NCBI GenBank assembly: GCA_934481515.1
Contig: CAKSPO010000006.1
Coordinates: 134-64,133, forward strand
Direction of reading: 5' to 3'
DNA: 64,000 nucleotides
From: an uncultured Eubacteriales bacterium
GTDB taxonomy: Bacteria > Bacillota > Clostridia > Oscillospirales > CAG-272
Each line of letters begins with the position of its first letter. Within the stretch, counting starts at the first letter, position 1. Position numbers and translations under genes: made by a program. Below the pieces are notes generated by a model. It did no database searches. It had not been told where the DNA came from and worked only from the letters and a program-made list of their open reading frames with translations. Shown here piece by piece: positions 1 through 64,000 of the stretch.

Positions 1-3000
1 AATATCTCCCTCCGTCTCCGGAGCGGTCGGTTCCTGCGAAGTCGTATCCTCCGTCATTCCGTCAAACGGCGTTTCCGCAGGCGTCTCACCCGGAGCTACC
101 ATGGTAATCTCGGAAGGCTCCTCGTTTCCGCGGTTGATCAGTTCCATCGGGATGGCGGCAACCAGCTTCCGGATCAGGCCTTCCTCCACCAACTCGTCGT
201 TGGTCTTATAAGGAACGCGGAAATCTTCCTCGACAAAGTTCTTTTTCTTAGGCAACTGAAGCTGCTCTTCGCAAAGCTTCGTAATCAGCTCCAGCGTATG
301 CTTGAACTTTCTGTCGCCCTTGATCTTCATCAGAACCGGTACGGTTGCGTACTTCTTCTTGGAAGAAACATCGACAAACGCATACTTGCTGTCTGCCAGC
401 TCCTCCGGATTGAGCGCCATGTAGAGATACAGCGTCTTGGTCTTTGCATTGATCTTCGCCACATGGGTTCTGCCCAGATTGAAGGATTCGTAATTCCAGC
501 TGATCCGGTTCTTGATTCCCTTGTAGGAGAGGAGCAGGTTCTTGATCTGGTTGTAATAATCCTGAACATTGCCCTGCGACTGAATCATGCGGGACTGGAA
601 GCTTCTGCGGAATCTGGTAACCAGCTGTACCTCTCCGCGGCGCTCCTGCTCCAGCATATCGTTGTACTTTTCTGCCTCGGCAATGACATCGATGAAGTCC
701 AGCGGCATAGAACCGAATCCGGAGAAGGACTCGTTCTCTTCCTCATTTTCTTCGTTCTCGTCGTCCTCGGCACCCTCTTCGTCGGTTTCGGTCTCCTCGG
801 TAACTTCGGCAACCGTCTCGACAGCAGGCTCTTCAACAGGTTCTTCTGCCGGCTCCTCGACAGACTCTTCTGCGGGTTCTTCTGCAACCGGCAGGAGTCT
901 TGCTGCCAGTTCATCCACCACAGCCGCCTTGACCGCATCTGCCATATCTTCCGTCCAGCTATCCGGAATGTTAGCCTTACCGGCGGCATCCACCGCTTCG
1001 GTAATGGTTGCAATCGTGGTACCTTCCACGGCTTCCGGAACAACGCCGTCTACCGTGACCGCCTCAAATGCTTCCGCAACGGAATCCGCGACCACTGCGC
1101 AAATATCCGGTTCCTCTTCGGCAGCTTCCTCTGCAGGAGCTTCTTCGGTCGTCTCTTCTGCGGGAGCTTCTTCGGTCGTCTCTTCTGCGGGAGCTTCTTC
1201 GGTCGTCTCTTCTGCAGGAGCTTCCTCGGTGACATCCTCTGCCGGAACTTCCTCGGTGACATCCTCTGCGGGAGCTTTTTCGGTCGTCTCTTCTGCGGGA
1301 GCTTCTTCGGTTGTCTCTTCTGCAGGAGCTTCCTCGGTTGTCTCTTCTGCCGGAACTTCTTCGGCAACTTCCTCCGGCAGAACCATCGTTGCCGCCATGG
1401 ACTCTGCCACAATGGCATCCACAACGTCGCGGAAGGATTCCGGCGAAAGCTCTTCTTCGTCTGTAATCAGAGCAACGGCATCGGTTGCATCCGCAGATTC
1501 GTTGAAGTTCTCCGCGATGGTCTCCGCAACAGCAGCGGCAACCAACGTATCGTCTGCTTCGGGTTCTTCCTTTGCGGCTTCTGTGGATTCGGACAGATTT
1601 TCTGCAATCTGATCCGCCAGTTCGTCCGCAGTCGTATCCTCTTCGGCGTTCTCTTCTGCGTTCTCGTCTTCCAGCTGAATCTGAGAAAGCTCGGAAGAGA
1701 GATCCTCCATGGCTTCGCCCACTGCCTGCTCGGTTCCCTCTGCGTCTGCATTTTCTTCTTCGGACGCGGCTTCCACCTCATCGGAAAGATTCTCGGCAAG
1801 CGTATCGATTCCTTCGTTCAGGCAGGCATCAACATCCTCGATCTTGTCTTCCACGGTGACAGGTTCAAATACGGGAAGCTCACCCTCTGTATCAATGACA
1901 AGGACAGGGTTCTTTCCGCTACGCTCCAGACGACGGAGTCTGAGTCCAAGCAGGAACAGGAGAGCAAGAACAGCAACCACCAAAAGAATAATCAGCAGAA
2001 TTCCGGGAATGGTCACCCAGAACGGTGCGTGGTACTTCGGTGCCAAAACCATTGTCAGCTCACCGCGGGCACCAAAGTTATCAATAATATAATGTGTTCC
2101 GTCTTCGCTCAGGCGGATACTGTAGCTGTCCTTCATTGCGCTCATCGTTCCCGTTGCGGCATCGTACACATACAGGTCGGCATCGGTCAGCGGATCGCAA
2201 TTCTTCTCGGAAACAAAAGCAGAGTACACAGGAATGAGCAACTGATACGTTTCGCCCTCTTCGGTTCCCGTCAGCTTGATGGTATACTCTTTATGGACGC
2301 GGAATGCGTGAAGTGCCTTCTTGTTCAGCTCGGTAGGTACGGAAACCTCCAGCTTGACGGAAGGAGCAATTCCGTTCTCACAAAGCAGAATGAACTGGAA
2401 GGAATCATATGCGGAAGAACCTGCGCTCAAATAAGGAGACTTCACAACCATCGTCGCCGTCAGCGTCGAAACTTCATTTCCTTCCGCATCAACAAAGGCA
2501 TAGTTTTCAAAATCGCCGCTGATGCCGGAGGGGAGCTTTGCCTTTACAGTGTAAATTCCGCTTTCGGTAACGCCGTCGCCGACCGTTACCATTCCGTCCG
2601 CCTTGGTGTAGGTGTAAACAATTGCGGAATAAACAGAGGAAGGAATTCCGTTGCCGGAAACCAACAGACGATACGCAATCTTGTTTTCATCCGACGAGGT
2701 CAGCTTGCTTTCCATGATGTAAACCTGATTGCCGAGAGAGACGATGTAATATGCCTTCCGGATCGCAACGCCGCGGCTCAGATCCGATATCCCTGCTGCA
2801 AACGTATAGTTGGCAGCATCGGGGAGCGCTGCAGTCACCACATACGCGGTTTCCTTTTCCCCTCTTTTTACCTGTCCGTAAAGCCCCACGGCAGTTGCAT
2901 CCTCCAGAGAAAGAACACCGGAAGCGCCCGCAATGACAGGACGCAGGTCGTAGGTTCTGCCGGAGGCATCCTTACCGATGACGGAAATTTCGCAAATTTC

Positions 3001-3744
3001 CTTGTCTCCGTAAACGAAAGAATACGCAGGCTTACTCCACGAGACGGAAACGATTTCGATCGGGGTGATCGTTACGTTTACCGGGAGCGCCGGAATCACA
3101 TAGTTGTCAAGGTTGGTACCCGCACCTGCCGTAGCGGTCACGGTAGCGAACTTTTTGAGCGGATTCGATCCGGTTGCACCGGTCATCTCCACATCCAGTT
3201 CGGCACCCGTCACGGTGATGGTCTCACCGGCGGCAACCTTGGAGGTATCCAGCACATAACCGGCAGGAACGCGGACCGTCTCGGTGGTCTTTGCCGGATC
3301 GTACGGAATCGAAACGCTTCCGCCGATCGTCCATGAAAGCCGTGCAGGGACGATTCTTGCCGCCACTTCCATCGGCGCAGGCGCCTGATACTGATCGGCT
3401 TTTTCACCCGTCAGGGTAAACCGAACCGTAATTTTGGTAGCGCTTTGCACATCCTTGCTGTCGAATTCGGCAACAGCAACCAGTGTGACGCCCTCCGCAT
3501 CGGTCTCGGCGGTCACCGCAACAGTGGTTTTACCGTCATACTCTTTGCAGTAGTAGCCGTTTTCCGTCTTTACGACGTTCTCGTCAAACTTCAGGCTCTT
3601 GACGTTTGCAACCGGTCTCGTATTCCCGTTATCTGCCGAGGCAACGATTCCGATGCATCCGACAAGTGCCACAAGGATTGCGAGAACGAACAGCAGTCTG
3701 ACCGGCAGAGTGATGGATCCTGCCCTCATGCGTTGATTTTTCAT
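1..3744 (-). CDS. Large membrane-anchored surface protein whose C-terminus lies beyond the left edge. It has a signal peptide, an Ig/MBG-like ectodomain, one TM helix, an acidic cytoplasmic region with 9-aa repeats and a conserved basic domain.
   Basis: Absent from the ORF track because no stop codon lies in the window. Hand translation of the reverse strand from the ATG at 3744 (MKNQRMRAGSITLPVRLLFVLAILVALVGC...) stays open in one frame to base 1 (1248 codons). TM helix FWVTIPGILLIILLVVAVLALLFLLGL at about 1942-2022. APAEETTEE repeats. The segment at about 175-640 aligns to the 913-aa protein at 53149-55890. Confidence 0.8.
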   Translation of the reverse strand, partial: MKNQRMRAGSITLPVRLLFVLAILVALVGCIGIVASADNGNTRPVANVKSLKFDENVVKTENGYYCKEYDGKTTVAVTAETDAEGVTLVAVAEFDSKDVQSATKITVRFTLTGEKADQYQAPAPMEVAARIVPARLSWTIGGSVSIPYDPAKTTETVRVPAGYVLDTSKVAAGETITVTGAELDVEMTGATGSNPLKKFATVTATAGAGTNLDNYVIPALPVNVTITPIEIVSVSWSKPAYSFVYGDKEICEISVIGKDASGRTYDLRPVIAGASGVLSLEDATAVGLYGQVKRGEKETAYVVTAALPDAANYTFAAGISDLSRGVAIRKAYYIVSLGNQVYIMESKLTSSDENKIAYRLLVSGNGIPSSVYSAIVYTYTKADGMVTVGDGVTESGIYTVKAKLPSGISGDFENYAFVDAEGNEVSTLTATMVVKSPYLSAGSSAYDSFQFILLCENGIAPSVKLEVSVPTELNKKALHAFRVHKEYTIKLTGTEEGETYQLLIPVYSAFVSEKNCDPLTDADLYVYDAATGTMSAMKDSYSIRLSEDGTHYIIDNFGARGELTMVLAPKYHAPFWVTIPGILLIILLVVAVLALLFLLGLRLRRLERSGKNPVLVIDTEGELPVFEPVTVEDKIEDVDACLNEGIDTLAENLSDEVEAASEEENADAEGTEQAVGEAMEDLSSELSQIQLEDENAEENAEEDTTADELADQIAENLSESTEAAKEEPEADDTLVAAAVAETIAENFNESADATDAVALITDEEELSPESFRDVVDAIVAESMAATMVLPEEVAEEVPAEETTEEAPAEETTEEAPAEETTEKAPAEDVTEEVPAEDVTEEAPAEETTEEAPAEETTEEAPAEETTEEAPAEEAAEEEPDICAVVADSVAEAFEAVTVDGVVPEAVEGTTIATITEAVDAAGKANIPDSWTEDMADAVKAAVVDELAARLLPVAEEPAEESVEEPAEEPVEEPAVETVAEVTEETETDEEGAEDDENEENEEENESFSGFGSMPLDFIDVIAEAEKYNDMLEQERRGEVQLVTRFRRSFQSRMIQSQGNVQDYYNQIKNLLLSYKGIKNRISWNYESFNLGRTHVAKINAKTKTLYLYMALNPEELADSKYAFVDVSSKKKYATVPVLMKIKGDRKFKHTLELITKLCEEQLQLPKKKNFVEEDFRVPYKTNDELVEEGLIRKLVAAIPMELINRGNEEPSEITMVAPGETPAETPFDGMTEDTTSQEPTAPETEGDI
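1131..1373. repeat. In-frame 27-nt tandem repeat, about 9 units, encoding an acidic APAEETTEE-type nonapeptide
   Basis: Unit gcgggagcttcttcggtcgtctcttct recurs head to tail with point variants. Reverse-strand translation gives EEAPAEETT / EEVPAEDVT units. Confidence 0.9.
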
Positions 3745-3956
3745 TCCACATCAACCTTTCCTGAAAAATTGGCGGATCCCGCACCCGTTCGAACGAATCC
3801 GGTTACCGCATACTTGTATAGCTTGCTTAATTATATCACAATAAATTTATATTGTCAACACAATTTTTCGTTTTTCCTCTGTTTTTTCCGCAATTATTTC
3901 CCGCCTGCATTTTCCGTTTTTTCATGCCGCTTTTGCCGAAAATTTTGCCGGACGTA

Positions 3957-3985
3957 TTGACAAATCCCGTCCGGTTTGTTATACT
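3957..3985 (+). promoter_or_regulatory. Sigma-70-type promoter for the AbrB-like gene
   Basis: TTGACA (3957-3962), 17-nt spacer, TATACT (3980-3985). Confidence 0.6.
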
Positions 3986-4019
3986 ATTCCTACTTGTATG
4001 ATTTTTGGAGGTCACGGAA

Positions 4020-4265
4020 ATGCCGCGTGGAAAGCAGATACTGGCTCTTCCGAAGGGGAAGCACCTCTTCGGAACCGCCAAGGTTGGCGAAAAAGGACAG
4101 ATTGTCATTCCGAAGGATGCACGGGAACTGTTCGGAATCCGTCCGGGTGATACGCTTCTGATTCTCGGAGATGAGCGCACCGGAATGATTGTCACCCGCC
4201 CGGAACTGATGCACCAGGTTGCCGACCGTGTGTTCCGGACACTGGAGGAAGAGAAAAAAACCTGA
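4020..4265 (+). CDS. AbrB/MazE/SpoVT-family DNA-binding protein
   Basis: GTAKVGEKGQIVIPKDARELFGIRPGDTLLILGDE matches the SpoVT-AbrB swapped-hairpin pattern. GGAGG lies 9 nt upstream of the ATG at 4020, so that start is preferred over the track start at 4005. Confidence 0.8.
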   Translation: MPRGKQILALPKGKHLFGTAKVGEKGQIVIPKDARELFGIRPGDTLLILGDERTGMIVTRPELMHQVADRVFRTLEEEKKT

Positions 4266-4392
4266 CTTTTCGTATACGTCCGTGCGTTTTGCCGATCCAA
4301 GCCCTCCGTATTCTTTTCTTTCCTCCGTTTTTTCTCCGAAAAATCTCCGAAAACAGACAAAATACAACACGCATTTCTGAAAGGATAGTTTC

Positions 4393-5655
4393 ATGAATCA
4401 TTCCGAATCCCAAAAGCTCCGTGACAGATTCCGCACTCCGTGGTTCCGTTTTGGATTTGTTCTCGTTCTTTTGCTGACCGTCGCCGCGTTGGTTCTGGCG
4501 GCAGTCGGTCTGACCGCTTCTCTGCGAAGGAACAATGATACCAAAGACGTGCTGACCGTTCGCTTTGTCCGCGCCCAAACAGCAGAGGAGGAAGGCTATG
4601 ACGAGGACAGTACCCTCTGCCGCGTGGAATACATCAGTGAGGATGAAAAATACCTTTGCTCCGTCACCTACCCCTATGAAAAATGGGAGACGCTGGAGGA
4701 AGGGCATTCCATTGAACGCACCGTTGTGGTTGCTTCCGATGGCGCGTATGCCGTATTTGATCATACGGATTACACGGAATCGGAGCTGACCTCCGCACTC
4801 CAGGAAACAAGAACGCTGGAAAGCAAACCGTTTTTCAATGCCGCCATGGCGATCTTCCTGCTTGCCATCGGCGTCGGCGTCATGACCTTTTTCGGCGGTT
4901 TCTTCACCATGTATGAAAAAATCTGGTTCCTCTCCATCCTGGCGCTTGCCTCTGCCTTTGCGGTGCTGTTTCCCGAAGAGGACGTCAACGGTATCAGCGG
5001 AATTGCCATTATGGGTCTGTATCTGCTGGACACCTTCCTCAACATTCTCTGTGAGCTTCTGATTTCCAAACAGAGCAAATGGAATTTCATTGTCTCCGTT
5101 TTTGTTGAGATTACGGAAATCTTAATCTGCATTCTTCTGGCTTATCGCTTTGCCACGATGGCAACCACACTCTTCTTCTGGCTCCCTGTTGACATCATCA
5201 GCTTTATCAACTGGCACCGCCATCCGGACCGGGAGGAAGAAGAGCTGACCGAGGTACGCACGCTGCGCGGCTGGCAGGAGGTGTTGCTCCTTGCCGGGAT
5301 CGTCCTGTGGACCGTCGGCATCGGCTATCTGCTGAGCGGACTTGACATCAGCACCGATCTGTTCGGCGGCAACAAGGTACTGGAGACCGTGGTTTGCTAT
5401 ATGGATGCCTGCGCCTCGGCAGTCGGCATCGCAAACGGTCTGTTCATTCTTTTCCGTTTCCGGGAGCAATGGATCGCGTGGTACATCTGTGCCGTTCTGG
5501 AAGCTGTCATCAACATCCTTTCCGGGCAATATGTGCTCCTGGTGCTCAAGCTCGGTTATATCACCAATACAACCTACGGCTATATCAAGTGGTCGGGATA
5601 CATCCGCAAGCACGAAAAGAAGAACAAAAAGGTTCCTTCCGCCACACGTGCCTGA
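4393..5655 (+). CDS. pnuC: PnuC-family nicotinamide riboside transporter with a roughly 165-aa N-terminal extension
   Basis: The C-terminal 250 aa carry PnuC hallmarks: LISKQSKWNF, FFWLPVDIISFINW, FREQWIAWYICAVLEAVINI, YGYIKW. The N-terminal part is a TM helix plus a soluble segment that is not part of canonical PnuC. Confidence 0.7.
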   Translation: MNHSESQKLRDRFRTPWFRFGFVLVLLLTVAALVLAAVGLTASLRRNNDTKDVLTVRFVRAQTAEEEGYDEDSTLCRVEYISEDEKYLCSVTYPYEKWETLEEGHSIERTVVVASDGAYAVFDHTDYTESELTSALQETRTLESKPFFNAAMAIFLLAIGVGVMTFFGGFFTMYEKIWFLSILALASAFAVLFPEEDVNGISGIAIMGLYLLDTFLNILCELLISKQSKWNFIVSVFVEITEILICILLAYRFATMATTLFFWLPVDIISFINWHRHPDREEEELTEVRTLRGWQEVLLLAGIVLWTVGIGYLLSGLDISTDLFGGNKVLETVVCYMDACASAVGIANGLFILFRFREQWIAWYICAVLEAVINILSGQYVLLVLKLGYITNTTYGYIKWSGYIRKHEKKNKKVPSATRA

Positions 5656-5784
5656 CCAATCCCCCAAAACACATACAGAGGGGCAGCAAAAAGCTCGATG
5701 CTTTTTGCTGCCCCTTTCCGATGCCGGTCAGGCTTTGAGCATAAATGACGCAATCTTAGACAATTTACCGTGAAGTCCGATGCC

Positions 5785-5829
5785 AAAGGCGGTGTGAAAA
5801 ACTCGTTTTGCGTTTTTCCAGCCGCCTTT
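5785..5829. repeat. Palindromic repeat element, copy A (degenerate), probably a bidirectional terminator between convergent genes
   Basis: aaaggcggtgtgaaaaactcgttttgcgtttttccagccgccttt is homologous to the copies at 24329-24374 and 43267-43311. Confidence 0.75.
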
Positions 5830-5869
5830 CTGGTGAGCATTTCCGCCCTGCGACCGGAATACAAAATCC

Positions 5870-6793
5870 TTACGTTTCTTTCGTTTCCCGTGCGTTTTGC
5901 GCTCTTAACGCTGCCTTCTTTTTCTTCCGGGCACGGCGGATAATCAGGATCGCCGCAACGGCAACCGCGGCAAGGAGCAACAGCACCGGAAGTGCACCGA
6001 CAAACCAGACCGCAAAGTCCTGTGCTCCGTCGGCAAAATTGCTCCATCCGTCACAGAACGACTCCCGCAGACGGCTGAAAAATCCCGGCTGCTCTACAGC
6101 ACTGTACTTCCCTACCTCATTCAGGTACAGCGTGACCGTGGAATAGGAAATCCGATTGTCATAATTCATCTGCAACCGCTGATACACTGCGATTTCCTGC
6201 CGGACTGCGGACAGACGTTCCTCTACCGTCAGCCAGAAGCTGTAGTCCTGTTGTGTATTCAGAGACTCCATAATCTGCAAAAGAGAATCCCGCTCCGCAC
6301 CAAGCTCTTCCAGCCGGGCTTCTATGGAATAGTAGCTGTCGCTGACATCCTCCACAGCGGAAGCGGTTTCCCGGATGTGGAACAGCGTCCCGGCATCCTG
6401 CAGAAAATTTTCCGCCTGCTCTGCGGGAATCCGCAGAGTGTAAGAAGCCCTGCGCGAAGTGACGGTGTTTCCGGTAAGACTGCCGCCGCCATACACCGAA
6501 CTGTTTTCCACATAGCCGCCGACCTTTGCAAGAGACTGCTCCAGCGCGGCAACCGCGGCATCGAAATCCTTGCTTTCCGCACTCACGGTATACGTTTTAA
6601 TGATTTTCCGTTCCGCGTCCGCCGGCGTTATCTCCTTCGCCCCGTTCGGTTTTCCGCCGCTTTCCGCCGCACCGTCCCCGGCAGGAGCACGATCCATTCC
6701 GGCTTCATTGCTCCCCTTTCCACAGGAGATCAGCGCGCAGAACGTCAGCGTCAGACACAGGAACAGCACCAGCCATTTCATTTTGGTTTTCAT
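5870..6793 (-). CDS. DUF4349-family lipoprotein
   Basis: Lipobox LISC. The body follows the DUF4349 layout (YTVSAESKDFDAAVAALEQ..., coiled segment, C-terminal TM LPVLLLLAAVAVAAILII). AAGGAGGG RBS. Confidence 0.8.
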   Translation of the reverse strand: MKTKMKWLVLFLCLTLTFCALISCGKGSNEAGMDRAPAGDGAAESGGKPNGAKEITPADAERKIIKTYTVSAESKDFDAAVAALEQSLAKVGGYVENSSVYGGGSLTGNTVTSRRASYTLRIPAEQAENFLQDAGTLFHIRETASAVEDVSDSYYSIEARLEELGAERDSLLQIMESLNTQQDYSFWLTVEERLSAVRQEIAVYQRLQMNYDNRISYSTVTLYLNEVGKYSAVEQPGFFSRLRESFCDGWSNFADGAQDFAVWFVGALPVLLLLAAVAVAAILIIRRARKKKKAALRAQNARETKET

Positions 6794-6826
6794 ATTCGTT
6801 TCCCTCCTTCATCTTACCGGAATCGG

Positions 6827-8359
6827 TCAGGCGCCCGCCAGCTTCCGGATCAACTCCCGGAACTCCGCACGATCCGGGTATTCTGAGAGATCCAACACAT
6901 CCAGCGCTTCCAGAACGCCTGCAAAGCTTGCTCCTTCCGGCAAATACGTGCTTTCATGCAGGAGCATGCAGGTCTCAATGACCGCGCAAAGGAACTCCTG
7001 ATCCGCATCTGCCGCCCCGCAGACATCCGCGGCACCGATTTCGTACAGCTCCGGAGGAACCGCAGTTTTCTCGCCCGGTCTCTTGTAATTGACGGCAAGC
7101 GTCAGCCACGGCGTCTCCGCTTCTCTTGCCCGCTCGGTCAGCACCAACTCATAGCACACCGTGACCTGATGCCCCGCGCCGACCTCTCCGGCATCCTTTT
7201 TGTCGTCCGTGAAGTCCTCCTCTTTCAGCACCCGGTTCTCATATCCGATCAGCCGATAGGAAGCCACCAGATCGGGATCAAATGTCAGCTGCAGCTTGAC
7301 ATCCTCCGCAACGGTATAAAGAGTTCCCGTCAGGTCGCTGCCGAATACTTTTTCGGCTTCGCTTTCCCCGTCGATATAGTAGTATACTCCGTTCCCGTTA
7401 TCGGCGAGCGTCTCCATATTTGCGTCACGGTAATTTCCGCTTCCGAAGCCCAGCACCGACAGATAAATCTTTTCCTGCCGCTTTCCGGAAATGAACGTTT
7501 TCAGCTCCTCCGCCGAGGAAATCCCGACGTTCAGATCTCCGTCCGATGCCATAATGATTCGGTTGTTCCCGCCTTCAATGAAGTTTTTTTTGGCAGTCTC
7601 ATATGCGCGGCGCAAACCTGCCTCCCCGTTGGTGGAGCCGTATGCCCGGAGCCCGTTGATTTTTTCGAGGATCGTGTCCTGCCGGTCTCCCGTGCAACCG
7701 TCCAGAACCACCTCTTCCTTTCCGGAATAGGTCACAATGGAAATCCGGTCCCGTTCGGTAAGATTCCGGGTCAGCGCAGAGAAAGCCTTCTGGAGCAGAG
7801 GAAGCTTATCCTCTGCCTTCATGGAGCCGGAAACGTCAATCAGAAACACCAGATTGTTTCCCTCCGGGGAAACCGCCTGATCTGCCTGCAGGGTCATGCG
7901 CAAAAGAACAGAGGAATCGCGCCATGGGCAGGTAAAAATCTCTTTCCTCACCGCAAACAGCGTTCCGCCGCCGGGTCCTTCCATTTCATAACGGAAATAA
8001 TTGATAAACTCCTCCGTGCGGAAGGAATCCGCAATTTTCCGGAGAGATGCCGTCCCGTAGCCGCTGTTCACCAGCTTGCGGAAATACGCATAGGATGCGG
8101 TATCCACGTCCGCGGAAATGGTGGAAACCGCGTTCTCCGCCGTTGCAACAAACGGGTTCTCCGAAAACTTCCGATCGGTTGTTTCCCCCGCCGTTCCGCC
8201 CTCCGCTTTGTCCCCGCCCATCGGGTCATACGGTCTTCCCTCATTGTTGCCCGGCTCCGAGTCTTTGCCGCTTGCACCGCAGGAAGCGAAGGACAGCACC
8301 ATCGCAAGAACAAGAAGCACGGAAAGAACCGCTGTCATTTTTCTTCGGTTGGTTTTCAT
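6827..8359 (-). CDS. von Willebrand factor type A (YfbK-like) lipoprotein
   Basis: Start moved to MKTNRRKMTAVLSVLLVLAMVLSFASC (lipobox FASC) at 8359, which has an RBS. VWA MIDAS context LVFLIDVSGSMK. N-terminal FSENPFV...STISADVDTASY is typical of the YfbK family. Confidence 0.8.
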   Translation of the reverse strand: MKTNRRKMTAVLSVLLVLAMVLSFASCGASGKDSEPGNNEGRPYDPMGGDKAEGGTAGETTDRKFSENPFVATAENAVSTISADVDTASYAYFRKLVNSGYGTASLRKIADSFRTEEFINYFRYEMEGPGGGTLFAVRKEIFTCPWRDSSVLLRMTLQADQAVSPEGNNLVFLIDVSGSMKAEDKLPLLQKAFSALTRNLTERDRISIVTYSGKEEVVLDGCTGDRQDTILEKINGLRAYGSTNGEAGLRRAYETAKKNFIEGGNNRIIMASDGDLNVGISSAEELKTFISGKRQEKIYLSVLGFGSGNYRDANMETLADNGNGVYYYIDGESEAEKVFGSDLTGTLYTVAEDVKLQLTFDPDLVASYRLIGYENRVLKEEDFTDDKKDAGEVGAGHQVTVCYELVLTERAREAETPWLTLAVNYKRPGEKTAVPPELYEIGAADVCGAADADQEFLCAVIETCMLLHESTYLPEGASFAGVLEALDVLDLSEYPDRAEFRELIRKLAGA

Positions 8360-8399
8360 AAAAAGCACCTTTCCTTTCAAGAGACCGCCCGGTTTGCGG

Positions 8400-9035
8400 T
8401 CATGGATTTTCCCCGAAAATAGAACACAGAGCCTCCAGAAACGCTTCCGCCGGAATACGCTCCGCCCGGTAATCAAACAGAGTCGCACGTCCGACATTCC
8501 CGGCGGTAAGCGGCAGATACGGAGTGAGCACTTCACCGTCCGCAAGCACCAGCCAGACGCGGAAGGGCTGTTTCTCGCCAGAAAGTCCGGGAACGGAAGC
8601 ACCGCTTTTCTTCAGTGCGTCGCAAAGCGTCCTCACCTCCGTCTCCGTAAAGGAGCGGCTCCGGTAGAAGGTCTCCTCGCCTGCATACTGCCAGACAAGA
8701 TACGCCTCCCCGGTCATGGAAAAACGACCGTCAGAACGAACGGAAAGCGGCGTGCATTGACCGGCATCCAGACTGCGGAGCAGGTTCTCCATCCGAGCGT
8801 CCGTGGCTGCTTCCGGCACAGAGGTTTCTCCGCCCGGCGGGAACAGCCGGGTCAGCATCCATCGGGCGCCGAAGAGGATTCCCACCACGAGAAGAATTCC
8901 CGCGGCGACAGCGGAAAAAGCCACCCGCGGGGTGCGGGAACGGCGGTATTGCAAAGCATCCGTCAGGTACCGGTCGGGAACGGTTCCGATCTCCCGGAAC
9001 AGAATTTCGCTTTTTTCTTCTTTTGTCGGTTTCAT
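8400..9035 (-). CDS. Single-pass membrane protein, putative anti-sigma factor
   Basis: ATGA start/stop overlap with the upstream ECF sigma gene. Short cytoplasmic N-terminus, TM VAFSAVAAGILLVVGILFGA, extracytoplasmic C-domain. No zf-HC2 motif seen. Confidence 0.55.
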   Translation of the reverse strand: MKPTKEEKSEILFREIGTVPDRYLTDALQYRRSRTPRVAFSAVAAGILLVVGILFGARWMLTRLFPPGGETSVPEAATDARMENLLRSLDAGQCTPLSVRSDGRFSMTGEAYLVWQYAGEETFYRSRSFTETEVRTLCDALKKSGASVPGLSGEKQPFRVWLVLADGEVLTPYLPLTAGNVGRATLFDYRAERIPAEAFLEALCSIFGENP

Positions 9036-9583
9036 AGCAACTCCTGCTCCTCCAGTTCCTTCTTCAGCTTTTCCCGCATCCGGAAGAGCAATACCTTGAC
9101 CTTGCTCTCCCCGATCCCGACCTCTGCGGCAATCTGCGACACCGGCTGCGCCCAGAAATACCGGCGAAGAAACACCGCGCGCTTTTCCTCACCAAGCCCG
9201 GCAAGAAACCGATCCAGTGCATCGCTCAGCCGCCCGTTCTCGTATTCCTGTTCGACATTCTCCCGTGCCGGAATGCATTCCTCCAGTTCCGTAAGCAGAG
9301 CATCCGTCCCGCCGCGCTTCTTCCGATGCTCCCGCCGCCACGCATCCACGGAAATGCGGCGGGTGATTTTGGACAGGAACGCGCCAAGATACGCAGGTCT
9401 CGCGGTCGGCATGGCGTTCCATGCGGCAAGCCAGGTATCGTTGAGGCATTCCTCCGCATCCTCCCGGGAAGAAAGAAGCGCATAGGACAGAGAATACAGC
9501 ATCCGCCCGTATTTCTGATCCGATTCGGAAATCGCACGTTCACTCCGCTTCCAGTACAGATCTACAATCTGTCGATCCTCCAT
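9032..9583 (-). CDS. ECF-type RNA polymerase sigma-70 factor
   Basis: Starts at MEDRQIVDLYWKRSE with an AGGAGAG RBS. Region 2 DAEECLNDTWLAAW. Region 4 HTH VSQIAAEVGIGESKVKVLLFRMREKL. Confidence 0.9.
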   Translation of the reverse strand: MEDRQIVDLYWKRSERAISESDQKYGRMLYSLSYALLSSREDAEECLNDTWLAAWNAMPTARPAYLGAFLSKITRRISVDAWRREHRKKRGGTDALLTELEECIPARENVEQEYENGRLSDALDRFLAGLGEEKRAVFLRRYFWAQPVSQIAAEVGIGESKVKVLLFRMREKLKKELEEQELL

Positions 9584-9797
9584 ATCTACTCTCCTGTTTT
9601 TTTCGGGGCACACCCTATCAGTCGTCAATTCAATCGTTCCGGTTACACTTTTTCTGAAAAATTCAAAAAATTTTTTCGGTATCCTTCTTCATCATAGCAG
9701 AACGGCAGCGTCCTGTCAAGTCCGCGTCCGCCGCCGGAACGCAAAAAGCCCCCGGAACGGTTCGGAAAACCGCGTCCGGGAGCTGTTCTTATCTCTC

Positions 9798-10583
9798 TTA
9801 TTTTCTGTATTTCTTCAGAAAATCTGCGCTCATGCGCAGACTTTCAAACGGCGTTCCGGTAAAGTTTTCATCCTGCTCCACCACGTAATGCTTCACGCCG
9901 ATACGCTCCGCCGTCTTAAGAATCCCGTTCCAGTCAAGGTTCCCGTAGCCGACCTCCGCAAGGCAAACCCGTGGGCGGTAGCTTCCGTCGGAAAGATCGA
10001 CCGAAAAATCCTTCAGATGCAGAATATCAATCCGCCCTGCCAGCCGCTCCATCCATGCGCACACGTCTCCGCCGCCGGCGGCAACCCAGCAGGTGTCCAG
10101 CACGAAAGAAATATTTTTCGGATCGAATTCCTCCTCCAGAATTTCCATCCGCGTCTTGTAGCCGTCCACCCGCTCAAATTCAAAATTGTGATTGTGATAG
10201 GTCAGCTTGAAGCCTTCCTTTGCATACCGTTCTGCCGCTCCGTTGAAATCGCGGATGAACTTTTTGAGCCCGTCAAGACTTGCCCGTGCGTCCGGCGGCA
10301 TCATTCCAAGTCCGATGTTATCCGTCCCCCACAACCGATGCAGAGCGATCGTCTCCTCCGGCTCATCAATGATCTTCCGATAATTATAATGTGTTCCGAC
10401 AATGCGGATTCCGTTTTTCTTCAAAAGCTCCCCGAACAGCTCCGGAGCAAACGGAGAGAAGCCCGCGGTCTGCGCTTCCGTATACCCAAGCTCCCGCAGC
10501 CGGCGAAAGCTGAGATCGGCAAATTCCGGGTCGCGCAGATAATCCCGCACCGTATAAAGCTGAAGTCCCAGGTTCTGAAACAT
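9798..10583 (-). CDS. Sugar phosphate isomerase/epimerase (xylose isomerase-like TIM barrel)
   Basis: MFQNLGLQLYTVRD..., YHNHNFEF and HLKD motifs. GGGAGGG lies 7 nt upstream of the ATG at 10583. Confidence 0.8.
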   Translation of the reverse strand: MFQNLGLQLYTVRDYLRDPEFADLSFRRLRELGYTEAQTAGFSPFAPELFGELLKKNGIRIVGTHYNYRKIIDEPEETIALHRLWGTDNIGLGMMPPDARASLDGLKKFIRDFNGAAERYAKEGFKLTYHNHNFEFERVDGYKTRMEILEEEFDPKNISFVLDTCWVAAGGGDVCAWMERLAGRIDILHLKDFSVDLSDGSYRPRVCLAEVGYGNLDWNGILKTAERIGVKHYVVEQDENFTGTPFESLRMSADFLKKYRK

Positions 10584-10853
10584 ATGAAATCCCTCCCACA
10601 AAAAATCTACAATTTATATAATACTGCATCCGTCGCTTTTTGTCAAGCGGAAAAACGGAGTCACCCATGGTGAAAAAACGAAACCGGTATGCCGGAGAGG
10701 AAAGAAGAAAGCCCTCACCGCATTGGTGAAGGCTTTTCTCAAAGAGGAAATCCCCCGCTTCCCAAGAGAAGCGGCGCGACGGGCATCTGCAGCCATACAA
10801 ACCGCATGCCGACCGCGAAAGGAATCCTGCAGGAAAGAGGCGGAAAACCGCCA

Positions 10854-10928
10854 TGGTGACCCCTACGGGAATCGAACCCATATCTTCGCCGTGAGAGGGC
10901 GACGTCTTAACCGTTTGACTAAGGGGCC
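10854..10928 (-). tRNA. tRNA-Glu (anticodon CUC) with encoded CCA
   Basis: The reverse complement GGCCCCTTAGTCAAACGGTTAAGACGTCGCCCTCTCACGGCGAAGATATGGGTTCGATTCCCGTAGGGGTCACCA folds as a cloverleaf. It has a 7-bp acceptor stem, a 5-bp anticodon stem, loop CTCTCAC and a GGTTCGATTCC T-arm. Confidence 0.95.
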
Positions 10929-10963
10929 GGAATCTGCCGGCGACTCTTGCCACCGACTGCTCT

Positions 10964-10991
10964 ATTATACCACACTTTTTTGAAATTGCAA
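10964..10991 (-). promoter_or_regulatory. Extended -10 promoter for tRNA-Glu
   Basis: The reverse strand reads TTGCAA, 16 nt, TGgTATAAT. The predicted start is about 30 nt upstream of the mature tRNA 5' end. Confidence 0.6.
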
Positions 10992-11306
10992 GTCTTTTTT
11001 TCATATTTTTTATTTTTTTTTGCATTTTTCTGAAAAATGCCATTTCAGGGCACTCGGCATGCGCATCCGCACACCGCCGGTTAAATGAATATATGCAGTG
11101 TATTCATTGAATATATTCATGTTTTCTGAAAAAACAAATCTTGTTTCGTGCTCCTTGACTTCCTCGCTCTTCCTACGTCAAACGGCCATCTTTTCTTCGT
11201 TTTTGGCAAGCAGAGGTGTATTATTGTAATATTGCACAGTTTTTTGCATTCATTTATGTATTGTGTTGTAGCATTCATAGAAGTGAAAAAATATTCAAAA
11301 AACCTA

Positions 11307-11335
11307 TTGACATATGAATATTTATGCGCTATAAT
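11307..11335 (+). promoter_or_regulatory. Consensus sigma-70 promoter for the amino-acid ABC transporter operon
   Basis: TTGACA (11307-11312), 17 nt, TATAAT (11330-11335). The spacer contains an ATGAATA half-site. Confidence 0.7.
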
Positions 11336-11372
11336 AACGCCATCATAAAAAACATCCCGGAGGGAAAGAAAA

Positions 11373-12236
11373 ATGAAAAAAGTAGTAAGTCTTGTATTGG
11401 TTGTCCTGATGCTGGCAACCTGCGCATGCGCGTTCGCATCCTGTTCTTCCAAAAAGAACGTCAAAATCGGTGTTCAGGCAGGCACCACGGGCGAGTTCTT
11501 CCTCAAAGGCAACACGGAATTCGGCTTCACCGGATATTCCAATGTAGATGTCAACGGCTTTACCACCGGCGCTCTTGCGGTGGCGGACATGCTGAACGGA
11601 AACGTTGATTACGTTGTCATCGATAATTCTGTGGCGCAGGCGCTGGTTGCTGCAAACAGCGGCAAGATCAAAATGATCGACTATGCGCTGACCACCGAGG
11701 ACTACGGCATCGGCGTTGATAAGAATCAGCCCGAACTCCTGAACAAGATCAACAATATTCTGAAGGAAAAGAAAAACGAAATCGCCGCGCTCTATACCAA
11801 GTATGCAAGCGTGACCGATGAAAACTCCGCCGCATGGAGCGGCTCGACCGTTACCTCCGCCGTGCAGGACAGCTCCAAGGATCAGCTGGTGGTGGCAACC
11901 AATGCGCAGTTTGCTCCTTATGAGTTCACCGTTGGCGATAAGTATGCCGGCATTGACATGGAGCTTGCAAAGCTGATCGCGGATGCACTCGGCATGGAAC
12001 TGGTCATCAAGGATATGGAATTTGACAGTGTTGTCACTTCCATCGGAAAGAATGGCGTGGATGTTGCCATCTCCGGTCTTACCATCAACCCCGCCCGGGC
12101 AAAGGTCGTCAGCTTCTCCGATCCTTATGAAAAGGGCGCATATCAGGTGATCATTGCCAAGGCAGACGATACCACTTTTGATTCCTGCAAGAGCTCCGAG
12201 GACGTTCTGAAGATCCTCGCTGAGCTGAAGAAGTAA
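11373..12236 (+). CDS. Polar amino-acid ABC transporter substrate-binding lipoprotein (type-II PBP with permuted lobe order)
   Basis: Lipobox FASC. SBP_bac_3-like segments are present, but the lobe-II segment (KIGVQAGTTGE...VDYVVIDN...YGIGV) precedes the lobe-I segment (LVVATNAQFAPYEF...GIDMELAKLIA...DVAISGLTINPARAKVVSFSDPY). Confidence 0.8.
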   Translation: MKKVVSLVLVVLMLATCACAFASCSSKKNVKIGVQAGTTGEFFLKGNTEFGFTGYSNVDVNGFTTGALAVADMLNGNVDYVVIDNSVAQALVAANSGKIKMIDYALTTEDYGIGVDKNQPELLNKINNILKEKKNEIAALYTKYASVTDENSAAWSGSTVTSAVQDSSKDQLVVATNAQFAPYEFTVGDKYAGIDMELAKLIADALGMELVIKDMEFDSVVTSIGKNGVDVAISGLTINPARAKVVSFSDPYEKGAYQVIIAKADDTTFDSCKSSEDVLKILAELKK

Positions 12237-12242
12237 GAGACA

Positions 12243-12947
12243 ATGACTGCTCAGGATTGGGATCTCTTTTACCGCCAATTCATCACAAACAATGGCTACC
12301 GGGTCGCACTTCGCGGCCTGGCAGCCACTTTGCAGATTGCCGTCATCGGTCTTTTAATCGGCATCGTCATCGGCACTCTGATTGCTGTGATCAAAATGAT
12401 TCCGAAGTACCGCGTGGCGCCTCGGATTTTTTCTGCTGTCTGTGACGTTTACGTCGGATTTTTCCGCGGCACACCGATGATGGTACAGCTTCTGATCGGA
12501 TGGTTTGTGCTCTTCCCTGCGCTTGGACTGCACCTGGACAATCTGGTGGTCGCCTCCATCATCTTCGGTATGAACAGCGGCGCGTATGTCTCCGAAATTA
12601 TGCGGAGCGGCATTCAGGCGGTGGATGCCGGGCAGCTGGAAGCCGCACGTGCGCTCGGGCTAGGTTACTGGACCTCCATGCTGAAAATTGTCATTCCGCA
12701 GGGCATTAAAAATATTCTTCCGACGCTCGGAAACGAATTTATTACGCTGGTCAAGGACACCTCCATTGTTTCCTTTATCGCCGTCGTCGATCTGACCAAG
12801 GCATTCAAGTCCATCGGAGACGCAACCTACAGCTACATCATTCCCTATCTGATGCTGGCGCTGATCTATCTTGTAATCGTTCTGATCATCACATTCCTCA
12901 TCCGTCTGCTGGAAAGGAGGCTGAAGCGAGTTGATCGACATCGTTAA
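12243..12947 (+). CDS. Amino-acid ABC transporter permease (His/Glu/Gln/Arg/opine family)
   Basis: [11 protein letters not shown] and [11 protein letters not shown]...[19 protein letters not shown] are the EAA-loop signatures of this family. Confidence 0.9.
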
Positions 12948-13755
12948 TCTGCAAAAATCCTTCGGAAAGCTGGAGGTGCTCAAGGGGATTTCCCTCACCA
13001 TTCACGAAGGAGAGAAAATTGCCGTGATCGGTCCCTCCGGAAGCGGGAAAAGTACCTTCCTGCGCTGCATCAACTGCATGGAGGATCCGACCGGCGGCTC
13101 CATCTTCTTTGAAGGCGAAGACCTTGCCGACATGAAAGTGGACATCAACAAGCACCGTGAGCACATCGGCATGGTGTTCCAGCAGTTCAATCTGTTCAAT
13201 AACAAAACCGTTTTGCAGAACATCACGCTGGCACCGGTCTCCATCGGACTGCGCAATCTGCGCCGGGTCAAGCGCGCCAACCGGCGCCGCAGTTTTGCCA
13301 ACCTGTTCCGGAAGAACAAAAAACCGCTGACCGAAATCACAACAACCGGGGCAAAAATCCGGCAAGACGCACAGACGCATGCCATGGAACTGCTCCACCG
13401 CATCGGTTTGGAAGAGAAAGCTTCCGCATATCCTTCCACGCTCTCCGGCGGGCAGAAGCAGCGGATCGCCATCATCCGCGCACTTGCCATGAATCCGCAG
13501 GTCATGCTCTTCGACGAGCCGACCTCCGCGCTCGACCCCGAAATGGTGGGAGAGGTGCTGGATCTGATCCGTGAGCTTGCCAAAGAAGGCATGACCATGG
13601 TCATCGTAACTCATGAAATGGGCTTTGCACGCGAAGTCTCCGACCGGGTGCTATTCATGGACGGCGGTGTCATCGCAGAGGATGCCCCGCCCCAACAGCT
13701 CTTCGGAAACCCACAGAATCCGCGCACCCGCGAATTTCTCAGCAAGGTACTTTGA
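12931..13755 (+). CDS. Amino-acid ABC transporter ATP-binding protein (GlnQ-like) with a basic insertion
   Basis: TTG start preceded by GGAAAGGAGG. Walker [10 protein letters not shown], signature LSGGQKQR, Walker [12 protein letters not shown]. About 35 extra Arg/Lys-rich residues lie before the MELLHRIGL helix. Confidence 0.9.
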
Positions 13756-13829
13756 CCGTACACAAAAAACAGCATTCTCTGATGCATCTTCCGGTCGCTC
13801 ATACGGAAGAACAGAATTCTTTACAGCTC

Positions 13830-13870
13830 GCCCCCGATGCCGTTTTCGGTGCCGGGGGCTTGTTATTTTG
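13830..13870 (+). terminator. Intrinsic terminator after the ABC operon
   Basis: gcccccg...cgggggc stem (13830-13859) followed by TTGTTATTTTG. Confidence 0.6.
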
Positions 13871-13888
13871 TCCGAACCGTGGTATAAT
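13860..13888 (+). promoter_or_regulatory. Extended -10 promoter for the sbcD-like operon
   Basis: TTGTTA, 17 nt, TGgTATAAT (-10 at 13883-13888). Confidence 0.5.
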
Positions 13889-13960
13889 GGGTACATCCGA
13901 AACAGATCAAAAGAATTCCCCGGTACAATCTCCGGGAAAGATACAGAAAGGGGTTTTTCC

Positions 13961-15028
13961 GTGAAGCTGATTCACTGTGCGGATTTTCATCTGGACTCTC
14001 CGATGGAGTCAAATCTACCACCCGAAAAAGCAAAAGAGCGCCGCGCGGAGCTGCGTTCCGTGTTTTCCCGTATGGTGGATTTTGCCGTCAAAGAAGAGGT
14101 TTCTGTCATTCTCATCGCGGGAGACCTGTTTGACCGCGACCGGGTCACCAAAAGCACCCGTCAATATGTGCTTGACACCATTGCCGCACATCCTGCCATC
14201 CGCTTTTTCTACCTTTCCGGAAATCACGACAGAAGCGTTCTTCCGGAGGATCCGGAAAGTCTGCCGCGTAATCTGTATACCTTCGCCGACGGCTGGACCA
14301 CCTACCCGCTGGAGGAGAACATTTCCGTCATCGGAAGCGAAGCGCCGGATGCCGACACCTTTTCGGTATCTCCCGACCGGTTCAACATTCTTCTCCTGCA
14401 CGGTCAGGTTCGTACCGGCTCCGGCACGGCAAAGGAAGGAATCATCCGCCTTGGAAAGCTGAAAGGGAGTCACGTGGACTACGTCGCCATGGGACATGTG
14501 CACGAATACCGCGAATACCGGATTGACGCTCGAACCGTCGCCTGCTACTGTGGCTGTCCGGAGGGACGCGGCTTTGACGAATGCGGCACCCGCGGCATCG
14601 TTCTTCTGGAAGTCAGGGACGGGAAAGAAACACACCGCCTGATCCCGTTCGCAAAGCGCACCATGCACTGCATTTCCTGCGATCTGACCGGGCTTCTCTC
14701 GCAAACAGAGCTGGAGGAGCGGGTCTCCGCGCTGACGGAAGGCATCCCGCCGCAGGACGCGGTCAAGGTGGTTCTTTGCGGCTCCTGCCCACCGGATTTT
14801 GTCAAAGATCCGGAGCACCTGCAAAGCCTTCTGTCGGAGCGGTTCTATTTTTCACTCGTCCGTGACGAAAGCAGGCTTCTCATTGACCCCGCACAATACC
14901 GGAACGACATCTCGCTCAAAGGAGAATTTGTGCGCACGGTACTTTCTTCCTCCCTGAGCGAGGAAGAAAAAGAGCGGGTGCTTTCCTGCGGACTGCGCGC
15001 ACTCAGAGGAGAGGAGGTCGGACTTTGA
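13961..15028 (+). CDS. Mre11/SbcD-family metallophosphoesterase (YhaO-like DNA repair exonuclease)
   Basis: GTG start at 13961 after AGAAAGGGG. VKLIHCADFHLDSP, ILIAGDLFD, GNHD and GHVH phosphoesterase motifs. The terminator and promoter upstream exclude the longer track ORF. Confidence 0.85.
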   Translation: MKLIHCADFHLDSPMESNLPPEKAKERRAELRSVFSRMVDFAVKEEVSVILIAGDLFDRDRVTKSTRQYVLDTIAAHPAIRFFYLSGNHDRSVLPEDPESLPRNLYTFADGWTTYPLEENISVIGSEAPDADTFSVSPDRFNILLLHGQVRTGSGTAKEGIIRLGKLKGSHVDYVAMGHVHEYREYRIDARTVACYCGCPEGRGFDECGTRGIVLLEVRDGKETHRLIPFAKRTMHCISCDLTGLLSQTELEERVSALTEGIPPQDAVKVVLCGSCPPDFVKDPEHLQSLLSERFYFSLVRDESRLLIDPAQYRNDISLKGEFVRTVLSSSLSEEEKERVLSCGLRALRGEEVGL

Positions 15029-17583
15029 AGCTCTTACAACTTCACATTCAGAATTTCGGAACCCTGCATGATGTGTCCATGGAGTTTTCGTCCGGCTGTA
15101 CCACGCTCTGCCGGGAAAACGGCTGGGGAAAAAGTACGCTTGCCGTTTTCCTCAAGGCAATGCTCTACGGACTTCCCGCATCCTCCAAACGGTCCCTGGA
15201 GGAAAACGAACGAAAGAAATACGCACCGTGGCAGGGCGGAGCCTTCGGCGGCAGCATTACTTTTTCCTCTGACAGAGGAACCTTCCGCGCGGAGCGCTTC
15301 TTCGGTGCAAAGGAGAGTGAGGACAGTTTTGCTCTCTATGATCTTTCCACCAACCTCCCCTCCGCCGCTTACCCGCCGGAACTTGGAAATGCGCTGTTCG
15401 GCATCGACGCGGACGGCTTTGAGCGGACGGTCTACTTTCCGCAACGCACCCTGAAAGGAAAAATCGACAACAGCAGTATCTCGGCAAAACTCGGAAACCT
15501 TCTGGACGATCCGGACGACATCGGAAACTACGACCGGGCGCTGGAACTTTTGGAAAAGCGCAGAAAATATTACATCCTGACGGGCAACCGCGGAAAGATC
15601 GCTGATCTGGAGCGGGAATGGAACGACCGGGCACGGGAGATTGAAGAAACCCGGCGTCAGGTTCTTGCACTGGAAGAAAAAGAAGCGGAACTGAAAAAGA
15701 CCGAAGAATCCCTCCGGGAACTGCGGGAAGAGGAAAACATTCTCCGTGAAAACCAGAAAAAAGCTCTGCTCTCCCGCAACCGCGCCACCGTTTTGCAACA
15801 GAAAAAACAAATGGAGGAGGAAATTTTCCGACTGGAAAAACGGCAGGCGGAACTGAATCGACTGCTCGGCGGCGTACATCCGGATGACGCGGAGCTTTCC
15901 CGCGCCAGAGCCTGCCTTTCCGACCTCCGGAAAGCCAGGGGAGCCGTCGAGCTTCTGGAAAAGCCCTGTGCGGAGGAAGAGACCCTGCTTCGACTCTCCC
16001 GCAAATATCCGAACGGCTTGCCGGATGCCGATGCCGCGCGGGAACTCTCCAAAAAGAAGGACGCGCTGCGGGACGCAGTGCAGGAGGAAAAGCTCCTGTC
16101 CGGGGGGCAGGAAATTTTGACCGGAACACGACCCGCTCCGATTCCCGAAGACAAGCTCCTGGCGGCGCTTGCCACGGCGGAACAGCTGGATGCGCTCCGG
16201 AAAGAAGTGCAAGCCGCCAGAACAAACCGGAAGCAGAGCCGTTCCCGCATCCTTTCCGCACTTTTGATCGCCGCAGCACTTGTTCTGACCGCACTCTCCC
16301 TTCTTCCCGCTCTGCAACAGCTTCGCCTGCCCCTTCTGTCAGCGGGCGGCTGTGCGCTCCTTGCAGGAGCCATCCTCCTTTTTCTTCCCACGCGAAAAAG
16401 CAGTACTTCGCCCGGCTCCGCAGAAGATGCGGAAAAGGAACTGCTGCTTCCCGTCCGGGATCTTCTTTCCTCCCGCGGAATCTTCCCCGCAGAGGGAGAG
16501 GAAATGCAGGCACTGAAACACCTTGCGGATGAAGAACGTACAAGGAGAGCATCGGCACAAAAGGAGGAGCAGGTCCGGCAAAACGCCACACAGAAAAAGA
16601 AAGCACTGGCGCGGGAGCTTTACGACATGCTTCTTTGTTACTTCCCGTCCCCGTTCCCGCTGCAGGAAATGCAAAGCCGCACGGAACAGATCCTGCACGA
16701 TGCCGAAAGCGCCCGGCTGGCAAAGGAAGCCTCCCTGCGCCGGGAAAAGGAGCGGCAGCATGCCGCGGCGGAGCACATCTCGCAGCAGCAGAACCTGCAA
16801 CGCTTTTTGCAGCGGTTTCCGAAAGAGGAGGCCGCATCCTTGGAGGAGCGTCTTGCCATGATTGCCGCATGGGAATCGGAATTTCGGCGGAATCTTGTCC
16901 CGCTCCAGGAAAAGAAAGCGGAGCTGCAGCGGTTCACCGCAGAAAAGCAGGAACTGCTTTCCGCCACGGAGGATCCGGCGGATTACAGCCGCCTTTGCGA
17001 GGATGAGCAGGAGCTGCAAAACCGTCTGCGTTCCGGGGAAGAAAAAAAAGCCGCACTCCGCCAGACCATCCGCCGCCTTTCGGACAATACCGACCGCCTG
17101 CCGGATCTGCTTTCTCAGCAGGAGGAGTTGCAAAACCGCCTGCAGGAGGCACAAAAGGCAGGAAAAACATTGGAAAACACCATCCGCCTTCTGCAAACGG
17201 CAAAGCAATCCCTCTCCACCCGCTATCTTTCCTCCATGCAGGAAAGCTTTGACCGTTACCTGACCATGCTTTCCGCTGCCGGAGCGGACACGGTTCCGGA
17301 ATCCGCCATTGACGCATCCTTTGATGTATTCCTGCGGGTCGAAGGCAAAACCCGCGCCGCGGAATGCTTCAGCCGCGGCTGGCAGGACATGCTCCGCTTC
17401 TGCCTGCGGCTCTCGCTGGTGTCCGCACTCTACCGCGAAGGAGAAAAGCCTTTTCTCCTTCTGGACGATCCCTTCGTCAATCTCGATGACCGGCGGCTCA
17501 CCGCCGCGCAGCAACTGCTTGGCGCGCTCTCGGAGGAATACCAGATCCTTTACCTCGTATGCCGGAAAGAGCGCAGGCTGTGA
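15025..17583 (+). CDS. SbcC/Rad50-like AAA ATPase (YhaN-like) with coiled coils and a central hydrophobic hairpin
   Basis: TTG start overlaps the upstream stop. Walker A ENGWGKSTL, long E/K/L/Q-rich coiled segments, C-terminal LLLDDPFVNLD. TM-like stretch RILSALLIAAALVLTALSLL...LLAGAILLFLP at about 16245-16390. Confidence 0.8.
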   Translation: MKLLQLHIQNFGTLHDVSMEFSSGCTTLCRENGWGKSTLAVFLKAMLYGLPASSKRSLEENERKKYAPWQGGAFGGSITFSSDRGTFRAERFFGAKESEDSFALYDLSTNLPSAAYPPELGNALFGIDADGFERTVYFPQRTLKGKIDNSSISAKLGNLLDDPDDIGNYDRALELLEKRRKYYILTGNRGKIADLEREWNDRAREIEETRRQVLALEEKEAELKKTEESLRELREEENILRENQKKALLSRNRATVLQQKKQMEEEIFRLEKRQAELNRLLGGVHPDDAELSRARACLSDLRKARGAVELLEKPCAEEETLLRLSRKYPNGLPDADAARELSKKKDALRDAVQEEKLLSGGQEILTGTRPAPIPEDKLLAALATAEQLDALRKEVQAARTNRKQSRSRILSALLIAAALVLTALSLLPALQQLRLPLLSAGGCALLAGAILLFLPTRKSSTSPGSAEDAEKELLLPVRDLLSSRGIFPAEGEEMQALKHLADEERTRRASAQKEEQVRQNATQKKKALARELYDMLLCYFPSPFPLQEMQSRTEQILHDAESARLAKEASLRREKERQHAAAEHISQQQNLQRFLQRFPKEEAASLEERLAMIAAWESEFRRNLVPLQEKKAELQRFTAEKQELLSATEDPADYSRLCEDEQELQNRLRSGEEKKAALRQTIRRLSDNTDRLPDLLSQQEELQNRLQEAQKAGKTLENTIRLLQTAKQSLSTRYLSSMQESFDRYLTMLSAAGADTVPESAIDASFDVFLRVEGKTRAAECFSRGWQDMLRFCLRLSLVSALYREGEKPFLLLDDPFVNLDDRRLTAAQQLLGALSEEYQILYLVCRKERRL

Positions 17584-17642
17584 CCCGGCTGCACCGAAAA
17601 TGATTCTCTCATCCATTCTTCCCCTGCCGAAAGGAGGTCTTT

Positions 17643-18776
17643 ATGAAACGTCTCGGGCTGTATCTGCATATTCCCTTCTGCCGCAGTAAATGCCTTTACT
17701 GTGATTTCTATTCCCTCCCCCGCCCGACAGCGGAAGCAATGGAGCACTATGTCGATGCCTTGTGCCGGGATCTGGAGCGCAAAGCGCCAGACTGCGCCGC
17801 CTATCTGGTCGATACGGTCTATTTCGGCGGCGGAACACCGACGCTGTTGCCGGAGGAAGCATCGGAACGGATTCTCTCCGTCATCGCCAGCCGTTACCGT
17901 TTGGATACCGGTGCGGAAATCACGGCGGAATGCAATCCGGCAACCGCCTCGACGGAAAAGCTTCGCCGGTTGCGCCGCGCCGGCTGGAACCGGCTGAGCA
18001 TCGGCATTCAGAGCATCCATCCGAAGGAGCTGCGTGCACTCGGACGCACCCACGGCTTCGCGGATGCCAGACAGCTCTTTTCGGATGCGTCGGATGCAGG
18101 CTTTTCCAACCTCAGCGCCGACCTGATGTTCGGCATTCCGGAGCAGACACCGGAGAGCTGGCTTGCCTCTTTGGAAGCCGTGCTTGCGCTGACCCCCTCG
18201 CATCTTTCCTTTTACGGTCTGACCGTGGAAGCGGGCACCCCGTTTGCAAAAGCGGAAAAGCACCTTCCTCTCCCCTCGGAAGAAGACACCCGGCAAATGT
18301 ACTTTGACGGAATCCGGATGTGCGAGGCGCACGGGCTTTTGCAGTACGAAATCAGCAATTTTGCAACACCGGGGAATAAATCCCGCCACAATCTCAAATA
18401 CTGGAACTGTGAGGAATACCTCGGCTTCGGTCCGGCGGCATTTTCCGATTTTTCCGGTGTCCGATCCGGCAATTCCCGCGACCTTGCTGCATATATTGAA
18501 GGCAGAGACATCCGTGCGGAAGAGGAGCACCCCTCCCCCTCGGATCGGATGAATGAGTATATCATGCTACGCCTGCGGCTGACCGATGGCATCCGCGAAA
18601 AAGAATTTTCCGACAGATTCCGCTGCTCCTTTCTGGAAAGGTACCGGGAAAAGCTCCTTCCGTACCAACGGATGAAGCTTCTGAACCTTTCAAAGGACGG
18701 ATGCGCCCTTTCACCGGAGGGCTTCTATGTCAGCAATTCCATCCTTTCCGATCTGGTGGAATTCGAGCCGTCATGA
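17643..18776 (+). CDS. hemW: Radical SAM heme chaperone HemW
   Basis: LYLHIPFCRSKCLYCDF (CxxxCxxC), GGGTPTLL and the HemN-like C-terminal domain. Confidence 0.9.
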   Translation: MKRLGLYLHIPFCRSKCLYCDFYSLPRPTAEAMEHYVDALCRDLERKAPDCAAYLVDTVYFGGGTPTLLPEEASERILSVIASRYRLDTGAEITAECNPATASTEKLRRLRRAGWNRLSIGIQSIHPKELRALGRTHGFADARQLFSDASDAGFSNLSADLMFGIPEQTPESWLASLEAVLALTPSHLSFYGLTVEAGTPFAKAEKHLPLPSEEDTRQMYFDGIRMCEAHGLLQYEISNFATPGNKSRHNLKYWNCEEYLGFGPAAFSDFSGVRSGNSRDLAAYIEGRDIRAEEEHPSPSDRMNEYIMLRLRLTDGIREKEFSDRFRCSFLERYREKLLPYQRMKLLNLSKDGCALSPEGFYVSNSILSDLVEFEPS

Positions 18777-18813
18777 AAACACACCACTCTCACGCAAAAC
18801 TCACAAAAAAGCC

Positions 18814-18842
18814 TTGACAAATCCGGCATTCTCGTGTAAAAT
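18814..18842 (+). promoter_or_regulatory. Sigma-70 promoter for the DUF1292 gene
   Basis: TTGACA, 17 nt, TGtTAAAAT. Confidence 0.55.
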
Positions 18843-18893
18843 AAAAGCGGATTCCCGAAAGGGGTCCGACAACGGAAAAGGAAGTATCAGGCA

Positions 18894-19193
18894 ATGGATG
18901 AAATGAACGAAGAACGCGAATTCTTTACCCTTGTGGATGAAGAGGGCAAAGAAACGGAATTTGAAAAAATCGATGAAGTGGAATATAACGGCGTAACCTA
19001 TTTTGCCATGATCCCCGCAGATGCGGCAGATGCGGCAAAGGAGGACGACGGCTTCTGCGAATATGTCATTCTGCGGAAGGAAAAGGATGAGGACGGGGAG
19101 GATTCCCTTGTCACCATCGACGATGACGACGAGTTTGACAGCGTGGCGGATCTGTTCGATGACAGATTCTCCGAGGAAATCGACTACGACTGA
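18894..19193 (+). CDS. DUF1292-family acidic protein
   Basis: FTLVDEEGKETEFEKIDEVEYNGVTYFAM...EYVILRKEKDEDGEDSLVTIDDDDEFDSVADLF is the typical DUF1292 pattern. Confidence 0.85.
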   Translation: MDEMNEEREFFTLVDEEGKETEFEKIDEVEYNGVTYFAMIPADAADAAKEDDGFCEYVILRKEKDEDGEDSLVTIDDDDEFDSVADLFDDRFSEEIDYD

Positions 19194-19490
19194 ATCCCGA
19201 AAAACAAAATGACAAAATTTCCTGCTTAGTTCGTGATAACCGGTGAAATGAACCCACGATTGATCAAAGGAGCCTGAACCCGCAATGGTTTGCAGACCTC
19301 CCGTTTGCGTCTCGATTGACTTGTCTCGACCGCAACCGGATGTTGGGAGCAGTAAAGTTGCGATGAGGGCACCGCCCTGTAAATACAGGGTTCTGCTATC
19401 CCGGTTACACGGCTCGGCGGGTTTTTTGTTTGCAGAACAGAGCGGCGTCAAAATACAATCCTGCATTCTGAAAAAACGGAGACCAAACCG

Positions 19491-20483
19491 ATGAACATTC
19501 AGCCGATCATTCAGGAAATCAAAAATACTGTCCGTACACATGAGTTGGAGGGAGGCGGATACCGCCGTTATCTCTGCGCAAACGGACATCCGGAACGAAA
19601 AACGGACGCCAATGAATACGGTTGTGCGGACGCGGCAAACATCCTCTATACCATAGGAGCCTTTGAGCTGGATCCCACGCGCCGCGCAGAGCTGGTCAAC
19701 GCCATCCGGAGCTTTCAGCATCCGGACGGGCTGTTCGACGAAGGAACCCACCATCCGATCCATTGCACCGCGCATTGCCTTGCGGCGCTGGAGCTGTTCG
19801 ATGCAGGGGCAAATCTCCCCTTGGAGGGGCTTGCCGAATACCGCACCAAGGAGGGGCTCTATTCCCTTCTGGAGCGTTTGGAATGGGTGGACAATCCATG
19901 GCCGACCGCCCATCAGGGAGCCGGAATCTATGCCGCGCTGGTGCTCTCCGGTGAAGTTGACCATGCCTGGCAGGACGCATATTTCGACTGGCTCATCGAG
20001 CATGCCGACCCGGTGTACGGAATCGGCAGAAAAGGCGCCGTCGCCGCGGGAGTAAAACCTGCATGTCACCATCTGAACGGGTGGTTCCACTACCTGTTCA
20101 ATTTCGGATTTGCTCACCGCAGAATTCCTTATGCCCGTGAAGCAACGGACACCTGCCTCGACCTGTACCGGAACAACCGGCTGGGAGACGATTTCCGCAC
20201 CTGCGTGAATTTTGCGCAGATCGACTGGATCTATACCCTGAACCGCTCCGCACGGCAGGAAGGCTACCGCGTGGAAGAAGCGACTGCGGCAATCCGCGAT
20301 TTTGCCGGAACCTACATCCCGTATCTTGCCGGGTTGGATCACGCAAGCCATGACCGCTGGAACGACCTGCACCTGCTCTTCGGCGCGGTTTGCGCGCTTG
20401 CGGAGCTGCAGAACGCACTCCCCGGAGAAATCGAATCCGACTATCCCCTGAAGCTCGTTCTTGACCGTCGCCCGTTCATCTGA
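19491..20483 (+). CDS. Hypothetical cytoplasmic protein (330 aa)
   Basis: Long ORF with coding-like composition and GGAG 10 nt upstream. No family recognised. The repeated HPDGLF / HC..HCLAALELFD pattern hints weakly at an alpha/alpha-toroid fold. Confidence 0.6.
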   Translation: MNIQPIIQEIKNTVRTHELEGGGYRRYLCANGHPERKTDANEYGCADAANILYTIGAFELDPTRRAELVNAIRSFQHPDGLFDEGTHHPIHCTAHCLAALELFDAGANLPLEGLAEYRTKEGLYSLLERLEWVDNPWPTAHQGAGIYAALVLSGEVDHAWQDAYFDWLIEHADPVYGIGRKGAVAAGVKPACHHLNGWFHYLFNFGFAHRRIPYAREATDTCLDLYRNNRLGDDFRTCVNFAQIDWIYTLNRSARQEGYRVEEATAAIRDFAGTYIPYLAGLDHASHDRWNDLHLLFGAVCALAELQNALPGEIESDYPLKLVLDRRPFI

Positions 20484-20576
20484 GCCAAAACACCGCAAAA
20501 ATATACCCGTTTGCCCGGAGCACCTTTTGACTCCCGGACAAAGAACGCGAGCATGCCTCTTACCAACCAAACAATA

Positions 20577-20622
20577 AGAACGCCGAACCTGCGGAGAATT
20601 GCCTCCGCCGATCCGGCGTTCT
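20577..20622 (-). terminator. Hairpin terminator for the SPFH gene
   Basis: agaacgccg...cggcgttct stem. The reverse strand continues TATTGTTTGG. Confidence 0.45.
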
Positions 20623-20632
20623 GCTTTATCAG

Positions 20633-20661
20633 GAGGCGCTTCCCGCGCCTCTTTTGTTTTT
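20633..20661 (+). terminator. Intrinsic terminator for the 19491-20483 gene
   Basis: gaggcgc ttccc gcgcctc followed by TTTTGTTTTT. Confidence 0.65.
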
Positions 20662-20675
20662 ACGCGTGTTCCCCG

Positions 20676-21710
20676 TTACGGTGCCGTCGTACTCCCCGAA
20701 GCGGAACCTGCCCCGGTTCCCGAGGTTCCGAGCGCTGCCAGCATCCGATAAAAATCTTCGGAATTCAGATAGGTATCCGGCAGCTCTCCGCCCCACTTCT
20801 GGATGTAATAATAAACCAACAGGTGCTGAATGTCATCGTTATCCAGGGCGGACGGATCCTTGGCAAGAATGTCCCTGATCTGTCCGACAATGGCGGCATC
20901 CTTCTGTCCGGCGTACTCCGAAGCCTCCGCCTGAATCTTCACAACCTCAAAATCCGCCTCTGCGGCAATCTTCGCAACGGCAGCTTCCGCCCGCGCCTCA
21001 ATCTCCGCACGCTCCGCGGAAGCGTTGGCTTCCATGGTCTTCTGCGCCTGCTCAATCTGTGCCTGCTTGCTCTTCTGCTCGGCAACCTGCTTGGCTTCCA
21101 CTGCATCGGTGAACGCATCGGAGAAGTCCAGGTTTTCAATAGAAGCGTCCACCACGACAACGTTATAAGCATCCAGCTTCTCGGTCAGCACGCTGCGGAT
21201 ATCCTGCGAAAGCTGGGACCGCTTGTTCAGAAGCTCTTCTGCGGTATACTTTGCAAATTCGCTCTTGACGGTTTCCTGCACCCGCGGCAAAATAATTTTC
21301 TCATAGTAGGAAACACCGATGTCCTTGTAAATCATCTGCGCATTCACTTTGGAAATCTGATAATTCAGCGTGTAGGTCACGGCAACCTCCTGGATGTCCG
21401 ACGAAAAGCAGGACAAATCTACCGATGCCTTCTGATTCCGGTTGTCCATGTTGACCACTTCCTTCCACGGAGCGCAGAAGTGCACCCCGGCTTCGTAGGT
21501 TGTGTTCTCCACCTTACCGAAGACCGTTACAATACCGGTATGCCCCGTCGGCACCGTGCGCAAACAGCTGAACATCGCCAGAAGGCATCCGACAATCAGG
21601 AATGCGGACAGCAACAATACAGACAATCCCTTTTTCTGCTTTCGCAATCCCAGAAAGACCATCACCCCGGCCAGAATCAGCAATACTCCAAAGATAAACA
21701 ATACAATCAT
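20676..21710 (-). CDS. SPFH/band-7 (prohibitin-family) membrane protein
   Basis: N-terminal TM helices. VPTGHTGIVTVFGKV... SPFH core, then an Ala/Glu-rich coiled region. AAAGGAGA RBS. Confidence 0.85.
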   Translation of the reverse strand: MIVLFIFGVLLILAGVMVFLGLRKQKKGLSVLLLSAFLIVGCLLAMFSCLRTVPTGHTGIVTVFGKVENTTYEAGVHFCAPWKEVVNMDNRNQKASVDLSCFSSDIQEVAVTYTLNYQISKVNAQMIYKDIGVSYYEKIILPRVQETVKSEFAKYTAEELLNKRSQLSQDIRSVLTEKLDAYNVVVVDASIENLDFSDAFTDAVEAKQVAEQKSKQAQIEQAQKTMEANASAERAEIEARAEAAVAKIAAEADFEVVKIQAEASEYAGQKDAAIVGQIRDILAKDPSALDNDDIQHLLVYYYIQKWGGELPDTYLNSEDFYRMLAALGTSGTGAGSASGSTTAP

Positions 21711-21755
21711 TTCTTTCTCCTTTCGTCCGCTTCCCGCGGCGTTGATTGTGATTAT

Positions 21756-21784
21756 ATAATATCACGACCGTTAGATAATGTCAA
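21756..21784 (-). promoter_or_regulatory. Sigma-70 promoter for the SPFH gene
   Basis: The reverse strand reads TTGACA, 17 nt, TATTAT, with TG upstream. Confidence 0.55.
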
Positions 21785-21957
21785 GTGATTTTATTAAATA
21801 TTTGCAGTATTTACATTTTGTTCATAAAGGAGAGCGGAGAGCCGCCTTTGCACGCTTCTAAGGAAATTGAACCGACCTTCCGGCAAAATGTTATACCTGC
21901 AAAACGGCAAAAATTCCTTTCCGCTTCTAACTTCCGCCGGCAAAAAACTCTGCTGTT

Positions 21958-22073
21958 CATTCCGCATCCGGCTTCTGCTGAACAAAAAATTTTCTTCTCT
22001 CTCGTAGGGGCGGTCAACCCGCCCGCTCCTAAGGAACCTACACAACCATTCCGGCTACATTTCCCCAACCGGA
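21958..22073. repeat. Intergenic dispersed repeat R1 (about 116 nt)
   Basis: cattccgcatccggcttctgctgaacaaaaaattttcttctctctcgtaggggcggtcaacccgcccgctcctaaggaa... recurs at 22321-22440. Confidence 0.85.
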
Positions 22074-22320
22074 TTTTTTGTTTGTGGCACCGGAACCGCC
22101 CCTGAAAAGGCGGTCATTGGCATCCCTGCCCGGCGTACCGCGCAATCCGTGCAAACGAGCGGGCAGACCCCGCCCCTACCAGCTTGAGAAAAATTGGGTG
22201 TTTTGTGCACCGCCGGAAAACCTGTTTTTCGTTGCGACATTTCCCCGGCTCCTACTGGGCGAAAAAATTTCCTTCGATCATTCCGTTCCGGCTTCCGACG
22301 GATGAAAAATCCCATTTACC

Positions 22321-22440
22321 CATTCCGCATCCGGCTTCTGCTGAACAAAAAAATTTTCTTCTCTCTCGTAGGGGCGGGGTCAACCCGCCCGCCTCTAAGG
22401 AATTTGAACAACCCCTCCCGGCTACATTCCCCCCGCCGGA
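22321..22440. repeat. Intergenic dispersed repeat R2 (about 120 nt), a direct copy of R1
   Basis: Same sequence as R1 with small indels and substitutions. It contains a GGGCGG-loop-CCGCCC hairpin. Confidence 0.85.
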
Positions 22441-22569
22441 AAGTCGGATCCCCCCCTCGAAACATATCGGTAAGCATCAAAAAAGTGTACTTTTTACACT
22501 CTACTTCCCGGCTCTACCGGCAGTAGAGTCGGATTTTTGAGCGGTCGAGACGCAATACTGCGGAGTAGA

Positions 22570-22598
22570 TTGAAAACCGCGCCCGGATCGGATATAAT
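22570..22598 (+). promoter_or_regulatory. Consensus sigma-70 promoter for the acyl-CoA synthetase gene
   Basis: TTGAAA (22570-22575), 17 nt, TATAAT (22593-22598). This overlaps the track ORF start at 22599, so the true start is downstream. Confidence 0.7.
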
Positions 22599-22664
22599 AT
22601 GGTATATCATTTCCCCATTCTATACAATCGCCGACCACCGGCAGAGCAAAGAGAGGTTATGTCT

Positions 22665-24305
22665 ATGGCAAGAAAGAAAAGAGAAATCGAAACATTTTCC
22701 ACCATCCGGGAAATGGTGACCAATGCCGCTACCAGTGACCCGGATCATATCGCGTATATGTTCAATACGCCCGACGGTGTGCAAAGCATCACCTCGCGCG
22801 AATTCTATAACAGTCTGGAGAATCTGGGAGCAAAGCTGACCGAGATGGGCTACGGAAAGTCACACATCGCCTGCGTGGGAGAAAACAGCTACCCCTGGAT
22901 TCAGACCTTTGTCACCGTCCTGATGACCGCCGGCGTTTTCGTCCCGATCGACAAGGAACTCCCCGTTGATAATATTGTGTTCCTGCTCAATGACAGCGAT
23001 ACCGAGGTCGTTTTCTGCAGTGAAAAATACGAGGCGCTTTTGCGGGAACGTCAGAACGATCTGCCGAAGGTGCGCCACTTTGTCTGCTTTGACCGCAAAG
23101 AGGACGACGGGAAGTTTCTCTCCATGCAGGGGCTGATGGAAGCAGGCTCAAAGCTGGATCGCTCCGCCTATGATGCGCTCCGCTCGGATCCGAATGAGCT
23201 GAAATATCTGGTCTATACCTCCGGCACCACCGGCATCGCCAAGGGAGTCATGCTCACCGAGCACAACATTGCCTGCGGCGTTTACTACGGTCTGAAGGTC
23301 TCCCAGATTTTTGAGCGCGGTCTTTCGGTTCTTCCCTATAACCACACCTACGAGGCGGTCTGCGACCTCCTGGTTTCCATTCACGCGCATGTCACCATCT
23401 GCATCAACGACTCCCTGCGTCATGTGCAGAAGAATCTGAAGCTTTACCGTCCCGTGCATATTTATCTGGTTCCGGCGTTCTCCGAGCACTTCTACCGCGT
23501 CATTCAGAACAGCATCCAGAAACAAGGAAAGACCAAGCTCTTCAACCGGATGATCGGCGTCTCCAACGCACTGCGGAAGGTCGGGATCGACCTGCGCCGC
23601 GTGTTCTTCAAAGCCGTTCTGGAGGAGTTCGGCGGAAATCTGCGCCGGATCGTCTGCGGCGGTGCTCCGATCCGCCCGGAAACCGGAAAGTTCTTTGACA
23701 GCATCGGCATCACGCTCACCGGCGGCTACGGAATCACCGAATGTTCTCCGCTGGTCTCCGTCAACGACGAATCCGACAACAATTTCTCCTCCGCCGGACA
23801 CCGTCTGGAGTGTCTTGAATGGAGAATCGACCAGCCGGATGACGACGGCATCGGAGAAATCTGCGTCAAGGGTGACGTTGTCATGCTGGGATACTACAAG
23901 CGCCCGGATCTGACCGCAGAGGTCATCCGCGACGGCTGGTTCTACACCGGCGACTATGGTTTCATCAATGAGAAGGACGAGATCGTCATTACCGGACGGA
24001 AAAAGAACATCATCATCCTCAGCAACGGAAAGAACATCTATCCGGAGGAGTTGGAGCTGTTGATTCAGGACATTCCCTACGTCACCGAGGTCGTCGTCGG
24101 CAGCGTGAAAAACGAATACGGAGAGGATCTCTCCCTCACCGCCGAGATTTACATTGAGGATGAGAACGCGCGGAATGAAGCACGTGTGGCGGAGGACATC
24201 CGCCAGAAGCTTTCCGAGCTTCCCTCCTATAAGCAGATCGGCTCCATCCGCCTGCGCACCGAGCCGTTCGCGAAAACCACCTCCAACAAGATCAAACGGC
24301 AGTAA
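22665..24305 (+). CDS. AMP-binding long-chain acyl-CoA synthetase (FadD-like)
   Basis: LVYTSGTTGIAKGVMLTEHN, GYGITE, TGDYGFINEKDEIVITGRKKNIIILSNGKNIYPEELE. The ATG at 22665 lies 8 nt after GAGAGG. Confidence 0.85.
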   Translation: MARKKREIETFSTIREMVTNAATSDPDHIAYMFNTPDGVQSITSREFYNSLENLGAKLTEMGYGKSHIACVGENSYPWIQTFVTVLMTAGVFVPIDKELPVDNIVFLLNDSDTEVVFCSEKYEALLRERQNDLPKVRHFVCFDRKEDDGKFLSMQGLMEAGSKLDRSAYDALRSDPNELKYLVYTSGTTGIAKGVMLTEHNIACGVYYGLKVSQIFERGLSVLPYNHTYEAVCDLLVSIHAHVTICINDSLRHVQKNLKLYRPVHIYLVPAFSEHFYRVIQNSIQKQGKTKLFNRMIGVSNALRKVGIDLRRVFFKAVLEEFGGNLRRIVCGGAPIRPETGKFFDSIGITLTGGYGITECSPLVSVNDESDNNFSSAGHRLECLEWRIDQPDDDGIGEICVKGDVVMLGYYKRPDLTAEVIRDGWFYTGDYGFINEKDEIVITGRKKNIIILSNGKNIYPEELELLIQDIPYVTEVVVGSVKNEYGEDLSLTAEIYIEDENARNEARVAEDIRQKLSELPSYKQIGSIRLRTEPFAKTTSNKIKRQ

Positions 24306-24328
24306 CCGATCCCCTCTCGGGTGTCGCA

Positions 24329-24374
24329 AAAAGGCGGCGTAAAAAACTTATTTTGCGTTTTTTCACGCCGCCTT
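24329..24374. repeat. Palindromic repeat element, copy B, probably a bidirectional terminator
   Basis: aaaggcggcgtaaaaaacttattttgcgttttttcacgccgccttt lies between convergent genes. Confidence 0.8.
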
Positions 24375-24483
24375 TGACATCGAACCCATCGGCAAAGCGC
24401 CTGAGATCGCATCATGAATACCAAAAATCCGACCGACATGAAAGGGACGGCGAAAAACAAAAGCTTTTCGCCGTCCCTTTGTT

Positions 24484-25095
24484 TTATTTTTTCTTCCGCC
24501 CGATGCCCGACCACAGAAGAATAATCATCTGTCCCGGAACGCCGAGAATATAAATCAGTGCGACATTGATTCCCGCGACCACAAATGTCAGGTGAATGGC
24601 GCACAACAGCGACCACATCAAAAGCGAAATAATCAGAAAATTCCGCTTCTGGTTGAACCATACCGAATTGAACACCAACCATACGATCATGGAAACCGGC
24701 ACCGCGTAAATGAAAGAAAGCCATGCGCCGGGCAGGCTGACCGGTGCGACCGCGAGCACAAAAAAGACAAAGGTGGCAATGAGACTCACCAGAAAAATAC
24801 TGATAAAAGTAATCAGCGTATGTGTCCGAACTTTCGTCTGCCGGACCGGGGCCGGAGGAACCGGCTCGGAATGCTCCTCGGAGAGGAGATAATCCACCGT
24901 GACATGGAACAGCTCCGCAATCTGCTTGAGCACCAGAACGTCCGGCAGGGACTCTCCGCGCTCCCATTTGGAAACCGCTTTGTCCGTATAGTTCAGCCGT
25001 TCCGCAAGCTCCAGCTGCGTCATGTTGTTGATCCGCCGCAGCTCCGCCAGATTTTTGGCAACCGCCGACTTCATGCTCTGCATATCACGATCCAT
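24484..25095 (-). CDS. XRE-family HTH regulator with a C-terminal four-helix membrane domain
   Basis: NLAELRRINNMTQLELAERLNYTDKAVSKWERGESLPD is a Cro/C1 HTH, followed by hydrophobic helices. Start chosen at MDRDMQ, 6 nt after AAAGGGGG. Confidence 0.8.
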   Translation of the reverse strand: MDRDMQSMKSAVAKNLAELRRINNMTQLELAERLNYTDKAVSKWERGESLPDVLVLKQIAELFHVTVDYLLSEEHSEPVPPAPVRQTKVRTHTLITFISIFLVSLIATFVFFVLAVAPVSLPGAWLSFIYAVPVSMIVWLVFNSVWFNQKRNFLIISLLMWSLLCAIHLTFVVAGINVALIYILGVPGQMIILLWSGIGRKKK

Positions 25096-25142
25096 TCCCA
25101 TCCCCCTTTCCGTCCGAGTACTTCAAAGAAAACTACCGGTTT

Positions 25143-25171
25143 ATTGTACCATACCTGCCGGGAAAAGTCAA
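25143..25171 (-). promoter_or_regulatory. Sigma-70 promoter for the XRE regulator gene
   Basis: The reverse strand reads TTGACT, 17 nt, TACAAT. Confidence 0.55.
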
Positions 25172-25405
25172 GTTCTTTGCTCAAAATTCAAAGTTCCTTC
25201 AAAAAACAGTAATTTGTCGAAGCGAAATCCATCGCAGAAACCGAAAAGGAGTTTTGACGCGGGAACCCGCGACCTTCAAAAAATCGCCCGAAGCGCCGGA
25301 AATCTTTCCGAAAGGATTGTTTTTTCCGTGCGGATATGATAGAATAGAACAATCAGGCAGGAAACGCCGATAAAAGAACCTTATACCGGAAAGGAACAGC
25401 AGCAC

Positions 25406-26062
25406 ATGATTCACGCGGTCTTGTTTGATATGGACGGCACCATTTTCGATACCGAAAAAATTTACCGGGAATGCTGGACGGGTGCGGCGGCAGAGGTCTG
25501 CCCGGACATCGACATCCGGGAGGACATCCCACAGTTTTCCGGAATGATCCGTTCCTCCATCGAGCAGTATTTCTTCCAAAAATACGGCACGTCGTTTCCG
25601 TTCCGGGCGCTTTCCGAGCGACGGCTTTCCCTCATCGACGAGCTGCTCACAAAGGGAATTCCGCTTAAACCGGGAATCCCTGACGTATTCGACGAGCTGC
25701 ACCGCATCGACGTTGCGGTCGCGCTGGTTTCCTCTACGGAAAACGGCAGAATCCATCGCTATCTTTCCGAAACCGGGCTGACTGACCGTTTTGACCTCAT
25801 CCTCGGCAGCAACGACGTCGCGCACGGAAAGCCCTCGCCGGAGCCGTACCTGACCGCCGCGGAACGCTTGGGACTTTCCCCGCAGGAATGCGTGGTAGCG
25901 GAAGATTCTGCCTCCGGCGTCCGCTCCGGCTTTGCCGCGGGCATGAAGGTGGTCATGGTGCCGGATCTCCAGCCCTGCACACCGGAATTGCGCCGGATGC
26001 TCTGGCACTGTGCGGACTCGCTGAAAACGCTCCCCGCGCTGATCGCCGCGGAGAACGAATAA
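25406..26062 (+). CDS. HAD-superfamily phosphatase (beta-phosphoglucomutase-like subfamily IA)
   Basis: VLFDMDGTIFDTE motif I, VSST motif II, KPSPEPY, AEDSASGV motif IV. Confidence 0.85.
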   Translation: MIHAVLFDMDGTIFDTEKIYRECWTGAAAEVCPDIDIREDIPQFSGMIRSSIEQYFFQKYGTSFPFRALSERRLSLIDELLTKGIPLKPGIPDVFDELHRIDVAVALVSSTENGRIHRYLSETGLTDRFDLILGSNDVAHGKPSPEPYLTAAERLGLSPQECVVAEDSASGVRSGFAAGMKVVMVPDLQPCTPELRRMLWHCADSLKTLPALIAAENE

Positions 26063-26130
26063 ATGCGGGGTTCCGCAATGGAACCGCCGCTTCGACCGAA
26101 CCGCCAAATCTCAAAAAAGGAGAACCGAAA

Positions 26131-27510
26131 ATGATTGCAAAAACACTTGCCGAAGAGGTACTTGCCATCGCAATGAGCGGCGGCGCCGACTTCGCGGAGC
26201 TGTATGCGGAGCTGACCCGCAACAACACCGTCCAGATGATGGACGGAAAAATCGAACGTGCCACCGACAATCTGATTTCCGGCGTCGGCATCCGCGCCTT
26301 CCGCGGTACCCGCACGGTCTTTGCTTCCACCTCCGACATGACGCCGGACGGTCTGCGCGCCTGTGCACGCAACGTTGCCGCCGCCATGGGTGAGGTCGGC
26401 GCGGGGCGTCCCGCTCCGCTGACGGAACGGATCTTTCCGAACATTCATCCGGTCCGGATTCTGACGACGGACGCGGATGCCCGCCTCCGGGCAGACCTGC
26501 TCCGCTCCGGCTGTCTTGCCGCAAAGGAATACAACGATTCCATTTCTCAGGTCACGGGAACCCTTCTCGGCGTGGATCACACGGTACTGGTTGCCAACAC
26601 CGAGGGACTTTACGCCACCGACCGCCATGTAAGAACGCGGATGGCAATTTCCGCCGTGGCAAGCGCCAATGGGGAAAACCAGTCCGGCTCGGATGCTCCG
26701 GGTGCCGGTATGGGACTCGAATTCTTTGATACCGTAAATCCGAAGGACATCGGCAGAGAGGCGGCACGGCAGGCGCTGGTCAACCTCAGCGCCTCCTACT
26801 GCCCTGCCGGAACCATGACCGTCGCCATTGAAAACGGATTCGGCGGCGTAATTTTCCACGAAGCCTGCGGGCATTCGCTGGAAGCGACCGCGGTCGCCAT
26901 CGGAGCCTCGCAGATGGCTGGGAAGCTCGGTCAGCAGATTGCCAACCCGAAGGTGACCGCCATCGACGACGGAACCATTCCGGGCGCATGGGGATCGGTC
27001 AACATGGACGATGAGGGAACCCCGACCCAGCGGAATGTGCTCATCGAAAACGGCATTCTCAAATCCTACCTGATCGACCGTCTCGGCTCCCGCCGGATGG
27101 GACTTCCCATGACGGGAAGCGCACGCCGTCAGGGCTACGGCTTTGAGGCAACCTCCCGCATGACAAACACCTTCATCGCCAACGGGACCGACCGCAACGA
27201 AGACATCATCGCCTCCATCGAAAACGGTCTCTACTGCCGCAAAATGGGCGGCGGCTCGGTCAACCCTCTGACCGGTGCCTTCAATTTTGCCGTCACCGAG
27301 GGCTACCTTGTCCGGAACGGAAAAATCTGTGAACCGGTGCGCGGCGCATCGCTGATCGGAACCGGCTCCGAAATTCTCAAAAACATCGACATGGTCGGTC
27401 AGAATCTGGCGCGGGCACAGGGCATGTGCGGCTCCGCCAGCGGAAGCGTTCCGACCGATGTCGGTCAGCCGCTCATCCGCGTTTCCACAATCGTTGTAGG
27501 AGGTCGTTAA
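26131..27510 (+). CDS. tldD: TldD metalloprotease
   Basis: The ATG at 26131 follows AAAGGAG. ...GGADFAELY...GVGIRAFRG..., the HEACGH zinc motif and the C-terminal TldD/PmbA fold signature GGGSVNPLTGAFNF. Confidence 0.85.
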   Translation: MIAKTLAEEVLAIAMSGGADFAELYAELTRNNTVQMMDGKIERATDNLISGVGIRAFRGTRTVFASTSDMTPDGLRACARNVAAAMGEVGAGRPAPLTERIFPNIHPVRILTTDADARLRADLLRSGCLAAKEYNDSISQVTGTLLGVDHTVLVANTEGLYATDRHVRTRMAISAVASANGENQSGSDAPGAGMGLEFFDTVNPKDIGREAARQALVNLSASYCPAGTMTVAIENGFGGVIFHEACGHSLEATAVAIGASQMAGKLGQQIANPKVTAIDDGTIPGAWGSVNMDDEGTPTQRNVLIENGILKSYLIDRLGSRRMGLPMTGSARRQGYGFEATSRMTNTFIANGTDRNEDIIASIENGLYCRKMGGGSVNPLTGAFNFAVTEGYLVRNGKICEPVRGASLIGTGSEILKNIDMVGQNLARAQGMCGSASGSVPTDVGQPLIRVSTIVVGGR

Positions 27511-27511
27511 G

Positions 27512-28855
27512 ATGCAGTTTGAAGAAATGAAGAAAGCTCTTTCCGACGCCGCCGCTCGTGCGGGCGTGTCGCAGTATGAAATCTATTACCAAAAAGAAGA
27601 GGGTATCAGCGCCGAAACCCTGAAAGAAGAAATCAGTGCGTTTTCCTCCTCCGTCTGCGGCGGAATCTGCTTCCGTTGCATCGTGGACGGAAAAATGGGA
27701 TATGCCTCCGGGGAACGCATGACCGCCGAAGACGCGGAGGAGATGGTTCGCCGCGCGGTCTCCAATGCGCACTGTATCGACAGCGAGGACGAGGTTTTCA
27801 TCTTTGAAGGCTCCCCCTCCTATCAGAAGCTTCCGGAGCGGACGATCGCGCTTGCCGATCCGACAGAGCTTCGGGACATTGCTCTCCGTCTGCAAAAAGA
27901 AACCTATGCAGCCGATCCGCGTGTCTCCGACGGTACACAGAGCACCGTCGGTTCCGTGACCGGAGAGGTGCACATCTGCAACTCCAACGGCCTCTCCCTT
28001 TCCAACCGCACCGGGTGCACCTATGCCTATGCGATGCCGGTCGTCCGGGACGGAGAGGAAGCACAGCAGGACTATTGCGGCGGGGAAGGAACCTCTTACA
28101 ATGATTTTGCCGATCTGCCCGCGAGGGCGGTTGCCGGAGCCGTTGCAAAGCTTCATGCCGCACCGGCAGTCTCCGGAAAATATGACATCGTGATGGACGG
28201 CAGACAGTTCCGGAATTTCCTTTCCACCTTCTCCTCCGTCTTTTCCGCAAAGAATGTCCGGATGGGTCTTTCCCTGCTGGCGGGAAAGGAGGGAACGCAG
28301 ATCGCCTCTCCCCTTGTGACCGTCACCGACGACCCGATGCGGGAAGGGAGCCTCTTGCAGACCCCGTTTGACGGAGAAGGCGTCGCAACCTCCCGCCGCA
28401 ACGTAATCGAAAACGGCGTTCTCAAAACCTTCCTCTACGATCTTTCCACCGCAAAGAAGGCGGGCGTTGCCTCTACCGGAAACGGTCAGAAAAGCAGCTA
28501 CGCCGCTCCGGTCACCATCGCTCCCTATCACTTCTCCCTGCAGCCGGGCAAAAAGACCCGTGAGGAGCTGTTTGAAGCGGTCGGAACCGGAATTTATATC
28601 ACCGAATGCAAAGGCTTCCATGCCGGAGCCAACGCCGTCACGGGTGACTTCTCCATCGAAAGCGCCGGGTTCATGATCCGGGACGGAAAGCTTGCGGAAG
28701 CAGTCCGCTCGTTCACGGTCGCAGGCAATTTCTTTGACCTGCTCCGGCAGATTGACGGCATCGGAAACGAGGTGCGCTGGAGCATCGCGGGTTCCTTCCC
28801 GGTGTTCGGCTCTCCCGATGTCCTGATCCGCGGCGCTTCCGTTGCGGGAAAATAA
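27512..28855 (+). CDS. pmbA: PmbA/TldE family protein
   Basis: Adjacent to tldD with a 1-nt gap. GICFRCIVDGKMGYAS, GANAVTGDFSIESAGFMIRDGK. Confidence 0.85.
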   Translation: MQFEEMKKALSDAAARAGVSQYEIYYQKEEGISAETLKEEISAFSSSVCGGICFRCIVDGKMGYASGERMTAEDAEEMVRRAVSNAHCIDSEDEVFIFEGSPSYQKLPERTIALADPTELRDIALRLQKETYAADPRVSDGTQSTVGSVTGEVHICNSNGLSLSNRTGCTYAYAMPVVRDGEEAQQDYCGGEGTSYNDFADLPARAVAGAVAKLHAAPAVSGKYDIVMDGRQFRNFLSTFSSVFSAKNVRMGLSLLAGKEGTQIASPLVTVTDDPMREGSLLQTPFDGEGVATSRRNVIENGVLKTFLYDLSTAKKAGVASTGNGQKSSYAAPVTIAPYHFSLQPGKKTREELFEAVGTGIYITECKGFHAGANAVTGDFSIESAGFMIRDGKLAEAVRSFTVAGNFFDLLRQIDGIGNEVRWSIAGSFPVFGSPDVLIRGASVAGK

Positions 28856-28874
28856 AATTCCGTCTTCCGAATCG

Positions 28875-28915
28875 CGCAGCAGAATCCGATTCCAAAAATT
28901 CTGCTGCGTCCTTTT
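28875..28915 (+). terminator. Intrinsic terminator after pmbA
   Basis: cgcagcagaat...attctgctgcg 11-bp stem followed by TCCTTTTAT. Confidence 0.6.
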
Positions 28916-28947
28916 ATCCAACCGTATTCCACCGGAAAGGAGCGTTT

Positions 28948-29607
28948 ATGTCCGCTTCCCTGCCCTATACCCATCTGCTTTGGGATTTCAACGGAACCAT
29001 TCTGGATGATGTTTCTGCCTGCATGCAGGCGGCAAACCTGCTTCTGCAATCGCACGGATTGTCCCCAATTGAAACACCGGAGCGTTACCGTGACCTGTTC
29101 GGCTTTCCGGTGGAGGACTACTACCGCCGTCTCGGTTTTGATTTTGAAAAGACTCCTTATGCCGACCTTGCGTCGGAATGGATGCCGGAATACCTGAAAA
29201 ATGCAGAGCACTGTTCCGCTTATCCGGATATCCCCTTCTGCCTTTCCGCGCTGCAGAAGCGCGGGATTCATCAATGGATCCTTTCCGCCACGGAGCAGAG
29301 CATCCTCCGACGGCAGGTATCCGCGCTCGGTCTCCTCTCCTTTTTTGACGGATTGTTGGGACTTGGGGACATTCATGCAAAGAGCAAAACCGAACTCGGT
29401 ATCCGCTGGCGGCAGGCACATCCAAAGGGGCGCGTGCTGATGCTGGGAGATACCGACCACGACGCGGAGACCGCGCATGCCATCGGAGCCGACTGCGTTC
29501 TCCTTTCCTGCGGTCATCAGGCACGCGCCTTTCTGGAACCCTGCCCCTGTCTCTTCGTCGCCGATTCCGTGACCGAAGCGCTCCGGGGCGTCGGCTTGAT
29601 CCCCTGA
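28948..29607 (+). CDS. HAD-family hydrolase (phosphoglycolate phosphatase-like)
   Basis: LLWDFNGTILDD motif I, ILSAT, KSK..., MLGDTDHD motif IV. Confidence 0.8.
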   Translation: MSASLPYTHLLWDFNGTILDDVSACMQAANLLLQSHGLSPIETPERYRDLFGFPVEDYYRRLGFDFEKTPYADLASEWMPEYLKNAEHCSAYPDIPFCLSALQKRGIHQWILSATEQSILRRQVSALGLLSFFDGLLGLGDIHAKSKTELGIRWRQAHPKGRVLMLGDTDHDAETAHAIGADCVLLSCGHQARAFLEPCPCLFVADSVTEALRGVGLIP

Positions 29608-29741
29608 TTGCACAGCCGTTTTTTCTGAACAGCGGCACTTTCTTCTCAGCCGCCGGGTGCACCGGGGAATACCAGAACCGTCAGTTTCGCCTTTGATTCC
29701 GTCCGTCGGCTTTCAGAATGGATACATTTTCAATAAAACTA

Positions 29742-29770
29742 TTTACATCCGGAAAAAGATGTGGTATAAT
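29742..29770 (+). promoter_or_regulatory. Extended -10 promoter upstream of the GT2 gene
   Basis: TTTACA, 17 nt, TGgTATAAT. This implies a 5' UTR of roughly 245 nt. Confidence 0.55.
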
Positions 29771-30021
29771 ACGCACAAGAAGGCTTTTCTCTTTGCAGGG
29801 AAACACCTCTTTGCCGCTGACCGTGCACCACAGGCTTTCGAGCCGCCGCAAAGCAAAAAACTTTGGTGAAAAAGCTTTCCTCCCGAAAAAAGTCTCCGCA
29901 CACCCGTTTTCCCCCGTACCGGCACGGCAAAGAACCATTGCAGCCGATTCGGGATAAAACTTCCGCTCCCCCCCTTCCGTCTCTCCGGGACGGGTACTCC
30001 TATGAAAAAACCGAGGTTTTT

Positions 30022-31380
30022 ATGAACTATCTGGACACTGTGAAAATACTGATTACCGTAATGTACGGAATCATGACACTTCTGACCATTCATTTTCTGT
30101 TCTTCGCGGTCGTCGGTGTTTTCAAAAAGAAAAAATTCCCGCACACCGATCAGAAGCTGAAATACGGAATCATCATTCCTGCGCGGAACGAGGAAGCCGT
30201 CGTCCGCGGACTCATCGAAAGCGTGCAGAAAAACGAATATCCGCAGGACAAGCTCCATATTTTTGTCATCGCGCACAACTGTACCGACCGCACCGCCGAG
30301 ATCGCGCGGGAAGCGGGTGCAACGGTCTATGAATACAACAATCCGAACGAGTGCACCATGGGATATGCCTTCCGCTATCTGTTCGACCGTATCCGCGAGG
30401 ACTACGGCGTGGAAAATTACGACGGCTTTTTTCTCTTCAATGCGGACAACATTCTGGACAAGCACTATTTTGACAAGATGAATGATGCCTTCGTCGCCTG
30501 CGACCGCAAGAGCGTCATTACCTCGTTCCGCAACTCCAAAAACTTCGGCTCCAATGTCATGTCTGCGCTCTACGGGCTGTATTTTGCCTACGGATGCCGC
30601 TATGAAAGCCGCGGCAGAACGGTTCTCGGCTGTTCCACACGCGTACAGGGAACCGGATATGTCATCAATTCCGACATCGTAAAGGGCGGTTGGAAATATG
30701 TGACGCTCACGGAGGACTGGGAATTCACCGCAGACCAGCTCCTGCAGGGAACCAAGATTGTTTTCTGCGATGACGCGGTATTCTATGACGAACAGCCCAC
30801 CGGATTCAAGGTCATGTGGCGCCAGCGTGTCAGATGGGCGAAGGGACACCTTCTGGTCTGCATTTCCCGGCTGAAGGATCTGCTCCGGGCGCTCTTCACT
30901 CCGGCTTCCAAAGGAGGAAGCCGCCAGAAATTTTCCATCTATGACATTTCCGTCAACATCCTTCCCGTCTGCATCATCAGTGCCGGCATCTTCCTGATTC
31001 AGATCATCCTGCACGCACTTGCGTTTTTCATCGTCTACCATTGCGACCTGCCGCAGCTCTGGATTGACTTTCAGAATTGGCTGAGCTGGGATCTGGGCGT
31101 CCTCCTCTTCTCCTGTGTTCCGATGGTCTTTGCCACGGCATTGATTTATATTCTGGAGCGGAAAAGATTCCCGAAGGTCAGCCTGCCGATCAAAATCCTT
31201 TCCTGCCTGCTCTGGCCGGCGTTCCTGTTCCTTTCCGTCCCGATGGAGGTGGTCGCGCTCTTCTCCAGGAACCTCGGATGGAAGCCCATTCCCCACTCCG
31301 ACACCACCGATTTCGACACACTGAACGCGGCGCACGCGCAAGCCGAGCAAAGCGCGGAGAATCCGTCGGAAAATCTTTGA
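30022..31380 (+). CDS. Family 2 glycosyltransferase, membrane-integrated (processive type)
   Basis: N-terminal TM. IIIPARNEE, FNADN, TEDWEF and the QRVRWAKG (QxxRW-like) motif. C-terminal TM helices. Confidence 0.85.
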   Translation: MNYLDTVKILITVMYGIMTLLTIHFLFFAVVGVFKKKKFPHTDQKLKYGIIIPARNEEAVVRGLIESVQKNEYPQDKLHIFVIAHNCTDRTAEIAREAGATVYEYNNPNECTMGYAFRYLFDRIREDYGVENYDGFFLFNADNILDKHYFDKMNDAFVACDRKSVITSFRNSKNFGSNVMSALYGLYFAYGCRYESRGRTVLGCSTRVQGTGYVINSDIVKGGWKYVTLTEDWEFTADQLLQGTKIVFCDDAVFYDEQPTGFKVMWRQRVRWAKGHLLVCISRLKDLLRALFTPASKGGSRQKFSIYDISVNILPVCIISAGIFLIQIILHALAFFIVYHCDLPQLWIDFQNWLSWDLGVLLFSCVPMVFATALIYILERKRFPKVSLPIKILSCLLWPAFLFLSVPMEVVALFSRNLGWKPIPHSDTTDFDTLNAAHAQAEQSAENPSENL

Positions 31381-31527
31381 ATTGACCTCTGCTTCTTTTC
31401 CTTTCTTCGGAAAAAATCCCGGAGAGATGTGAAACAGACCCGGGTTCCGGGCAAAAACAAAAGATGGATTTGCCTGCAAACAAACCCGGCAGAATGCATG
31501 CTTTTTTGGAAGGAAACCAAAAATTCG

Positions 31528-32349
31528 ATGAGAAAGCTGATACTTGGTTGCGGAAAAGCTCCGGAAACCCTGAAAAATGTCCGCCGTACGGGGTGGGACG
31601 GTGTTTTTTTCGGCTATGAAAACGCAGAAATATTGCAAAACGCCGCAGCTGCCGCAACGCGGGAAAACCTGATTGTTCACTCTGTCCACGCGCCATTCAC
31701 GGGTATTTGGAGGCTGTGGGAGGACGAACGGGAGGGTGGCGCGGAGGAGTTGCAGACACAGATCGCCTGTATCCGTGCCGCGGCAGGCATCGGTGTGGAT
31801 TTGGTCATCCTGCACGCGATCATCGGTATGGAGCGCTCGACACCGACCCTGCTTGGTGTCGAGCGCTTCGGAGAAATCCTCCGTGCGGCAAAAAAAGAGG
31901 GTGTTCGTCTTGCGCTGGAAAACACCGAGGGGGAGCCGTATCTTGCCGCTTTGATGCAGGCATACGGCGATGACCCCGCAGTCGGCTTCTGCATCGATAC
32001 AGGGCATGAACTGTGCTACAATCATGCACAGGATATGATCGGAAAATACGGGAAGAAAAAAGTGTTCGAAACCCACCTCAATGACAACATGGGCATGACC
32101 GGCGAAAAGCCGACATGGCTGGATGACGCGCATATGCTCCCGTTTGATGGTATCGCAGATTGGGACGGCATTGCGGCACGGCTGAAGAAAGCGGATTTTT
32201 GCGGCGACCTGGTCTTTGAACTGAATCAGGGAAACCGTCCCGAACGACACACAAATGACCGCTACATTTCTCTTTCGCAACCGGAATATTTCAGGCTCGC
32301 ACATGAACGCGCAATCCGTTTTGCGGAGTTGATGAGCAAAGCCGACTGA
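31528..32349 (+). CDS. Sugar phosphate isomerase/epimerase-type TIM barrel protein
   Basis: VHAPF..., LVILH, LALENTEG, IDTGHE and HLNDN motifs of the AP-endonuclease-2 / xylose isomerase-like fold. Confidence 0.75.
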   Translation: MRKLILGCGKAPETLKNVRRTGWDGVFFGYENAEILQNAAAAATRENLIVHSVHAPFTGIWRLWEDEREGGAEELQTQIACIRAAAGIGVDLVILHAIIGMERSTPTLLGVERFGEILRAAKKEGVRLALENTEGEPYLAALMQAYGDDPAVGFCIDTGHELCYNHAQDMIGKYGKKKVFETHLNDNMGMTGEKPTWLDDAHMLPFDGIADWDGIAARLKKADFCGDLVFELNQGNRPERHTNDRYISLSQPEYFRLAHERAIRFAELMSKAD

Positions 32350-32438
32350 AAAAAACACGATACGCTTTTTCGATGACAGGTTCAACCGCAACATTTTCTA
32401 TGGTGTCCGGTGTGATCCTCCGATAAAGCAGATGAAAA

Positions 32439-32476
32439 CGGCGGCGGATCCTTCTGCGCAAGGATTCCGCCGCCGC
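32439..32476. terminator. Bidirectional terminator between convergent genes
   Basis: ggcggcggatcctt...aaggattccgccgcc stem flanked by an A-run on the left and GCTTTCGTTTTT on the right. Confidence 0.7.
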
Positions 32477-32484
32477 TTTCGTTT

Positions 32485-33438
32485 TTATTTCGTTACTTCC
32501 TTCTTCAGACGGATTGCCTCGCGTGCACTCTCGGCAATATGTGCCGGGGTCAGCCCGTAGGCTTCCAGTAGCGCGGGAACGGTTCCGGAGTGACCGTAGG
32601 TATCGTTCATTCCGACGCGGAGAACGGGAACCGGCTGCATTTCGCACACGACACCGGCGACGGCTTCGCCGAGACCGCCGATGATGTTGTGCTCCTCCGC
32701 CGTCACGATTGCACCGGTCTGTGCCGCAGCACAGGCAATGATCTCACGGTCAATCGGCTTGATGGTGTGAATATTGATGACCCTTGCACGGATTCCTTCC
32801 GTGGCAAGCAGTTCCCTTGCCTCCAGCGCCATGGAAACCATCAGACCGGTGGCAACGATGGTCACATCGTCTCCGTCCGCCAGCTGTACGCCCTTGCCAA
32901 GCTCAAACCGGTAATCCGGGCGGTCGTTGATGACCGGAACGGCAAATCTGCCGAAGCGGAGATAAAACGGACCGTTGACCCGCAATGCCGCTTCCACTGC
33001 CGCACGTGCTTCCACTGCATCGCTCGGATTGACAATCGTCATGCCGGGGATTGTCCGCATGAGCGCAATGTCCTCGTTGCACTGGTGGGTTGCACCGTCT
33101 TCGCCGACGGTGATTCCCGCGTGCGTCGCACCGATCTTGACATTGAGATGAGGATACCCGATGGAATTCCGTACCTGCTCAAAGGCTCTTCCTGCCGCAA
33201 ACATCGCAAAACTGGAAGCAAACACCGTCTTTCCGGTCGTTGCGATTCCGGCGGCAACGCTCATCATGTTTCCCTCGGCAATTCCGCAGTCAAAGAACCG
33301 CTCCGGGTGTGCTTTTTTGAATTTTACGGTCTTGGTTGCTTCCGCAAGATCCGCATCCATCACAACAAAATCATATTGATCCGCAAGCTCGACCAATGCC
33401 GCGCCGTAGGCTTCTCTGGTTGCCATTTTTTCTGCCAT
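32485..33438 (-). CDS. Transketolase, C-terminal (pyrimidine-binding) subunit
   Basis: ATREAYGAALVELA...FFDCGIAEGNMMSVAAG...GEDGATHQ. Confidence 0.9.
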   Translation of the reverse strand: MAEKMATREAYGAALVELADQYDFVVMDADLAEATKTVKFKKAHPERFFDCGIAEGNMMSVAAGIATTGKTVFASSFAMFAAGRAFEQVRNSIGYPHLNVKIGATHAGITVGEDGATHQCNEDIALMRTIPGMTIVNPSDAVEARAAVEAALRVNGPFYLRFGRFAVPVINDRPDYRFELGKGVQLADGDDVTIVATGLMVSMALEARELLATEGIRARVINIHTIKPIDREIIACAAAQTGAIVTAEEHNIIGGLGEAVAGVVCEMQPVPVLRVGMNDTYGHSGTVPALLEAYGLTPAHIAESAREAIRLKKEVTK

Positions 33439-33451
33439 GATTCTCTCCTCC

Positions 33452-34273
33452 TCAAGCCTTCAGCTCTTGCATCGCCTGCGCGTACTGCTCGTCATTGGGC
33501 GCCGCACCGTGCCAGTTGACCTTGTTCTCCATAAAGGAAACACCCTTGCCCTTGACCGTCTTTGCCACAATGGCAGTCGGCTGTCCCTTGACCGTCTTTG
33601 CTTCTGCAAAAGCGGCGGCAAGCTGATCGAAATCATGACCGTCCACGGAAATAACGTGGAATCCGAACGCCTCCAGCTTTTTGTCGTGCGGAGCGGAGTT
33701 CATAACCTCAGCAATCGGACCGTCAATCTGCAGACCGTTCCAGTCCACAATCAGGCAGAGGTTGTCCAGCTTGTAGTGCGCTGCAAACATACAGGCTTCC
33801 CAGACCTGCCCTTCCTCGCTTTCGCCGTCTCCGATTACGGTGTACACCCGGTAACTCTTCCCGTCCGTTTTTCCTGCCAGCGCCATTCCGGCGGCAGAAC
33901 TGATTCCAAGCCCCAGGGAACCCGCCGACATGTCCACACCGGGTGTCAGCGTCATATCCGGATGCCCCTGCAGCCGGGAGCCGAACTTGCGGAGCGTGGT
34001 CAGCTCCTCCACCGGGAAATACCCGCGGTTGGCAAGCGCGGCATAAAGTGCCGGTGCGCAATGCCCTTTGGAAAGTACAAAACGATCCCGGTCTGCCCAC
34101 TGCGGACGGGCAGGGTCGATGTTCATTTCCTCAAAATACAGATAAGCAAGAATATCCGCAATGGAAAGCGAGCCGCCGGGGTGCCCGGACTTTGCCGCAT
34201 GCGTCCCCTCAATCACGCCGACCCGGATCTTTCTTGCCGCTTCGCGAAGAGCCTCCAGCTTTGTTTGTTCCAT
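33452..34273 (-). CDS. Transketolase, N-terminal (TPP-binding) subunit
   Basis: Start at MEQTKLE follows GGAGG. SGHPGGSLSIADIL, VLSKGH, GDGESEEGQVWEA. Confidence 0.9.
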   Translation of the reverse strand: MEQTKLEALREAARKIRVGVIEGTHAAKSGHPGGSLSIADILAYLYFEEMNIDPARPQWADRDRFVLSKGHCAPALYAALANRGYFPVEELTTLRKFGSRLQGHPDMTLTPGVDMSAGSLGLGISSAAGMALAGKTDGKSYRVYTVIGDGESEEGQVWEACMFAAHYKLDNLCLIVDWNGLQIDGPIAEVMNSAPHDKKLEAFGFHVISVDGHDFDQLAAAFAEAKTVKGQPTAIVAKTVKGKGVSFMENKVNWHGAAPNDEQYAQAMQELKA

Positions 34274-34473
34274 GTTAAACCTCCGATTGCTTGGTGTGCA
34301 TCGCAAAAGCCGGGCACACCGTTCCGGCATATGGCGCTTTGCCGCCGTCCTTCCGTTTTATTATAGCGCAAAAACAAAAGCTTGTCAAGGGACGGAAGCG
34401 ACAAAGAACCGCTTTTTCCGGTCTCTGAATCCGGCGGTTTTTCGACCTTTCCCCCGGAAAAGTGCAAAAAAGC

Positions 34474-34502
34474 TTGACAAAGCCCTGAGGAACCGTTATA
34501 AT
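34474..34502 (+). promoter_or_regulatory. Consensus sigma-70 promoter for rnpB
   Basis: TTGACA (34474-34479), 17 nt, TATAAT (34497-34502). The predicted start coincides with the P1 5' end. Confidence 0.75.
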
Positions 34503-34509
34503 AAAATCC

Positions 34510-34866
34510 GTAGCTCCGCCGGACGGTCGCGCGGTATGTTGCCGCAAGGTATTACCGTGAGGAAAGTCCGGGCTTCACAGGACAGGATAGCTGATAACAT
34601 CAGCCACGGGTAACCGTCGGGAAAGTGCAACAGAAATAAACCGCCGCATGTTCGCGGTAAGGATGGAAAGGCGAGGTAAGAGCTCACCCGTTCCCATGGC
34701 AACATGGGTCCGCTGTAAACCCTATCCGAAGCAACACCCCAAGGGGCGCCGGTCCGGCACAGTCCCCGGGGTGGCACAGGAGATTTTTCTCCTGAAGCGT
34801 TCCGGCGACGGAGCGCGCAGATTGATGACCGTTCAAGACAGAACCCGGCTTACAGACGGAGCTACC
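34510..34866 (+). ncRNA. rnpB: RNase P RNA, bacterial type A
   Basis: GAGGAAAGTCCGGGC and ACAGAACCCGGCTTA (P4 halves), GTGCAACAGAAA, GGTAAGAGCTCACC, GTAAACCC, AGATTGATGAC. The P1 helix pairs gtagctccg with cggagctac. Confidence 0.92.
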
Positions 34867-34882
34867 CAACCTACGCAAAAAG

Positions 34883-34916
34883 CAGTCCTGCGGAGAAACC
34901 GTACGGACTGTTTTTT
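34883..34916 (+). terminator. Intrinsic terminator of rnpB
   Basis: cagtcc...ggactg stem followed by TTTTTT. Confidence 0.75.
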
Positions 34917-34956
34917 GATTGCTTTTTGAAAAAAGCGGCAAAAGAACCGGAACCTA

Positions 34957-34985
34957 TTGAAAACGGCGGCTTTTTATGCTATACT
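34957..34985 (+). promoter_or_regulatory. Extended -10 promoter for the sugar kinase gene
   Basis: TTGAAA, 17 nt, TGcTATACT. Confidence 0.6.
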
Positions 34986-35045
34986 GAATCCGACAGAATC
35001 CGTTTGTTCGAACGGAAAATCCATAAAGGAAGGTGATCTGATTTT

Positions 35046-36326
35046 ATGAATACACCCGAACTGAAATCCGCAGTCCTCGGCGGAGAATTTGACAGTCGAT
35101 TTGCATATATCTACGGCAAGGAAGCGGTAGAAGCGCAGAAAAAGCGCTACGCTGCCGCCATTGATGCCTTTGCCGCACGCTATGGCGAAAACCGGGATGC
35201 CGCTCTTTTTTCCGTTGCGGGACGCAGTGAGCTTTCCGGCAACCATACCGACCATAACCACGGCTGCGTCATCGCCGCCTCCATTGACCTGGATATCATT
35301 GCCGTCGCTGCTCCGTCGGACGGAACGGTGGTTCGCGTGCAGAGCGAAGGCTTTCCGGAAGATACGGTGGATCTTGCCGCCTTCCGTCAGCCGACAGAAA
35401 GTAAATTCGGAACCTCCGCATCCCTGATTGCCGGAATGGCGGCAGGCTTCTCCGAAAAGGGCTGCCGCATCGGCGGGTTTGATGCCTACACCACCTCCAA
35501 CGTTCTCAAGGGCTCCGGAATTTCTTCCTCCGCAGCGTTTGAGGATATGATCGGAAACATTCTGAACCACCTCTATAACGACGGAAAAGTGGACAATGTG
35601 GAGATCGCAAAGCTTTCCCAGTATGCGGAAAACCGCTTTTTCGGGAAGCCATGCGGTCTGATGGATCAGGTTGCCTGCGGTGTCGGAGGAATTGTCGCCA
35701 TCGACTTTGCCGACCCAAAAGACCCGGTCATTGAAAAAATCGACTTTGATTTTTCCGGTGCCGGCTATCGCCTCTGCATCGTCAACACCGGCGGAAACCA
35801 TGCCGACCTGACCGATGACTATGCATCCATCCCCGCGGAAATGAAAGCGGTCGCCGCCGCCTTTGGAAAAGCGGTTCTGCGGGACGTGAAAGAAGAAAAG
35901 GTCGTTGCCGCCATTCCCGCGCTCCGCAAAGAGGTCGGTGACCGTGCGATACTGCGTGCACTCCATTTTTATGCAGAAAACCGCCGGGTTGCCAAGCAGA
36001 AGGCGGCATTGAAAAGCGGAGATACCGACGCATTTTTCCGCGAGGTCATCGCCTCCGGCGAGTCCTCCTTCTGCTATCTGCAAAATGTATACACCGTGAA
36101 AAACACTGCGGAACAGGGTCTTTCCCTTGCACTTTGTCTTGCGGAACGCCTCCTTTCCGGTAAGAAGGCGGCATGGCGGGTGCACGGCGGCGGCTTTGCC
36201 GGAACCGTGCAGGCGTTTGTCCCGGCAGGAGCGGCGGAGGAATTCCGGGCTTCCATGGATGCCGTGTTCGGAGAAGGTTCCTGCATGCTGCTCCGCATCC
36301 GCCCGGTGGGCGCGGTTCGGATCTGA
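35046..36326 (+). CDS. Galactokinase-family GHMP sugar kinase
   Basis: GRSELSGNHTDHNHG (GalK signature variant), KGSGISSSAAF (GHMP motif II), HGGGFAGTVQAF (motif III). Confidence 0.8.
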   Translation: MNTPELKSAVLGGEFDSRFAYIYGKEAVEAQKKRYAAAIDAFAARYGENRDAALFSVAGRSELSGNHTDHNHGCVIAASIDLDIIAVAAPSDGTVVRVQSEGFPEDTVDLAAFRQPTESKFGTSASLIAGMAAGFSEKGCRIGGFDAYTTSNVLKGSGISSSAAFEDMIGNILNHLYNDGKVDNVEIAKLSQYAENRFFGKPCGLMDQVACGVGGIVAIDFADPKDPVIEKIDFDFSGAGYRLCIVNTGGNHADLTDDYASIPAEMKAVAAAFGKAVLRDVKEEKVVAAIPALRKEVGDRAILRALHFYAENRRVAKQKAALKSGDTDAFFREVIASGESSFCYLQNVYTVKNTAEQGLSLALCLAERLLSGKKAAWRVHGGGFAGTVQAFVPAGAAEEFRASMDAVFGEGSCMLLRIRPVGAVRI

Positions 36327-36331
36327 TTGCC

Positions 36332-36697
36332 ATGAGACCGGAAAACAAAAAAACAGCCATCCGGCTCCTGCTCAACACCGTCGTTCTGATGGCATTGTAC
36401 TTTACGGCGGCATATCTGGAATTCCGCCCCATTCTGTGGATTTATATCGGTGCCGGAGCGGCGCTCGGTATTTTCTACGTGATCTATAACCGGGGCTTCG
36501 TCGGCAAAAACGCAACGCCGGATATGCTCTCCGACACACTCACTGCGGCGGAAAAGGAGGAATACCTTGCCGACTGCCACAGGAGAATGGAAAAATCAAA
36601 ATGGGTTCTGACCATTCTGATTCCCATTCTGCTGACCATTTGTGCCGATGTCATCTATCTTTTCATTTTTCCGAAAATCGAGGCGCTCTTCCGATGA
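36332..36697 (+). CDS. Small integral membrane protein (121 aa), unknown function
   Basis: The in-frame ATG at 36332 lies just after the kinase stop. Three hydrophobic helices. ATGA overlap with the next gene. Confidence 0.55.
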   Translation: MRPENKKTAIRLLLNTVVLMALYFTAAYLEFRPILWIYIGAGAALGIFYVIYNRGFVGKNATPDMLSDTLTAAEKEEYLADCHRRMEKSKWVLTILIPILLTICADVIYLFIFPKIEALFR

Positions 36698-37494
36698 TTC
36701 CATCCCAGCTTCATATCTATTCCCTGTACTCCGGTTCCACCGGAAACTCCTTTCTCTTCTCCCTGCCGCAGGGCGCGGTCCTGATTGACGCGGGGAAAAA
36801 TGCAAAGGCGCTTTGCACCGCATTGCGGGAGACCGGCGTGGAGCCGGAGGATATCCGCGCAATTTTTGTCACACACGAGCACCGCGACCATATCAGCGCG
36901 CTCCCGGTGTTTCTGAAAAAGCATCCGGTTCCGGTTCATCTTCCGGCGGCGTGTGCCTACCGGCTTGCCGATCAGCCCGCGGCAGAAGCGTGTCTCTGCC
37001 AACATCCGCCGATCTATACGGAAACGGTCTGCGGAATGCGCTTCACCTCCTTCCCCACCCCACACGACAGCCACGGTTCCGTCGGCTACCGGATCGAGAT
37101 TCCGGACGATTCCGGGGACGGTTCGGTGTTTCGCATCGGCTACGCAACCGATATCGGGTACGTCTCCAGAGCGGTGGAAGAAGCTTTGGAGGGATGCGAT
37201 GCGGTCATTCTGGAAAGCAATCACGATCCGGAGCTTCTGTGGTCCGGCTCCTATCCGGAAGAACTGAAAGCAAGAATTTTTTCCCGCCGCGGACACCTGT
37301 CCAATCCGGACAGTGCGGCGTTTGCCGCACATCTGTGCGAAACGGGAACCCATGCTCTGATGCTGGCACACCTCAGTCAGGAAAACAACCGCCCGGAGAT
37401 TGCCTATGAAGCCTGCCTTGCTTCCGTCGGAAGCGACCGGGTGCGGATCTCGGTGGCACAGCCGGACGAGGTCACGGAAATGCGTCTGATCTGA
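36694..37494 (+). CDS. MBL-fold metallo-hydrolase (YycJ/WalJ-like)
   Basis: LYSGSTGNSFLF...VLIDAG, THEHRDH zinc motif, HDSHGSVGY, ESNHD. Confidence 0.85.
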   Translation: MIPSQLHIYSLYSGSTGNSFLFSLPQGAVLIDAGKNAKALCTALRETGVEPEDIRAIFVTHEHRDHISALPVFLKKHPVPVHLPAACAYRLADQPAAEACLCQHPPIYTETVCGMRFTSFPTPHDSHGSVGYRIEIPDDSGDGSVFRIGYATDIGYVSRAVEEALEGCDAVILESNHDPELLWSGSYPEELKARIFSRRGHLSNPDSAAFAAHLCETGTHALMLAHLSQENNRPEIAYEACLASVGSDRVRISVAQPDEVTEMRLI

Positions 37495-37621
37495 CCCGAA
37501 AGCATTACAAGCCGCGGAACAGAGGGCGGAAACGCTCCCCTTCAGTCCGACAGAACCGGAGGTTTCTCCGTCGCAAAACAGACCGGAAAACCCAAAGAAA
37601 GGAGACTTCCGCGCGAAGGTC

Positions 37622-38113
37622 ATGGCAACAGATATGGTTCAGATCACCGTTATCACCGTGGGAACGCTGAAGGAATCCTATTGGCGGGAGGCGCTCGCGG
37701 AATACGAAAAACGGCTGGGCGCCTTCTGCCGGCTGGAAATCGTACAATTGAAAGAAGCACGACTTGGAGAGACCCCCTCCGCGCAGGAAATCCGCACTTC
37801 CCTTTCCGAGGAAGGAAAGCGGATTCTTGCCGCCGTTCCGCCCCGCGCCGCAAAAATTGCCCTGTGCGTGGAGGGAAAGCAGTTTTCCTCCGAGGGACTG
37901 GCAAAAAAGCTGGACGGCTTCCTCTCGGAGAACGGAAATCTCTGCTTTATCATCGGTTCCTCCTTCGGAATTGCCCCCGAGGTCAAGGAGGTGTGTGATC
38001 TGAAGCTTTCCGTGTCCGAGCTGACCTTCCCCCACCAGATGATGCGCGTTCTGCTTCTGGAGGTACTCTATCGCTGTTTTGGCATCCTCCGGGGAACCAA
38101 ATACCATAAATAG
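37622..38113 (+). CDS. rlmH: 23S rRNA (pseudouridine1915-N3)-methyltransferase RlmH
   Basis: ITVITVGTLKESYWREALAEYEKRL, FIIGSSFGI, LSVSELTFPHQMMRVLLLEVLYR. The start may instead be the ATG at 37634. Confidence 0.9.
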   Translation: MATDMVQITVITVGTLKESYWREALAEYEKRLGAFCRLEIVQLKEARLGETPSAQEIRTSLSEEGKRILAAVPPRAAKIALCVEGKQFSSEGLAKKLDGFLSENGNLCFIIGSSFGIAPEVKEVCDLKLSVSELTFPHQMMRVLLLEVLYRCFGILRGTKYHK

Positions 38114-38155
38114 GACAGAAAAAAGCGGATGCCGCCAAAAAATTTTGGAATTCTC

Positions 38156-38185
38156 TTGCAAGAAGGCTCCCGTTTGTGTTATACT
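38156..38185 (+). promoter_or_regulatory. Sigma-70 promoter for prfB
   Basis: TTGCAA, 18 nt, TATACT. Confidence 0.5.
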
Positions 38186-38249
38186 ATTCTTATCCGAAAC
38201 ATATTACGCAGGAAAGACCGCACCCGGCGGGTGCGTGGAGGTACCTCTT

Positions 38250-39374
38250 TTGATTGTCGCCTTAGAAGATGCAAAAAGCAAACTGATCGGAATGCGCGAA
38301 GGAGTCCGGGATCTCGGCTCCGCTTTGCGCATTGAGGAAACCAAAGAACGACTGAAGGATCTGGAGGCGCAGACACAGTCTCCGGATTTTTGGAACAGCG
38401 CCGAAAAATCCAGTAAGGTTCTGCAGGTCATCAAGCAGTCGCAGGATAAAGTTGCGGGTTACGAGCACCTGTGCGCCCGACTGGAGGATGCCATCGCGCT
38501 GGCGGAAATGGCAATTGAGGAAAATGACGAATCCTCCGTGGAGGAGGTTCAGAACGAGCTTGCCGCCATCGCGGCGGAGGAAGAGCATAAGCGGATTGAG
38601 GTGCTCCTCTCCGGAGAGTATGACAAGAACAATGCCATCGTTTCCTTCCATCCCGGCGCCGGCGGAACCGAGGCGCAGGACTGGGCGCAGATGCTCTACC
38701 GTATGATTACGCGCTGGGCGGAAAAAAGCGGATTTCAGGTCAAGCTGACCGACTGGCTGGACGGCGACGGCGCCGGTATCAAGAGCGCCACCATCATGGT
38801 CATCGGTCTGAACGCTTACGGATACCTCAAGAGCGAGAACGGCGTGCACCGCCTGGTTCGCGTCTCTCCGTTTGATGCCAACGGCAGACGGCAGACATCG
38901 TTTGCTTCCATCGAAGTTATGCCGGAGTTCGAGGACGTGGATAAAGTGGTCATCCGCGACGAGGACATCGAGGTAACGGCACACCGCTCCAGCGGTGCCG
39001 GCGGTCAGCATATCAACAAGACCGACTCCGCCATCCGGATCGTCCACAAGCCGACCGGAATCGTAGTGGGATGCCAGACCGAGCGTTCCCAGCTCCAGAA
39101 CAAGGAAACAGCGCTCCATATGCTGAAGGCAAAACTGATGGAAATCAAGCTGCAGGAGCGTCTGGATACAATCGAGGACATTCAGGGCAACAAAGCCAAC
39201 ATTGAATGGGGATCCCAAATCCGCTCCTATGTTTTCATGCCCTATACGCTCGTCACCGATAAGCGCACCGGTTATGAAACCGGCAACATTCAGGCGGTCA
39301 TGGACGGAGACCTGGATGGATTTATCAACGCATACCTGAAAATGACAGCAGGAAACGGTACCGAAAAGGCATAA
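38250..39374 (+). CDS. prfB: Peptide chain release factor 2, single frame with no programmed frameshift
   Basis: TTG start 8 nt after GGAGG. SPF (RVSPFD) and GGQ (SGAGGQHINK) motifs. The N-terminal 26 aa and RIEETKERLKDLE lie in the same frame. Confidence 0.9.
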   Translation: MIVALEDAKSKLIGMREGVRDLGSALRIEETKERLKDLEAQTQSPDFWNSAEKSSKVLQVIKQSQDKVAGYEHLCARLEDAIALAEMAIEENDESSVEEVQNELAAIAAEEEHKRIEVLLSGEYDKNNAIVSFHPGAGGTEAQDWAQMLYRMITRWAEKSGFQVKLTDWLDGDGAGIKSATIMVIGLNAYGYLKSENGVHRLVRVSPFDANGRRQTSFASIEVMPEFEDVDKVVIRDEDIEVTAHRSSGAGGQHINKTDSAIRIVHKPTGIVVGCQTERSQLQNKETALHMLKAKLMEIKLQERLDTIEDIQGNKANIEWGSQIRSYVFMPYTLVTDKRTGYETGNIQAVMDGDLDGFINAYLKMTAGNGTEKA

Positions 39375-39417
39375 GCGTTCCGCTGCCCAAAATAAAGCAA
39401 AGAAAGGAATTCTTCCC

Positions 39418-39768
39418 ATGCGAAACCGCAAACTACTCATCACCCTTGCAGGTGCGATCACGCTCGGCATCTCTGCTGTCACGCTCGTCGACTACTCCGT
39501 CCGGAAGACACGGGATAAAAAGGTCTCCGCCGCAAAACTGGCGCTGGGACTTTTCGGGATCGCCGCCGGAACCATGACGGTCGTATATCCGCAAAAATTC
39601 CTGCTTGATGGTCTGGAAGTCAGGGACGTGCTGGACGAGGACGATGTTTCCCTGATGGATCAGAACATTTCCGAGGTGCTCGGAAATACCGCCGACCGCG
39701 GAAACGCCCCGCAACAGCTCCGCAAAATCGAGGTGGACGAGGAAACCTCCATCGACGATTTTATCTGA
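39418..39768 (+). CDS. Hypothetical small membrane protein with an acidic tail
   Basis: Two hydrophobic helices (LLITLAGAITLGISAV, LALGLFGIAAGTMTVV) and a D/E-rich C-terminus. Confidence 0.55.
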   Translation: MRNRKLLITLAGAITLGISAVTLVDYSVRKTRDKKVSAAKLALGLFGIAAGTMTVVYPQKFLLDGLEVRDVLDEDDVSLMDQNISEVLGNTADRGNAPQQLRKIEVDEETSIDDFI

Positions 39769-39780
39769 AAAACAAAAAGC

Positions 39781-39820
39781 CATGCGCCCCGGAACGAATG
39801 CATTCGTTCCGGGGCGCATG
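39781..39820. terminator. Perfect 40-nt palindrome, bidirectional terminator
   Basis: catgcgccccggaacgaatg / cattcgttccggggcgcatg. An A-rich left flank gives a T-run on the reverse strand. Confidence 0.75.
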
Positions 39821-39868
39821 TTCTATTACCGACAGGCAAGCGGAAAGCCTTTGCGGTACCGTGTTTCG

Positions 39869-41845
39869 TCATTCTCCGGTTTCAGACGGTTCGTTGACGG
39901 GAAGCGCCGCCCGCGGAAAGTAGGTCAGGCGCAGATTGGTGCAGCCGTATGGTACCAGCGTAATCTCGCGCTGTTCGGCAACCGGCTGGCGGTCTCCGAA
40001 CGGTTCAAAGGTTTTTTCCGGGTAGTTGGCGCACAGATACGGCGCACGGTACGCCGGAAGACACAGCTTTACCGGCGGATTCTCCCACGGATATCCGGAA
40101 ATGCCGCATTCCTCTACCGTCACATCTTCCGGTTTTATCCGCTCATCCACCGCCACGTTGTATTCCGTGCGGAACCGTTTCCTTGCCATCTGCTGGTTGG
40201 GATCTCCGACATTGGGATCCTGATAATCCGGAACAACCTCGTACCAGCTCCATCCATCCGGCAAAGGCGTCCGCGGACTTCCTTCATAGGGCTTCCATTT
40301 TTCGGAGATCGGCATGGCATAGACCAAAGGACCGCGGCGGAATGCGATCGGGTGCTTCCCGGCAGCGGCACTGTCGTCAATCGAAAGCACCTCCGTCTCC
40401 ATCCGGAAGCGAATGCATACAAGGTCACCCGGATGCCACCGGCGGCGGATTTCCGCATATCCGCTCCCTCCGAGGTCAACGGAAACGTTCTCTCCGTTCA
40501 CCGTCACGGTATAGTTTCGGCACCACTCCGGAATCCGGAAGAACAGTGAAAATTCCGCCTCCGCATCCACCGCAATCTCTACGGTGTCGCGGAACGGATA
40601 AAGGGTCTTTTCTTCGATCCGGATGCCCTTCCAGGACAGCTTGCAGGGTCCGTAAGCCGTCAGATAAATATTTCCCTTTTCATCATGCAGCATCATACCG
40701 CGGACAAATTCCGGAAGCAGGGTAACGGCATTGACCGGACAGCAAGCAACCGGGTAGCATGGCGCATAAACCTGCATATCGTGCACGTCGGAGGAATGCC
40801 GCGTGGCAAAAAACTGGTTGGGTGCACTCAGATACGCAATGGCTCTTTCGTCCTTCTTTCTCGCTCCCTGTGCGCCGTTATAGAAGATTTGCTCCATCCG
40901 ATCGCCGTATTCTGCCTTTCCCGTAATCGCGCTCAGCCAGGAGTAGGTCTGGTTGTAAAACGCATAGGAACAGTATTCCGTTTCGGTGGTCGAGCCGACC
41001 GGAGCCAGATATTCGCAGACCGAAACCGGAGAGCCGGTGATGTGCATGGCGCTCTCCTTCAGTTCCGAAAGGAGTTTTTCGGTCGCGCGGAGCAATTCCT
41101 TCCTGCCGGTGGAAGCATACAGCAAAGCCGGCATCCGGCAGGTGATGCCAAGCCCTGCCGTGTGATTGGAATTGTATTGAAGGCGGCGGGTCAGAAAGCT
41201 CCTGGAACTCCAGAGGAACGGATCATTTTCACAAAGAAAACGGTCGTAGTCCTCGGCAAAGCGGAGCAATTCCTCATCTCCCGTCTGCCGGTAACACGCA
41301 AGCATCGGCTCCATGATAAAGGTTCCGGCATAGACCGTCTTTTTGTCGCCCGCCCAATTGCGGGTAAACCATTTCATACAGCGGTAGACCGCATCAAACA
41401 CGTCCTCCCTGCCGGTCGCCTCCCAGAAAGCCAACAGCCCCCGCATTCCGCAGGCAGTTCCCCAACCGTTAAAATCCTGATAAATGTTAGAGTCCGGACG
41501 GCAGTAAACACCGAGATACCCGTCCGGCATCTGAATTTTCAGCACACGATCCACCCAGTCACTCACGCGCGCAATCAGCGCTTCATCCGGCATGGTGAAC
41601 GCCATCTGAATCAGCCCCGTCCAGTAGTTCCCGGCAATTTCCGCCGCCCAGCCGTCACGGTTCCCGCCGGTGAACACGGAATCAAATTCCCGCTCCACAT
41701 AGGGTTTTCCGAGCATGACCGGCTCCAACTCTACCATTTTTCCGCCCATTCCCTCGCTGTTCCGGCGCATCTGCTCCTTCAGAAAGCCTTCTGCCGTCAA
41801 CGCCCCGAGGGGAAAGCGCGACAATACGGAATAATTCTTTTGCAT
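39869..41845 (-). CDS. GH127 beta-L-arabinofuranosidase family (DUF1680)
   Basis: Start at MQKNYSV follows AGGAGG. ETEYCSYAF and YPVACCPVNA match the Glu/Cys and CC zinc-site motifs of GH127. Confidence 0.8.
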   Translation of the reverse strand: MQKNYSVLSRFPLGALTAEGFLKEQMRRNSEGMGGKMVELEPVMLGKPYVEREFDSVFTGGNRDGWAAEIAGNYWTGLIQMAFTMPDEALIARVSDWVDRVLKIQMPDGYLGVYCRPDSNIYQDFNGWGTACGMRGLLAFWEATGREDVFDAVYRCMKWFTRNWAGDKKTVYAGTFIMEPMLACYRQTGDEELLRFAEDYDRFLCENDPFLWSSRSFLTRRLQYNSNHTAGLGITCRMPALLYASTGRKELLRATEKLLSELKESAMHITGSPVSVCEYLAPVGSTTETEYCSYAFYNQTYSWLSAITGKAEYGDRMEQIFYNGAQGARKKDERAIAYLSAPNQFFATRHSSDVHDMQVYAPCYPVACCPVNAVTLLPEFVRGMMLHDEKGNIYLTAYGPCKLSWKGIRIEEKTLYPFRDTVEIAVDAEAEFSLFFRIPEWCRNYTVTVNGENVSVDLGGSGYAEIRRRWHPGDLVCIRFRMETEVLSIDDSAAAGKHPIAFRRGPLVYAMPISEKWKPYEGSPRTPLPDGWSWYEVVPDYQDPNVGDPNQQMARKRFRTEYNVAVDERIKPEDVTVEECGISGYPWENPPVKLCLPAYRAPYLCANYPEKTFEPFGDRQPVAEQREITLVPYGCTNLRLTYFPRAALPVNEPSETGE

Positions 41846-42048
41846 GGTCTCCTCCTTGCCTGTAGCTCCGGAAGCTCCGGAACAATATTCTTCTGACACA
41901 TCCACAGTGTACCGCCGGAGAATTCTTTTGTCAATGTCCATTCCGCAAAAGATGGACAATTCTCATATAAAAAGACGGATTTTTTTCACCGAACATTGCA
42001 ATTCTACGCAGAATGTGTTACACTGTTTTCTGAAAAGAGGTGAAGCGG

Positions 42049-43041
42049 ATGCAATTCTATGAAATCGAAATGCTGGAAATCCCGAAACTTTTGTTCGCCT
42101 GTACCGTGGAGCTGGAACACTACCGGGGAAGCTTTCACAATAAGCCGCGCTTTCTGGAAATTCTGTTGGTCGAACATCCGGAGCATGACTCGAACTACCA
42201 GCAAGAAGACCCCCCCGCCATCGGGAGACAAAGCCCGGACGCGCACCGCATATCCCCGACAATCGGGAGCGGCAACATGCCGCCGTATGGGAGCATGCTG
42301 TACCGCCGAGGGGACGGAAAGAAGCTTGTCGTACCTCCGGGAATGCTGATGGTCACCACAAAGGAAACCTGGTGCGACACGTCGGCGCCTCCGGGACAGC
42401 ACCAAAGACATACCACGGTCGGAGTGGAGATGGAATACCGTTGCCGCCTGCATGAAAGCATCACAGCAGCGGAAAAGGAACAGCTGCTGAAGCGGATGCG
42501 AACCACACCCGGCATTTTTCTGATTCCTCAGCAGGAACTTATGGCGGAAAGCGCCGCAACCGTCCGGAACGCCATCGGGGAAATCGGAGCACGCAACGCA
42601 TCCCCGTCGCCCGCAGACCGCATTCGGGCACTGGCTGCATACCATTCCTTCGCGGCAAAACTGACCGAACTGGTTCTGCAGCGGCTCGACAGTGAAGCTC
42701 TTCCTCCGGCGGCACACCGGTATGCCCGCGCGGCAAAAGCCTACATCCACACCCGCTACCGGGAGAAAATCCGCGTGGGAGAAATCGCAGACGAGCTTGG
42801 AATCTCGGAAGGGTATCTGCACAGCATTTTCCGGGCGGCAACCGGCTACAGCGTTCTGGAATACTGCAACCGCTACCGTGTGGAAACGGCAATCCAATAC
42901 CTGAAAGGGCGCAATATGACTTTGAGAGAAATCGCCCTACAGGTCGGCTTGGAAGATCCGTATTATCTGAGCCGGCTGTTCAAAAAGGTCACAGGACTAT
43001 CCCCGAAGGAATACCGGAAACAGAAAGCAGACCTCCGCTGA
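42049..43041 (+). CDS. AraC-family transcriptional regulator
   Basis: C-terminal double HTH: IRVGEIADELGISEGYLHSIFRAATG...LREIALQVGLEDPYYLSRLFKKVTGLSPKEYR. Divergent from the GH127 gene. Confidence 0.9.
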   Translation: MQFYEIEMLEIPKLLFACTVELEHYRGSFHNKPRFLEILLVEHPEHDSNYQQEDPPAIGRQSPDAHRISPTIGSGNMPPYGSMLYRRGDGKKLVVPPGMLMVTTKETWCDTSAPPGQHQRHTTVGVEMEYRCRLHESITAAEKEQLLKRMRTTPGIFLIPQQELMAESAATVRNAIGEIGARNASPSPADRIRALAAYHSFAAKLTELVLQRLDSEALPPAAHRYARAAKAYIHTRYREKIRVGEIADELGISEGYLHSIFRAATGYSVLEYCNRYRVETAIQYLKGRNMTLREIALQVGLEDPYYLSRLFKKVTGLSPKEYRKQKADLR

Positions 43042-43266
43042 TGTGTTGAATTTTTCCGGCAACCCCGGAAACTGCCATCTGTTCCCGACCGGTGATCGTT
43101 ATACCGCGCTTCCTTTTCCCGGCCGGTAGTTCGACGAAAAGAAAAAGTACCGAAAATGCAATTTCCCGCATTCCGACAATCTGTCAGAGCCGGAAGACGG
43201 GATTCTGCATTCTTGGAGAGATCTTTTCAGACAAAACACCGCCGTTTTGCCGTCATTTCCAATATC

Positions 43267-43311
43267 AAAGGCGGTGTGAAAAAACGCGAAATGAGTTTTT
43301 TCACACCGCCT
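43267..43311. repeat. Palindromic repeat element, copy C (inverted orientation, perfect 17-bp stem)
   Basis: aaaggcggtgtgaaaaaacgcgaaatgagttttttcacaccgcct lies between convergent genes. Confidence 0.85.
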
Positions 43312-43399
43312 GTTTTGTATTTTTGAACCGTCCTGCCTTCTGTACGCAAAGGACGGTTCTGCCGCACCGGTTGGGTCTGCAACCCTATCCGGGTCGGTT

Positions 43400-45604
43400 T
43401 CAGATGGTAAAGCGGTTGACGCCCGCAGAAAGCGTCCTGTATTCGCCGGCGTAACGGAAGCTTGCGGAAACTCCTTCCGGAACCTCCACGGTGAAATGCA
43501 CCCCGCTCTCCGTTTTTTCGTAGGACACAAAGACGCGCCCTGCCGGGATTTTCCGGCTTCCGCAAGCCCGGGTGAGCACGGTATTTTCTGCCGGCGCAAT
43601 GAGAAGCCCCCGGTATCCCCCATCGCCCGCGTCCCGGATTCCGAGCACGAAGTCAAAGAGAGACGCCACCGCCGCGCCGAACATCGGGTGATTGTGGGAA
43701 CGCTCCTGTCCGGTGTGCGGCCAATACTCCCAAAGCGTAGTCGCCCCGCCGCGCCGCATTCCTTCAAAGGAGGCTGGCTCCTGTGAGCTCAACAGGCGCA
43801 GTGCCAGATCCGCATTTCCGTGCGTGAACAGCACGCGGGTCAGAATCTCCGTCCCGAAAATACCGGTGTCCAATTTCCCGAGCGTTTCATATCGCCGGAG
43901 CATTGCCGGGTAGGTCTTTTCATCCCCCAGACCGATGTCAACGGCAAAAGCGTCCGCCCCCTGTACACCGCCGAGAAAGCTGTGGGAAAACAGGTCGAAA
44001 TAAACCGCTGTCATGGCATCCTTGCGGCTCCGGATCGCGTCCTCCAGGCGGGACAGATCCTCCGTCTTTCCGAGGAGCTTTGCAATCTTTTGAACCGTTT
44101 GCAGGCTTTTGATATAGAAGTAGGTATTGACAAAGGAGGGCGGCAGGATCAGCGGATCCGGCGTGCACCAGTCACCAAGGCACCAGCATCCCGCCTGATC
44201 GCTGGTCACCAGTTCTCCCGTCGAGTGCGCGTCCAGATAGTCAAAATACCGGAGCATCTGCGGATAAAGCCGCTTCATCGGTTCCGCGTCTCCGGAATGC
44301 AGATAATACCGGTAGGGAACCTCCACAATGGCGCATCCCCATCCTCCGGGTCCGCCGCCGCAACGGATATAGGGTGCCGTGTACTGCACGTGTCCGGTCA
44401 GCACATCCTGACAGTCGGCAATGTCATCGATCCACTTGCGGTAAAAGGAACCCGCGTCCAGCACCGTCATGGCGGCGTGGCAGGCAAGCTCCCCGTCCCC
44501 CGTATAGCCGCACCGCTCAATGTGCGGGCAGTCGGAAGGAATCCCCGCGTGCATATTGAACAATTGGGTATCCGTAAAGGTTTTTGCAAGCCAGTTCAAC
44601 GTCTCGTTGTTGCAGGAGAAGGTCCCCGTCACGGGAACGTCCGCATGCACCACGCAAACATGGATCGGTTCCGCCATCCCACGGACGCGGAAGTAGCGAT
44701 AGCCGTACCACAGAAACTGCGGCTCCACTGTCCGCTCCTTTCCGTCGGAAATCACCGAAAAGAACTGTCTGTGACAGAACGCTTCGTCAAGATCTCCGTC
44801 AGGAGTCAGCTCCTCCGAGAAATCTACGCGAATCTCTTTCCCCTCCGGTGCAGTCACACGCAAAACCGGGTAGGAGGAAGCATTGACTCCGCAATCGTAA
44901 ATATCCGCCCCGTTGATGTTCCCGACCCACCGCGGAAGGATGGTGTCCGTCACCCGATCTGCCGGGCAGTCGGAAAAGAGGTATTCCGTTTTTGCCAGCG
45001 GCTTTGCAAGCTGACAATGCGGAAGGAGACGGTCGTCATAGTCCCTGCCGAATGCGCAATCGTCAAAGCCGCGGAAATCCTGCGCTTCAAAGGTCGTCAG
45101 GTGGTAGGTTTTTACGAAGCTTTCCGCAAAGACATCCGCTTCGGAGGAAACAAACTCACGGGCACAATCCCCCTCCTGCACGGAAATCCGGTAGATGGCT
45201 TTGGGATCACCGAATCTGCCGATACCGGAGGAATACCATCCGCCGCCGAAATGAATCGCAATCGTGTTTTCCCCTTCCGAAAGCAACGGCGTAATGTCAA
45301 AATGCGGGACGTAAGCGCGATGCCCGGTCAGCACTTCCCCGACCGGATATGCCTGCCGCGGTTCAAAATCGGAAAACAGCGGGAGGAATTTCTGCTCCGT
45401 CACTTCTTTCCCGTTGATATACACATGAAAGAACCCAAGTCCCAGAACAAACAATTCGGCAGAAGCGGGCAGATGCACCGAAAACGTTCCCCGCAGAATT
45501 GGGAAATGCGGCGATCCGGCGGGTGCCGGATCCTTGGGAAGTATTCCCGTACCGCAACCGGCACAAACCCATTTTGCCGCTCCGAAAACTTCCGTTTGCT
45601 CCAT
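43400..45604 (-). CDS. GH78 alpha-L-rhamnosidase family protein
   Basis: The ATG at 45604 lies 6 nt after GGAAGGA. Rhamnosidase N-domain pattern (FVLGLGFFHVYINGKEV). Catalytic-domain motif SDCPHIERCGYTGDG. Confidence 0.8.
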   Translation of the reverse strand: MEQTEVFGAAKWVCAGCGTGILPKDPAPAGSPHFPILRGTFSVHLPASAELFVLGLGFFHVYINGKEVTEQKFLPLFSDFEPRQAYPVGEVLTGHRAYVPHFDITPLLSEGENTIAIHFGGGWYSSGIGRFGDPKAIYRISVQEGDCAREFVSSEADVFAESFVKTYHLTTFEAQDFRGFDDCAFGRDYDDRLLPHCQLAKPLAKTEYLFSDCPADRVTDTILPRWVGNINGADIYDCGVNASSYPVLRVTAPEGKEIRVDFSEELTPDGDLDEAFCHRQFFSVISDGKERTVEPQFLWYGYRYFRVRGMAEPIHVCVVHADVPVTGTFSCNNETLNWLAKTFTDTQLFNMHAGIPSDCPHIERCGYTGDGELACHAAMTVLDAGSFYRKWIDDIADCQDVLTGHVQYTAPYIRCGGGPGGWGCAIVEVPYRYYLHSGDAEPMKRLYPQMLRYFDYLDAHSTGELVTSDQAGCWCLGDWCTPDPLILPPSFVNTYFYIKSLQTVQKIAKLLGKTEDLSRLEDAIRSRKDAMTAVYFDLFSHSFLGGVQGADAFAVDIGLGDEKTYPAMLRRYETLGKLDTGIFGTEILTRVLFTHGNADLALRLLSSQEPASFEGMRRGGATTLWEYWPHTGQERSHNHPMFGAAVASLFDFVLGIRDAGDGGYRGLLIAPAENTVLTRACGSRKIPAGRVFVSYEKTESGVHFTVEVPEGVSASFRYAGEYRTLSAGVNRFTI

Positions 45605-45659
45605 CGTCAATCCTTCCCAGAATATAGAATAATTCTTAATCTTGTTTTAATTATATCTT

Positions 45660-46307
45660 TTATTCTGCTTTGCCGCCTTCGTCGGAGTCCTTGATACAAA
45701 TCAGTTCCCCGGCATACGGCAGTGAACGGATCCAATCACAATACGTGTGCCATTCCGCCAGCTTATGGAATCTGCGTGCGTAGTACATATTGATGAGGTT
45801 CTCATAGTTCATGCTCACGGTGCGCATCTGGTTGTAGGAGGACGGGAGCAATTGAATCATATTGTGCCACGGCTGACGGTTTTCCTTGTCCGCTACGAAT
45901 TTTTGGCGCTCCCCCTCAAGATAAACGATCAAAGCGTCCAGTGCGGCAAGACCGCCTTCATCCAGCCGGTCGCAGGAAAAATCATCTCTCGTAAATGCTT
46001 TTGCATGAATCTTATGCATGGTAGAGCAGGAATTTGCCACGGTTCCCACCTTGTAGGTATCAAACTCCTTCCACCAGTACAGCGGCGCCGTGATGTCTGC
46101 GGAAACAAAAATCTGACGCAGAAACTTTCTGTGATCGCTTCCGGCATGCGCCAGCCGCCGGGCAAGGTCCAGATCGTTCGCGCCGAGCACATAATTTCCG
46201 TCGGCATCATAGCTACTGTCCATCCGTCCCCAGCTGTTCATCGGATTCCGGGCGCCCCGGATTGCGTTTTCAAAATTCATCACGGAAGTACGTTCTATTT
46301 TAATCAT
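45660..46307 (-). CDS. ThyX-fold protein lacking the canonical ThyX signature
   Basis: Aligns along its whole length to FAD-dependent thymidylate synthase, with [38 protein letters not shown] and [16 protein letters not shown]. The RHRxxSxxxxSxR position reads [17 protein letters not shown]. Confidence 0.65.
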   Translation of the reverse strand: [215 protein letters not shown]

Positions 46308-46341
46308 AATTGCTTTTTACCGTCCTCTCGTTTTTTCGTTC

Positions 46342-46370
46342 AGTATAACATACCGCACCGGAAAAGTCAA
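46342..46370 (-). promoter_or_regulatory. Sigma-70 promoter for the ThyX-like gene
   Basis: The reverse strand reads TTGACT, 17 nt, TATACT. Confidence 0.55.
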
Positions 46371-46598
46371 GCACAGATTGCCCGCGAAACCGCGTTTTTT
46401 CTCCGAACCCGGCAACTGCAAAACCGCCTGCCATTGCGTCAGCCAACGGAAAGTACTCAAAATCCGTCAGAATGCACAAATACAGTTTTTCCCTCTCGTG
46501 TAAAATCGTAAAATATCCTCCTTTTTCTCGGAACGCAGTTTGTGATATAATATATTGTTATCAAAGATTGAAATTGCAAAAAGCGGGAGTGAAAAACG

Positions 46599-48446
46599 GT
46601 GATCAGAGAAGATTTGAGAAATGTGGCAATCATCGCGCACGTCGACCATGGTAAAACCACGTTGGTGGACGGCTTGCTGAAGCAGGGCGGCATCTACCGG
46701 GAGAACCAGGAAACGGTGACCTGCGTGATGGATTCGGGAGACCTGGAGCGCGAGCGCGGAATTACCATTCTGGCGAAAAATACGGCGGTACACTATAAAA
46801 ACATCAAAATCAACATCATTGATACTCCCGGTCACGCAGATTTCGGCGGTGAGGTAGAGCGGATTCTGAAAATGGTGAACGGTGTCATTCTGCTGGTGGA
46901 TGCTGCAGAGGGACCGATGCCGCAGACCCGCTTTGTTCTGCAAAAGGCACTGGAACTGAATCACCGCGTTATTGTCTGTATCAACAAGATCGACAAGCCG
47001 GACGCACGGCTGGGCGAGGTGGAAGATGAAATTCTGGAGCTTCTGATGGATCTGGGCGCGAATGATGAACAGCTCGACAGCCCGATGCTGTACTGCTCCG
47101 GAAGAGCCGGAACCGCCAGCAACGATCCCAACGTTCCGGGAATCGACCTGACGCCGCTGTTTGAGAAAATCGTGGAATATATTCCCGCCCCCGGCGGAGA
47201 CGAGACGGGGGATCTTCAGCTTCTGGTCTCTTCCATCGACTACAATGACTACGTGGGAAGAATTGGCATCGGACGCATCGACCGCGGCTCCATCCGCGTC
47301 GGTCAGGAGGTTGCCGTATGCAACTATCACAACCCCGGTTCGGTCAAGCGTACCAAGATCGTTTCCCTTTACCAGATCGACGGACTTTCCCGCGTTCCCG
47401 TGGAAAGTGCAACCGTGGGAGACATCGTCTGCTTCTCCGGCGCCGGAGATATCACCATCGGAGACACGCTGACCGCAGTCACAAATCCGGAGCCTCTGGA
47501 GTTTGTCAAGGTCTCGGAGCCGACGATGGAAATGACTTTTATGGTCAACAACCGTCCGCTTGCCGGCAAGGAAGGAAAGTTTGTCACCTCCCGTCAACTC
47601 CGTGAACGCCTGTATAAAGAGTTGCTCAAAGACGTTTCCCTGCGGGTCTCCGACGGCGAAACCACGGATGAATTCCGCGTCGCGGGCAGAGGAGAAATGC
47701 ACCTTTCCATTCTTCTGGAAACCATGCGCCGCGAAGGCTTTGAGCTTGCCTGCTCCAATCCCCGCGTGCTTTACAAGGAGATCGACGGGCAGAAGTGCGA
47801 GCCGATGGAGCGCGTCACACTGGACGTTCCCGCAGAATTTGTCGGCGTGGTTGTCGAAAAACTCGGACAGAGAAAAGGGGAGCTCCTTTCGATGAACCCC
47901 ATCGGAAGCCGCACCCGGATTGAATATTCCATTCCCTCCCGGTGCCTTTTCGGCTACCGTTCCGAATTCCTGACCGCAACACACGGCGAAGGAATCATCA
48001 ACACCATTTTTGACGGTTATGCGCCTTACCATGGCGAAATCCCGATGAAGTTTACCGGCTCACTGGTCGCTTCCGAAGCGGGAGAAACCACACGGTACGG
48101 TCTTTACAATACGCAGGAGCGCGGTCTGCTCTTTGTCGGTCCGCAGACGCAGGTCTATGAAGGCATGATCGTCGGAGAAAACCCGAAGAATGACGACATC
48201 GCCGTCAATCCCTGCAAGAAAAAACAGCTGACCGCAATCCGTTCCGCAGGTGCCGACGAAAAACTTCTGCTGGTTCCTCCGAAGATCTTCTCGCTGGAGG
48301 AAGCGATTGAATATATCACGGACGACGACCTGATCGAGGTCACGCCGAAGTCCATCCGTCTGCGCAAAAAGATTCTGAACACCGAGCTCCGCATGAAGGA
48401 CATGATGCGCAAGCGCCGGGAGCTGGAAGCGCAGAAGCGCGGATAA
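46599..48446 (+). CDS. typA: Translational GTPase TypA/BipA
   Basis: GTG start. [35 protein letters not shown]. Full-length BipA architecture. Confidence 0.95.
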
Positions 48447-48637
48447 TTCACGGCTTTCAATTCAATCTTTCAATCGGATAAAAAGAGACGACTGCTCCCC
48501 TACCATCGCGGCGCAGCCGTCTCTTCTCTATTCTATCAAAAATTCCTGCCGCGAACGGCTCCGTCCCTTTCGCGTTTTTTCTTTTGCAAGGGCGGTGCGG
48601 AATAAAACATCCCGTCAAAAATCCGAATAAAATATTT

Positions 48638-48685
48638 GTCCGGGGAACCGCATCACAGCTGATTGCGGTTCCCCGGACGTTTTTT
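48638..48685. terminator. Bidirectional terminator between typA and the surface-protein operon
   Basis: gtccggggaaccgca...tgcggttccccggac stem. T-run on the right, A/T-rich on the left. Confidence 0.8.
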
Positions 48686-48697
48686 GTTCTGTACGGA

Positions 48698-51600
48698 TTA
48701 TTCTTCAGAATTCCGGTAGAACTCTTCATAATCGGAGGCACCGGATTCCGTTTCCGCATTTTGCGGTGCTTCTTCCGATTCATCGGTTTCGGAATCTCCC
48801 GGCTCGGTCGTTCCCGTTTCTGAAGCAACCGTGTCAGATGCTTCCGGCGAAAGTCCGTAGTTCTCCCACTGGAATTCGTCCTGCGGCAAATATCCTCCAT
48901 GGTCGGAAGCATTCATTTCGGAGTCTTCCGCAAAGTCATATTCACCGGAATCGGATTCTGCAGAATCAGATTCTTCAGAATTGTATTCCGCAGAATCATC
49001 CTCCATGGAATAGTACGGATTTGCGGCAGGTTCAATGAAGTCCTCGTCGCTTTCCCCGTAAACATCCTCTGCAGCTTCGGAAGTTTCCGCTTCGGAAAAT
49101 ACATCATTAAAAGATTCCGTATCAAAATCTTCTGCGTCCGCAATGTCCGCTTCGGAAAGTTCTTCGTCGGAAAGCGCTTCTTCCGATACTTCCTCCGCAG
49201 AATCCGGAGATTCTTCCGGATCTCCGGTGTATGCAGCATCGGTTTCCGCTGAAGTCTCTTCCGTCATATACGGCTCCCCGTAATCGGACGTTTCATCGTA
49301 AACAGCAAACGGATCTTCTGTAGCTTCCGCTTCGGAGATTCCGTTTTCTGCTACGGCGGGTTGTCCCTCCGGCTCAGCCATAACAGGCACCACGTGGTTG
49401 TGTGCTTCGTCATCTCCGGAGCCAGGTCCCGGACGACGGCGGAAGAACACCTCCGAAGTCAGGAGCAGATACATCAGAAAAATCTGCAAAAGCACTGCAA
49501 TTCCACCGAGAATGCAGACAATCAGCATTGCATTCTCCGGCAGGAAACGAACCGTCAGAAGCACAGGAAGTGCCCACGCGGACAGGCGCACCTGCCCGTT
49601 CTTTCTTTCGCGCCGTGCAGAGAGCAGTGCCGCAATGGCAACCAGCTGGCAAAGCAGAATGACAGAAAGTACAATGATCACGGGAGTCAGAAGAACGGTC
49701 GGATCCGCAAAAATCACAAAATCCGAAATATGGTCGGCAACGAAATAGAGCTCATCGCCATCCCGGCGGCATTCCAGAAGTTCCACAACGCCGGTCGTCC
49801 GGTCATAGTAAGCAACCGTCAGTCCGGTATGATGCCGCAGTTCCTCCGGAATCTGCAACCGGATCTCAAAGGAATTCTTTTCATTGTTGGTCGTCGTCAG
49901 TAAAGAGAAGCTGTAGACGCCAACCACCTCAAGCCCGCGGAGCAGCTCCTCCGCTTCCGCGAGAGTGATTCCGGCGGCACTGACCGTAACGCGTCCGGAG
50001 GTACGGATCGCATCACTGATTGCGGCGGCAAGCGTATCAAAATCCTCCTGTCGGATCAGAGTCAGATAACTGCCCTGCGCAAGACCGTATTTGGCAAGCA
50101 GGCGGAGAAGTCCGTCTCTGCTGAACAGATACGTGACCGGAATCTGCTCCATCGCGCTCTTTGCGTCGGCGGAGACCGCATCCACTTCACTCTCGGTCGC
50201 TGCCGAAATGATGGCAGCTTCCGCCGCGGCAACGATGGTCTTCATCTGATTCAGGCTTTCCTCGCTGAACAGCCCGCTTGCGGTATAACTGCGCAAAAGC
50301 TCCCGCAGCTCGGCAATCTTTTTGTCCTGATAACGTGCAAACCCGATCTTCGCCCTGGCGTCCTCGACAATACGCTCCACAATGTGGTAGAAATCGGGAT
50401 CCAGCGGTGTTTTGGCGGCTTCCTCGTTGATTTTCCGGATGGCTTCGTCAATCACACCTCTGGCAAGCTCACCGTCACTGCCCTCCCGCAGATTTTCCAG
50501 CTCCTCAATCTTGGAAGGAAGATAAGACTGAATCAGCGTGGAATACCGCAATTCCAGCTCTTTTCCGTGCGGCTCGTTTTCCGTTGCCTTCAGACGGATA
50601 TAAATACAGTATTCGGTACCGGGATAAAGTCCCTCAAACGTACCGGAATCCTGCCACACCAGCGCCGTACCGGAGGCAGAGCTTGCGCGGCAGGCAAACT
50701 CAAACAGGCTTGCGCGTTCCTCCAGCATCTGCACGATCAGCTTGGTATCGTAAAGGTTCTTGATGACATAAATGTCGCCCTTTCCGGTGGCAACATCATA
50801 CCATGTAGGCATATCCGCTCTGCCGACAATCGCAAAATCCACCGGATCGCTGTCGGAGGTCGCCGTACAATCGCCGTAAGCAATGATCTGTACCGTATTT
50901 CCGAAGAAGGAATCCGGCACCGTCACGGCGCTCTCTCCTTTTCCGTTGACCGTGAAGTTTCCGGAAGAAGAAACGGTCACCCGCAGAGAAACGGAGCCGA
51001 AACGGATCAGATACGAGCCGGCGGGCAGAACAAAGGTTTCATCGAAATAGTTGATGCGGATCGTCGGCACCGTAATGGTCGGAAGCACGGTGGCGCGAAG
51101 CTGAATTTCCCCGACCCCGACCGTCAGCTCCGGAGACGTATATACAGAGGAGTGCTCGGAGAGCACCGTACCGTTCCACTTCACGGTCTTGTAACCGGAG
51201 GGGGATCGGATGATAACCGTAAACCGCGTCTCATACGGAAGCAGAATCGGAGAGCCGGTGTAAGGATACTCCGTCCCGTCCGCCGTCCGGATGATAACCG
51301 TCGCGTCATCCGTTCCCTCTATCGTAACGGAAACCGGATAGGACTTGCGGATCCACGCCGCATACAGCGTAATGCTTCCGTCGCCGTCCGCCCCGGACAG
51401 ATCCCAGGCGGAGCAGACGCTTTCACCGACTGCGTTGATATAAAGAGTTCCCTTTCCGTCCGGCTCACTGTAATACCCGGCAAAATCAAAGCCCGTCCGG
51501 GTGGGGCAGACGAATGCAGGGGAAGTGGGAAGAACAAAGGGCTGATCGTAGATCACATCCGCAATGCTTCCGGTTCCGGGCGTAGTAGCGTCCTGCCCGT

Positions 51601-53131
51601 CCAGAATCACGTGGTAATGCTTGGCTTCCCAAACGGCTTCCAGACGGATATTTTCCGCGTACGTTCCGGCAGAAAGCTTCACCGCACCGTTCTCGGAGGT
51701 CAGCTCCGCCGTTCCTCCCGAGGTGTGCAGAATCCATTTGATGAAGGTATATCCGGCGCGAACCGGATCCGGTACGGTAATTCCGTTCTCGTCATCAAAC
51801 ACGAAGTTGCGCGGAAGAGCGGCATTGATCGTATCCAGAAGCGTATTCTGCTCATCGTTCTTTCCGTTCCAGACGTAACCGATCTCATACGTGTTGGCTT
51901 CCCAGCACGCCGTGAGAACAATCTCCTTATCAGCGGAAATATATTTGGTCAGATTGTCGTTGTCAAGACCGAGACAAAGACCGGGCTGCAGATTCTCATA
52001 CTGCACCGTAGTTGCATCCTCCGACTTGACCGTCATGATCCACCCGCGGAAGGTATATCCGACCCGCGTGGGATCCGGAATGTCCGTCCGTACATTGAAG
52101 GTGTACTTCACCGGAGCGCCCTCCGGCATCGTCAGTGCACTGCCGTCCGGATTCCGGTAGGTCAGCACATAGTCAATCGCCTTGTAGAGCCGGTACACCA
52201 CGTTCGGAGCAGGCTGAAGACCGGTCGGCACCGTGATCTGATGGGTCGGGTAACTGTAGCCGTCCGTCCCGTCGGTCAGCAGCTCATATCCCACATAAGA
52301 CTTGTATCCGCCTTCGGGGTCGTCACTCATGTGCTCCAGCGCCGTAATAATCTTTGCCATGTCCTCTTCCCATTCGGTGGTACCAAGCAGCTTTCCGTGG
52401 AAAAGCGGCGGCGCATCCGGGTCATACCGGTAGTCATACCGGCGCACCGGCTGCTTGACCGGCGTAAAGACGGCATAGGCGTAAACGGTACCGGTTCCGT
52501 CCATATCGTCATTGAACAGATATTTCGGAATATAATACTGATCCGCTTCGTTCTTGTTGATGATTTTCTGATAGGACTTTCCGGTGCTGTCCAACAGTTC
52601 CCAGTGATCAAACAGATATCCCGTCCGCACGACCGCGGGAAGCACATAGTCCTCATTATAGGTATATTTCTGGTTGTTCAGTTCGTTTTCGTTGGCGCTC
52701 AACGGGTGGTACGGACGTGCGCTCAGCCCTTCGCCGACAAACCGCAGATCAAAGGAACGGTAACCGCACCGGATGATTCCGCTGACCGACTCCGAAAACG
52801 TCTCGCGGCTGAAACGGTCATTCGTCATCAGACTGCTTCCCGGCGCATTCTTGTTTTCAATGTCCGTCAGTTCAAATCCGTCCTTCGGCTGAACGGTGAC
52901 AATCACACTGGAGCCGGTCGGAATGGAGTACTTCTTTCCGGAAACCATATCGATTTTTTCCGTCCCGTAATAAAGCGTTACGGAACACTGCTCCGGATCA
53001 AATTCCATCATGAGATCCGGATCCGTTCCTTCGGCGGAAACCGAAACCAGCAGCGCACAGGTCAGCAGTGCCAGAAGTACCGAAAGGAGCAACGCCAAAC
53101 GCATCCGGAACATTTTTTTACATGGATTCAT
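48698..53131 (-). CDS. 1477-aa surface protein with Listeria-Bacteroides (InlB B / Flg_new-type) repeats, a C-terminal TM block and a 247-aa acidic tail
   Basis: Signal peptide MRLALLLSVLLALLTCALLVSVSA. Recurring G[YF]xFxxW motifs (TGYLFDHWEL, VGYTFRGWIM, AGYTFIKWIL, TGFDFAGYYSEPDG). Hydrophobic block at about 49442-49717. D/E/S/Y-rich tail at 48701-49441. No LPXTG seen. Confidence 0.8.
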   Translation of the reverse strand: MNPCKKMFRMRLALLLSVLLALLTCALLVSVSAEGTDPDLMMEFDPEQCSVTLYYGTEKIDMVSGKKYSIPTGSSVIVTVQPKDGFELTDIENKNAPGSSLMTNDRFSRETFSESVSGIIRCGYRSFDLRFVGEGLSARPYHPLSANENELNNQKYTYNEDYVLPAVVRTGYLFDHWELLDSTGKSYQKIINKNEADQYYIPKYLFNDDMDGTGTVYAYAVFTPVKQPVRRYDYRYDPDAPPLFHGKLLGTTEWEEDMAKIITALEHMSDDPEGGYKSYVGYELLTDGTDGYSYPTHQITVPTGLQPAPNVVYRLYKAIDYVLTYRNPDGSALTMPEGAPVKYTFNVRTDIPDPTRVGYTFRGWIMTVKSEDATTVQYENLQPGLCLGLDNDNLTKYISADKEIVLTACWEANTYEIGYVWNGKNDEQNTLLDTINAALPRNFVFDDENGITVPDPVRAGYTFIKWILHTSGGTAELTSENGAVKLSAGTYAENIRLEAVWEAKHYHVILDGQDATTPGTGSIADVIYDQPFVLPTSPAFVCPTRTGFDFAGYYSEPDGKGTLYINAVGESVCSAWDLSGADGDGSITLYAAWIRKSYPVSVTIEGTDDATVIIRTADGTEYPYTGSPILLPYETRFTVIIRSPSGYKTVKWNGTVLSEHSSVYTSPELTVGVGEIQLRATVLPTITVPTIRINYFDETFVLPAGSYLIRFGSVSLRVTVSSSGNFTVNGKGESAVTVPDSFFGNTVQIIAYGDCTATSDSDPVDFAIVGRADMPTWYDVATGKGDIYVIKNLYDTKLIVQMLEERASLFEFACRASSASGTALVWQDSGTFEGLYPGTEYCIYIRLKATENEPHGKELELRYSTLIQSYLPSKIEELENLREGSDGELARGVIDEAIRKINEEAAKTPLDPDFYHIVERIVEDARAKIGFARYQDKKIAELRELLRSYTASGLFSEESLNQMKTIVAAAEAAIISAATESEVDAVSADAKSAMEQIPVTYLFSRDGLLRLLAKYGLAQGSYLTLIRQEDFDTLAAAISDAIRTSGRVTVSAAGITLAEAEELLRGLEVVGVYSFSLLTTTNNEKNSFEIRLQIPEELRHHTGLTVAYYDRTTGVVELLECRRDGDELYFVADHISDFVIFADPTVLLTPVIIVLSVILLCQLVAIAALLSARRERKNGQVRLSAWALPVLLTVRFLPENAMLIVCILGGIAVLLQIFLMYLLLTSEVFFRRRPGPGSGDDEAHNHVVPVMAEPEGQPAVAENGISEAEATEDPFAVYDETSDYGEPYMTEETSAETDAAYTGDPEESPDSAEEVSEEALSDEELSEADIADAEDFDTESFNDVFSEAETSEAAEDVYGESDEDFIEPAANPYYSMEDDSAEYNSEESDSAESDSGEYDFAEDSEMNASDHGGYLPQDEFQWENYGLSPEASDTVASETGTTEPGDSETDESEEAPQNAETESGASDYEEFYRNSEE

Positions 53132-53148
53132 ATTTCGTTGCCCTCCTC

Positions 53149-55890
53149 TCAGCGAATCAGAATGGAATCCCCGTCCGCTTCCCCGATGGCGATCAGCGCA
53201 TCTCTGGTGAAGTGGTTGGCTTCCACAGTGTACTTTCCTTTGACGGAACCGCTTGCATAAACCTTCAGAACCGTTGCGCTTTCCGGTGCCAGTCCGACTT
53301 CCTTCACGGCATCCAGATCCACCACGGAACCGTTTTCAAAATAATGATCGAACAGGCAAACATCAATCAGAGCCACATTCGGATTGGCATTGCTCATCGG
53401 CTCCGGTCGCGAGGGAGCCGGGGGCGGAGTCTCCGCAGGCTCGTCCTCTTCGGTGGGTTCGTCCTCTTCGGCAACCTCGTCCTCTTCGGCAGGCTCGTCC
53501 TCTTCGACAACTTCGTCCTCTTCGGTGGGTTCGTCCTCTTCGACAGGCTCGTCCTCTTCGGTGGGCTCGTCCTCTTCGGCAACCTCGTCCTCTTCGGCAA
53601 CTTCGTCCTCTTCGGCAACCTCGTCCTCTTCGACAGGCTCGTCCTCTTCGACAACTTCGTCCTCTTCGACAGGCTCGTTCTCTTCGGCAGGCTCGTCCTC
53701 TTCGGCAACCTCGTCCTCTTCGACAGGCTCGTCCTCTTCGGCAACCTCGTCCTCTTCGGTGGGTTCGTCCTCTTCGACAGGCTCGTCCTCTTCGGCAGGC
53801 TCGTCCTCTTCGACAGCTTCTTCCGCGGGTTCCGGGACTTCCGGGATCTCCGGAATTTCCGGAGCGGATTCTTCAACCGTTTCTGTCGGTTGTATAGTAG
53901 CAGAAGGTTCTGCAAGCGTTGCGGTCTCCTCCGCTTCTCCCTCGATCAACTTTGTTGCTGAAGTCTTTCCGGCAGAATCCGGAACGTGATAGAAAGTTTC
54001 TTTATAGTGTTGCTCCACAATGTGCACCGTCTCTCTCGAAACGGTCGTCGTAGAAGCAGGAACGGGAGCGGCCGGTTGCGTCACCTCTTCCGGATTTTCC
54101 TCCGGCTCCGGTTCGGGCATTTCCTCCGGCGCAGGCTCCGGTTCCGGTACTTGTTCCGGTTCCGGCTCTGTCGCTTTTTCCGCCTCGTCGTCCAGTTCCC
54201 AGGTAAAGTTTGCGTTTGCCGGAATCACGCTGGCATCCTCGTCCGGAACCGCAGGAACATGATCGGGATCCAACTCAAAGGAAACCGCCGGTTTTTCCTC
54301 CCGCAGATACTCACGGATCAGCCCGCGTGCAATCAGACTATCGGTTGCTTCAAACGGATACTGCTCCTCGTAATTGACCTCTTCCAGATCAATCGGAGAC
54401 AATCCCTGCTCCTCACAGGTTCGCTGAATCAGCTCCAACGCCAGCGTCAGCTTACGGGGAGAGGTAACTTTATACAGAAACGGCGTGTCCGCATACTTTT
54501 TCTTTCCGCCGACATCTCTGCCGTGATAAACCGTGCCCTCCAGTCCCGCGGGATCCAGTGCAAGATACACCTCCAGAGTCTTTGCGCGGGCATTGAATTT
54601 TGCAATCTGCGTATGCTCATTGGTGAAGGTCTCACAGCCCCAGCTGATGCGGTTGCGGGTTCCCTCGTACGCCATGACGGCATTTTTCAGCGCACTGTAA
54701 TACCGCTTGACCGCCGGGCGGGACTGAATCAGCTTTGCTTCAAAGCTCTTGCGGTAACGTGCTACGATATAGTAGCCGGTCTCCTCATCAAATCCGACAA
54801 TCCGTTCGTTGGCATCAAACAGGTCGCTGTCGAAGCCATCCTCCGCGTCCGGCTCTTCTCCGTCGTTGTCCTCCGCGGAAACGTCACCGTCCGCAGAAAG
54901 GTCGGTATCGTCATCGTCGTCCTCCGCGTCATCCTCCGGAGATTCCGGAAACTCTGCGTCCTCCCGCAGAGAATGCTTTTCTCCTGCTCCCGCCGCCACG
55001 GTCGCATCCGAAGTGTTCCGCGGGCTTTCCACCGCCATTTCACGTTCCAAACGGTGCTGTTTCTCCACCTTCAGAAGCTCCGTGATTGCACGCAAAAGCT
55101 CCTCGGTCAAAGGCGTGTCCTTTGCAACCGCGGCAGGCGTCGGGATATTGTTGGTAGTCGTTTCGTGAACGACCTCCTTGTGTGTTTCCGTAAAGTGTTT
55201 TTCAATAATCCGGACAGAACCGGGCGCACCGGCATACGGCGGCACCTGCTGTGTCCCCGCCGCCGTCATGGGAACCTGTTCCGGAACCGTTGCGGAAACC
55301 GGAACCGAAGGCTCCGCCGCATCCGCAGGAACCGTCTCCTCCGCGGAAAAAATCTCCTCCTGCTCCCTCTCCGGAAGATTCTCCTCCATCGGAGGCTCCT
55401 CGATGTCCGCCTCGGCATCCGTCGGGGCATCCGCTTCGTCGTCGGCTACGGCATCCTCTGCCGCCCCCTCTGCTTCCGTTACGGATTCCGCCGCCTCTGT
55501 CCCGGCATCGGTATCGACATCCGGTGTGTCGGCTTCCTTACGGCGCTCCTTTCCGGCAAGGAACAGGTACCCCTTGCAACGGAACACAACCAAAAGAACC
55601 GCAAGCACGATAGCCCCGACCGCCGCCGCTCCCGCCAGTGTATAAAACACGGCATACGTCGTCCTGGGAACAATTCCGAGCAACAGGATCCCCAGCGCAT
55701 AATGCCGCTCGGAATCCTCCTCTTTGCCGTGCGCGCGTCTGACCTTTCCGATCAGGATGCAGATTCCGGCAATCTCTGCCCCAAGGATGCATGCCAGCAG
55801 GACAATGGCAATCAGAAAGAACCGCTCCGCGCTGAGATTCAGCGTAGCGGAAAGCGCTGCGGTAAGTACCGGGAAAAAAGATGAAATCAA
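53149..55890 (-). CDS. 913-aa membrane-anchored polyacidic protein with a conserved basic domain and a uL15-like C-terminal domain
   Basis: TTG start 8 nt after GGAGG. Three N-terminal TM helices. D/E-rich linkers. Conserved domain at aa 362-530. About 22 hexapeptide EEDE[PV]x repeats. The last 76 aa (NVALIDV...LKVYASGSVKGKYTVEANHFTRDALIAIGEADGDSILIR) align to the ribosomal protein L15 C-terminal domain. Confidence 0.8.
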   Translation of the reverse strand: MISSFFPVLTAALSATLNLSAERFFLIAIVLLACILGAEIAGICILIGKVRRAHGKEEDSERHYALGILLLGIVPRTTYAVFYTLAGAAAVGAIVLAVLLVVFRCKGYLFLAGKERRKEADTPDVDTDAGTEAAESVTEAEGAAEDAVADDEADAPTDAEADIEEPPMEENLPEREQEEIFSAEETVPADAAEPSVPVSATVPEQVPMTAAGTQQVPPYAGAPGSVRIIEKHFTETHKEVVHETTTNNIPTPAAVAKDTPLTEELLRAITELLKVEKQHRLEREMAVESPRNTSDATVAAGAGEKHSLREDAEFPESPEDDAEDDDDDTDLSADGDVSAEDNDGEEPDAEDGFDSDLFDANERIVGFDEETGYYIVARYRKSFEAKLIQSRPAVKRYYSALKNAVMAYEGTRNRISWGCETFTNEHTQIAKFNARAKTLEVYLALDPAGLEGTVYHGRDVGGKKKYADTPFLYKVTSPRKLTLALELIQRTCEEQGLSPIDLEEVNYEEQYPFEATDSLIARGLIREYLREEKPAVSFELDPDHVPAVPDEDASVIPANANFTWELDDEAEKATEPEPEQVPEPEPAPEEMPEPEPEENPEEVTQPAAPVPASTTTVSRETVHIVEQHYKETFYHVPDSAGKTSATKLIEGEAEETATLAEPSATIQPTETVEESAPEIPEIPEVPEPAEEAVEEDEPAEEDEPVEEDEPTEEDEVAEEDEPVEEDEVAEEDEPAEENEPVEEDEVVEEDEPVEEDEVAEEDEVAEEDEVAEEDEPTEEDEPVEEDEPTEEDEVVEEDEPAEEDEVAEEDEPTEEDEPAETPPPAPSRPEPMSNANPNVALIDVCLFDHYFENGSVVDLDAVKEVGLAPESATVLKVYASGSVKGKYTVEANHFTRDALIAIGEADGDSILIR
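53431..53826. repeat. In-frame 18-nt tandem repeat, about 22 units, encoding EEDE[PV][AVT]
   Basis: ctcgtcctcttcggcaac / ...gacagg / ...ggtggg units recur head to tail. All six frames give low-complexity shadow ORFs in the track. Confidence 0.95.
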
Positions 55891-55974
55891 AATTCCGTCC
55901 TCCGTTTCCGATTCTGTCTGTAAAAATAGAACTTATTTTACAGCATTTTACTGATTCGATGATTCTACAAGTAT

Positions 55975-56003
55975 ATTGTAGCACAAAACGATTTTAGAAT
56001 CAA
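55975..56003 (-). promoter_or_regulatory. Extended -10 promoter of the surface-protein operon
   Basis: The reverse strand reads TTGATT, 17 nt, TGcTACAAT, within an AT-rich spacer. Confidence 0.6.
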
Positions 56004-56050
56004 TAGTAAAAAAAATTTTATTCTGTTTTTTCCACGGTTTTCCGTCGCAT

Positions 56051-56087
56051 AAAAAGCCCGGAAACAACAAAAGGAACAACGTTTCCG
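56051..56087 (-). terminator. Intrinsic terminator of the upstream lipid-kinase operon
   Basis: The reverse strand reads cggaaac...gtttccg, followed by GGCTTTTTA. Confidence 0.6.
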
Positions 56088-56135
56088 CATCCATCGGCAA
56101 AAACGTGTTCCTCCTGACAAAACCTTTAAAAAATC

Positions 56136-56810
56136 TCACAGCTCCTGCAAAAGGCGCTCCAGCCGGTTCCGGACCTCCCCGCACCGGAGAAAAACCGTCT
56201 GCAGTCGGCACTGCTTTCCTTCTCCGGACAGATCCGCCGCCGCTCCGACCTCGCGTCGCAGATACGCCGACAGACTTCCCGCATCCTCCCGCGCCGCGGC
56301 AGACACCCTTGCAAATGCCGCCGAAAGCGCCGCTTCCCGACACTCCGGCGATGCCGCTTTTCCGTGAGACGCTTCCGTCTCCGGGCATTCATTCTCCGCC
56401 GTTCCGCCCGCCGGTTCCCCGCCGCTTCCGGATCGGATTCTGACCCCAGCGACCCGAAGCTCCGTCAGTTGTTTTTCCACGGCATGCAAAGCAAAGAAAA
56501 CCGGAAGGCTCTCCTCCTGCAACTTCTCCCAGGACAAAAGCATCCGGCAGACGACCGGAAGAGCATCCTCCTTCGGCTCCCCGCGGAAAATGCCGGACGG
56601 TGCCGGGAGCGCGTGCTCCGTCCGCCGCAACAGCTCCATCTCCCGCTCCAGTTTCTGCCGCAGAAGCACCTTTGCCTGCGCAAGCTGCTTTTCTGCCTGT
56701 GAGAGAAGCACCTCCCGGCTCACCTCCGGAAGCGGTGCGTCCCGATTGGTTCCGGTTCCAAGATACCCGAAATCCTCCGGAAAAAGCGGTTTCCCGCCCC
56801 CCTCAGACAT
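56136..56810 (-). CDS. Hypothetical protein (about 224 aa), coiled-coil-rich
   Basis: Start MSEGGGKPLF overlaps the upstream stop by 8 nt. EKQLAQAKVLLRQKLEREMELLRR segment. No family recognised. Confidence 0.45.
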   Translation of the reverse strand: MSEGGGKPLFPEDFGYLGTGTNRDAPLPEVSREVLLSQAEKQLAQAKVLLRQKLEREMELLRRTEHALPAPSGIFRGEPKEDALPVVCRMLLSWEKLQEESLPVFFALHAVEKQLTELRVAGVRIRSGSGGEPAGGTAENECPETEASHGKAASPECREAALSAAFARVSAAAREDAGSLSAYLRREVGAAADLSGEGKQCRLQTVFLRCGEVRNRLERLLQEL

Positions 56811-57765
56811 CCGCGTGCTCCCGCCGGTCCGGATGATGCTCCTCTCCGGGCAACGGCTGTGCCGTGTCCGGGACGGCAAACCGGATGGCGTGCGGTACCA
56901 CCTCTACCGTAAAGCGGTTCTGCGCCACCAGCTCACCGTCAAAGGAATACAGAAACCCGTCGGGCGCTTCAATCTCCACCCGTTTGGCGCGACGGTAATG
57001 AACGATATCCGCAAAAGCAGGATCCTCCAGATGTGTTCCGCTGGTATAACCGTTAATCAGACGGAGAAACCGGATTCTCGATACCGGATCGACCAGACAG
57101 ATTTCCAGCCAGCCGTCATTGTCCAGCGAACGCGGTGCACAGCGGAAGGAACCGCCCACATACTGCCCGTTCGCAATCGTACAGAGCAGCAGTTTTCCCT
57201 TCGGGTTGATGACTTCCCCGTCCGCCTTTACCGTGCATTGGTTCTTCATTCCCTTGAAAAGCCCGACCACAACGCCGGTGGTGTATGCGTTCTTTCCGCC
57301 GATCAGCTTCTTCCGCCGGACATCGATCATGGTCTTTGCCACGCAGGAATCAAACCCGAAATGCGTCGCGTTGATGGCATACTTGTTTCCCACGCGCATC
57401 AGATCAATATATTCTTCCTTGGCGGAAAGCAGCGCAGGAAGATTCCAGAAAACCTTTTTCCCGCCGTAATACTTGACAAAATCGTTTCCGGAACCGCAGG
57501 GATAACAGCTGACGGAGACCTGCGGAAACCCGACGGCACCGTTGACCACCTCATTCAGCGTTCCGTCTCCGCCGCAGGCGTAAAAGCGGACGGGATCGGT
57601 ATATTTCATGCAGTAATTCCGGATGTAAACCGTCGCATCCCCCGGTGCCTGCGTCTCGTACAGCTCATAATCCGCATCGGCAGCTTCCGTGGAAAGACAA
57701 CGACGGATGGTCTCGTAGGAATTGTTTTTCCCGGCGGCAGGATTGATCATAAACACGTGTTTCAT
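56803..57765 (-). CDS. Diacylglycerol/lipid kinase family protein (YegS/DagK-like)
   Basis: MINPAAGK..., ACGGDGTLNEVVNG, GSGNDF. Confidence 0.85.
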   Translation of the reverse strand: MKHVFMINPAAGKNNSYETIRRCLSTEAADADYELYETQAPGDATVYIRNYCMKYTDPVRFYACGGDGTLNEVVNGAVGFPQVSVSCYPCGSGNDFVKYYGGKKVFWNLPALLSAKEEYIDLMRVGNKYAINATHFGFDSCVAKTMIDVRRKKLIGGKNAYTTGVVVGLFKGMKNQCTVKADGEVINPKGKLLLCTIANGQYVGGSFRCAPRSLDNDGWLEICLVDPVSRIRFLRLINGYTSGTHLEDPAFADIVHYRRAKRVEIEAPDGFLYSFDGELVAQNRFTVEVVPHAIRFAVPDTAQPLPGEEHHPDRREHADV

Positions 57766-57784
57766 TAAAACTCCTCAGACTCTA

Positions 57785-58183
57785 TCAAAAAAATTCAGAA
57801 CCGAAAAAGGCAACTCCCGGAAGTACCAGTGCGGAGGCATCGCCGGAACCGGATGCAGCGGAAGAATACAGCAGGGCGCACAGATAGGCGAGAACGATGG
57901 AAAGTGCAATTCCGAGAAGAATCCCGGACGCAATCTTTGCCCCCCTGGAGCTGCCGCGGAAGGTAAATGCCATCAGAACGGCACTGATAAATGCCGCACC
58001 AGCAGAGCCGGTCAGCGGAAGCGCCACCAGAACAATGGCGACAGCAATGGAGGCAAAGGCATCCTCCAGACTGCCCCCGTTCATTCCGGAAATGGTAACA
58101 AGCCCCGAAACGGTGATTCCGACAAGGATAAGAGAAATGATCAGAAAAAAGCAGGCGAAGGAAAAGAGAATCGGATGCTTCAT
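57785..58183 (-). CDS. Small integral membrane protein, unknown function
   Basis: Four hydrophobic helices. GGGAGGAG RBS 8 nt upstream. Confidence 0.6.
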   Translation of the reverse strand: MKHPILFSFACFFLIISLILVGITVSGLVTISGMNGGSLEDAFASIAVAIVLVALPLTGSAGAAFISAVLMAFTFRGSSRGAKIASGILLGIALSIVLAYLCALLYSSAASGSGDASALVLPGVAFFGSEFF

Positions 58184-58226
58184 TTTTCAGGCTCCTCCCT
58201 TTGAATTTTGCATTTCTGCGATTTTT

Positions 58227-58255
58227 ATCATATCATATTCCGCCGGAAAAGTCAA
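58227..58255 (-). promoter_or_regulatory. Sigma-70 promoter for the membrane protein / lipid kinase operon
   Basis: The reverse strand reads TTGACT, 17 nt, TATGAT. Confidence 0.5.
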
Positions 58256-58394
58256 GACCGTTTTCCGCGACGGCCGACGGAAAAGATTTTTTCTGCCGCG
58301 CAAAAAAATTCCTGCCGCTCTTTACTTTTTCGCGGAAATATGCTATACTGACAGCAGTCAGGCCATGTCAAAGGGATCGGAGGAGAAACCAACC

Positions 58395-58691
58395 ATGTCC
58401 AATCAGAACAACGAGCTGCTGGAGTATCTCTGTCAGGGGCTTCTGACCCTGCAAACACCGGAGGAATGCCGGAGCTTTCTGGAGGATCTCTGCACCGCGT
58501 CGGAGCTTCAGGAAATGTCCCGTCGGCTCCTCGCGGCAAAAATGCTCCGCAGCAATTACGTCTATTCCGAAATTGCCTCCCAGACCGGACTTTCCACCGC
58601 CACCATCAGCCGCGTCAACCGTTGTCTCAAATACGGCTCGGACGGATATCTGACCGTTCTTGACCGTCTGTCCCGGAAGGAGCGGCATTGA
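58395..58691 (+). CDS. YerC/YecD (TrpR-like) family protein
   Basis: LCQGLLTLQTPEECRSFLEDLCTASELQEMSRRLLAAKML...GLSTATISRVNRCLKYG. The ATG lies after GGAGGAG. Confidence 0.85.
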   Translation: MSNQNNELLEYLCQGLLTLQTPEECRSFLEDLCTASELQEMSRRLLAAKMLRSNYVYSEIASQTGLSTATISRVNRCLKYGSDGYLTVLDRLSRKERH

Positions 58692-58692
58692 G

Positions 58693-59487
58693 ATGGCAGG
58701 CTGCGAAGGCTACGGCGCGATCGCCCGCGTTTACGACCGGCTGAACAAGGAAATCGACTATGCCGCGTGGGCGGACTTTCTGGAAGCCTGCTTTGACCGT
58801 TATCTCCCCGCCCGCCCCTCGCTGGTTCTGGACCTTGCCTGCGGAACGGGAAGCATGACACTTGCGCTCGCCGCGCGGGGCTATGACATGATCGGCGTGG
58901 ACGGGAGTGCGGAAATGCTTTCGGTCGCGTATGAAAGGAACGCCGGAAAATACCCGGTGCTCTGGCTGGAGCAGGATCTGCGGAGCTTTGAGCTGTACGG
59001 AACCGTCGGTGCCGTCACCTGCTGTCTTGACAGTCTGAACTACCTTCTTACTCCCGAAGACCTTGCCCGGTGCTTTTCTGCCGTTCACAATTACCTCGAC
59101 CCGGACGGGCTGTTCCTGTTTGACATGAACACGCCGTATAAATTCCGGACGGTCTACGCGGACAACGCCTATGTTCTGGAGGAAGAACTTCCCGCACCGG
59201 AGGGGAGCGATGAATCCCCTGTCTCCGTCTACTGTGGCTGGCAGAATTTCTTCGACCCGGAAAGCGGCATCTGCGATTTTGACCTGACCCTGTTTGAAGA
59301 GCAGGAAAACGGTTCCTACCGCCGCTCGGATGAGCACCAGCAGGAACGGTGCTACCGGATGGAGGAAATTTCAGATTCACTCCGAAGTGCCGGAATGGAA
59401 CTGCTCGGCATCTTCTCGGACTTTTCCTTCCGTCCGGCAAACGAGCAGACCGAACGCTGGTATTTTGTCGCCCGCGCAAAAAAATAA
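58693..59487 (+). CDS. Class I SAM-dependent methyltransferase
   Basis: VLDLACGTGSMTLALAARGYDMIGVDGS motif I. The ATG lies 1 nt after the yerC-like stop. Confidence 0.85.
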   Translation: MAGCEGYGAIARVYDRLNKEIDYAAWADFLEACFDRYLPARPSLVLDLACGTGSMTLALAARGYDMIGVDGSAEMLSVAYERNAGKYPVLWLEQDLRSFELYGTVGAVTCCLDSLNYLLTPEDLARCFSAVHNYLDPDGLFLFDMNTPYKFRTVYADNAYVLEEELPAPEGSDESPVSVYCGWQNFFDPESGICDFDLTLFEEQENGSYRRSDEHQQERCYRMEEISDSLRSAGMELLGIFSDFSFRPANEQTERWYFVARAKK

Positions 59488-59623
59488 GCACTGTTGCAGC
59501 AAAAAAGCGTCCTGAAAAAACAGGGCAAAAAGATCTAAGAAACAAGAAATGTCCCGGACGTGCCGCATTGCGTAACGCCGCACTGCGCCCCCGGGCCGGA
59601 TCCAAAATCCGAACAGGAATCCA

Positions 59624-60532
59624 ATGAAAAAGGTCGGTGTTTTTATGAACCCATCTGTCATTCTGCGCGCCATGACTTCGGACGGCAGCGCGAGAATCCA
59701 TGTCATCCGTTCCACGGAAATCGTCAACGAGGCGATCCGCATTCACCATACGACTCCGACGGCAAGCGCAACGCTCGGCAGACTTCTGACCGTGACCTCC
59801 GTCATGGGCAGTATGCTCGGAGAAAAGACCGACTCCGTCACCGTTTCTCTCAAGGGAGACGGCCCTGCCGGAACCGTGCTTGCCACTGCGGACTACATCG
59901 GAAACGTCCGCGGCTATATTCAGAATCCTTCCGTGGAGCTTCCGCTGAAGCCGAACGGAAAGCTGGACGTGGGCGGCGCCGTCGGGCGCGGACTGCTCAA
60001 CATCAGCCGGGACTGCGGCGGTGAGGAGCCATATAACGGTTCCATCGAGCTGGTCAGCGGCGAGATTGCGGAGGATATTGCGGCGTATTATGCCAAGAGC
60101 GAACAGATTCCCACGGTATGCGCTCTCGGCGTTCTAATCGATACCGACGGCTCCTGCCGCGCCGCGGGCGGGGTTCTGCTCCAGCTGTTGCCCTTTGCCG
60201 CTCCGGAAACCGTAGACCGGATTGAGAAAAACGTCTCCGCACTTTCCAACATCTCCTCGCTCTTTGATGCAGGAATGTCGCCGGAGGACATTGCCAAAAT
60301 CGCTCTTCGGGACGTGCCCTTTGATGTATTCGATGAATTGGATGTCTCCTACCGTTGCAATTGCAGTCGTGACCGGATCGCGAAGGCACTGATTACGCTG
60401 GGAAAATCCGAGCTTCTGAAGCTGGCAGACGAGCAGGCGGCGCTCGGCAATCCGCCGGAAATCGAGGTGCAATGCCGCTTCTGCGACAAGAAGGAACGCT
60501 TTACCAAGGCGGATATTGAAAAACTGTTCTGA
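59624..60532 (+). CDS. hslO: Hsp33-family redox chaperone HslO
   Basis: Hsp33 core with C-terminal zinc cysteines YRCNCSRD...VQCRFCDK. The start may be the ATG at 59645 (MNPSVILRA). Confidence 0.9.
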
Positions 60533-60555
60533 ATCTTTGTTTTCGGACAAAGCAC

Positions 60556-60584
60556 TTGACGAAACGAAGGAAAGCAGATATAAT
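60556..60584 (+). promoter_or_regulatory. Consensus sigma-70 promoter for the glucokinase gene
   Basis: TTGACG, 17 nt, TATAAT. Confidence 0.65.
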
Positions 60585-60634
60585 GGAGGAAGATTTCCCT
60601 CCAAAAACCATTCAAAAAAGGAGACTTACTGTCT

Positions 60635-61597
60635 ATGTACCGTATCGGTATTGACCTCGGCGGAACCAACATCGCCGCCGGTATTGTAAACGAACAATAC
60701 AAAATCATCGCAAAGGACAGCGTTCCGACCCTTTCCGAAAGACCCGGTGAAGAGATTGCCGCGGACATTGCCGCACTGTGCAAAAAGCTCTGCACCGACT
60801 CCGGCATTGCGGAAGCCGATGTCGCTTCCGTCGGAATCGCTTCCCCCGGCATCGTAGACGATGAGACCGGAGAGATCATTTATGCCAATAACCTCTCCGG
60901 CTTCCGTCACTTCCCGCTCGTTCCCACGCTCAAAAAGCTGCTCACCGTTCCCGAAATCCACATTGAAAACGATGCGAACGCGGCGGCATGGGGCGAAGCC
61001 GTCGCCGGTGCGGCAAAGGGAAGCAAATCCTCCGTCATGATTACCCTCGGAACCGGGGTCGGCGGCGGCATCATCGACCACGGAAAAGTCTTCAAGGGCT
61101 TCAATTCCGCGGCGGGAGAGCTGGGACATATTGTCATCGCCGTGGACGGCAGACCCTGCTCCTGCGGCAGACGCGGCTGCTGGGAAGCGTATTCCTCCGC
61201 AACAGGGCTGATCAACATGACCCGCGAAAAGCTGGAGGAGTGTGAAAAGACCGGTCGCAAGACCGTCATGACCGAATTGGTTGCCGCCGCCGGGAAGGTC
61301 AACGGCAGAACCGCCTTTGACGGCATGCGCAAGGGCGATGCCGCGGCAAAAGAGGTCGTGGACGAATATATCAAATATCTGGCAAGCGGTCTGGCAAGTA
61401 TGATCAACATCTTCCAGCCGGAGGTTCTTTCCATCGGCGGAGGCATCTCCAACGAGGGACAGACGCTTCTGGATCTGGTCGAGCCGCTGGTCCGGAAGGA
61501 ACAGTACGGAACAGGTCTGATTCCCAATCCCACTCTGCGGATTGCAACCCTGCGCAATGACGCCGGCATCATCGGCGCCGCCGTTCTCGGACTGTAA
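60635..61597 (+). CDS. ROK-family glucokinase
   Basis: IGIDLGGTNIAAGIV, GTGVGGGII, GHIVIAVDGRPCSCGRRGCWEAYSS. Confidence 0.9.
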   Translation: MYRIGIDLGGTNIAAGIVNEQYKIIAKDSVPTLSERPGEEIAADIAALCKKLCTDSGIAEADVASVGIASPGIVDDETGEIIYANNLSGFRHFPLVPTLKKLLTVPEIHIENDANAAAWGEAVAGAAKGSKSSVMITLGTGVGGGIIDHGKVFKGFNSAAGELGHIVIAVDGRPCSCGRRGCWEAYSSATGLINMTREKLEECEKTGRKTVMTELVAAAGKVNGRTAFDGMRKGDAAAKEVVDEYIKYLASGLASMINIFQPEVLSIGGGISNEGQTLLDLVEPLVRKEQYGTGLIPNPTLRIATLRNDAGIIGAAVLGL

Positions 61598-61606
61598 AAA
61601 TATCCG

Positions 61607-61650
61607 AAAATCCCCGTGCTTCCGGTCTGCCGGAACCGCGGGGATTTTGT
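61607..61650 (+). terminator. Intrinsic terminator after the glucokinase gene
   Basis: aaaatccccg...cggggatttt with an inner ttccgg/ccggaa pairing. Confidence 0.7.
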
Positions 61651-61881
61651 CAACGTTTTCCTTCTCCCGCCCCTTAAAAGTTAAAAATGCAAGGCAATAC
61701 CGCGCAATTCCAACCGTGCAATTGTGCAGTCGGATTTTTTCGTCAGACGATACAGGAAGCCTTTCCGGTAGCCGGGCTATCTACAAAGCTTTTTGTAAAA
61801 GTATGACGGAGAAACGCAAGCAAGTGCGCCGACTGCGGGATGCGCGGTGTTGTCGTAAACCGTCAAAAAAGGAGAGACCGA

Positions 61882-63819
61882 ATGAAACACAGACAGTACC
61901 TTCCGCTGATGAGCCGCAACTGCACGCCCGACACCCGTCCGCAATTTCTTTCCCTCTTGAGACAGGCAGAAACCGACACCGTGTTTCTGGTGGCGGAGCC
62001 GGAACCGTTCTTCTGCCCGGCACTCCGCCCGGCACACATGAAAAATCTTTGCGACAACGTCCGTTTCTTCCGTGAGACAGGGCTGGAGGTCGGCATCTGG
62101 ACGCACGGACTCGGCTACGGCGGTACGCTTCCTCCCGATGCCGATCCCGCCTTTTCCGGCATGACGCGGATCCGCTCCGTATGTGACCGTGAGCTGGACG
62201 AGGCGTTCTGCCCGACCGATCCGCAATTTCTTTCCTGGTACGGAGCGTGGTTTTCCGCGCTCTGCTCCTGCGGCGCGTCCCTTGTCATGATCGACGACGA
62301 CCTGTGCCAGTCGGTTCGTCCCGGGCTTGGTTGCTTCTGCAAAAATCACCGGGCAATGCTGGCGGAAAAACTACAGCTCTCCCCCGAGGCAAAAGAACTT
62401 TCCGCGGGGGCGCTGAAACAGTCGATCTTTACGGGTGCCCCCTCCCCCGAACGCACCGCTTATTTCCAAGTGACCGGAGATTCTCTCCGCGCCTTTTGCC
62501 GGAAACTCCGCCGGATCGCGGACGGCATCGACCCCGCGCTCCGTCTCGGTTTTTGCGCAGGCTACACCTCTTTTGACTCCGAAGGAGCAACCGCAACGGA
62601 GCTGACCACCATTCTCGCCGGAGAGAATCGTCCGTTCCTGCGCCTGTCCGGTGCCCCTTATTGGGTCTCCGCCTCCGCCAACCGGTTTTCGGGTACCGCA
62701 CTCGCGGACATTCTGGAATTTGTCCGGATGCAGAACGGTTTCTGTACCGCGGCGTTCGGAGAAGAGGAAGTCGATCTGTTCCACGAGGCGGACACCTATC
62801 CCCGCTCCCGTGCGCTGGTTCCCTCCGCCATCTGCGCCTGCTATGACTGCGCTCTGCGGACAGAGCCGAATCTCGGCGGGCTGAATTATCTGTTCGATTA
62901 CAATTCCTCTCCCGACTACGAAACCGGATACCTGCGGGGACATCTGCGCTATCGGGAACTGCGGGAGCAGATCGACCGTGCCTTTGATGGAACCGAGCCG
63001 CACGGCGTCCGGGTCATCGAGGGCGTCCAGAAGCTCCGCTTTGCGCATTTGCCGGAACCGTTCGCCGGAGAAAATGAGCTGATGCGGCACGCCATGACCT
63101 ATGCCGGCGGATTCCTTGCCAATCTCGGCATTCCGACCGTCTATGGCGCCCCGGGGGACGATCTGCGAGAGGTTCCCGCCGCCGTCTGCTTCGGGGAAAA
63201 CGCGCGCCTTCTGATCGGGAAACCGCTTCCCCGTCAACTGATTCTGGATCTTCCCGCCGCACGGATTCTGCAGCAGTCCGGAACGGACATCGGCTTTGCA
63301 TCCGCCGAAATGATCCCGCCGCCGCTTCTGACGTTGCACAGCGCCGAACAGGTGGGAACCGGATGGCTTCCGTTTGTCTACCGGCTGACCCTGCAGGATG
63401 ACGCGGTACCGGTCTCCTTCTTTAAGGAAGAGCAGGAAAAAAGCCCCGCCGTTTACCGTTATCGCAACGGAGCCGCCGAATTTTTGGTTTACGCCTTCGA
63501 CGCATATGCGCAGGATCCGCGTACCGCGTTTTCCCTTTCCTATTTCCGTGCGGAGGAACTGGCAGACTTTCTCTCCGTCCCCTATCCCAAAATCCGCCGG
63601 GAGCCGGGATTTTATCAGATTTGCCGGAAGCATCCGGACGGAAGGCTTGTCAGCCTGTTTCTGAATCTGTCCGCGGATATCCCGGAATCCATCCGGATGG
63701 AAGGACTTCCCGCAAAATTTTCGATCAGCGGCGCTGCCGGCGTTCCGGAATCCGACGGCTTCCGGATCACATCCCCCGTACTCCCCTTCCATGGATTTGT
63801 ATTGGAACAGACAGAATAA
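61882..63819 (+). CDS. Hypothetical cytoplasmic protein (645 aa), Cys-rich N-terminal half
   Basis: The ATG lies after AAGGAGAG. Long ORF with coding-like composition. No family recognised. Confidence 0.6.
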   Translation: MKHRQYLPLMSRNCTPDTRPQFLSLLRQAETDTVFLVAEPEPFFCPALRPAHMKNLCDNVRFFRETGLEVGIWTHGLGYGGTLPPDADPAFSGMTRIRSVCDRELDEAFCPTDPQFLSWYGAWFSALCSCGASLVMIDDDLCQSVRPGLGCFCKNHRAMLAEKLQLSPEAKELSAGALKQSIFTGAPSPERTAYFQVTGDSLRAFCRKLRRIADGIDPALRLGFCAGYTSFDSEGATATELTTILAGENRPFLRLSGAPYWVSASANRFSGTALADILEFVRMQNGFCTAAFGEEEVDLFHEADTYPRSRALVPSAICACYDCALRTEPNLGGLNYLFDYNSSPDYETGYLRGHLRYRELREQIDRAFDGTEPHGVRVIEGVQKLRFAHLPEPFAGENELMRHAMTYAGGFLANLGIPTVYGAPGDDLREVPAAVCFGENARLLIGKPLPRQLILDLPAARILQQSGTDIGFASAEMIPPPLLTLHSAEQVGTGWLPFVYRLTLQDDAVPVSFFKEEQEKSPAVYRYRNGAAEFLVYAFDAYAQDPRTAFSLSYFRAEELADFLSVPYPKIRREPGFYQICRKHPDGRLVSLFLNLSADIPESIRMEGLPAKFSISGAAGVPESDGFRITSPVLPFHGFVLEQTE

Positions 63820-64000
63820 AGCATCGATTGCAGCCGCATGGACCTTTATTGCGAACCGCTGCTTTCCGAGACGTTTGCCGCGGTAAAACCCTGCATGGAA
63901 AGAGTTTTTCGCGAATACGGATTTTGTTTTCCTTTGTAATGCGGTAATTGACCAATCGGATGCGCTCGTTGGTGCCCCTGCCCGATGCGCCGCGCCCCCC

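Follow-up and report, generated by a model that had tools for sequence, protein, structure and literature searches.

A conserved gene pair predicted to encode the two halves of a transmembrane surface protein in an uncultured Oscillospirales bacterium

Two adjacent genes, A and B, in a 64,000-nucleotide stretch of DNA from an uncultured Eubacteriales bacterium (the window) encode a membrane-anchored polyacidic protein and a giant secreted repeat protein. Comparison of their sequences across lineages gives good support for a functional link between the two. Our preferred reading, which we hold tentatively and rate at a little under an even chance, is that A and B make up a transmembrane surface protein split between two chains, with a cytoplasmic adaptor that docks on a nucleic-acid partner. 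The two would be halves of one protein of a type that appears to be widespread in uncultured gut Clostridia. B would be the outward half, in which a Sec signal is followed by an adhesin-like ectodomain of ~1,100 aa with Flg_new repeats, a transmembrane (TM) block of three segments, and a cytoplasmic tail that is polyacidic. A would be the inward half, a TM block followed by about 800 cytoplasmic residues, where one basic double-wing-type domain and a paralogue of the uL15 C-domain are kept apart by disordered polyacidic spacers.

Both open reading frames were confirmed at their predicted positions on the minus strand. Gene A (positions 53149 to 55890, minus strand; 913 aa) begins with a TTG codon, the same start that is called in public contigs, and encodes the membrane-anchored polyacidic adaptor. 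Gene B (48698 to 53131, minus strand; 1477 aa) encodes the secreted Flg_new-repeat surface protein with its C-terminal TM block and acidic tail. A 17-nt spacer (53132 to 53148, minus strand) separates them. The original prediction had the ribosome binding site (RBS) of B overlapping the stop codon of A; the 17-nt gap was as described, but the GAGGAGG sequence (53142 to 53148) lies right after the TGA stop codon of A and abuts it without overlap. A consensus scan recovered the predicted promoter of gene A at 55975 to 56003 (minus strand), with a -35 element (TTGATT), a 17-nt spacer, and an extended -10 element (TGcTACAAT). The RBS of gene A, read from the sequence, is a GGAGG at 55899 to 55903 (minus strand), with the TTG start 8 nt further on. 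Across four lineages, the two promoter hexamers, the TG of the extended -10 element, the RBS, and the TTG start did not vary, while the flanking sequences diverged. Past gene B, a GC-rich hairpin (48638 to 48678) and its adjacent A-run make up a candidate bidirectional terminator (48638 to 48685, assigned to neither strand) between gene B and the convergent BipA gene (bipA/typA; 46599 to 48446). The predicted RNA fold of the hairpin has a dG of -35.7 kcal/mol (z score, -7.3), which none of 200 shuffled sequences equaled; the A-run lies upstream, and the tail is moderately U-rich. A simple terminator scan overlooked this hairpin because its loop is longer than 8 nt. The conserved promoter, the RBS-coupled start of B, and the strong hairpin past B agree with the proposal of a self-contained operon with its own promoter and a strong terminator. 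In the preferred reading, A and B would be co-transcribed from this promoter. Long plus-strand antisense open reading frames at 50384 to 53260 and 53986 to 55884 were attributed to the composition of A and B and discounted.

Protein B starts with a Sec-type signal peptide. Three stretches matched Flg_new (PF09479) with 56.1 bits against a cut-off of 27, and TIGR02543 was matched with 24.7 bits against a cut-off of 20.95, so that B passes curated cut-offs as a Flg_new/Listeria-Bacteroides repeat protein; no other Pfam domain was found in B. Hydropathy and an alignment of six lineages placed a TM block at aa 1137 to 1232 (49436 to 49723, minus strand), laid out like that of A; the Gln residues in its TM1 and TM3 are invariant. 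These features bear out the description of B as a secreted protein with InlB-B-type repeats and a TM block. The acidic tail (aa 1233 to 1477; 48701 to 49435, minus strand) is also present, with a length of 245 aa rather than the 247 aa originally given; 82 of these residues are D/E and 2 are K/R, for a net charge of -80. The tail is unconserved except for a short motif, DFIEPAANPYYS, which is kept in four of the six lineages. Orthologues of B share 30 to 78% identity. As predicted, a search for LPXTG-type motifs ([LIVS]PX[TSA]G) and a Pfam search for SLH, cohesin, and dockerin domains were negative for A, B, and C (gene C is described below).

The membrane anchoring proposed for protein A was confirmed as a hydrophobic block in aa 1 to 113 (55552 to 55890, minus strand), which hydropathy and the six-lineage alignment resolved into TM1, a basic loop, a short hydrophobic segment, and a long TM segment. 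Glu39, an intramembrane residue in TM1, is invariant in all six lineages. From this topology, the ~800 residues that follow are probably cytoplasmic. Charge and Pfam analyses recovered all of the D/E-rich linkers, the basic domain, and the uL15-like end that had been predicted there. The acidic linkers have net charges of -27, -26, -21, and -97, the value of about -97 belonging to aa 651 to 826. The conserved basic domain (aa 362 to 541; 54268 to 54807, minus strand), for which there is no Pfam or NCBIfam model, has a core (aa 376 to 505) with a net charge of +6 and a pI of 9.4. Tandem Repeats Finder and a motif count located an array of an 18-nt repeat at 53435 to 53816 (minus strand) that encodes the hexapeptides EEDEP[AVT]/EEDEV[AV]; the array stood as predicted, with 21 copies instead of 22, and a strain variant of A has 17 repeats fewer. 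Orthologues of A share 40 to 74% identity.

The last residues of A (aa 831 to 913; 53152 to 53400, minus strand) are paralogous to the globular C-terminal half of uL15. Residues 851 to 907 matched Pfam Ribosomal_L27A (PF00828) with 29.8 bits (cut-off, 21.5; E = 8e-7), and the family profile matched residues 72 to 144 of uL15 in the PDB (E = 1.9e-15). On the basis of these matches, we regard the C-terminal domain of A as a true homologue of uL15 residues 72 to 144. The domain occurs in 43 of 52 membrane-anchored family members and in none of 30 soluble members. Public names are limited to "hypothetical" and ribosomal labels; NCBI and JGI call relatives of A "ribosomal protein L15" or "uL15 family ribosomal protein," and these labels, together with the PF00828 score above its cut-off, would make A a ribosomal protein of the uL15 family, either a component of the ribosome or a substitute for one. 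That reading is scarcely credible. Against the TIGR01071 equivalog model, A scored 19.7 bits (cut-off, 77.95) and aligned with profile positions 72 to 141 only. The N-terminal, rRNA-penetrating half of bacterial uL15 is missing, and the domain ends a 913-aa membrane-anchored protein with an overall net charge of about -180. Membership among the ribosomal proteins was rejected because of the equivalog score and the absent half, and the public label "uL15 family ribosomal protein" is a misnomer. While the family consensus of the uL15-like domain is basic, the copy in A is acidic (net charge, -6; pI 4.6), which makes RNA binding by that copy doubtful.

The basic domain of A belongs to a large family. 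A word-indexed search with this domain returned four fragments only, and it was an exhaustive profile search that revealed about 3,470 clusters at 50% identity, nearly all from uncultured gut Clostridia. The domain is about 155 to 180 aa long and occurs in arrays of up to seven tandem copies; 91% of 353 copies were net positive, with a median net charge of +8. Protein A matched the domain HMM with an E value of 1e-90 and joins this domain to the TM block (aa 1 to 113) and the uL15-like end (aa 831 to 913), the combination by which it is assigned to the new family. Neither A nor C matched the DUF5655, DUF1801, or YjbR Pfam families at E values of up to 0.1 to 1. One of 26 diverse copies matched DUF5655 (E = 0.054), and P0005 alone reached the threshold of that family (62.8 bits). 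Searches of PDB sequences with the domain profile and of PLSDB plasmids with tblastn found no match, and a literature search for PDC-S18, DUF5655, and Ribosomal_L27A combined with transmembrane proteins found nothing relevant.

A second copy of the domain lies within the window, in gene C (1 to 3744, minus strand; cut by the window edge). As originally described, gene C joins an ectodomain, a TM helix, an acidic region, and an A-type domain in one chain: a signal peptide, a YDG ectodomain (Pfam), one TM helix, and a 417-aa acidic region accompany the basic domain (aa 1025 to 1202; nt 139 to 672, minus strand), which was located by translation and BLASTP and is 42% identical to that of A over 155 aa (E = 7e-38). 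There are about 20 Oscillospiraceae loci orthologous to C. In these and in C itself, the domain follows the signal peptide, the ectodomain, the single TM helix, and an RLRRLERSGK stretch, and this placement supports a cytoplasmic location of the domain.

An AlphaFold model of the domain core had pLDDT values of 96 to 99. Its best Foldseek matches were YjbR, YdhG/DUF1801, and the C-terminal DNA-binding domain of T4 MotA, with target-normalized TM-scores of 0.50 to 0.56; these matches were weak (E = 0.007 to 0.5), with probabilities of 0.93 to 1.0 for YjbR/YdhG and 0.47 for MotA (1kaf). The model suggests a YjbR/DUF1801/MotA-type double-wing-like fold, with weak structural matches. MmcQ/YjbR (PF04237), YdhG/DUF1801 (PF08818), and DUF5655 (PF18899), all of the CyaY-like double-wing fold that also includes the MotA domain, are the known families closest to the predicted structure. 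Like YjbR, the A-type domain is basic and its family is fused to restriction-type proteins. Unlike YjbR, YdhG, and DUF5655, the domain of A has no Pfam match and carries extra N- and C-terminal strands, and the family forms tandem arrays and is usually membrane tethered.

Soluble relatives (P0006, P0010, and others) carry three to seven domain copies behind DUF2357, the McrC N-terminal domain, which is absent from A, B, and C; small family members directly follow dnaB-dnaI. The PADLOC model PDC-S18 is also matched by the domain, over its C-terminal part, with an E value of 3.5e-25 for P0006 and of 1.2e-3 for A; the match of A covers only model positions 205 to 329 of 365, and A lacks the N-terminal part. 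The confidence of the structural model, the MotA and YjbR matches, the basic copies, the McrC-type fusions, the PDC-S18 match, the uL15 homology, and the adjacency to dnaB-dnaI all support a nucleic-acid-type module. Counting against this, the double-wing fold class also includes YdhG, an iron-binding frataxin-like protein. The PDC-S18 matches and the DUF2357 fusions could instead indicate antiphage defense, with B as a surface sensor or decoy and A as a nucleic-acid-recognizing component. PDC-S18 is matched by the shared domain only, however, and no nuclease, ATPase, or other effector domain is present in A or B. The neighbors of A and B are housekeeping genes (lipid kinase, BipA) at a locus that is stable across lineages, with no defense island, and there were no PHROG matches. 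Because effector domains are lacking and the neighbors are housekeeping genes, we judge a defense system unlikely and give it only a slim chance.

The link between A and B was supported by gene neighborhoods. The pair was found with gaps of 3 to 17 nt in six lineages with differing outer gene contexts, at identities down to 30% for B and about 47% for A, in agreement with the predicted pairing. In single-chain relatives (P0023, P0149, and P0028), a Flg_new ectodomain, a TM block, domain copies, and a uL15-like end are fused: P0023 matches Flg_new (E = 1e-33) and Ribosomal_L27A (E = 1.5e-12) and also has a TM block and three copies of the domain, and the Flg_new-type ectodomain of P0149 matched B with an E value of 7e-13. 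In its membrane-proximal region, B is similar to the fused proteins P0070, P0096, and P0072. Two further loci, L092 and L046, hold independent surface-protein/adaptor pairs in reversed gene order. Synteny, fusions, and reversed pairs agree with the original argument that the parts work together, and synteny and fusion suggest that they do so across the membrane. A-like genes without a B-like neighbor (L041, L043, L091, and L093) count against the link.

Assembly of A and B would most likely occur within the membrane through the TM blocks, with their invariant Glu in A and Gln in B. With only about 10 residues in the cytoplasm, the surface protein of L092 suggests that contact is made inside the membrane. 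Counting against assembly, the TM blocks are alike in layout alone (homology was not significant; hhalign probability, 9%), and a general rule of TM Glu/Gln pairing was rejected because only 22% of adaptor-type TM helices contain D/E. Contact could alternatively be electrostatic, with the basic domain of A binding the polyacidic tail of B or its motif FIEPAAxPxYS, instead of nucleic acid; the module would then retain the surface protein or scaffold it from inside the cell. In favor of this are the basic charge of the domain and the extreme acidity of the tails, the conservation of the motif in four of six lineages within an otherwise unconserved tail, and the presence of an acidic linker and the domain in one chain in fused proteins. 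On the other hand, many members of the family nearly or wholly lack an acidic linker (P0023 has 14% D/E), the L092 surface protein is paired with an adaptor despite its short cytoplasmic end, and the McrC-type fusions of soluble relatives suggest that the ligand is something other than the tail of a partner. On this evidence we consider such a clamp unlikely.

Under the preferred reading, the cytoplasmic module of the split surface protein would dock the complex on polyanionic nucleic acid, either chromosomal DNA or rRNA/ribosomes, and the acidic stretches would act as spacers or would compete for the basic domain within the same molecule. In effect, a cell-surface structure would be physically linked to the nucleoid or the translation machinery. 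A large repeat ectodomain coupled across the membrane to a DNA-binding-type fold, with acidic regions beside the basic domain that fit autoinhibition, is also what a Notch- or anti-sigma-style membrane-tethered regulator might look like; a ligand or force on the ectodomain of B would then release or unmask the module of A, which would act on the chromosome. Such a relay seems quite improbable, as no protease, kinase, sigma, or anti-sigma gene was found in the conserved A-B neighborhood, neither a helix-turn-helix nor another classical regulator domain is present, and a transcription factor would not usually contain as many as seven tandem copies or a uL15 paralogue.

A more specific form of the docking proposal, which we think possible but rather doubtful, is that A and B are the two-chain version of an undescribed envelope-spanning class of proteins, widespread in gut Clostridia, by which giant adhesin-like surface structures are tethered to ribosomes (by way of the uL15 paralogue), to the chromosome (by way of tandem double-wing domains), or to both. 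Such a tether, if real, would give bacteria a counterpart to surface-to-interior linker complexes. If the docking proposal is correct, thousands of proteins of abundant but uncultured gut Clostridia, now called hypothetical or mislabeled as uL15 family ribosomal proteins, would constitute an unrecognized trans-envelope link from an adhesin-like surface to a nucleic-acid-binding module, a new domain family of the size given above would be defined, and a systematic misannotation would be corrected. The proposal also raises the question of whether surface architecture is physically coupled to the nucleoid or ribosomes. The split and fused forms offer a natural experiment on the interaction.

Profile searches assigned neither A nor B to a characterized adhesin or anchor system; in keeping with the original prediction, no described counterpart of the arrangement was found by sequence comparison, and to our knowledge no coupling of this kind between a bacterial surface protein and the nucleoid or ribosomes has been described. 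The repeats of B lie behind a Sec signal as in many Flg_new/InlB B-repeat (TIGR02543) adhesin-like proteins of gut microbes. B differs from these in being held by a three-segment TM block, not by LPXTG, SLH, or choline-binding anchors, and in having a polyacidic, probably cytoplasmic tail and genetic coupling to a cytoplasmic adaptor. ToxR/CadC and RodZ are membrane-tethered DNA-binding proteins, and Bacillus subtilis DnaB attaches the origin to the membrane. These proteins may resemble A and B in concept only, by placing a DNA-binding-type module at the inner membrane face, joined to an extracytoplasmic domain. Compared with ToxR/CadC and RodZ, the A-B topology is opposite (the ectodomain is N-terminal and the cytoplasmic module C-terminal), the fold is different, and the system is split in two chains with giant adhesin-like ectodomains and a ribosomal-protein paralogue. 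In HMGB1, an acidic tail autoinhibits basic DNA-binding domains. By analogy, the long polyacidic disordered segments that flank the basic domain of A in the same chain might act in a similar way, although the two proteins are not homologous and acidic segments are not universal in the A-type family.

The two genes were found on the minus strand at the positions originally predicted: gene A (53149-55890; 913 aa from a TTG start), encoding the membrane-anchored polyacidic protein, and gene B (48698-53131; 1477 aa), encoding the giant surface protein. The sequence also bears out their 17-nt spacing. The RBS of gene B (GAGGAGG) was proposed to overlap the stop codon of gene A; it starts directly after that TGA and does not overlap it. 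GGAGG lies 8 nt upstream of the TTG of gene A, and a consensus scan located a minus-strand promoter-like site (56003-55975; TTGATT and TACAAT separated by 17 nt, with TG before the -10 element). Although the intergenic DNA around them has diverged, four lineages keep both hexamers, the TG, the RBS, and the uncommon TTG start unchanged. Where gene B and bipA/typA converge, RNA folding predicted a strong hairpin between the two genes (48638-48678; -35.7 kcal/mol, z -7.3), which none of 200 shuffled sequences equaled. The conserved promoter and RBS, together with this hairpin, suggest that the A-B unit is plausibly self-contained, as had been claimed.

Upstream of the operon (56136-57765), two overlapping genes encode a YegS/DAGK-type lipid kinase and a 224-aa protein without a known domain. 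They stand ahead of A-B in four of six lineages; in the other two lineages, DUF5685 and DnaJ genes lie upstream on the opposite strand. A weak terminator-like hairpin (56079-56106) separates the lipid kinase pair from the A promoter. A 50-aa gene annotated in public contigs (55948-56100, minus strand) covers that promoter; the annotation is probably spurious. Long plus-strand open reading frames antisense to A and B (50384-53260 and 53986-55884) seem to result from biased composition.

All B orthologues that could be placed on a contig have an A-type gene immediately upstream. The gap is 17 nt in the window (also represented by loci L002, L084, and L085; B identity, 100%) and at L086 (78%), 14 nt at L087 (40%), 15 nt at L089 (35%), 12 nt at L001 (32%), and 3 nt at L003 (30%), so that the pair is syntenic in six lineages with gaps of 3 to 17 nt. 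Single-chain relatives (P0023, P0028, P0149, and others) join a Flg_new ectodomain, a transmembrane (TM) block of the same type, two or three copies of the basic domain of A, and a uL15-like end, and the membrane-proximal region of B matches the fused proteins P0070, P0096, and P0072. The two halves also occur in reversed order. At L092, a giant Flg_new/coiled-coil protein with a C-terminal TM helix and only ~10 cytoplasmic residues is followed 13 nt downstream by a 386-aa protein that combines the domain with a TM helix and a uL15-like end. At L046, the gene for a 354-aa protein (TM helix and domain) comes after that for a 2423-aa protein carrying a TM helix and an acidic tail. Together, the conserved gene order, the fusions, and the independent re-pairings make a functional link between A and B well supported and, judged from these genomic patterns, very probable, in line with the original prediction that the parts work together. 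A third gene lies 3′ of B in two lineages (L001:15128-16195 and L003:9076-10230); its small product, an acidic linker with one domain copy, resembles the cytoplasmic tail of C, the product of the gene at 1-3744.

Hydropathy places a hydrophobic block at aa 1 to 113 of A (55552-55890), in which TM1 leads through a basic loop to a short hydrophobic segment; after a tight turn comes a long TM helix, with basic residues behind it. The rest of A contains acidic linkers (net charge, -27, -26, -21, and -97) and a basic core domain (aa 376 to 505; net +6, pI 9.4). The hexapeptide repeats (EEDEP[AVT]/EEDEV[AV]) are present, in 21 copies rather than the 22 counted before. The array (53435-53816) differs in length among otherwise identical strains; the P0130/L002 version of A has 811 aa instead of 913, equivalent to 17 fewer repeats. 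Two related short motifs, VRIIEKHFTETHKEVVHE (aa 216 to 233; 55192-55245) and VSRETVHIVEQH (aa 617 to 628; 54007-54042), are kept among A orthologues.

Protein B was predicted to be secreted, to carry InlB-B-type repeats, and to be held by a TM block; a Sec-type signal peptide, Pfam Flg_new repeats, and hydropathy agree. Its extracytoplasmic part spans ~1,100 residues, and its TM block (49436-49723) is laid out like that of A. A motif search found no LPXTG-like motif in B, and Pfam detected no domain besides Flg_new. The acidic tail is 245 aa long, not 247, with 82 D/E and 2 K/R residues. Within it, DFIEPAANPYYS (aa 1366 to 1377; ~49001-49036) is kept in four of six lineages, and the rest of the tail is unconserved.

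Translation, Pfam, and BLASTP showed that C unites, as proposed, an ectodomain, a TM helix, an acidic region, and the basic domain of A in one chain. Gene C, at the left edge of the window, encodes a signal peptide, a YDG ectodomain, and a single TM helix followed by RLRRLERSGK; 417 acidic residues precede its terminal domain, which is 42% identical to that of A over 155 aa (E 7e-38). The single-pass topology of C places this domain in the cytoplasm. By extension, and by the positive-inside rule, we infer that the tail of A is cytoplasmic too. Another reading of the system, as a membrane-tethered signal relay, we consider improbable.

With so acidic a tail on B, the basic domain of A might clamp that tail or its FIEPAAxPxYS motif. 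We think this unlikely; the L092 surface protein, with its ~10 cytoplasmic residues, argues that any A-B contact lies in the membrane and does not involve the acidic tail. In keeping with a contact in the membrane, a Glu is invariant in TM1 of A and a Gln in both TM1 and TM3 of B in all six lineages, and the helices may touch through these polar residues. The intramembrane Glu is not a general family trait, and a profile comparison of the A and B TM blocks was not significant.

No Pfam or NCBIfam model was found for the basic domain. An exhaustive profile search retrieved 3,470 cluster representatives (1,530 below E 1e-30), many with two to seven tandem copies, and in GTDB species genomes a pattern scan led to 354 confirmed loci; nearly all of the 80 listed belong to uncultured Clostridia (Oscillospiraceae, Christensenellales, and "Eubacteriales"). 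The AlphaFold2 and Foldseek check yielded a confident model of the domain, built on a 26-sequence alignment (core pLDDT, 96 to 99), and double-wing-class matches. The best PDB matches were E. coli YjbR (2fki), YdhG/DUF1801 (9t2w, 2oc6), and the T4 MotA DNA-binding domain (1kaf), with target-normalised TM-scores of only 0.50 to 0.56. A viral structure library returned one DUF5655 protein and one MotA entry, and one family member (P0005) reached the Pfam DUF5655 threshold. The 353 domain copies have a median net charge of +8, and 91% of them are positive. In soluble members (P0006, P0010, P0011, P0014, P0024, and P0056), DUF2357, the McrC N-terminal domain, stands ahead of three to seven copies, and the C-terminal part of the PADLOC defence candidate PDC-S18 matches the domain. 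Given the fold matches, McrC-type fusions, PDC-S18 match, and charge, nucleic-acid binding is the most economical interpretation, although the fold class also takes in the iron-binding YdhG. The McrC and PDC-S18 connections would also suit an anti-phage defence system, which we judge quite improbable for A-B.

The predicted uL15-like end of A is real. A profile of 16 family C-termini matched PDB uL15 chains (E 1.9e-15) over residues 72 to 144 only, and Pfam reported a C-terminal Ribosomal_L27A match in A. The end was counted in representatives that extend at least 70 residues beyond their last domain copy: 43 of the 52 that have a TM segment carry it, as against none of the 30 that lack one. 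In the A lineage it has turned acidic (net -6), against a lysine-rich family consensus. Public records name such proteins "uL15 family ribosomal protein" or "ribosomal protein L15" (P0175, P0177, P0183, and P0199). That A is a genuine ribosomal protein is scarcely credible and was rejected as a membership claim, since A scores 19.7 bits against the TIGR01071 equivalog cut-off of 77.95 and aligns with residues 72 to 144 alone. These are membrane proteins that end in the C-terminal half of uL15 and lack the rest of it; the public name is thus a misnomer and a systematic misannotation.

Other family members occur in different contexts. Small members (355 to 370 aa; acidic linker and one domain) are encoded immediately 3′ of dnaB(DnaB_2)-dnaI at 13 Oscillospiraceae loci and are followed by a DUF2383 gene (L015:5315-9091 and 12 similar loci). 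At L055:3605-10454 and ~25 Christensenellales loci, soluble members of 560 to 1187 aa with acidic repeats and a C-terminal domain lie between spoIVA and rnj, the RNase J gene. These contexts and the third genes at L001 and L003 are leads, not proof, toward DNA- or RNA-related roles. In our preferred model, B would be the outward, adhesin-like half and A the inward adaptor; the two would come together by way of their TM blocks. In the cytoplasm, the double-wing domain and uL15 C-domain would dock onto DNA or rRNA/ribosomes, and the polyacidic segments would serve as spacers or internal competitors. We hold this whole chain tentatively, at slightly less than even confidence, its function being our reading of the parts.

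Taken singly, the pieces belong to known classes (Flg_new, double-wing fold, and uL15 C-domain). Their combination had no counterpart in Pfam, NCBIfam, PADLOC, PHROGs, or the searchable literature, consistent with the original statement that no such layout had been described. We therefore rate as categorically new a layout in which a surface adhesin-like protein is linked across the membrane, in one or two chains, with double-wing domains in tandem and a paralogue of a ribosomal protein.

What the first reader, a model, noticed from the sequence alone, without database searches (positions are those of the whole stretch)
53152..53379. C-terminal domain homologous to ribosomal protein uL15 on a membrane protein
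The last 76 residues are NVALIDVCLFDHYFENGSVVDLDAVKEVGLAPESATVLKVYASGSVKGKYTVEANHFTRDALIAIGEADGDSILIR. They align column by column with the C-terminal globular domain of bacterial L15 as I recall it from B. subtilis RplO: [73 protein letters not shown].

The N-terminal Gly/Arg-rich rRNA-threading extension of true L15 is absent. A 23S-rRNA-contacting fold tethered to the membrane by about 700 acidic residues is unexpected. It could mean ribosome or RNA tethering, or mimicry.
Basis: partly seen in the sequence, partly recalled or inferred. Interest (0 to 1): 0.7.

Follow-up and report, generated by a model that had tools for sequence, protein, structure and literature searches.

The report
Ribosomal uL15 domain on membrane protein
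A 913-residue membrane protein of an uncultured gut Clostridia bacterium really does end in a copy of the C-terminal domain of ribosomal protein uL15, and this turns out to be the recurrent end-cap of a large, undescribed superfamily of cytoplasmic tails on membrane and surface proteins whose function is unknown.

Summary
The last 76 codons of the minus-strand gene 53149..55890 match Pfam PF00828 above its curated cutoff. A family profile hits only uL15 chains in the PDB. The predicted fold superposes on uL15 at 1.6-1.8 A.

It is not rplO. It scores 19.7 against a TIGR01071 cutoff of 78, and uL15's N-terminal half is absent.

The "700 acidic residues" contain a basic (pI 9.7), confidently folded domain (CD) with a DUF5655/YjbR-like fold and no Pfam model. 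An exhaustive search finds CD in 2,837 protein clusters, often in tandem copies.

In 61 of the 141 newly returned relatives among the best 150 hits, a uL15-like domain sits within 11 residues of the C-terminus. It is almost only found in membrane-anchored proteins. These include giants built as signal peptide, Flg_new ectodomain, TM, CDx2-3, uL15-like.

In the window this layout is split into two genes. The partner (48698..53131) follows 17 bp downstream and is present in 42 of 43 testable loci.

Function is unknown. The window's subfamily cap is acidic (net -6), which argues against uL15-style rRNA binding here. Relatives' caps are neutral to basic. No literature was found. NCBI labels one giant relative "uL15 family ribosomal protein".

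The parts
53149..55890 (-). Gene for the 913-aa membrane protein (TM module, acidic linkers, CD, acidic repeats, uL15-like domain)
   Evidence: ORF with TTG start and GGAGG RBS. There are 210 homologues of 800-1100 aa, and 119 of the 120 listed carry both CD and the uL15-like domain.
53152..53379 (-). uL15-like C-terminal domain (residues 838-913), the finding itself
   Evidence: PF00828 at 29.8/35 bits against GA 21.5. PDB profile search gives 45/45 uL15 hits, E 5e-9. Foldseek rmsd 1.6-1.8 A over 70-72 columns. pLDDT about 90. Net charge -6.
53435..53816 (-). Tandem array of 18-nt units (about 21 copies) encoding the acidic hexapeptide repeat EEDE(P/V)x within linker 4 (residues 636-837, net charge -97)
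   Evidence: TRF and charge table. The array is 102 aa shorter in P0001, the otherwise identical protein from another assembly.
53986..54051 (-). Conserved beta-hairpin motif 2 (residues 614-635, consensus ETVKxTExxYTERYY)
   Evidence: Invariant E620, E626, Y629, E631. Predicted strand pair with pLDDT about 80. Conservation 0.73.
54193..54270 (-). Conserved post-CD motif (residues 541-566, DPDHVP..EDxSVIPANANFTWE)
   Evidence: The most conserved stretch of the family, 0.86. Low model confidence, so possibly a linear interaction motif.
54271..54819 (-). Central domain 'CD' (residues 358-540): basic-core alpha+beta domain, DUF5655/YjbR/YdhG-like fold, no Pfam model
   Evidence: AF2 pLDDT 95.9, pTM 0.88. 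Foldseek hits: YjbR 2fki, YdhG 2oc6/9t2w; a DUF5655 phage protein at E 9e-4 and D9ZNF6 at E 7e-5. Core net charge +9, pI 9.7. 2,837 cluster representatives match. No Pfam, NCBIfam or PDB sequence hit.
55027..55113 (-). Conserved helix (residues 260-288)
55153..55218 (-). Conserved beta-hairpin motif 1 (residues 225-246, consensus PVVEKxVTETxKEVIKET), related in pattern to motif 2
   Evidence: Invariant E230, K231, E235, E239. Predicted hairpin.
55567..55821 (-). Membrane module (residues 24-108): TM helix, Lys/Arg-rich loop, then a second hydrophobic segment of about 40 aa followed by an invariant G-Y
   Evidence: Hydropathy, model helices 21-56 and 76-105, invariant G107 and Y108.
55975..56003 (-). 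Promoter-like site TTGATT-17-TACAAT with extended TG, about 85 nt upstream of the start codon. A terminator-like hairpin of the preceding gene lies at 56079-56106.
   Evidence: Consensus scan only.
48698..53131 (-). Partner gene, 17 bp downstream. 1,477-aa surface protein: signal peptide, Flg_new repeats, membrane module (residues 1137-1234 = 49430..49723), acidic cytoplasmic tail (residues 1235-1477, net -81)
   Evidence: Flg_new 56.1 bits against cutoff 27. Present directly downstream in 42 of 43 family loci with room. Tail statistics.
48995..49042 (-). Conserved short motif DFIEPAANPYYSMEDD in the partner's otherwise variable acidic tail
   Evidence: Family consensus dFIEpaanp.YSLpdee across 40 partner tails.
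1..3744 (-). Paralogue cut by the window edge: signal peptide, ectodomain of about 600 aa, single TM, acidic repeat linker, one CD (about 160..627). Full length is 1,291 aa with no uL15-like domain.

Best explanation
SHOWN
- The 228 bases encode a true, folded homologue of the C-terminal globular domain of ribosomal protein uL15. It has been recruited as the C-terminal end-cap of a non-ribosomal membrane protein.
- The protein runs in this order: an N-terminal membrane module; then a chain of extremely acidic disordered linkers that carries one basic-core globular domain (CD, DUF5655/YjbR-like fold) and short conserved motifs; then the uL15-like domain at the very end.
- The gene is paired with a gene for a large surface protein that has a signal peptide, Flg_new repeats, a C-terminal membrane module and an acidic tail.
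- In other Clostridia the same parts occur in one polypeptide: signal peptide, ectodomain, TM, CD x2-3, uL15-like. The window's pair is therefore the two-gene version of a widespread 'ectodomain - TM - CD(n) - uL15-like cap' design.

INFERRED
- The CD and cap lie in the cytoplasm. This rests on positive-inside charges, and on a single TM between a secreted ectodomain and the CD in the in-window paralogue and in many of the giant proteins.
- The two window proteins associate, either through their possibly related membrane modules or through the conserved motif in the partner's tail.
- The basic CD is the polyanion-binding element, most likely for nucleic acid.
- The uL15-like cap is a terminal interaction module. 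In this subfamily it has become acidic, so it more probably contacts a protein or a basic surface than 23S rRNA in the way uL15 does.
- Overall, the pair would couple a cell-surface protein to a cytoplasmic ligand.

The confidence value averages near-certainty on anatomy and evolution with low certainty (about 0.25) on function.
For: Homology of the cap.

Not rplO: TIGR01071 scores 19.7 against a cutoff of 77.95 and aligns only over positions 72-141.

Family and selection:
- 210 homologues, of which 119 of the 120 listed have CD plus cap.
- Conservation (mean frequency of the commonest residue) is 0.82 for CD, 0.70 for the cap and 0.64 for the TM module, against 0.34-0.45 for the linkers.
- 50 GTDB species loci, all uncultured gut or rumen Clostridia.

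Gene pair: (42 of 43 loci). Own promoter-like site.

Superfamily:
- 2,837 CD clusters.
- 61 of 141 representatives carry the cap, always 0-11 aa from the C-terminus.
- Giants with Flg_new (115-165 bits) plus PF00828 (45-53 bits) in one chain.
- The cap is tied to a TM segment upstream of the CDs: 33 of 34 against 34 of 74, odds ratio about 39.

Topology: the in-window paralogue has a signal peptide, an ectodomain, one TM and then a CD.

CD properties:
- Core net +9, pI 9.7, with 13 conserved Lys/Arg columns.
- Fold relatives are YjbR, YdhG/DUF1801, DUF5655 and the MotA double-wing domain.
- DUF5655 Pfam hit of 62.8 bits in relative P0138.

Link between the two proteins: hhalign of the two membrane modules gives P 6e-5 over 69 columns, against probability 2.6% for the reversed control. 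The partner tail has a conserved motif.

Acidic cap.
Against: - No experiment and no characterised relative exists, so every functional step is inference.
- The membrane-module similarity is weak (BLASTP E 0.064; hhalign probability only 65%), and hydrophobic segments align easily.
- The window's partner is not orthologous to the N-terminal parts of the giant fused proteins. Only the Flg_new-type repeats align, at 24-31% identity. 'Split version' therefore describes architecture and is not a demonstrated fission event.
- The CD fold matches are remote (best PDB E 0.016). The matched families have mixed or unknown functions, for example YdhG as a frataxin-like iron protein, so nucleic-acid binding is not established.
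- Topology was inferred from hydropathy and charge only.
- Short relatives such as P0185 and P0182 have no surface-protein neighbour, so coupling to an ectodomain is not universal.
Confidence: 0.5

Rival explanations
1. Ribosome or rRNA tether. The uL15-like cap binds 23S rRNA or an assembling or mature 50S subunit, holding ribosomes or rRNA at the membrane beneath a surface protein. This could, for example, localise translation.
For: - True homology to an rRNA-binding ribosomal protein domain.
- In distant architectures the cap is neutral to basic (mean +2, up to +6) and closer to the uL15 consensus, with PF00828 scores of 45-53 bits.
- The CD is basic and has a fold seen in DNA-binding proteins.
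- P0185 sits between an ABC-F gene and ruvX-DUF1292-rpsB-tsf-pyrH-frr.
- BipA in the window and HPF in L002 lie next to the pair, on the opposite strand.
Against: - This subfamily's cap has net charge -6, with K->E and K->H substitutions in the conserved TVKAnKFS motif.
- It hangs on a chain with net charge of about -170.
- uL15's N-terminal extension, which by established ribosome structures provides much of its rRNA contact, is absent.
- The site on the ribosome is already occupied by the cell's own uL15.
- The translation-gene neighbours are not conserved across loci.
Confidence: 0.15
2. Autoinhibited tail. The acidic linkers and the acidic uL15-like cap fold back onto the basic CD as an intramolecular polyanion mimic. 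The CD's ligand site stays shielded until a change at the ectodomain or partner releases it.
For: - Extreme charge segregation: CD core +9, against linkers of -27, -25, -22 and -97 and a cap of -6.
- The acidic character is specific to the split two-gene subfamily, whereas fused relatives have neutral or basic caps.
- The partner also carries a tail of net charge -81.
Against: - No model or contact evidence was available: no PAE output, and the full-length pTM is 0.35.
- Conservation of specific cap residues such as V889, E890, A891 and F894 suggests a specific interface more than generic charge.
Confidence: 0.15
3. Molecular mimicry or decoy. The cap imitates the exposed face of uL15 in order to bind a factor that normally recognises uL15 on the 50S subunit, such as an assembly factor, a neighbouring ribosomal protein or a toxin, and sequesters it at the membrane.
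For: The fold and many core and surface positions of uL15 are retained across more than 100 family members. The cap always occupies the free C-terminal position, as in uL15 itself.
Against: No candidate factor is encoded nearby in a conserved way. The surface charge has diverged strongly from uL15 in this subfamily.
Confidence: 0.07
4. Functionless remnant or annotation artefact. The similarity is a decaying leftover of an old fusion, or a chance profile hit.
For: Only the modest single-sequence scores: E 8e-4 against the PDB, and 19.7 bits against TIGR01071.
Against: - The Pfam score is above the curated cutoff.
- The profile E-value is 5e-9, with 45 of 45 hits to uL15.
- The fold is confident and superposes at 1.6-1.8 A.
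- Conservation is 0.70, against 0.40 for the adjacent linker, across the family.
- The cap recurs in several distant architectures.
Confidence: 0.02

Closest known systems
Bacterial ribosomal protein uL15 (RplO; Pfam PF00828, TIGR01071)
   Same: The C-terminal alpha/beta globular domain is shared. Sequence evidence is PF00828 above cutoff and E 5e-9 to Listeria, Enterococcus, Staphylococcus and Bacillus uL15. Fold evidence is rmsd 1.6-1.8 A. As in uL15, the domain sits at the extreme C-terminus.
   Different: - No N-terminal Gly/Arg/Lys-rich extension.
- 913 aa against about 145 aa.
- Membrane-anchored.
- Net charge -6 against about 0.
- Fails the rplO equivalog model (19.7 against 77.95 bits).
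- Not in a ribosomal-protein operon.
'uL15 family ribosomal protein' MBO7303675.1 (P0223, 2,603 aa, Clostridia bacterium MAG), an automatic NCBI name
   Same: It belongs to the same superfamily: TM, then two CDs, then a C-terminal PF00828 domain of 45.6 bits. This shows that annotation pipelines already detect the domain.
   Different: It is a giant single-chain protein with an ectodomain of about 1,800 aa, a basic Pro/Lys-rich linker and a basic cap (+5). The database name is a misnomer, and no study of it was found.
DUF5655 (PF18899) / YjbR (PF04237) / YdhG-DUF1801 (PF08818) fold group
   Same: The CD core shares the alpha+beta fold. Foldseek hits are YjbR 2fki (probability 1.00), YdhG 2oc6/9t2w, and a phage DUF5655 protein at E 9e-4 with rmsd 3.2 A over 109 columns. 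CD copies of relative P0138 hit DUF5655 at 62.8 bits. JGI names two CD fragments 'predicted transport protein'.
   Different: - The window's CD matches no Pfam or NCBIfam model, even at permissive E-values.
- It has an extra N-terminal beta-hairpin and extra C-terminal helices and a strand.
- It occurs as membrane-tethered tandem arrays, which is not described for those families.
Flg_new / Listeria-Bacteroides repeat surface proteins (PF09479; InlB B-repeat type), for the partner gene
   Same: The partner has a signal peptide and four Flg_new repeats (56.1 bits). This is typical of large Firmicute surface proteins.
   Different: The partner is anchored by a C-terminal multi-segment membrane module and carries an acidic cytoplasmic tail of 243 aa with a conserved motif. 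It is obligatorily paired with the CD/uL15-like protein.
Eukaryotic ER ribosome receptor p180/RRBP1 (an analogy recalled from general knowledge, not tested here)
   Same: Both have an N-terminal membrane anchor followed by a long cytoplasmic region built of short tandem repeats. This would be a functional analogue if the ribosome-tether reading were true.
   Different: The p180 repeats are basic, whereas these are extremely acidic. There is no homology, and p180 has no ribosomal-protein domain.

Membership tests
Ribosomal protein uL15 / RplO (TIGR01071 equivalog) | Whole-protein score above the curated equivalog cutoff (77.95 bits) | tested here: not met
   19.7 bits for the protein and 23.1 bits for the C-terminus alone.
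Ribosomal protein uL15 / RplO (TIGR01071 equivalog) | N-terminal Gly/Arg/Lys-rich extension that threads into 23S rRNA | tested here: not met
   The alignment covers only model positions 72-141 of 144. The preceding 202 residues have net charge -97.
Ribosomal protein uL15 / RplO (TIGR01071 equivalog) | C-terminal globular domain with the L15p/L18e fold | tested here: met
   PF00828 at 29.8/35 bits against GA 21.5. 45 of 45 PDB profile hits are uL15. rmsd 1.6-1.8 A over 70-72 columns.
Ribosomal protein uL15 / RplO (TIGR01071 equivalog) | Small stand-alone protein (about 145 aa) encoded in the spc ribosomal-protein operon next to secY (placement from general knowledge) | tested here: not met
   The protein is 913 aa. 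Its neighbours are a Flg_new surface protein, BipA, DAGK/YegS, Trp repressor and Hsp33, with no ribosomal-protein genes.
Ribosomal protein uL15 / RplO (TIGR01071 equivalog) | Stoichiometric component of the 50S subunit | not testable with these tools
   This needs ribosome purification from an uncultured organism or a heterologous assay.
Pfam PF00828 domain family (Ribosomal_L27A: L15, L18e, L27A) | Domain score above the gathering threshold | tested here: met
   The domain is precomputed for nearly all 120 listed homologues. Distant relatives score 36-53 bits.
DUF5655 (PF18899), for the central domain | Sequence match above the gathering threshold (24 bits) | tested here: not met
   No hit for the window's CD at E<=1 or for the whole protein at E<=10. 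Relative P0138 does reach 62.8 bits.
DUF5655 (PF18899), for the central domain | Shared three-dimensional fold | tested here: inconclusive
   Foldseek gives E 9e-4, rmsd 3.2 A over 109 columns and TM 0.38-0.47 to a phage DUF5655 protein. PDB relatives YjbR and YdhG reach only E 0.016-0.075.
Flg_new repeat surface proteins (PF09479), for the partner gene | Repeats above the gathering threshold, plus an N-terminal signal sequence | tested here: met
   56.1 bits against 27, in 4 stretches. The hydrophobic N-terminus is MNPCKKMFRMRLALLLSVLLALLTCALLVSVSA.
Membrane ribosome receptor (functional class, e.g. p180/RRBP1) | Binds ribosomes through a basic cytoplasmic repeat region | tested here: not met
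   The repeats here are acidic (net -97). Ribosome binding itself cannot be tested with these tools.

The most novel reading that the evidence does not exclude
The 'TM - CD(n) - uL15-like cap' tail is a previously unrecognised bacterial system that physically couples cell-surface proteins to ribosomes, pre-ribosomes or RNA at the inner face of the membrane. A domain captured from rplO would provide ribosome or RNA recognition, and the basic DUF5655-like CD would bind nucleic acid. This would be a bacterial counterpart of membrane ribosome receptors, widespread in uncultured gut Clostridia. In the window's subfamily the acidic cap and linkers would be a regulatory, autoinhibitory elaboration of it.
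Probability: 0.12. Interest if true: 0.85.

Novelty: new variant of a known kind. Interest (0 to 1): 0.58.

Why it matters
Ribosomal-protein folds reused outside the ribosome are known for several families. I found no description of this for the uL15/eL18 fold. The four literature searches returned nothing relevant, and the only database trace is a misleading automatic name.

The case here is also not an isolated fusion. The uL15-like domain is the recurrent C-terminal cap of a very large, unnamed domain superfamily (2,837 clusters at 50% identity). That superfamily forms the cytoplasmic tails of membrane and giant surface proteins in abundant, uncultured gut and rumen Clostridia.

Long structured cytoplasmic tails on bacterial surface proteins are unusual. 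They suggest coupling between the cell surface and some cytoplasmic machinery.

Practical consequences:
- Annotations calling 600-2,800-aa membrane proteins 'uL15 family ribosomal protein' can be corrected.
- A new domain family (CD) could be defined.
- A concrete set of constructs (CD, acidic cap, basic cap) is available to test whether bacteria tether RNA or ribosomes to surface-protein tails.

Tried and rejected
- **C-terminus-only homology search.** It returned only ten proteins of 70-133 aa. These are split gene calls of the same family; for example P0123 lies on the same 13,788-bp contig as the cap-less P0107. It therefore could not tell whether the cap occurs without CD.
- **Literature.** Searches for uL15 non-ribosomal paralogues, PF00828, 'uL15 family ribosomal protein' and DUF5655 found nothing relevant.
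- **PHROGs and NCBIfam.** No informative hits beyond the weak rplO match.
- **PDB sequence searches for CD.** No hit, even at E<=10.
- **tblastn of CD, linker and cap against phage and plasmid records.** No match, so there is no sign of a mobile-element origin.
- **Idea that L054 and L055 hold a different protein with only the cap.** Rejected. L054 was inspected and holds a full-length 971-aa family member plus the partner; the local scan found the same in L055.
- **Idea that the giant fused proteins are orthologous fusions of the window's two genes.** Rejected. Only the Flg_new-type repeats align.
- **BLASTP of the two membrane modules.** Not significant, E 0.064. The profile comparison gave only moderate support.
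- **Opposite-strand ORFs over the acidic repeats** (53068..53961, 53253..53897, 53384..53989, 53986..55884, all +). Regarded as shadows of the repetitive coding strand, not genes.
- **A genuine rplO in the same genome.** Not in the window.
- **PADLOC.** Not run.


Full report
**1. The observation**

The finding lies at the 3' end of a minus-strand gene, 53149..55890. The gene encodes 913 aa, starts at TTG, and has GGAGG 8 nt upstream.

- Pfam PF00828 (Ribosomal_L27A, the L15/L18e/L27A domain) matches residues 851-907 with 29.8 bits and E 8e-7. The 76 residues alone score 35.0 bits. The curated cutoff is 21.5.
- The single sequence finds only uL15 chains in the PDB, best E 8e-4.
- A profile of 25 family C-termini finds 45 chains, all uL15, best E 5e-9.
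- A full-length AlphaFold model gives pLDDT of about 90 for residues 838-905.
- Foldseek ranks uL15 chains first, with probability 1.00 and rmsd 1.6-1.8 A over 70-72 columns.

The similarity is therefore real homology, far beyond chance.

**2. It is not rplO**

- The rplO equivalog model TIGR01071 scores 19.7 bits against a cutoff of 77.95, and aligns only over its positions 72-141 of 144. The N-terminal extension of uL15 is absent.
- What precedes the domain is a 202-residue stretch with net charge -97.
- The neighbours are not ribosomal-protein genes.
- No second PF00828-like sequence exists in the window.
- I could not scan the rest of the genome for the normal rplO.

**3. Anatomy of the protein**

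| Residues | Element | Notes |
|---|---|---|
| 24-108 | Membrane module | A TM helix, a Lys/Arg-rich loop, then a second hydrophobic segment of about 40 aa ending in an invariant G-Y |
| 111-224, 289-357, 567-613, 636-837 | Four disordered linkers | Net charges -27, -25, -22 and -97 |
| 225-246 and 614-635 | Two related beta-hairpin motifs | Conserved |
| 260-288 | Helix | Conserved |
| 358-540 | Central globular domain (CD) | pLDDT 95.9, pTM 0.88 when modelled alone |
| 541-566 | Linear motif DPDH...IPANANFTWE | Sharply conserved |
| 838-913 | uL15-like domain | The finding |

- The last linker includes about 21 copies of an 18-nt unit encoding EEDE(P/V)x.
- Across 61 family members, conservation (mean frequency of the commonest residue) is highest in the post-CD motif (0.86) and CD (0.82). 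It is clear in the uL15-like domain (0.70) and the TM module (0.64), and low in the linkers (0.34-0.45).
- The CD core is the only basic element, with net charge +9 and pI 9.7. The uL15-like domain is acidic, with net charge -6 and pI 4.5.

**4. The family and the gene pair**

- A homology search returned 210 proteins of 800-1100 aa. Only two of the 120 listed carry a source name, and both are 'hypothetical protein'. 119 of the 120 listed have both CD and the cap. The exception is a split gene call.
- In GTDB representative genomes the family occurs in 50 loci. All are uncultured gut, caecum or rumen MAGs labelled Clostridia, Eubacteriales, Oscillospiraceae or 'uncultured Ruminococcus'.
- In every inspected context, and in 42 of the 43 loci with enough downstream sequence, the gene is followed within a few bases to a few tens of bases by a gene for a protein of about 810-1,500 aa. 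The flanking genes differ between loci.
- In the window this partner is 48698..53131. It has a signal peptide, Flg_new repeats (56.1 bits), a C-terminal membrane module, and a 243-aa cytoplasmic tail with net charge -81.
- Partner tails are variable, except for one motif with consensus dFIEpaanp.YSLpdee.
- The membrane modules of the two proteins have the same layout. They align collinearly at the profile level (69 columns, P 6e-5, probability 65%; reversed control 2.6%). Pairwise BLASTP is not significant.
- A promoter-like site precedes the first gene.

**5. The wider superfamily, the main new result**

An exhaustive HMMER search with CD alone found 2,837 cluster representatives at E<=1e-3, and 1,834 at E<=1e-10. 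Many have 2-7 tandem copies, in proteins of up to 2,828 aa. CD has no Pfam, NCBIfam or PDB sequence match.

A local census of the 141 newly returned representatives among the best 150 hits found four architectures:
- (a) The window's type.
- (b) Short TM - CDx2-3 - uL15-like proteins of about 600-1,000 aa.
- (c) Giants: signal peptide, ectodomain of 1,000-2,200 aa, TM, CDx2-3, uL15-like.
- (d) Soluble CD-only repeat proteins.

Further results from the census:
- Pfam confirms Flg_new (115-165 bits) and PF00828 (45-53 bits) in single chains such as P0168 and P0191.
- The uL15-like domain is present in 61 of 141 representatives, and always ends 0-11 residues from the C-terminus.
- Among multi-CD proteins it is nearly confined to those with a TM segment upstream of the CDs: 33 of 34, against 34 of 74 without the cap. 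The odds ratio is about 39. The p-value is only indicative, because the representatives are related.
- NCBI names one giant (P0223, 2,603 aa) 'uL15 family ribosomal protein', an automatic misnomer.
- The window itself holds a paralogue at 1..3744 (-), cut by the window edge and recovered in full on L058. It is 1,291 aa and runs signal peptide, ectodomain, one TM, acidic repeat linker, one CD, with no cap. A single TM between a secreted ectodomain and CD places CD in the cytoplasm.
- The partner is not orthologous to the N-terminal parts of the giants. Only the repeat regions align. 'Split version' therefore describes architecture only.

**6. What CD and the cap look like functionally**

- CD's nearest structures are E. 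coli YjbR (2fki, probability 1.00, E 0.016), YdhG/DUF1801 proteins (2oc6, 9t2w), and more weakly the MotA double-wing DNA-binding domain.
- In the viral library the nearest are an unnamed protein (E 7e-5, rmsd 2.8 A over 103 columns) and a DUF5655 protein (E 9e-4, rmsd 3.2 A over 109 columns).
- CD copies of relative P0138 hit DUF5655 at 62.8 bits.
- CD cores are basic across the superfamily: mean net charge +9.8, pI 9.6, with 13 conserved Lys/Arg columns.
- The cap's charge varies by architecture. It is -1 to 0 in three genuine Firmicute uL15 C-domains, a mean of -5.7 in the window's family, and a mean of +2 (range -6 to +6) in distant architectures.
- The family-invariant 'TVEAnhFT' aligns to uL15's 'TVKAnKFS'.

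**7. Interpretation**

Shown:
- An exapted uL15 C-domain caps the tail of a membrane protein.
- The protein is one half of a conserved two-gene module.
- That module belongs to a large, undescribed 'TM - CD(n) - cap' superfamily.

Inferred:
- The tail is cytoplasmic.
- The two proteins form a complex.
- The basic CD binds a polyanion, most plausibly nucleic acid.
- The cap is a terminal interaction module.

Because this subfamily's cap and linkers are strongly acidic, I consider uL15-style rRNA binding unlikely here. A protein or basic-surface contact is more likely, possibly an autoinhibitory one with CD. RNA or ribosome binding stays open for the basic-capped relatives.

Weak hints in that direction are that P0185 lies between an ABC-F gene and ruvX-rpsB-tsf-pyrH-frr, and that BipA and HPF genes lie next to the pair in two loci. 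These neighbours are not conserved across loci.

**8. Novelty**

Four literature searches found nothing. Annotation pipelines detect the Pfam domain but mislabel it. The parts are known folds, but their combination, distribution and likely role are undescribed. I rate it a new variant of a known kind: reuse of a ribosomal-protein domain, and surface proteins with structured tails. There is a minority chance that it is a new membrane-to-ribosome or membrane-to-RNA coupling system.

Noticed in passing
window 1..3744 (-); full length on L058:5477-9352 (-): A paralogue that the ORF listing does not list because it runs off the window edge. It is 1,291 aa and runs signal peptide, ectodomain of about 600 aa, single TM, acidic EETTEEAPA repeat linker, one CD (42% identical to the CD of the 913-aa protein), then an acidic Ser/Thr-rich end with no uL15-like domain.
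   Followed up: yes
window 53435..53816 (-): The 18-nt acidic repeat array (about 21 units) is 17 units (102 aa) shorter in P0001, the otherwise identical protein from another metagenome assembly. This is either copy-number variation or assembly collapse of the repeat.
   Followed up: partly
window 48995..49042 (-), partner residues 1364-1379: A short motif DFIEPAANPYYSMEDD (family consensus dFIEpaanp.YSLpdee) is the only well-conserved element in the partner's otherwise variable acidic cytoplasmic tail. It is a candidate docking motif.
   Followed up: partly
L056:5821-14159: The distant short relative P0185 (TM-CDx2-uL15-like, 583 aa) lies between an ABC-F type ATPase gene and ruvX, 18 bp upstream of ruvX. 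DUF1292, rpsB, tsf, pyrH and frr follow. This is a translation-related neighbourhood with no surface-protein partner.
   Followed up: no
window 46599..48446 (+); L002:15187-15717 (-): Ribosome-associated genes lie next to the pair on the opposite strand in two loci: BipA/TypA GTPase in the window, and the hibernation factor HPF (Ribosomal_S30AE) in L002. These are not conserved elsewhere and are probably coincidental.
   Followed up: partly
window 53068..53961, 53253..53897, 53384..53989, 53986..55884 (all +): There are long open frames of up to 632 aa on the strand opposite the acidic repeats and linkers. They translate to low-complexity Ser/Arg/Leu/Phe-rich sequence and look like shadow ORFs of the repetitive coding strand, not genes.
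   Followed up: partly
P0223 (NCBI MBO7303675.1) and P0288, P0297 (JGI): Public names for relatives are misleading. A 2,603-aa membrane protein is called 'uL15 family ribosomal protein', and CD fragments are called 'predicted transport protein'.
   Followed up: yes
window 56136..56810 (-) and equivalents in L001, L003, L004: A protein of 224-237 aa with no Pfam match, preceded by a DAGK/YegS-type lipid kinase gene, lies upstream of the pair in three of the four independent contexts (immediately upstream in two, with two genes in between in L004). It is not present in L002, and its relation to the module is unknown.
   Followed up: no
P0132, P0138, P0153, P0259: There are soluble proteins made almost only of CD repeats, up to 7 copies, with no TM and no cap. 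One has a DUF2357 match, a domain I recall as nuclease-associated, and another has a weak DDE-transposase match. This hints at a nucleic-acid-related role for CD outside the membrane context.
   Followed up: no
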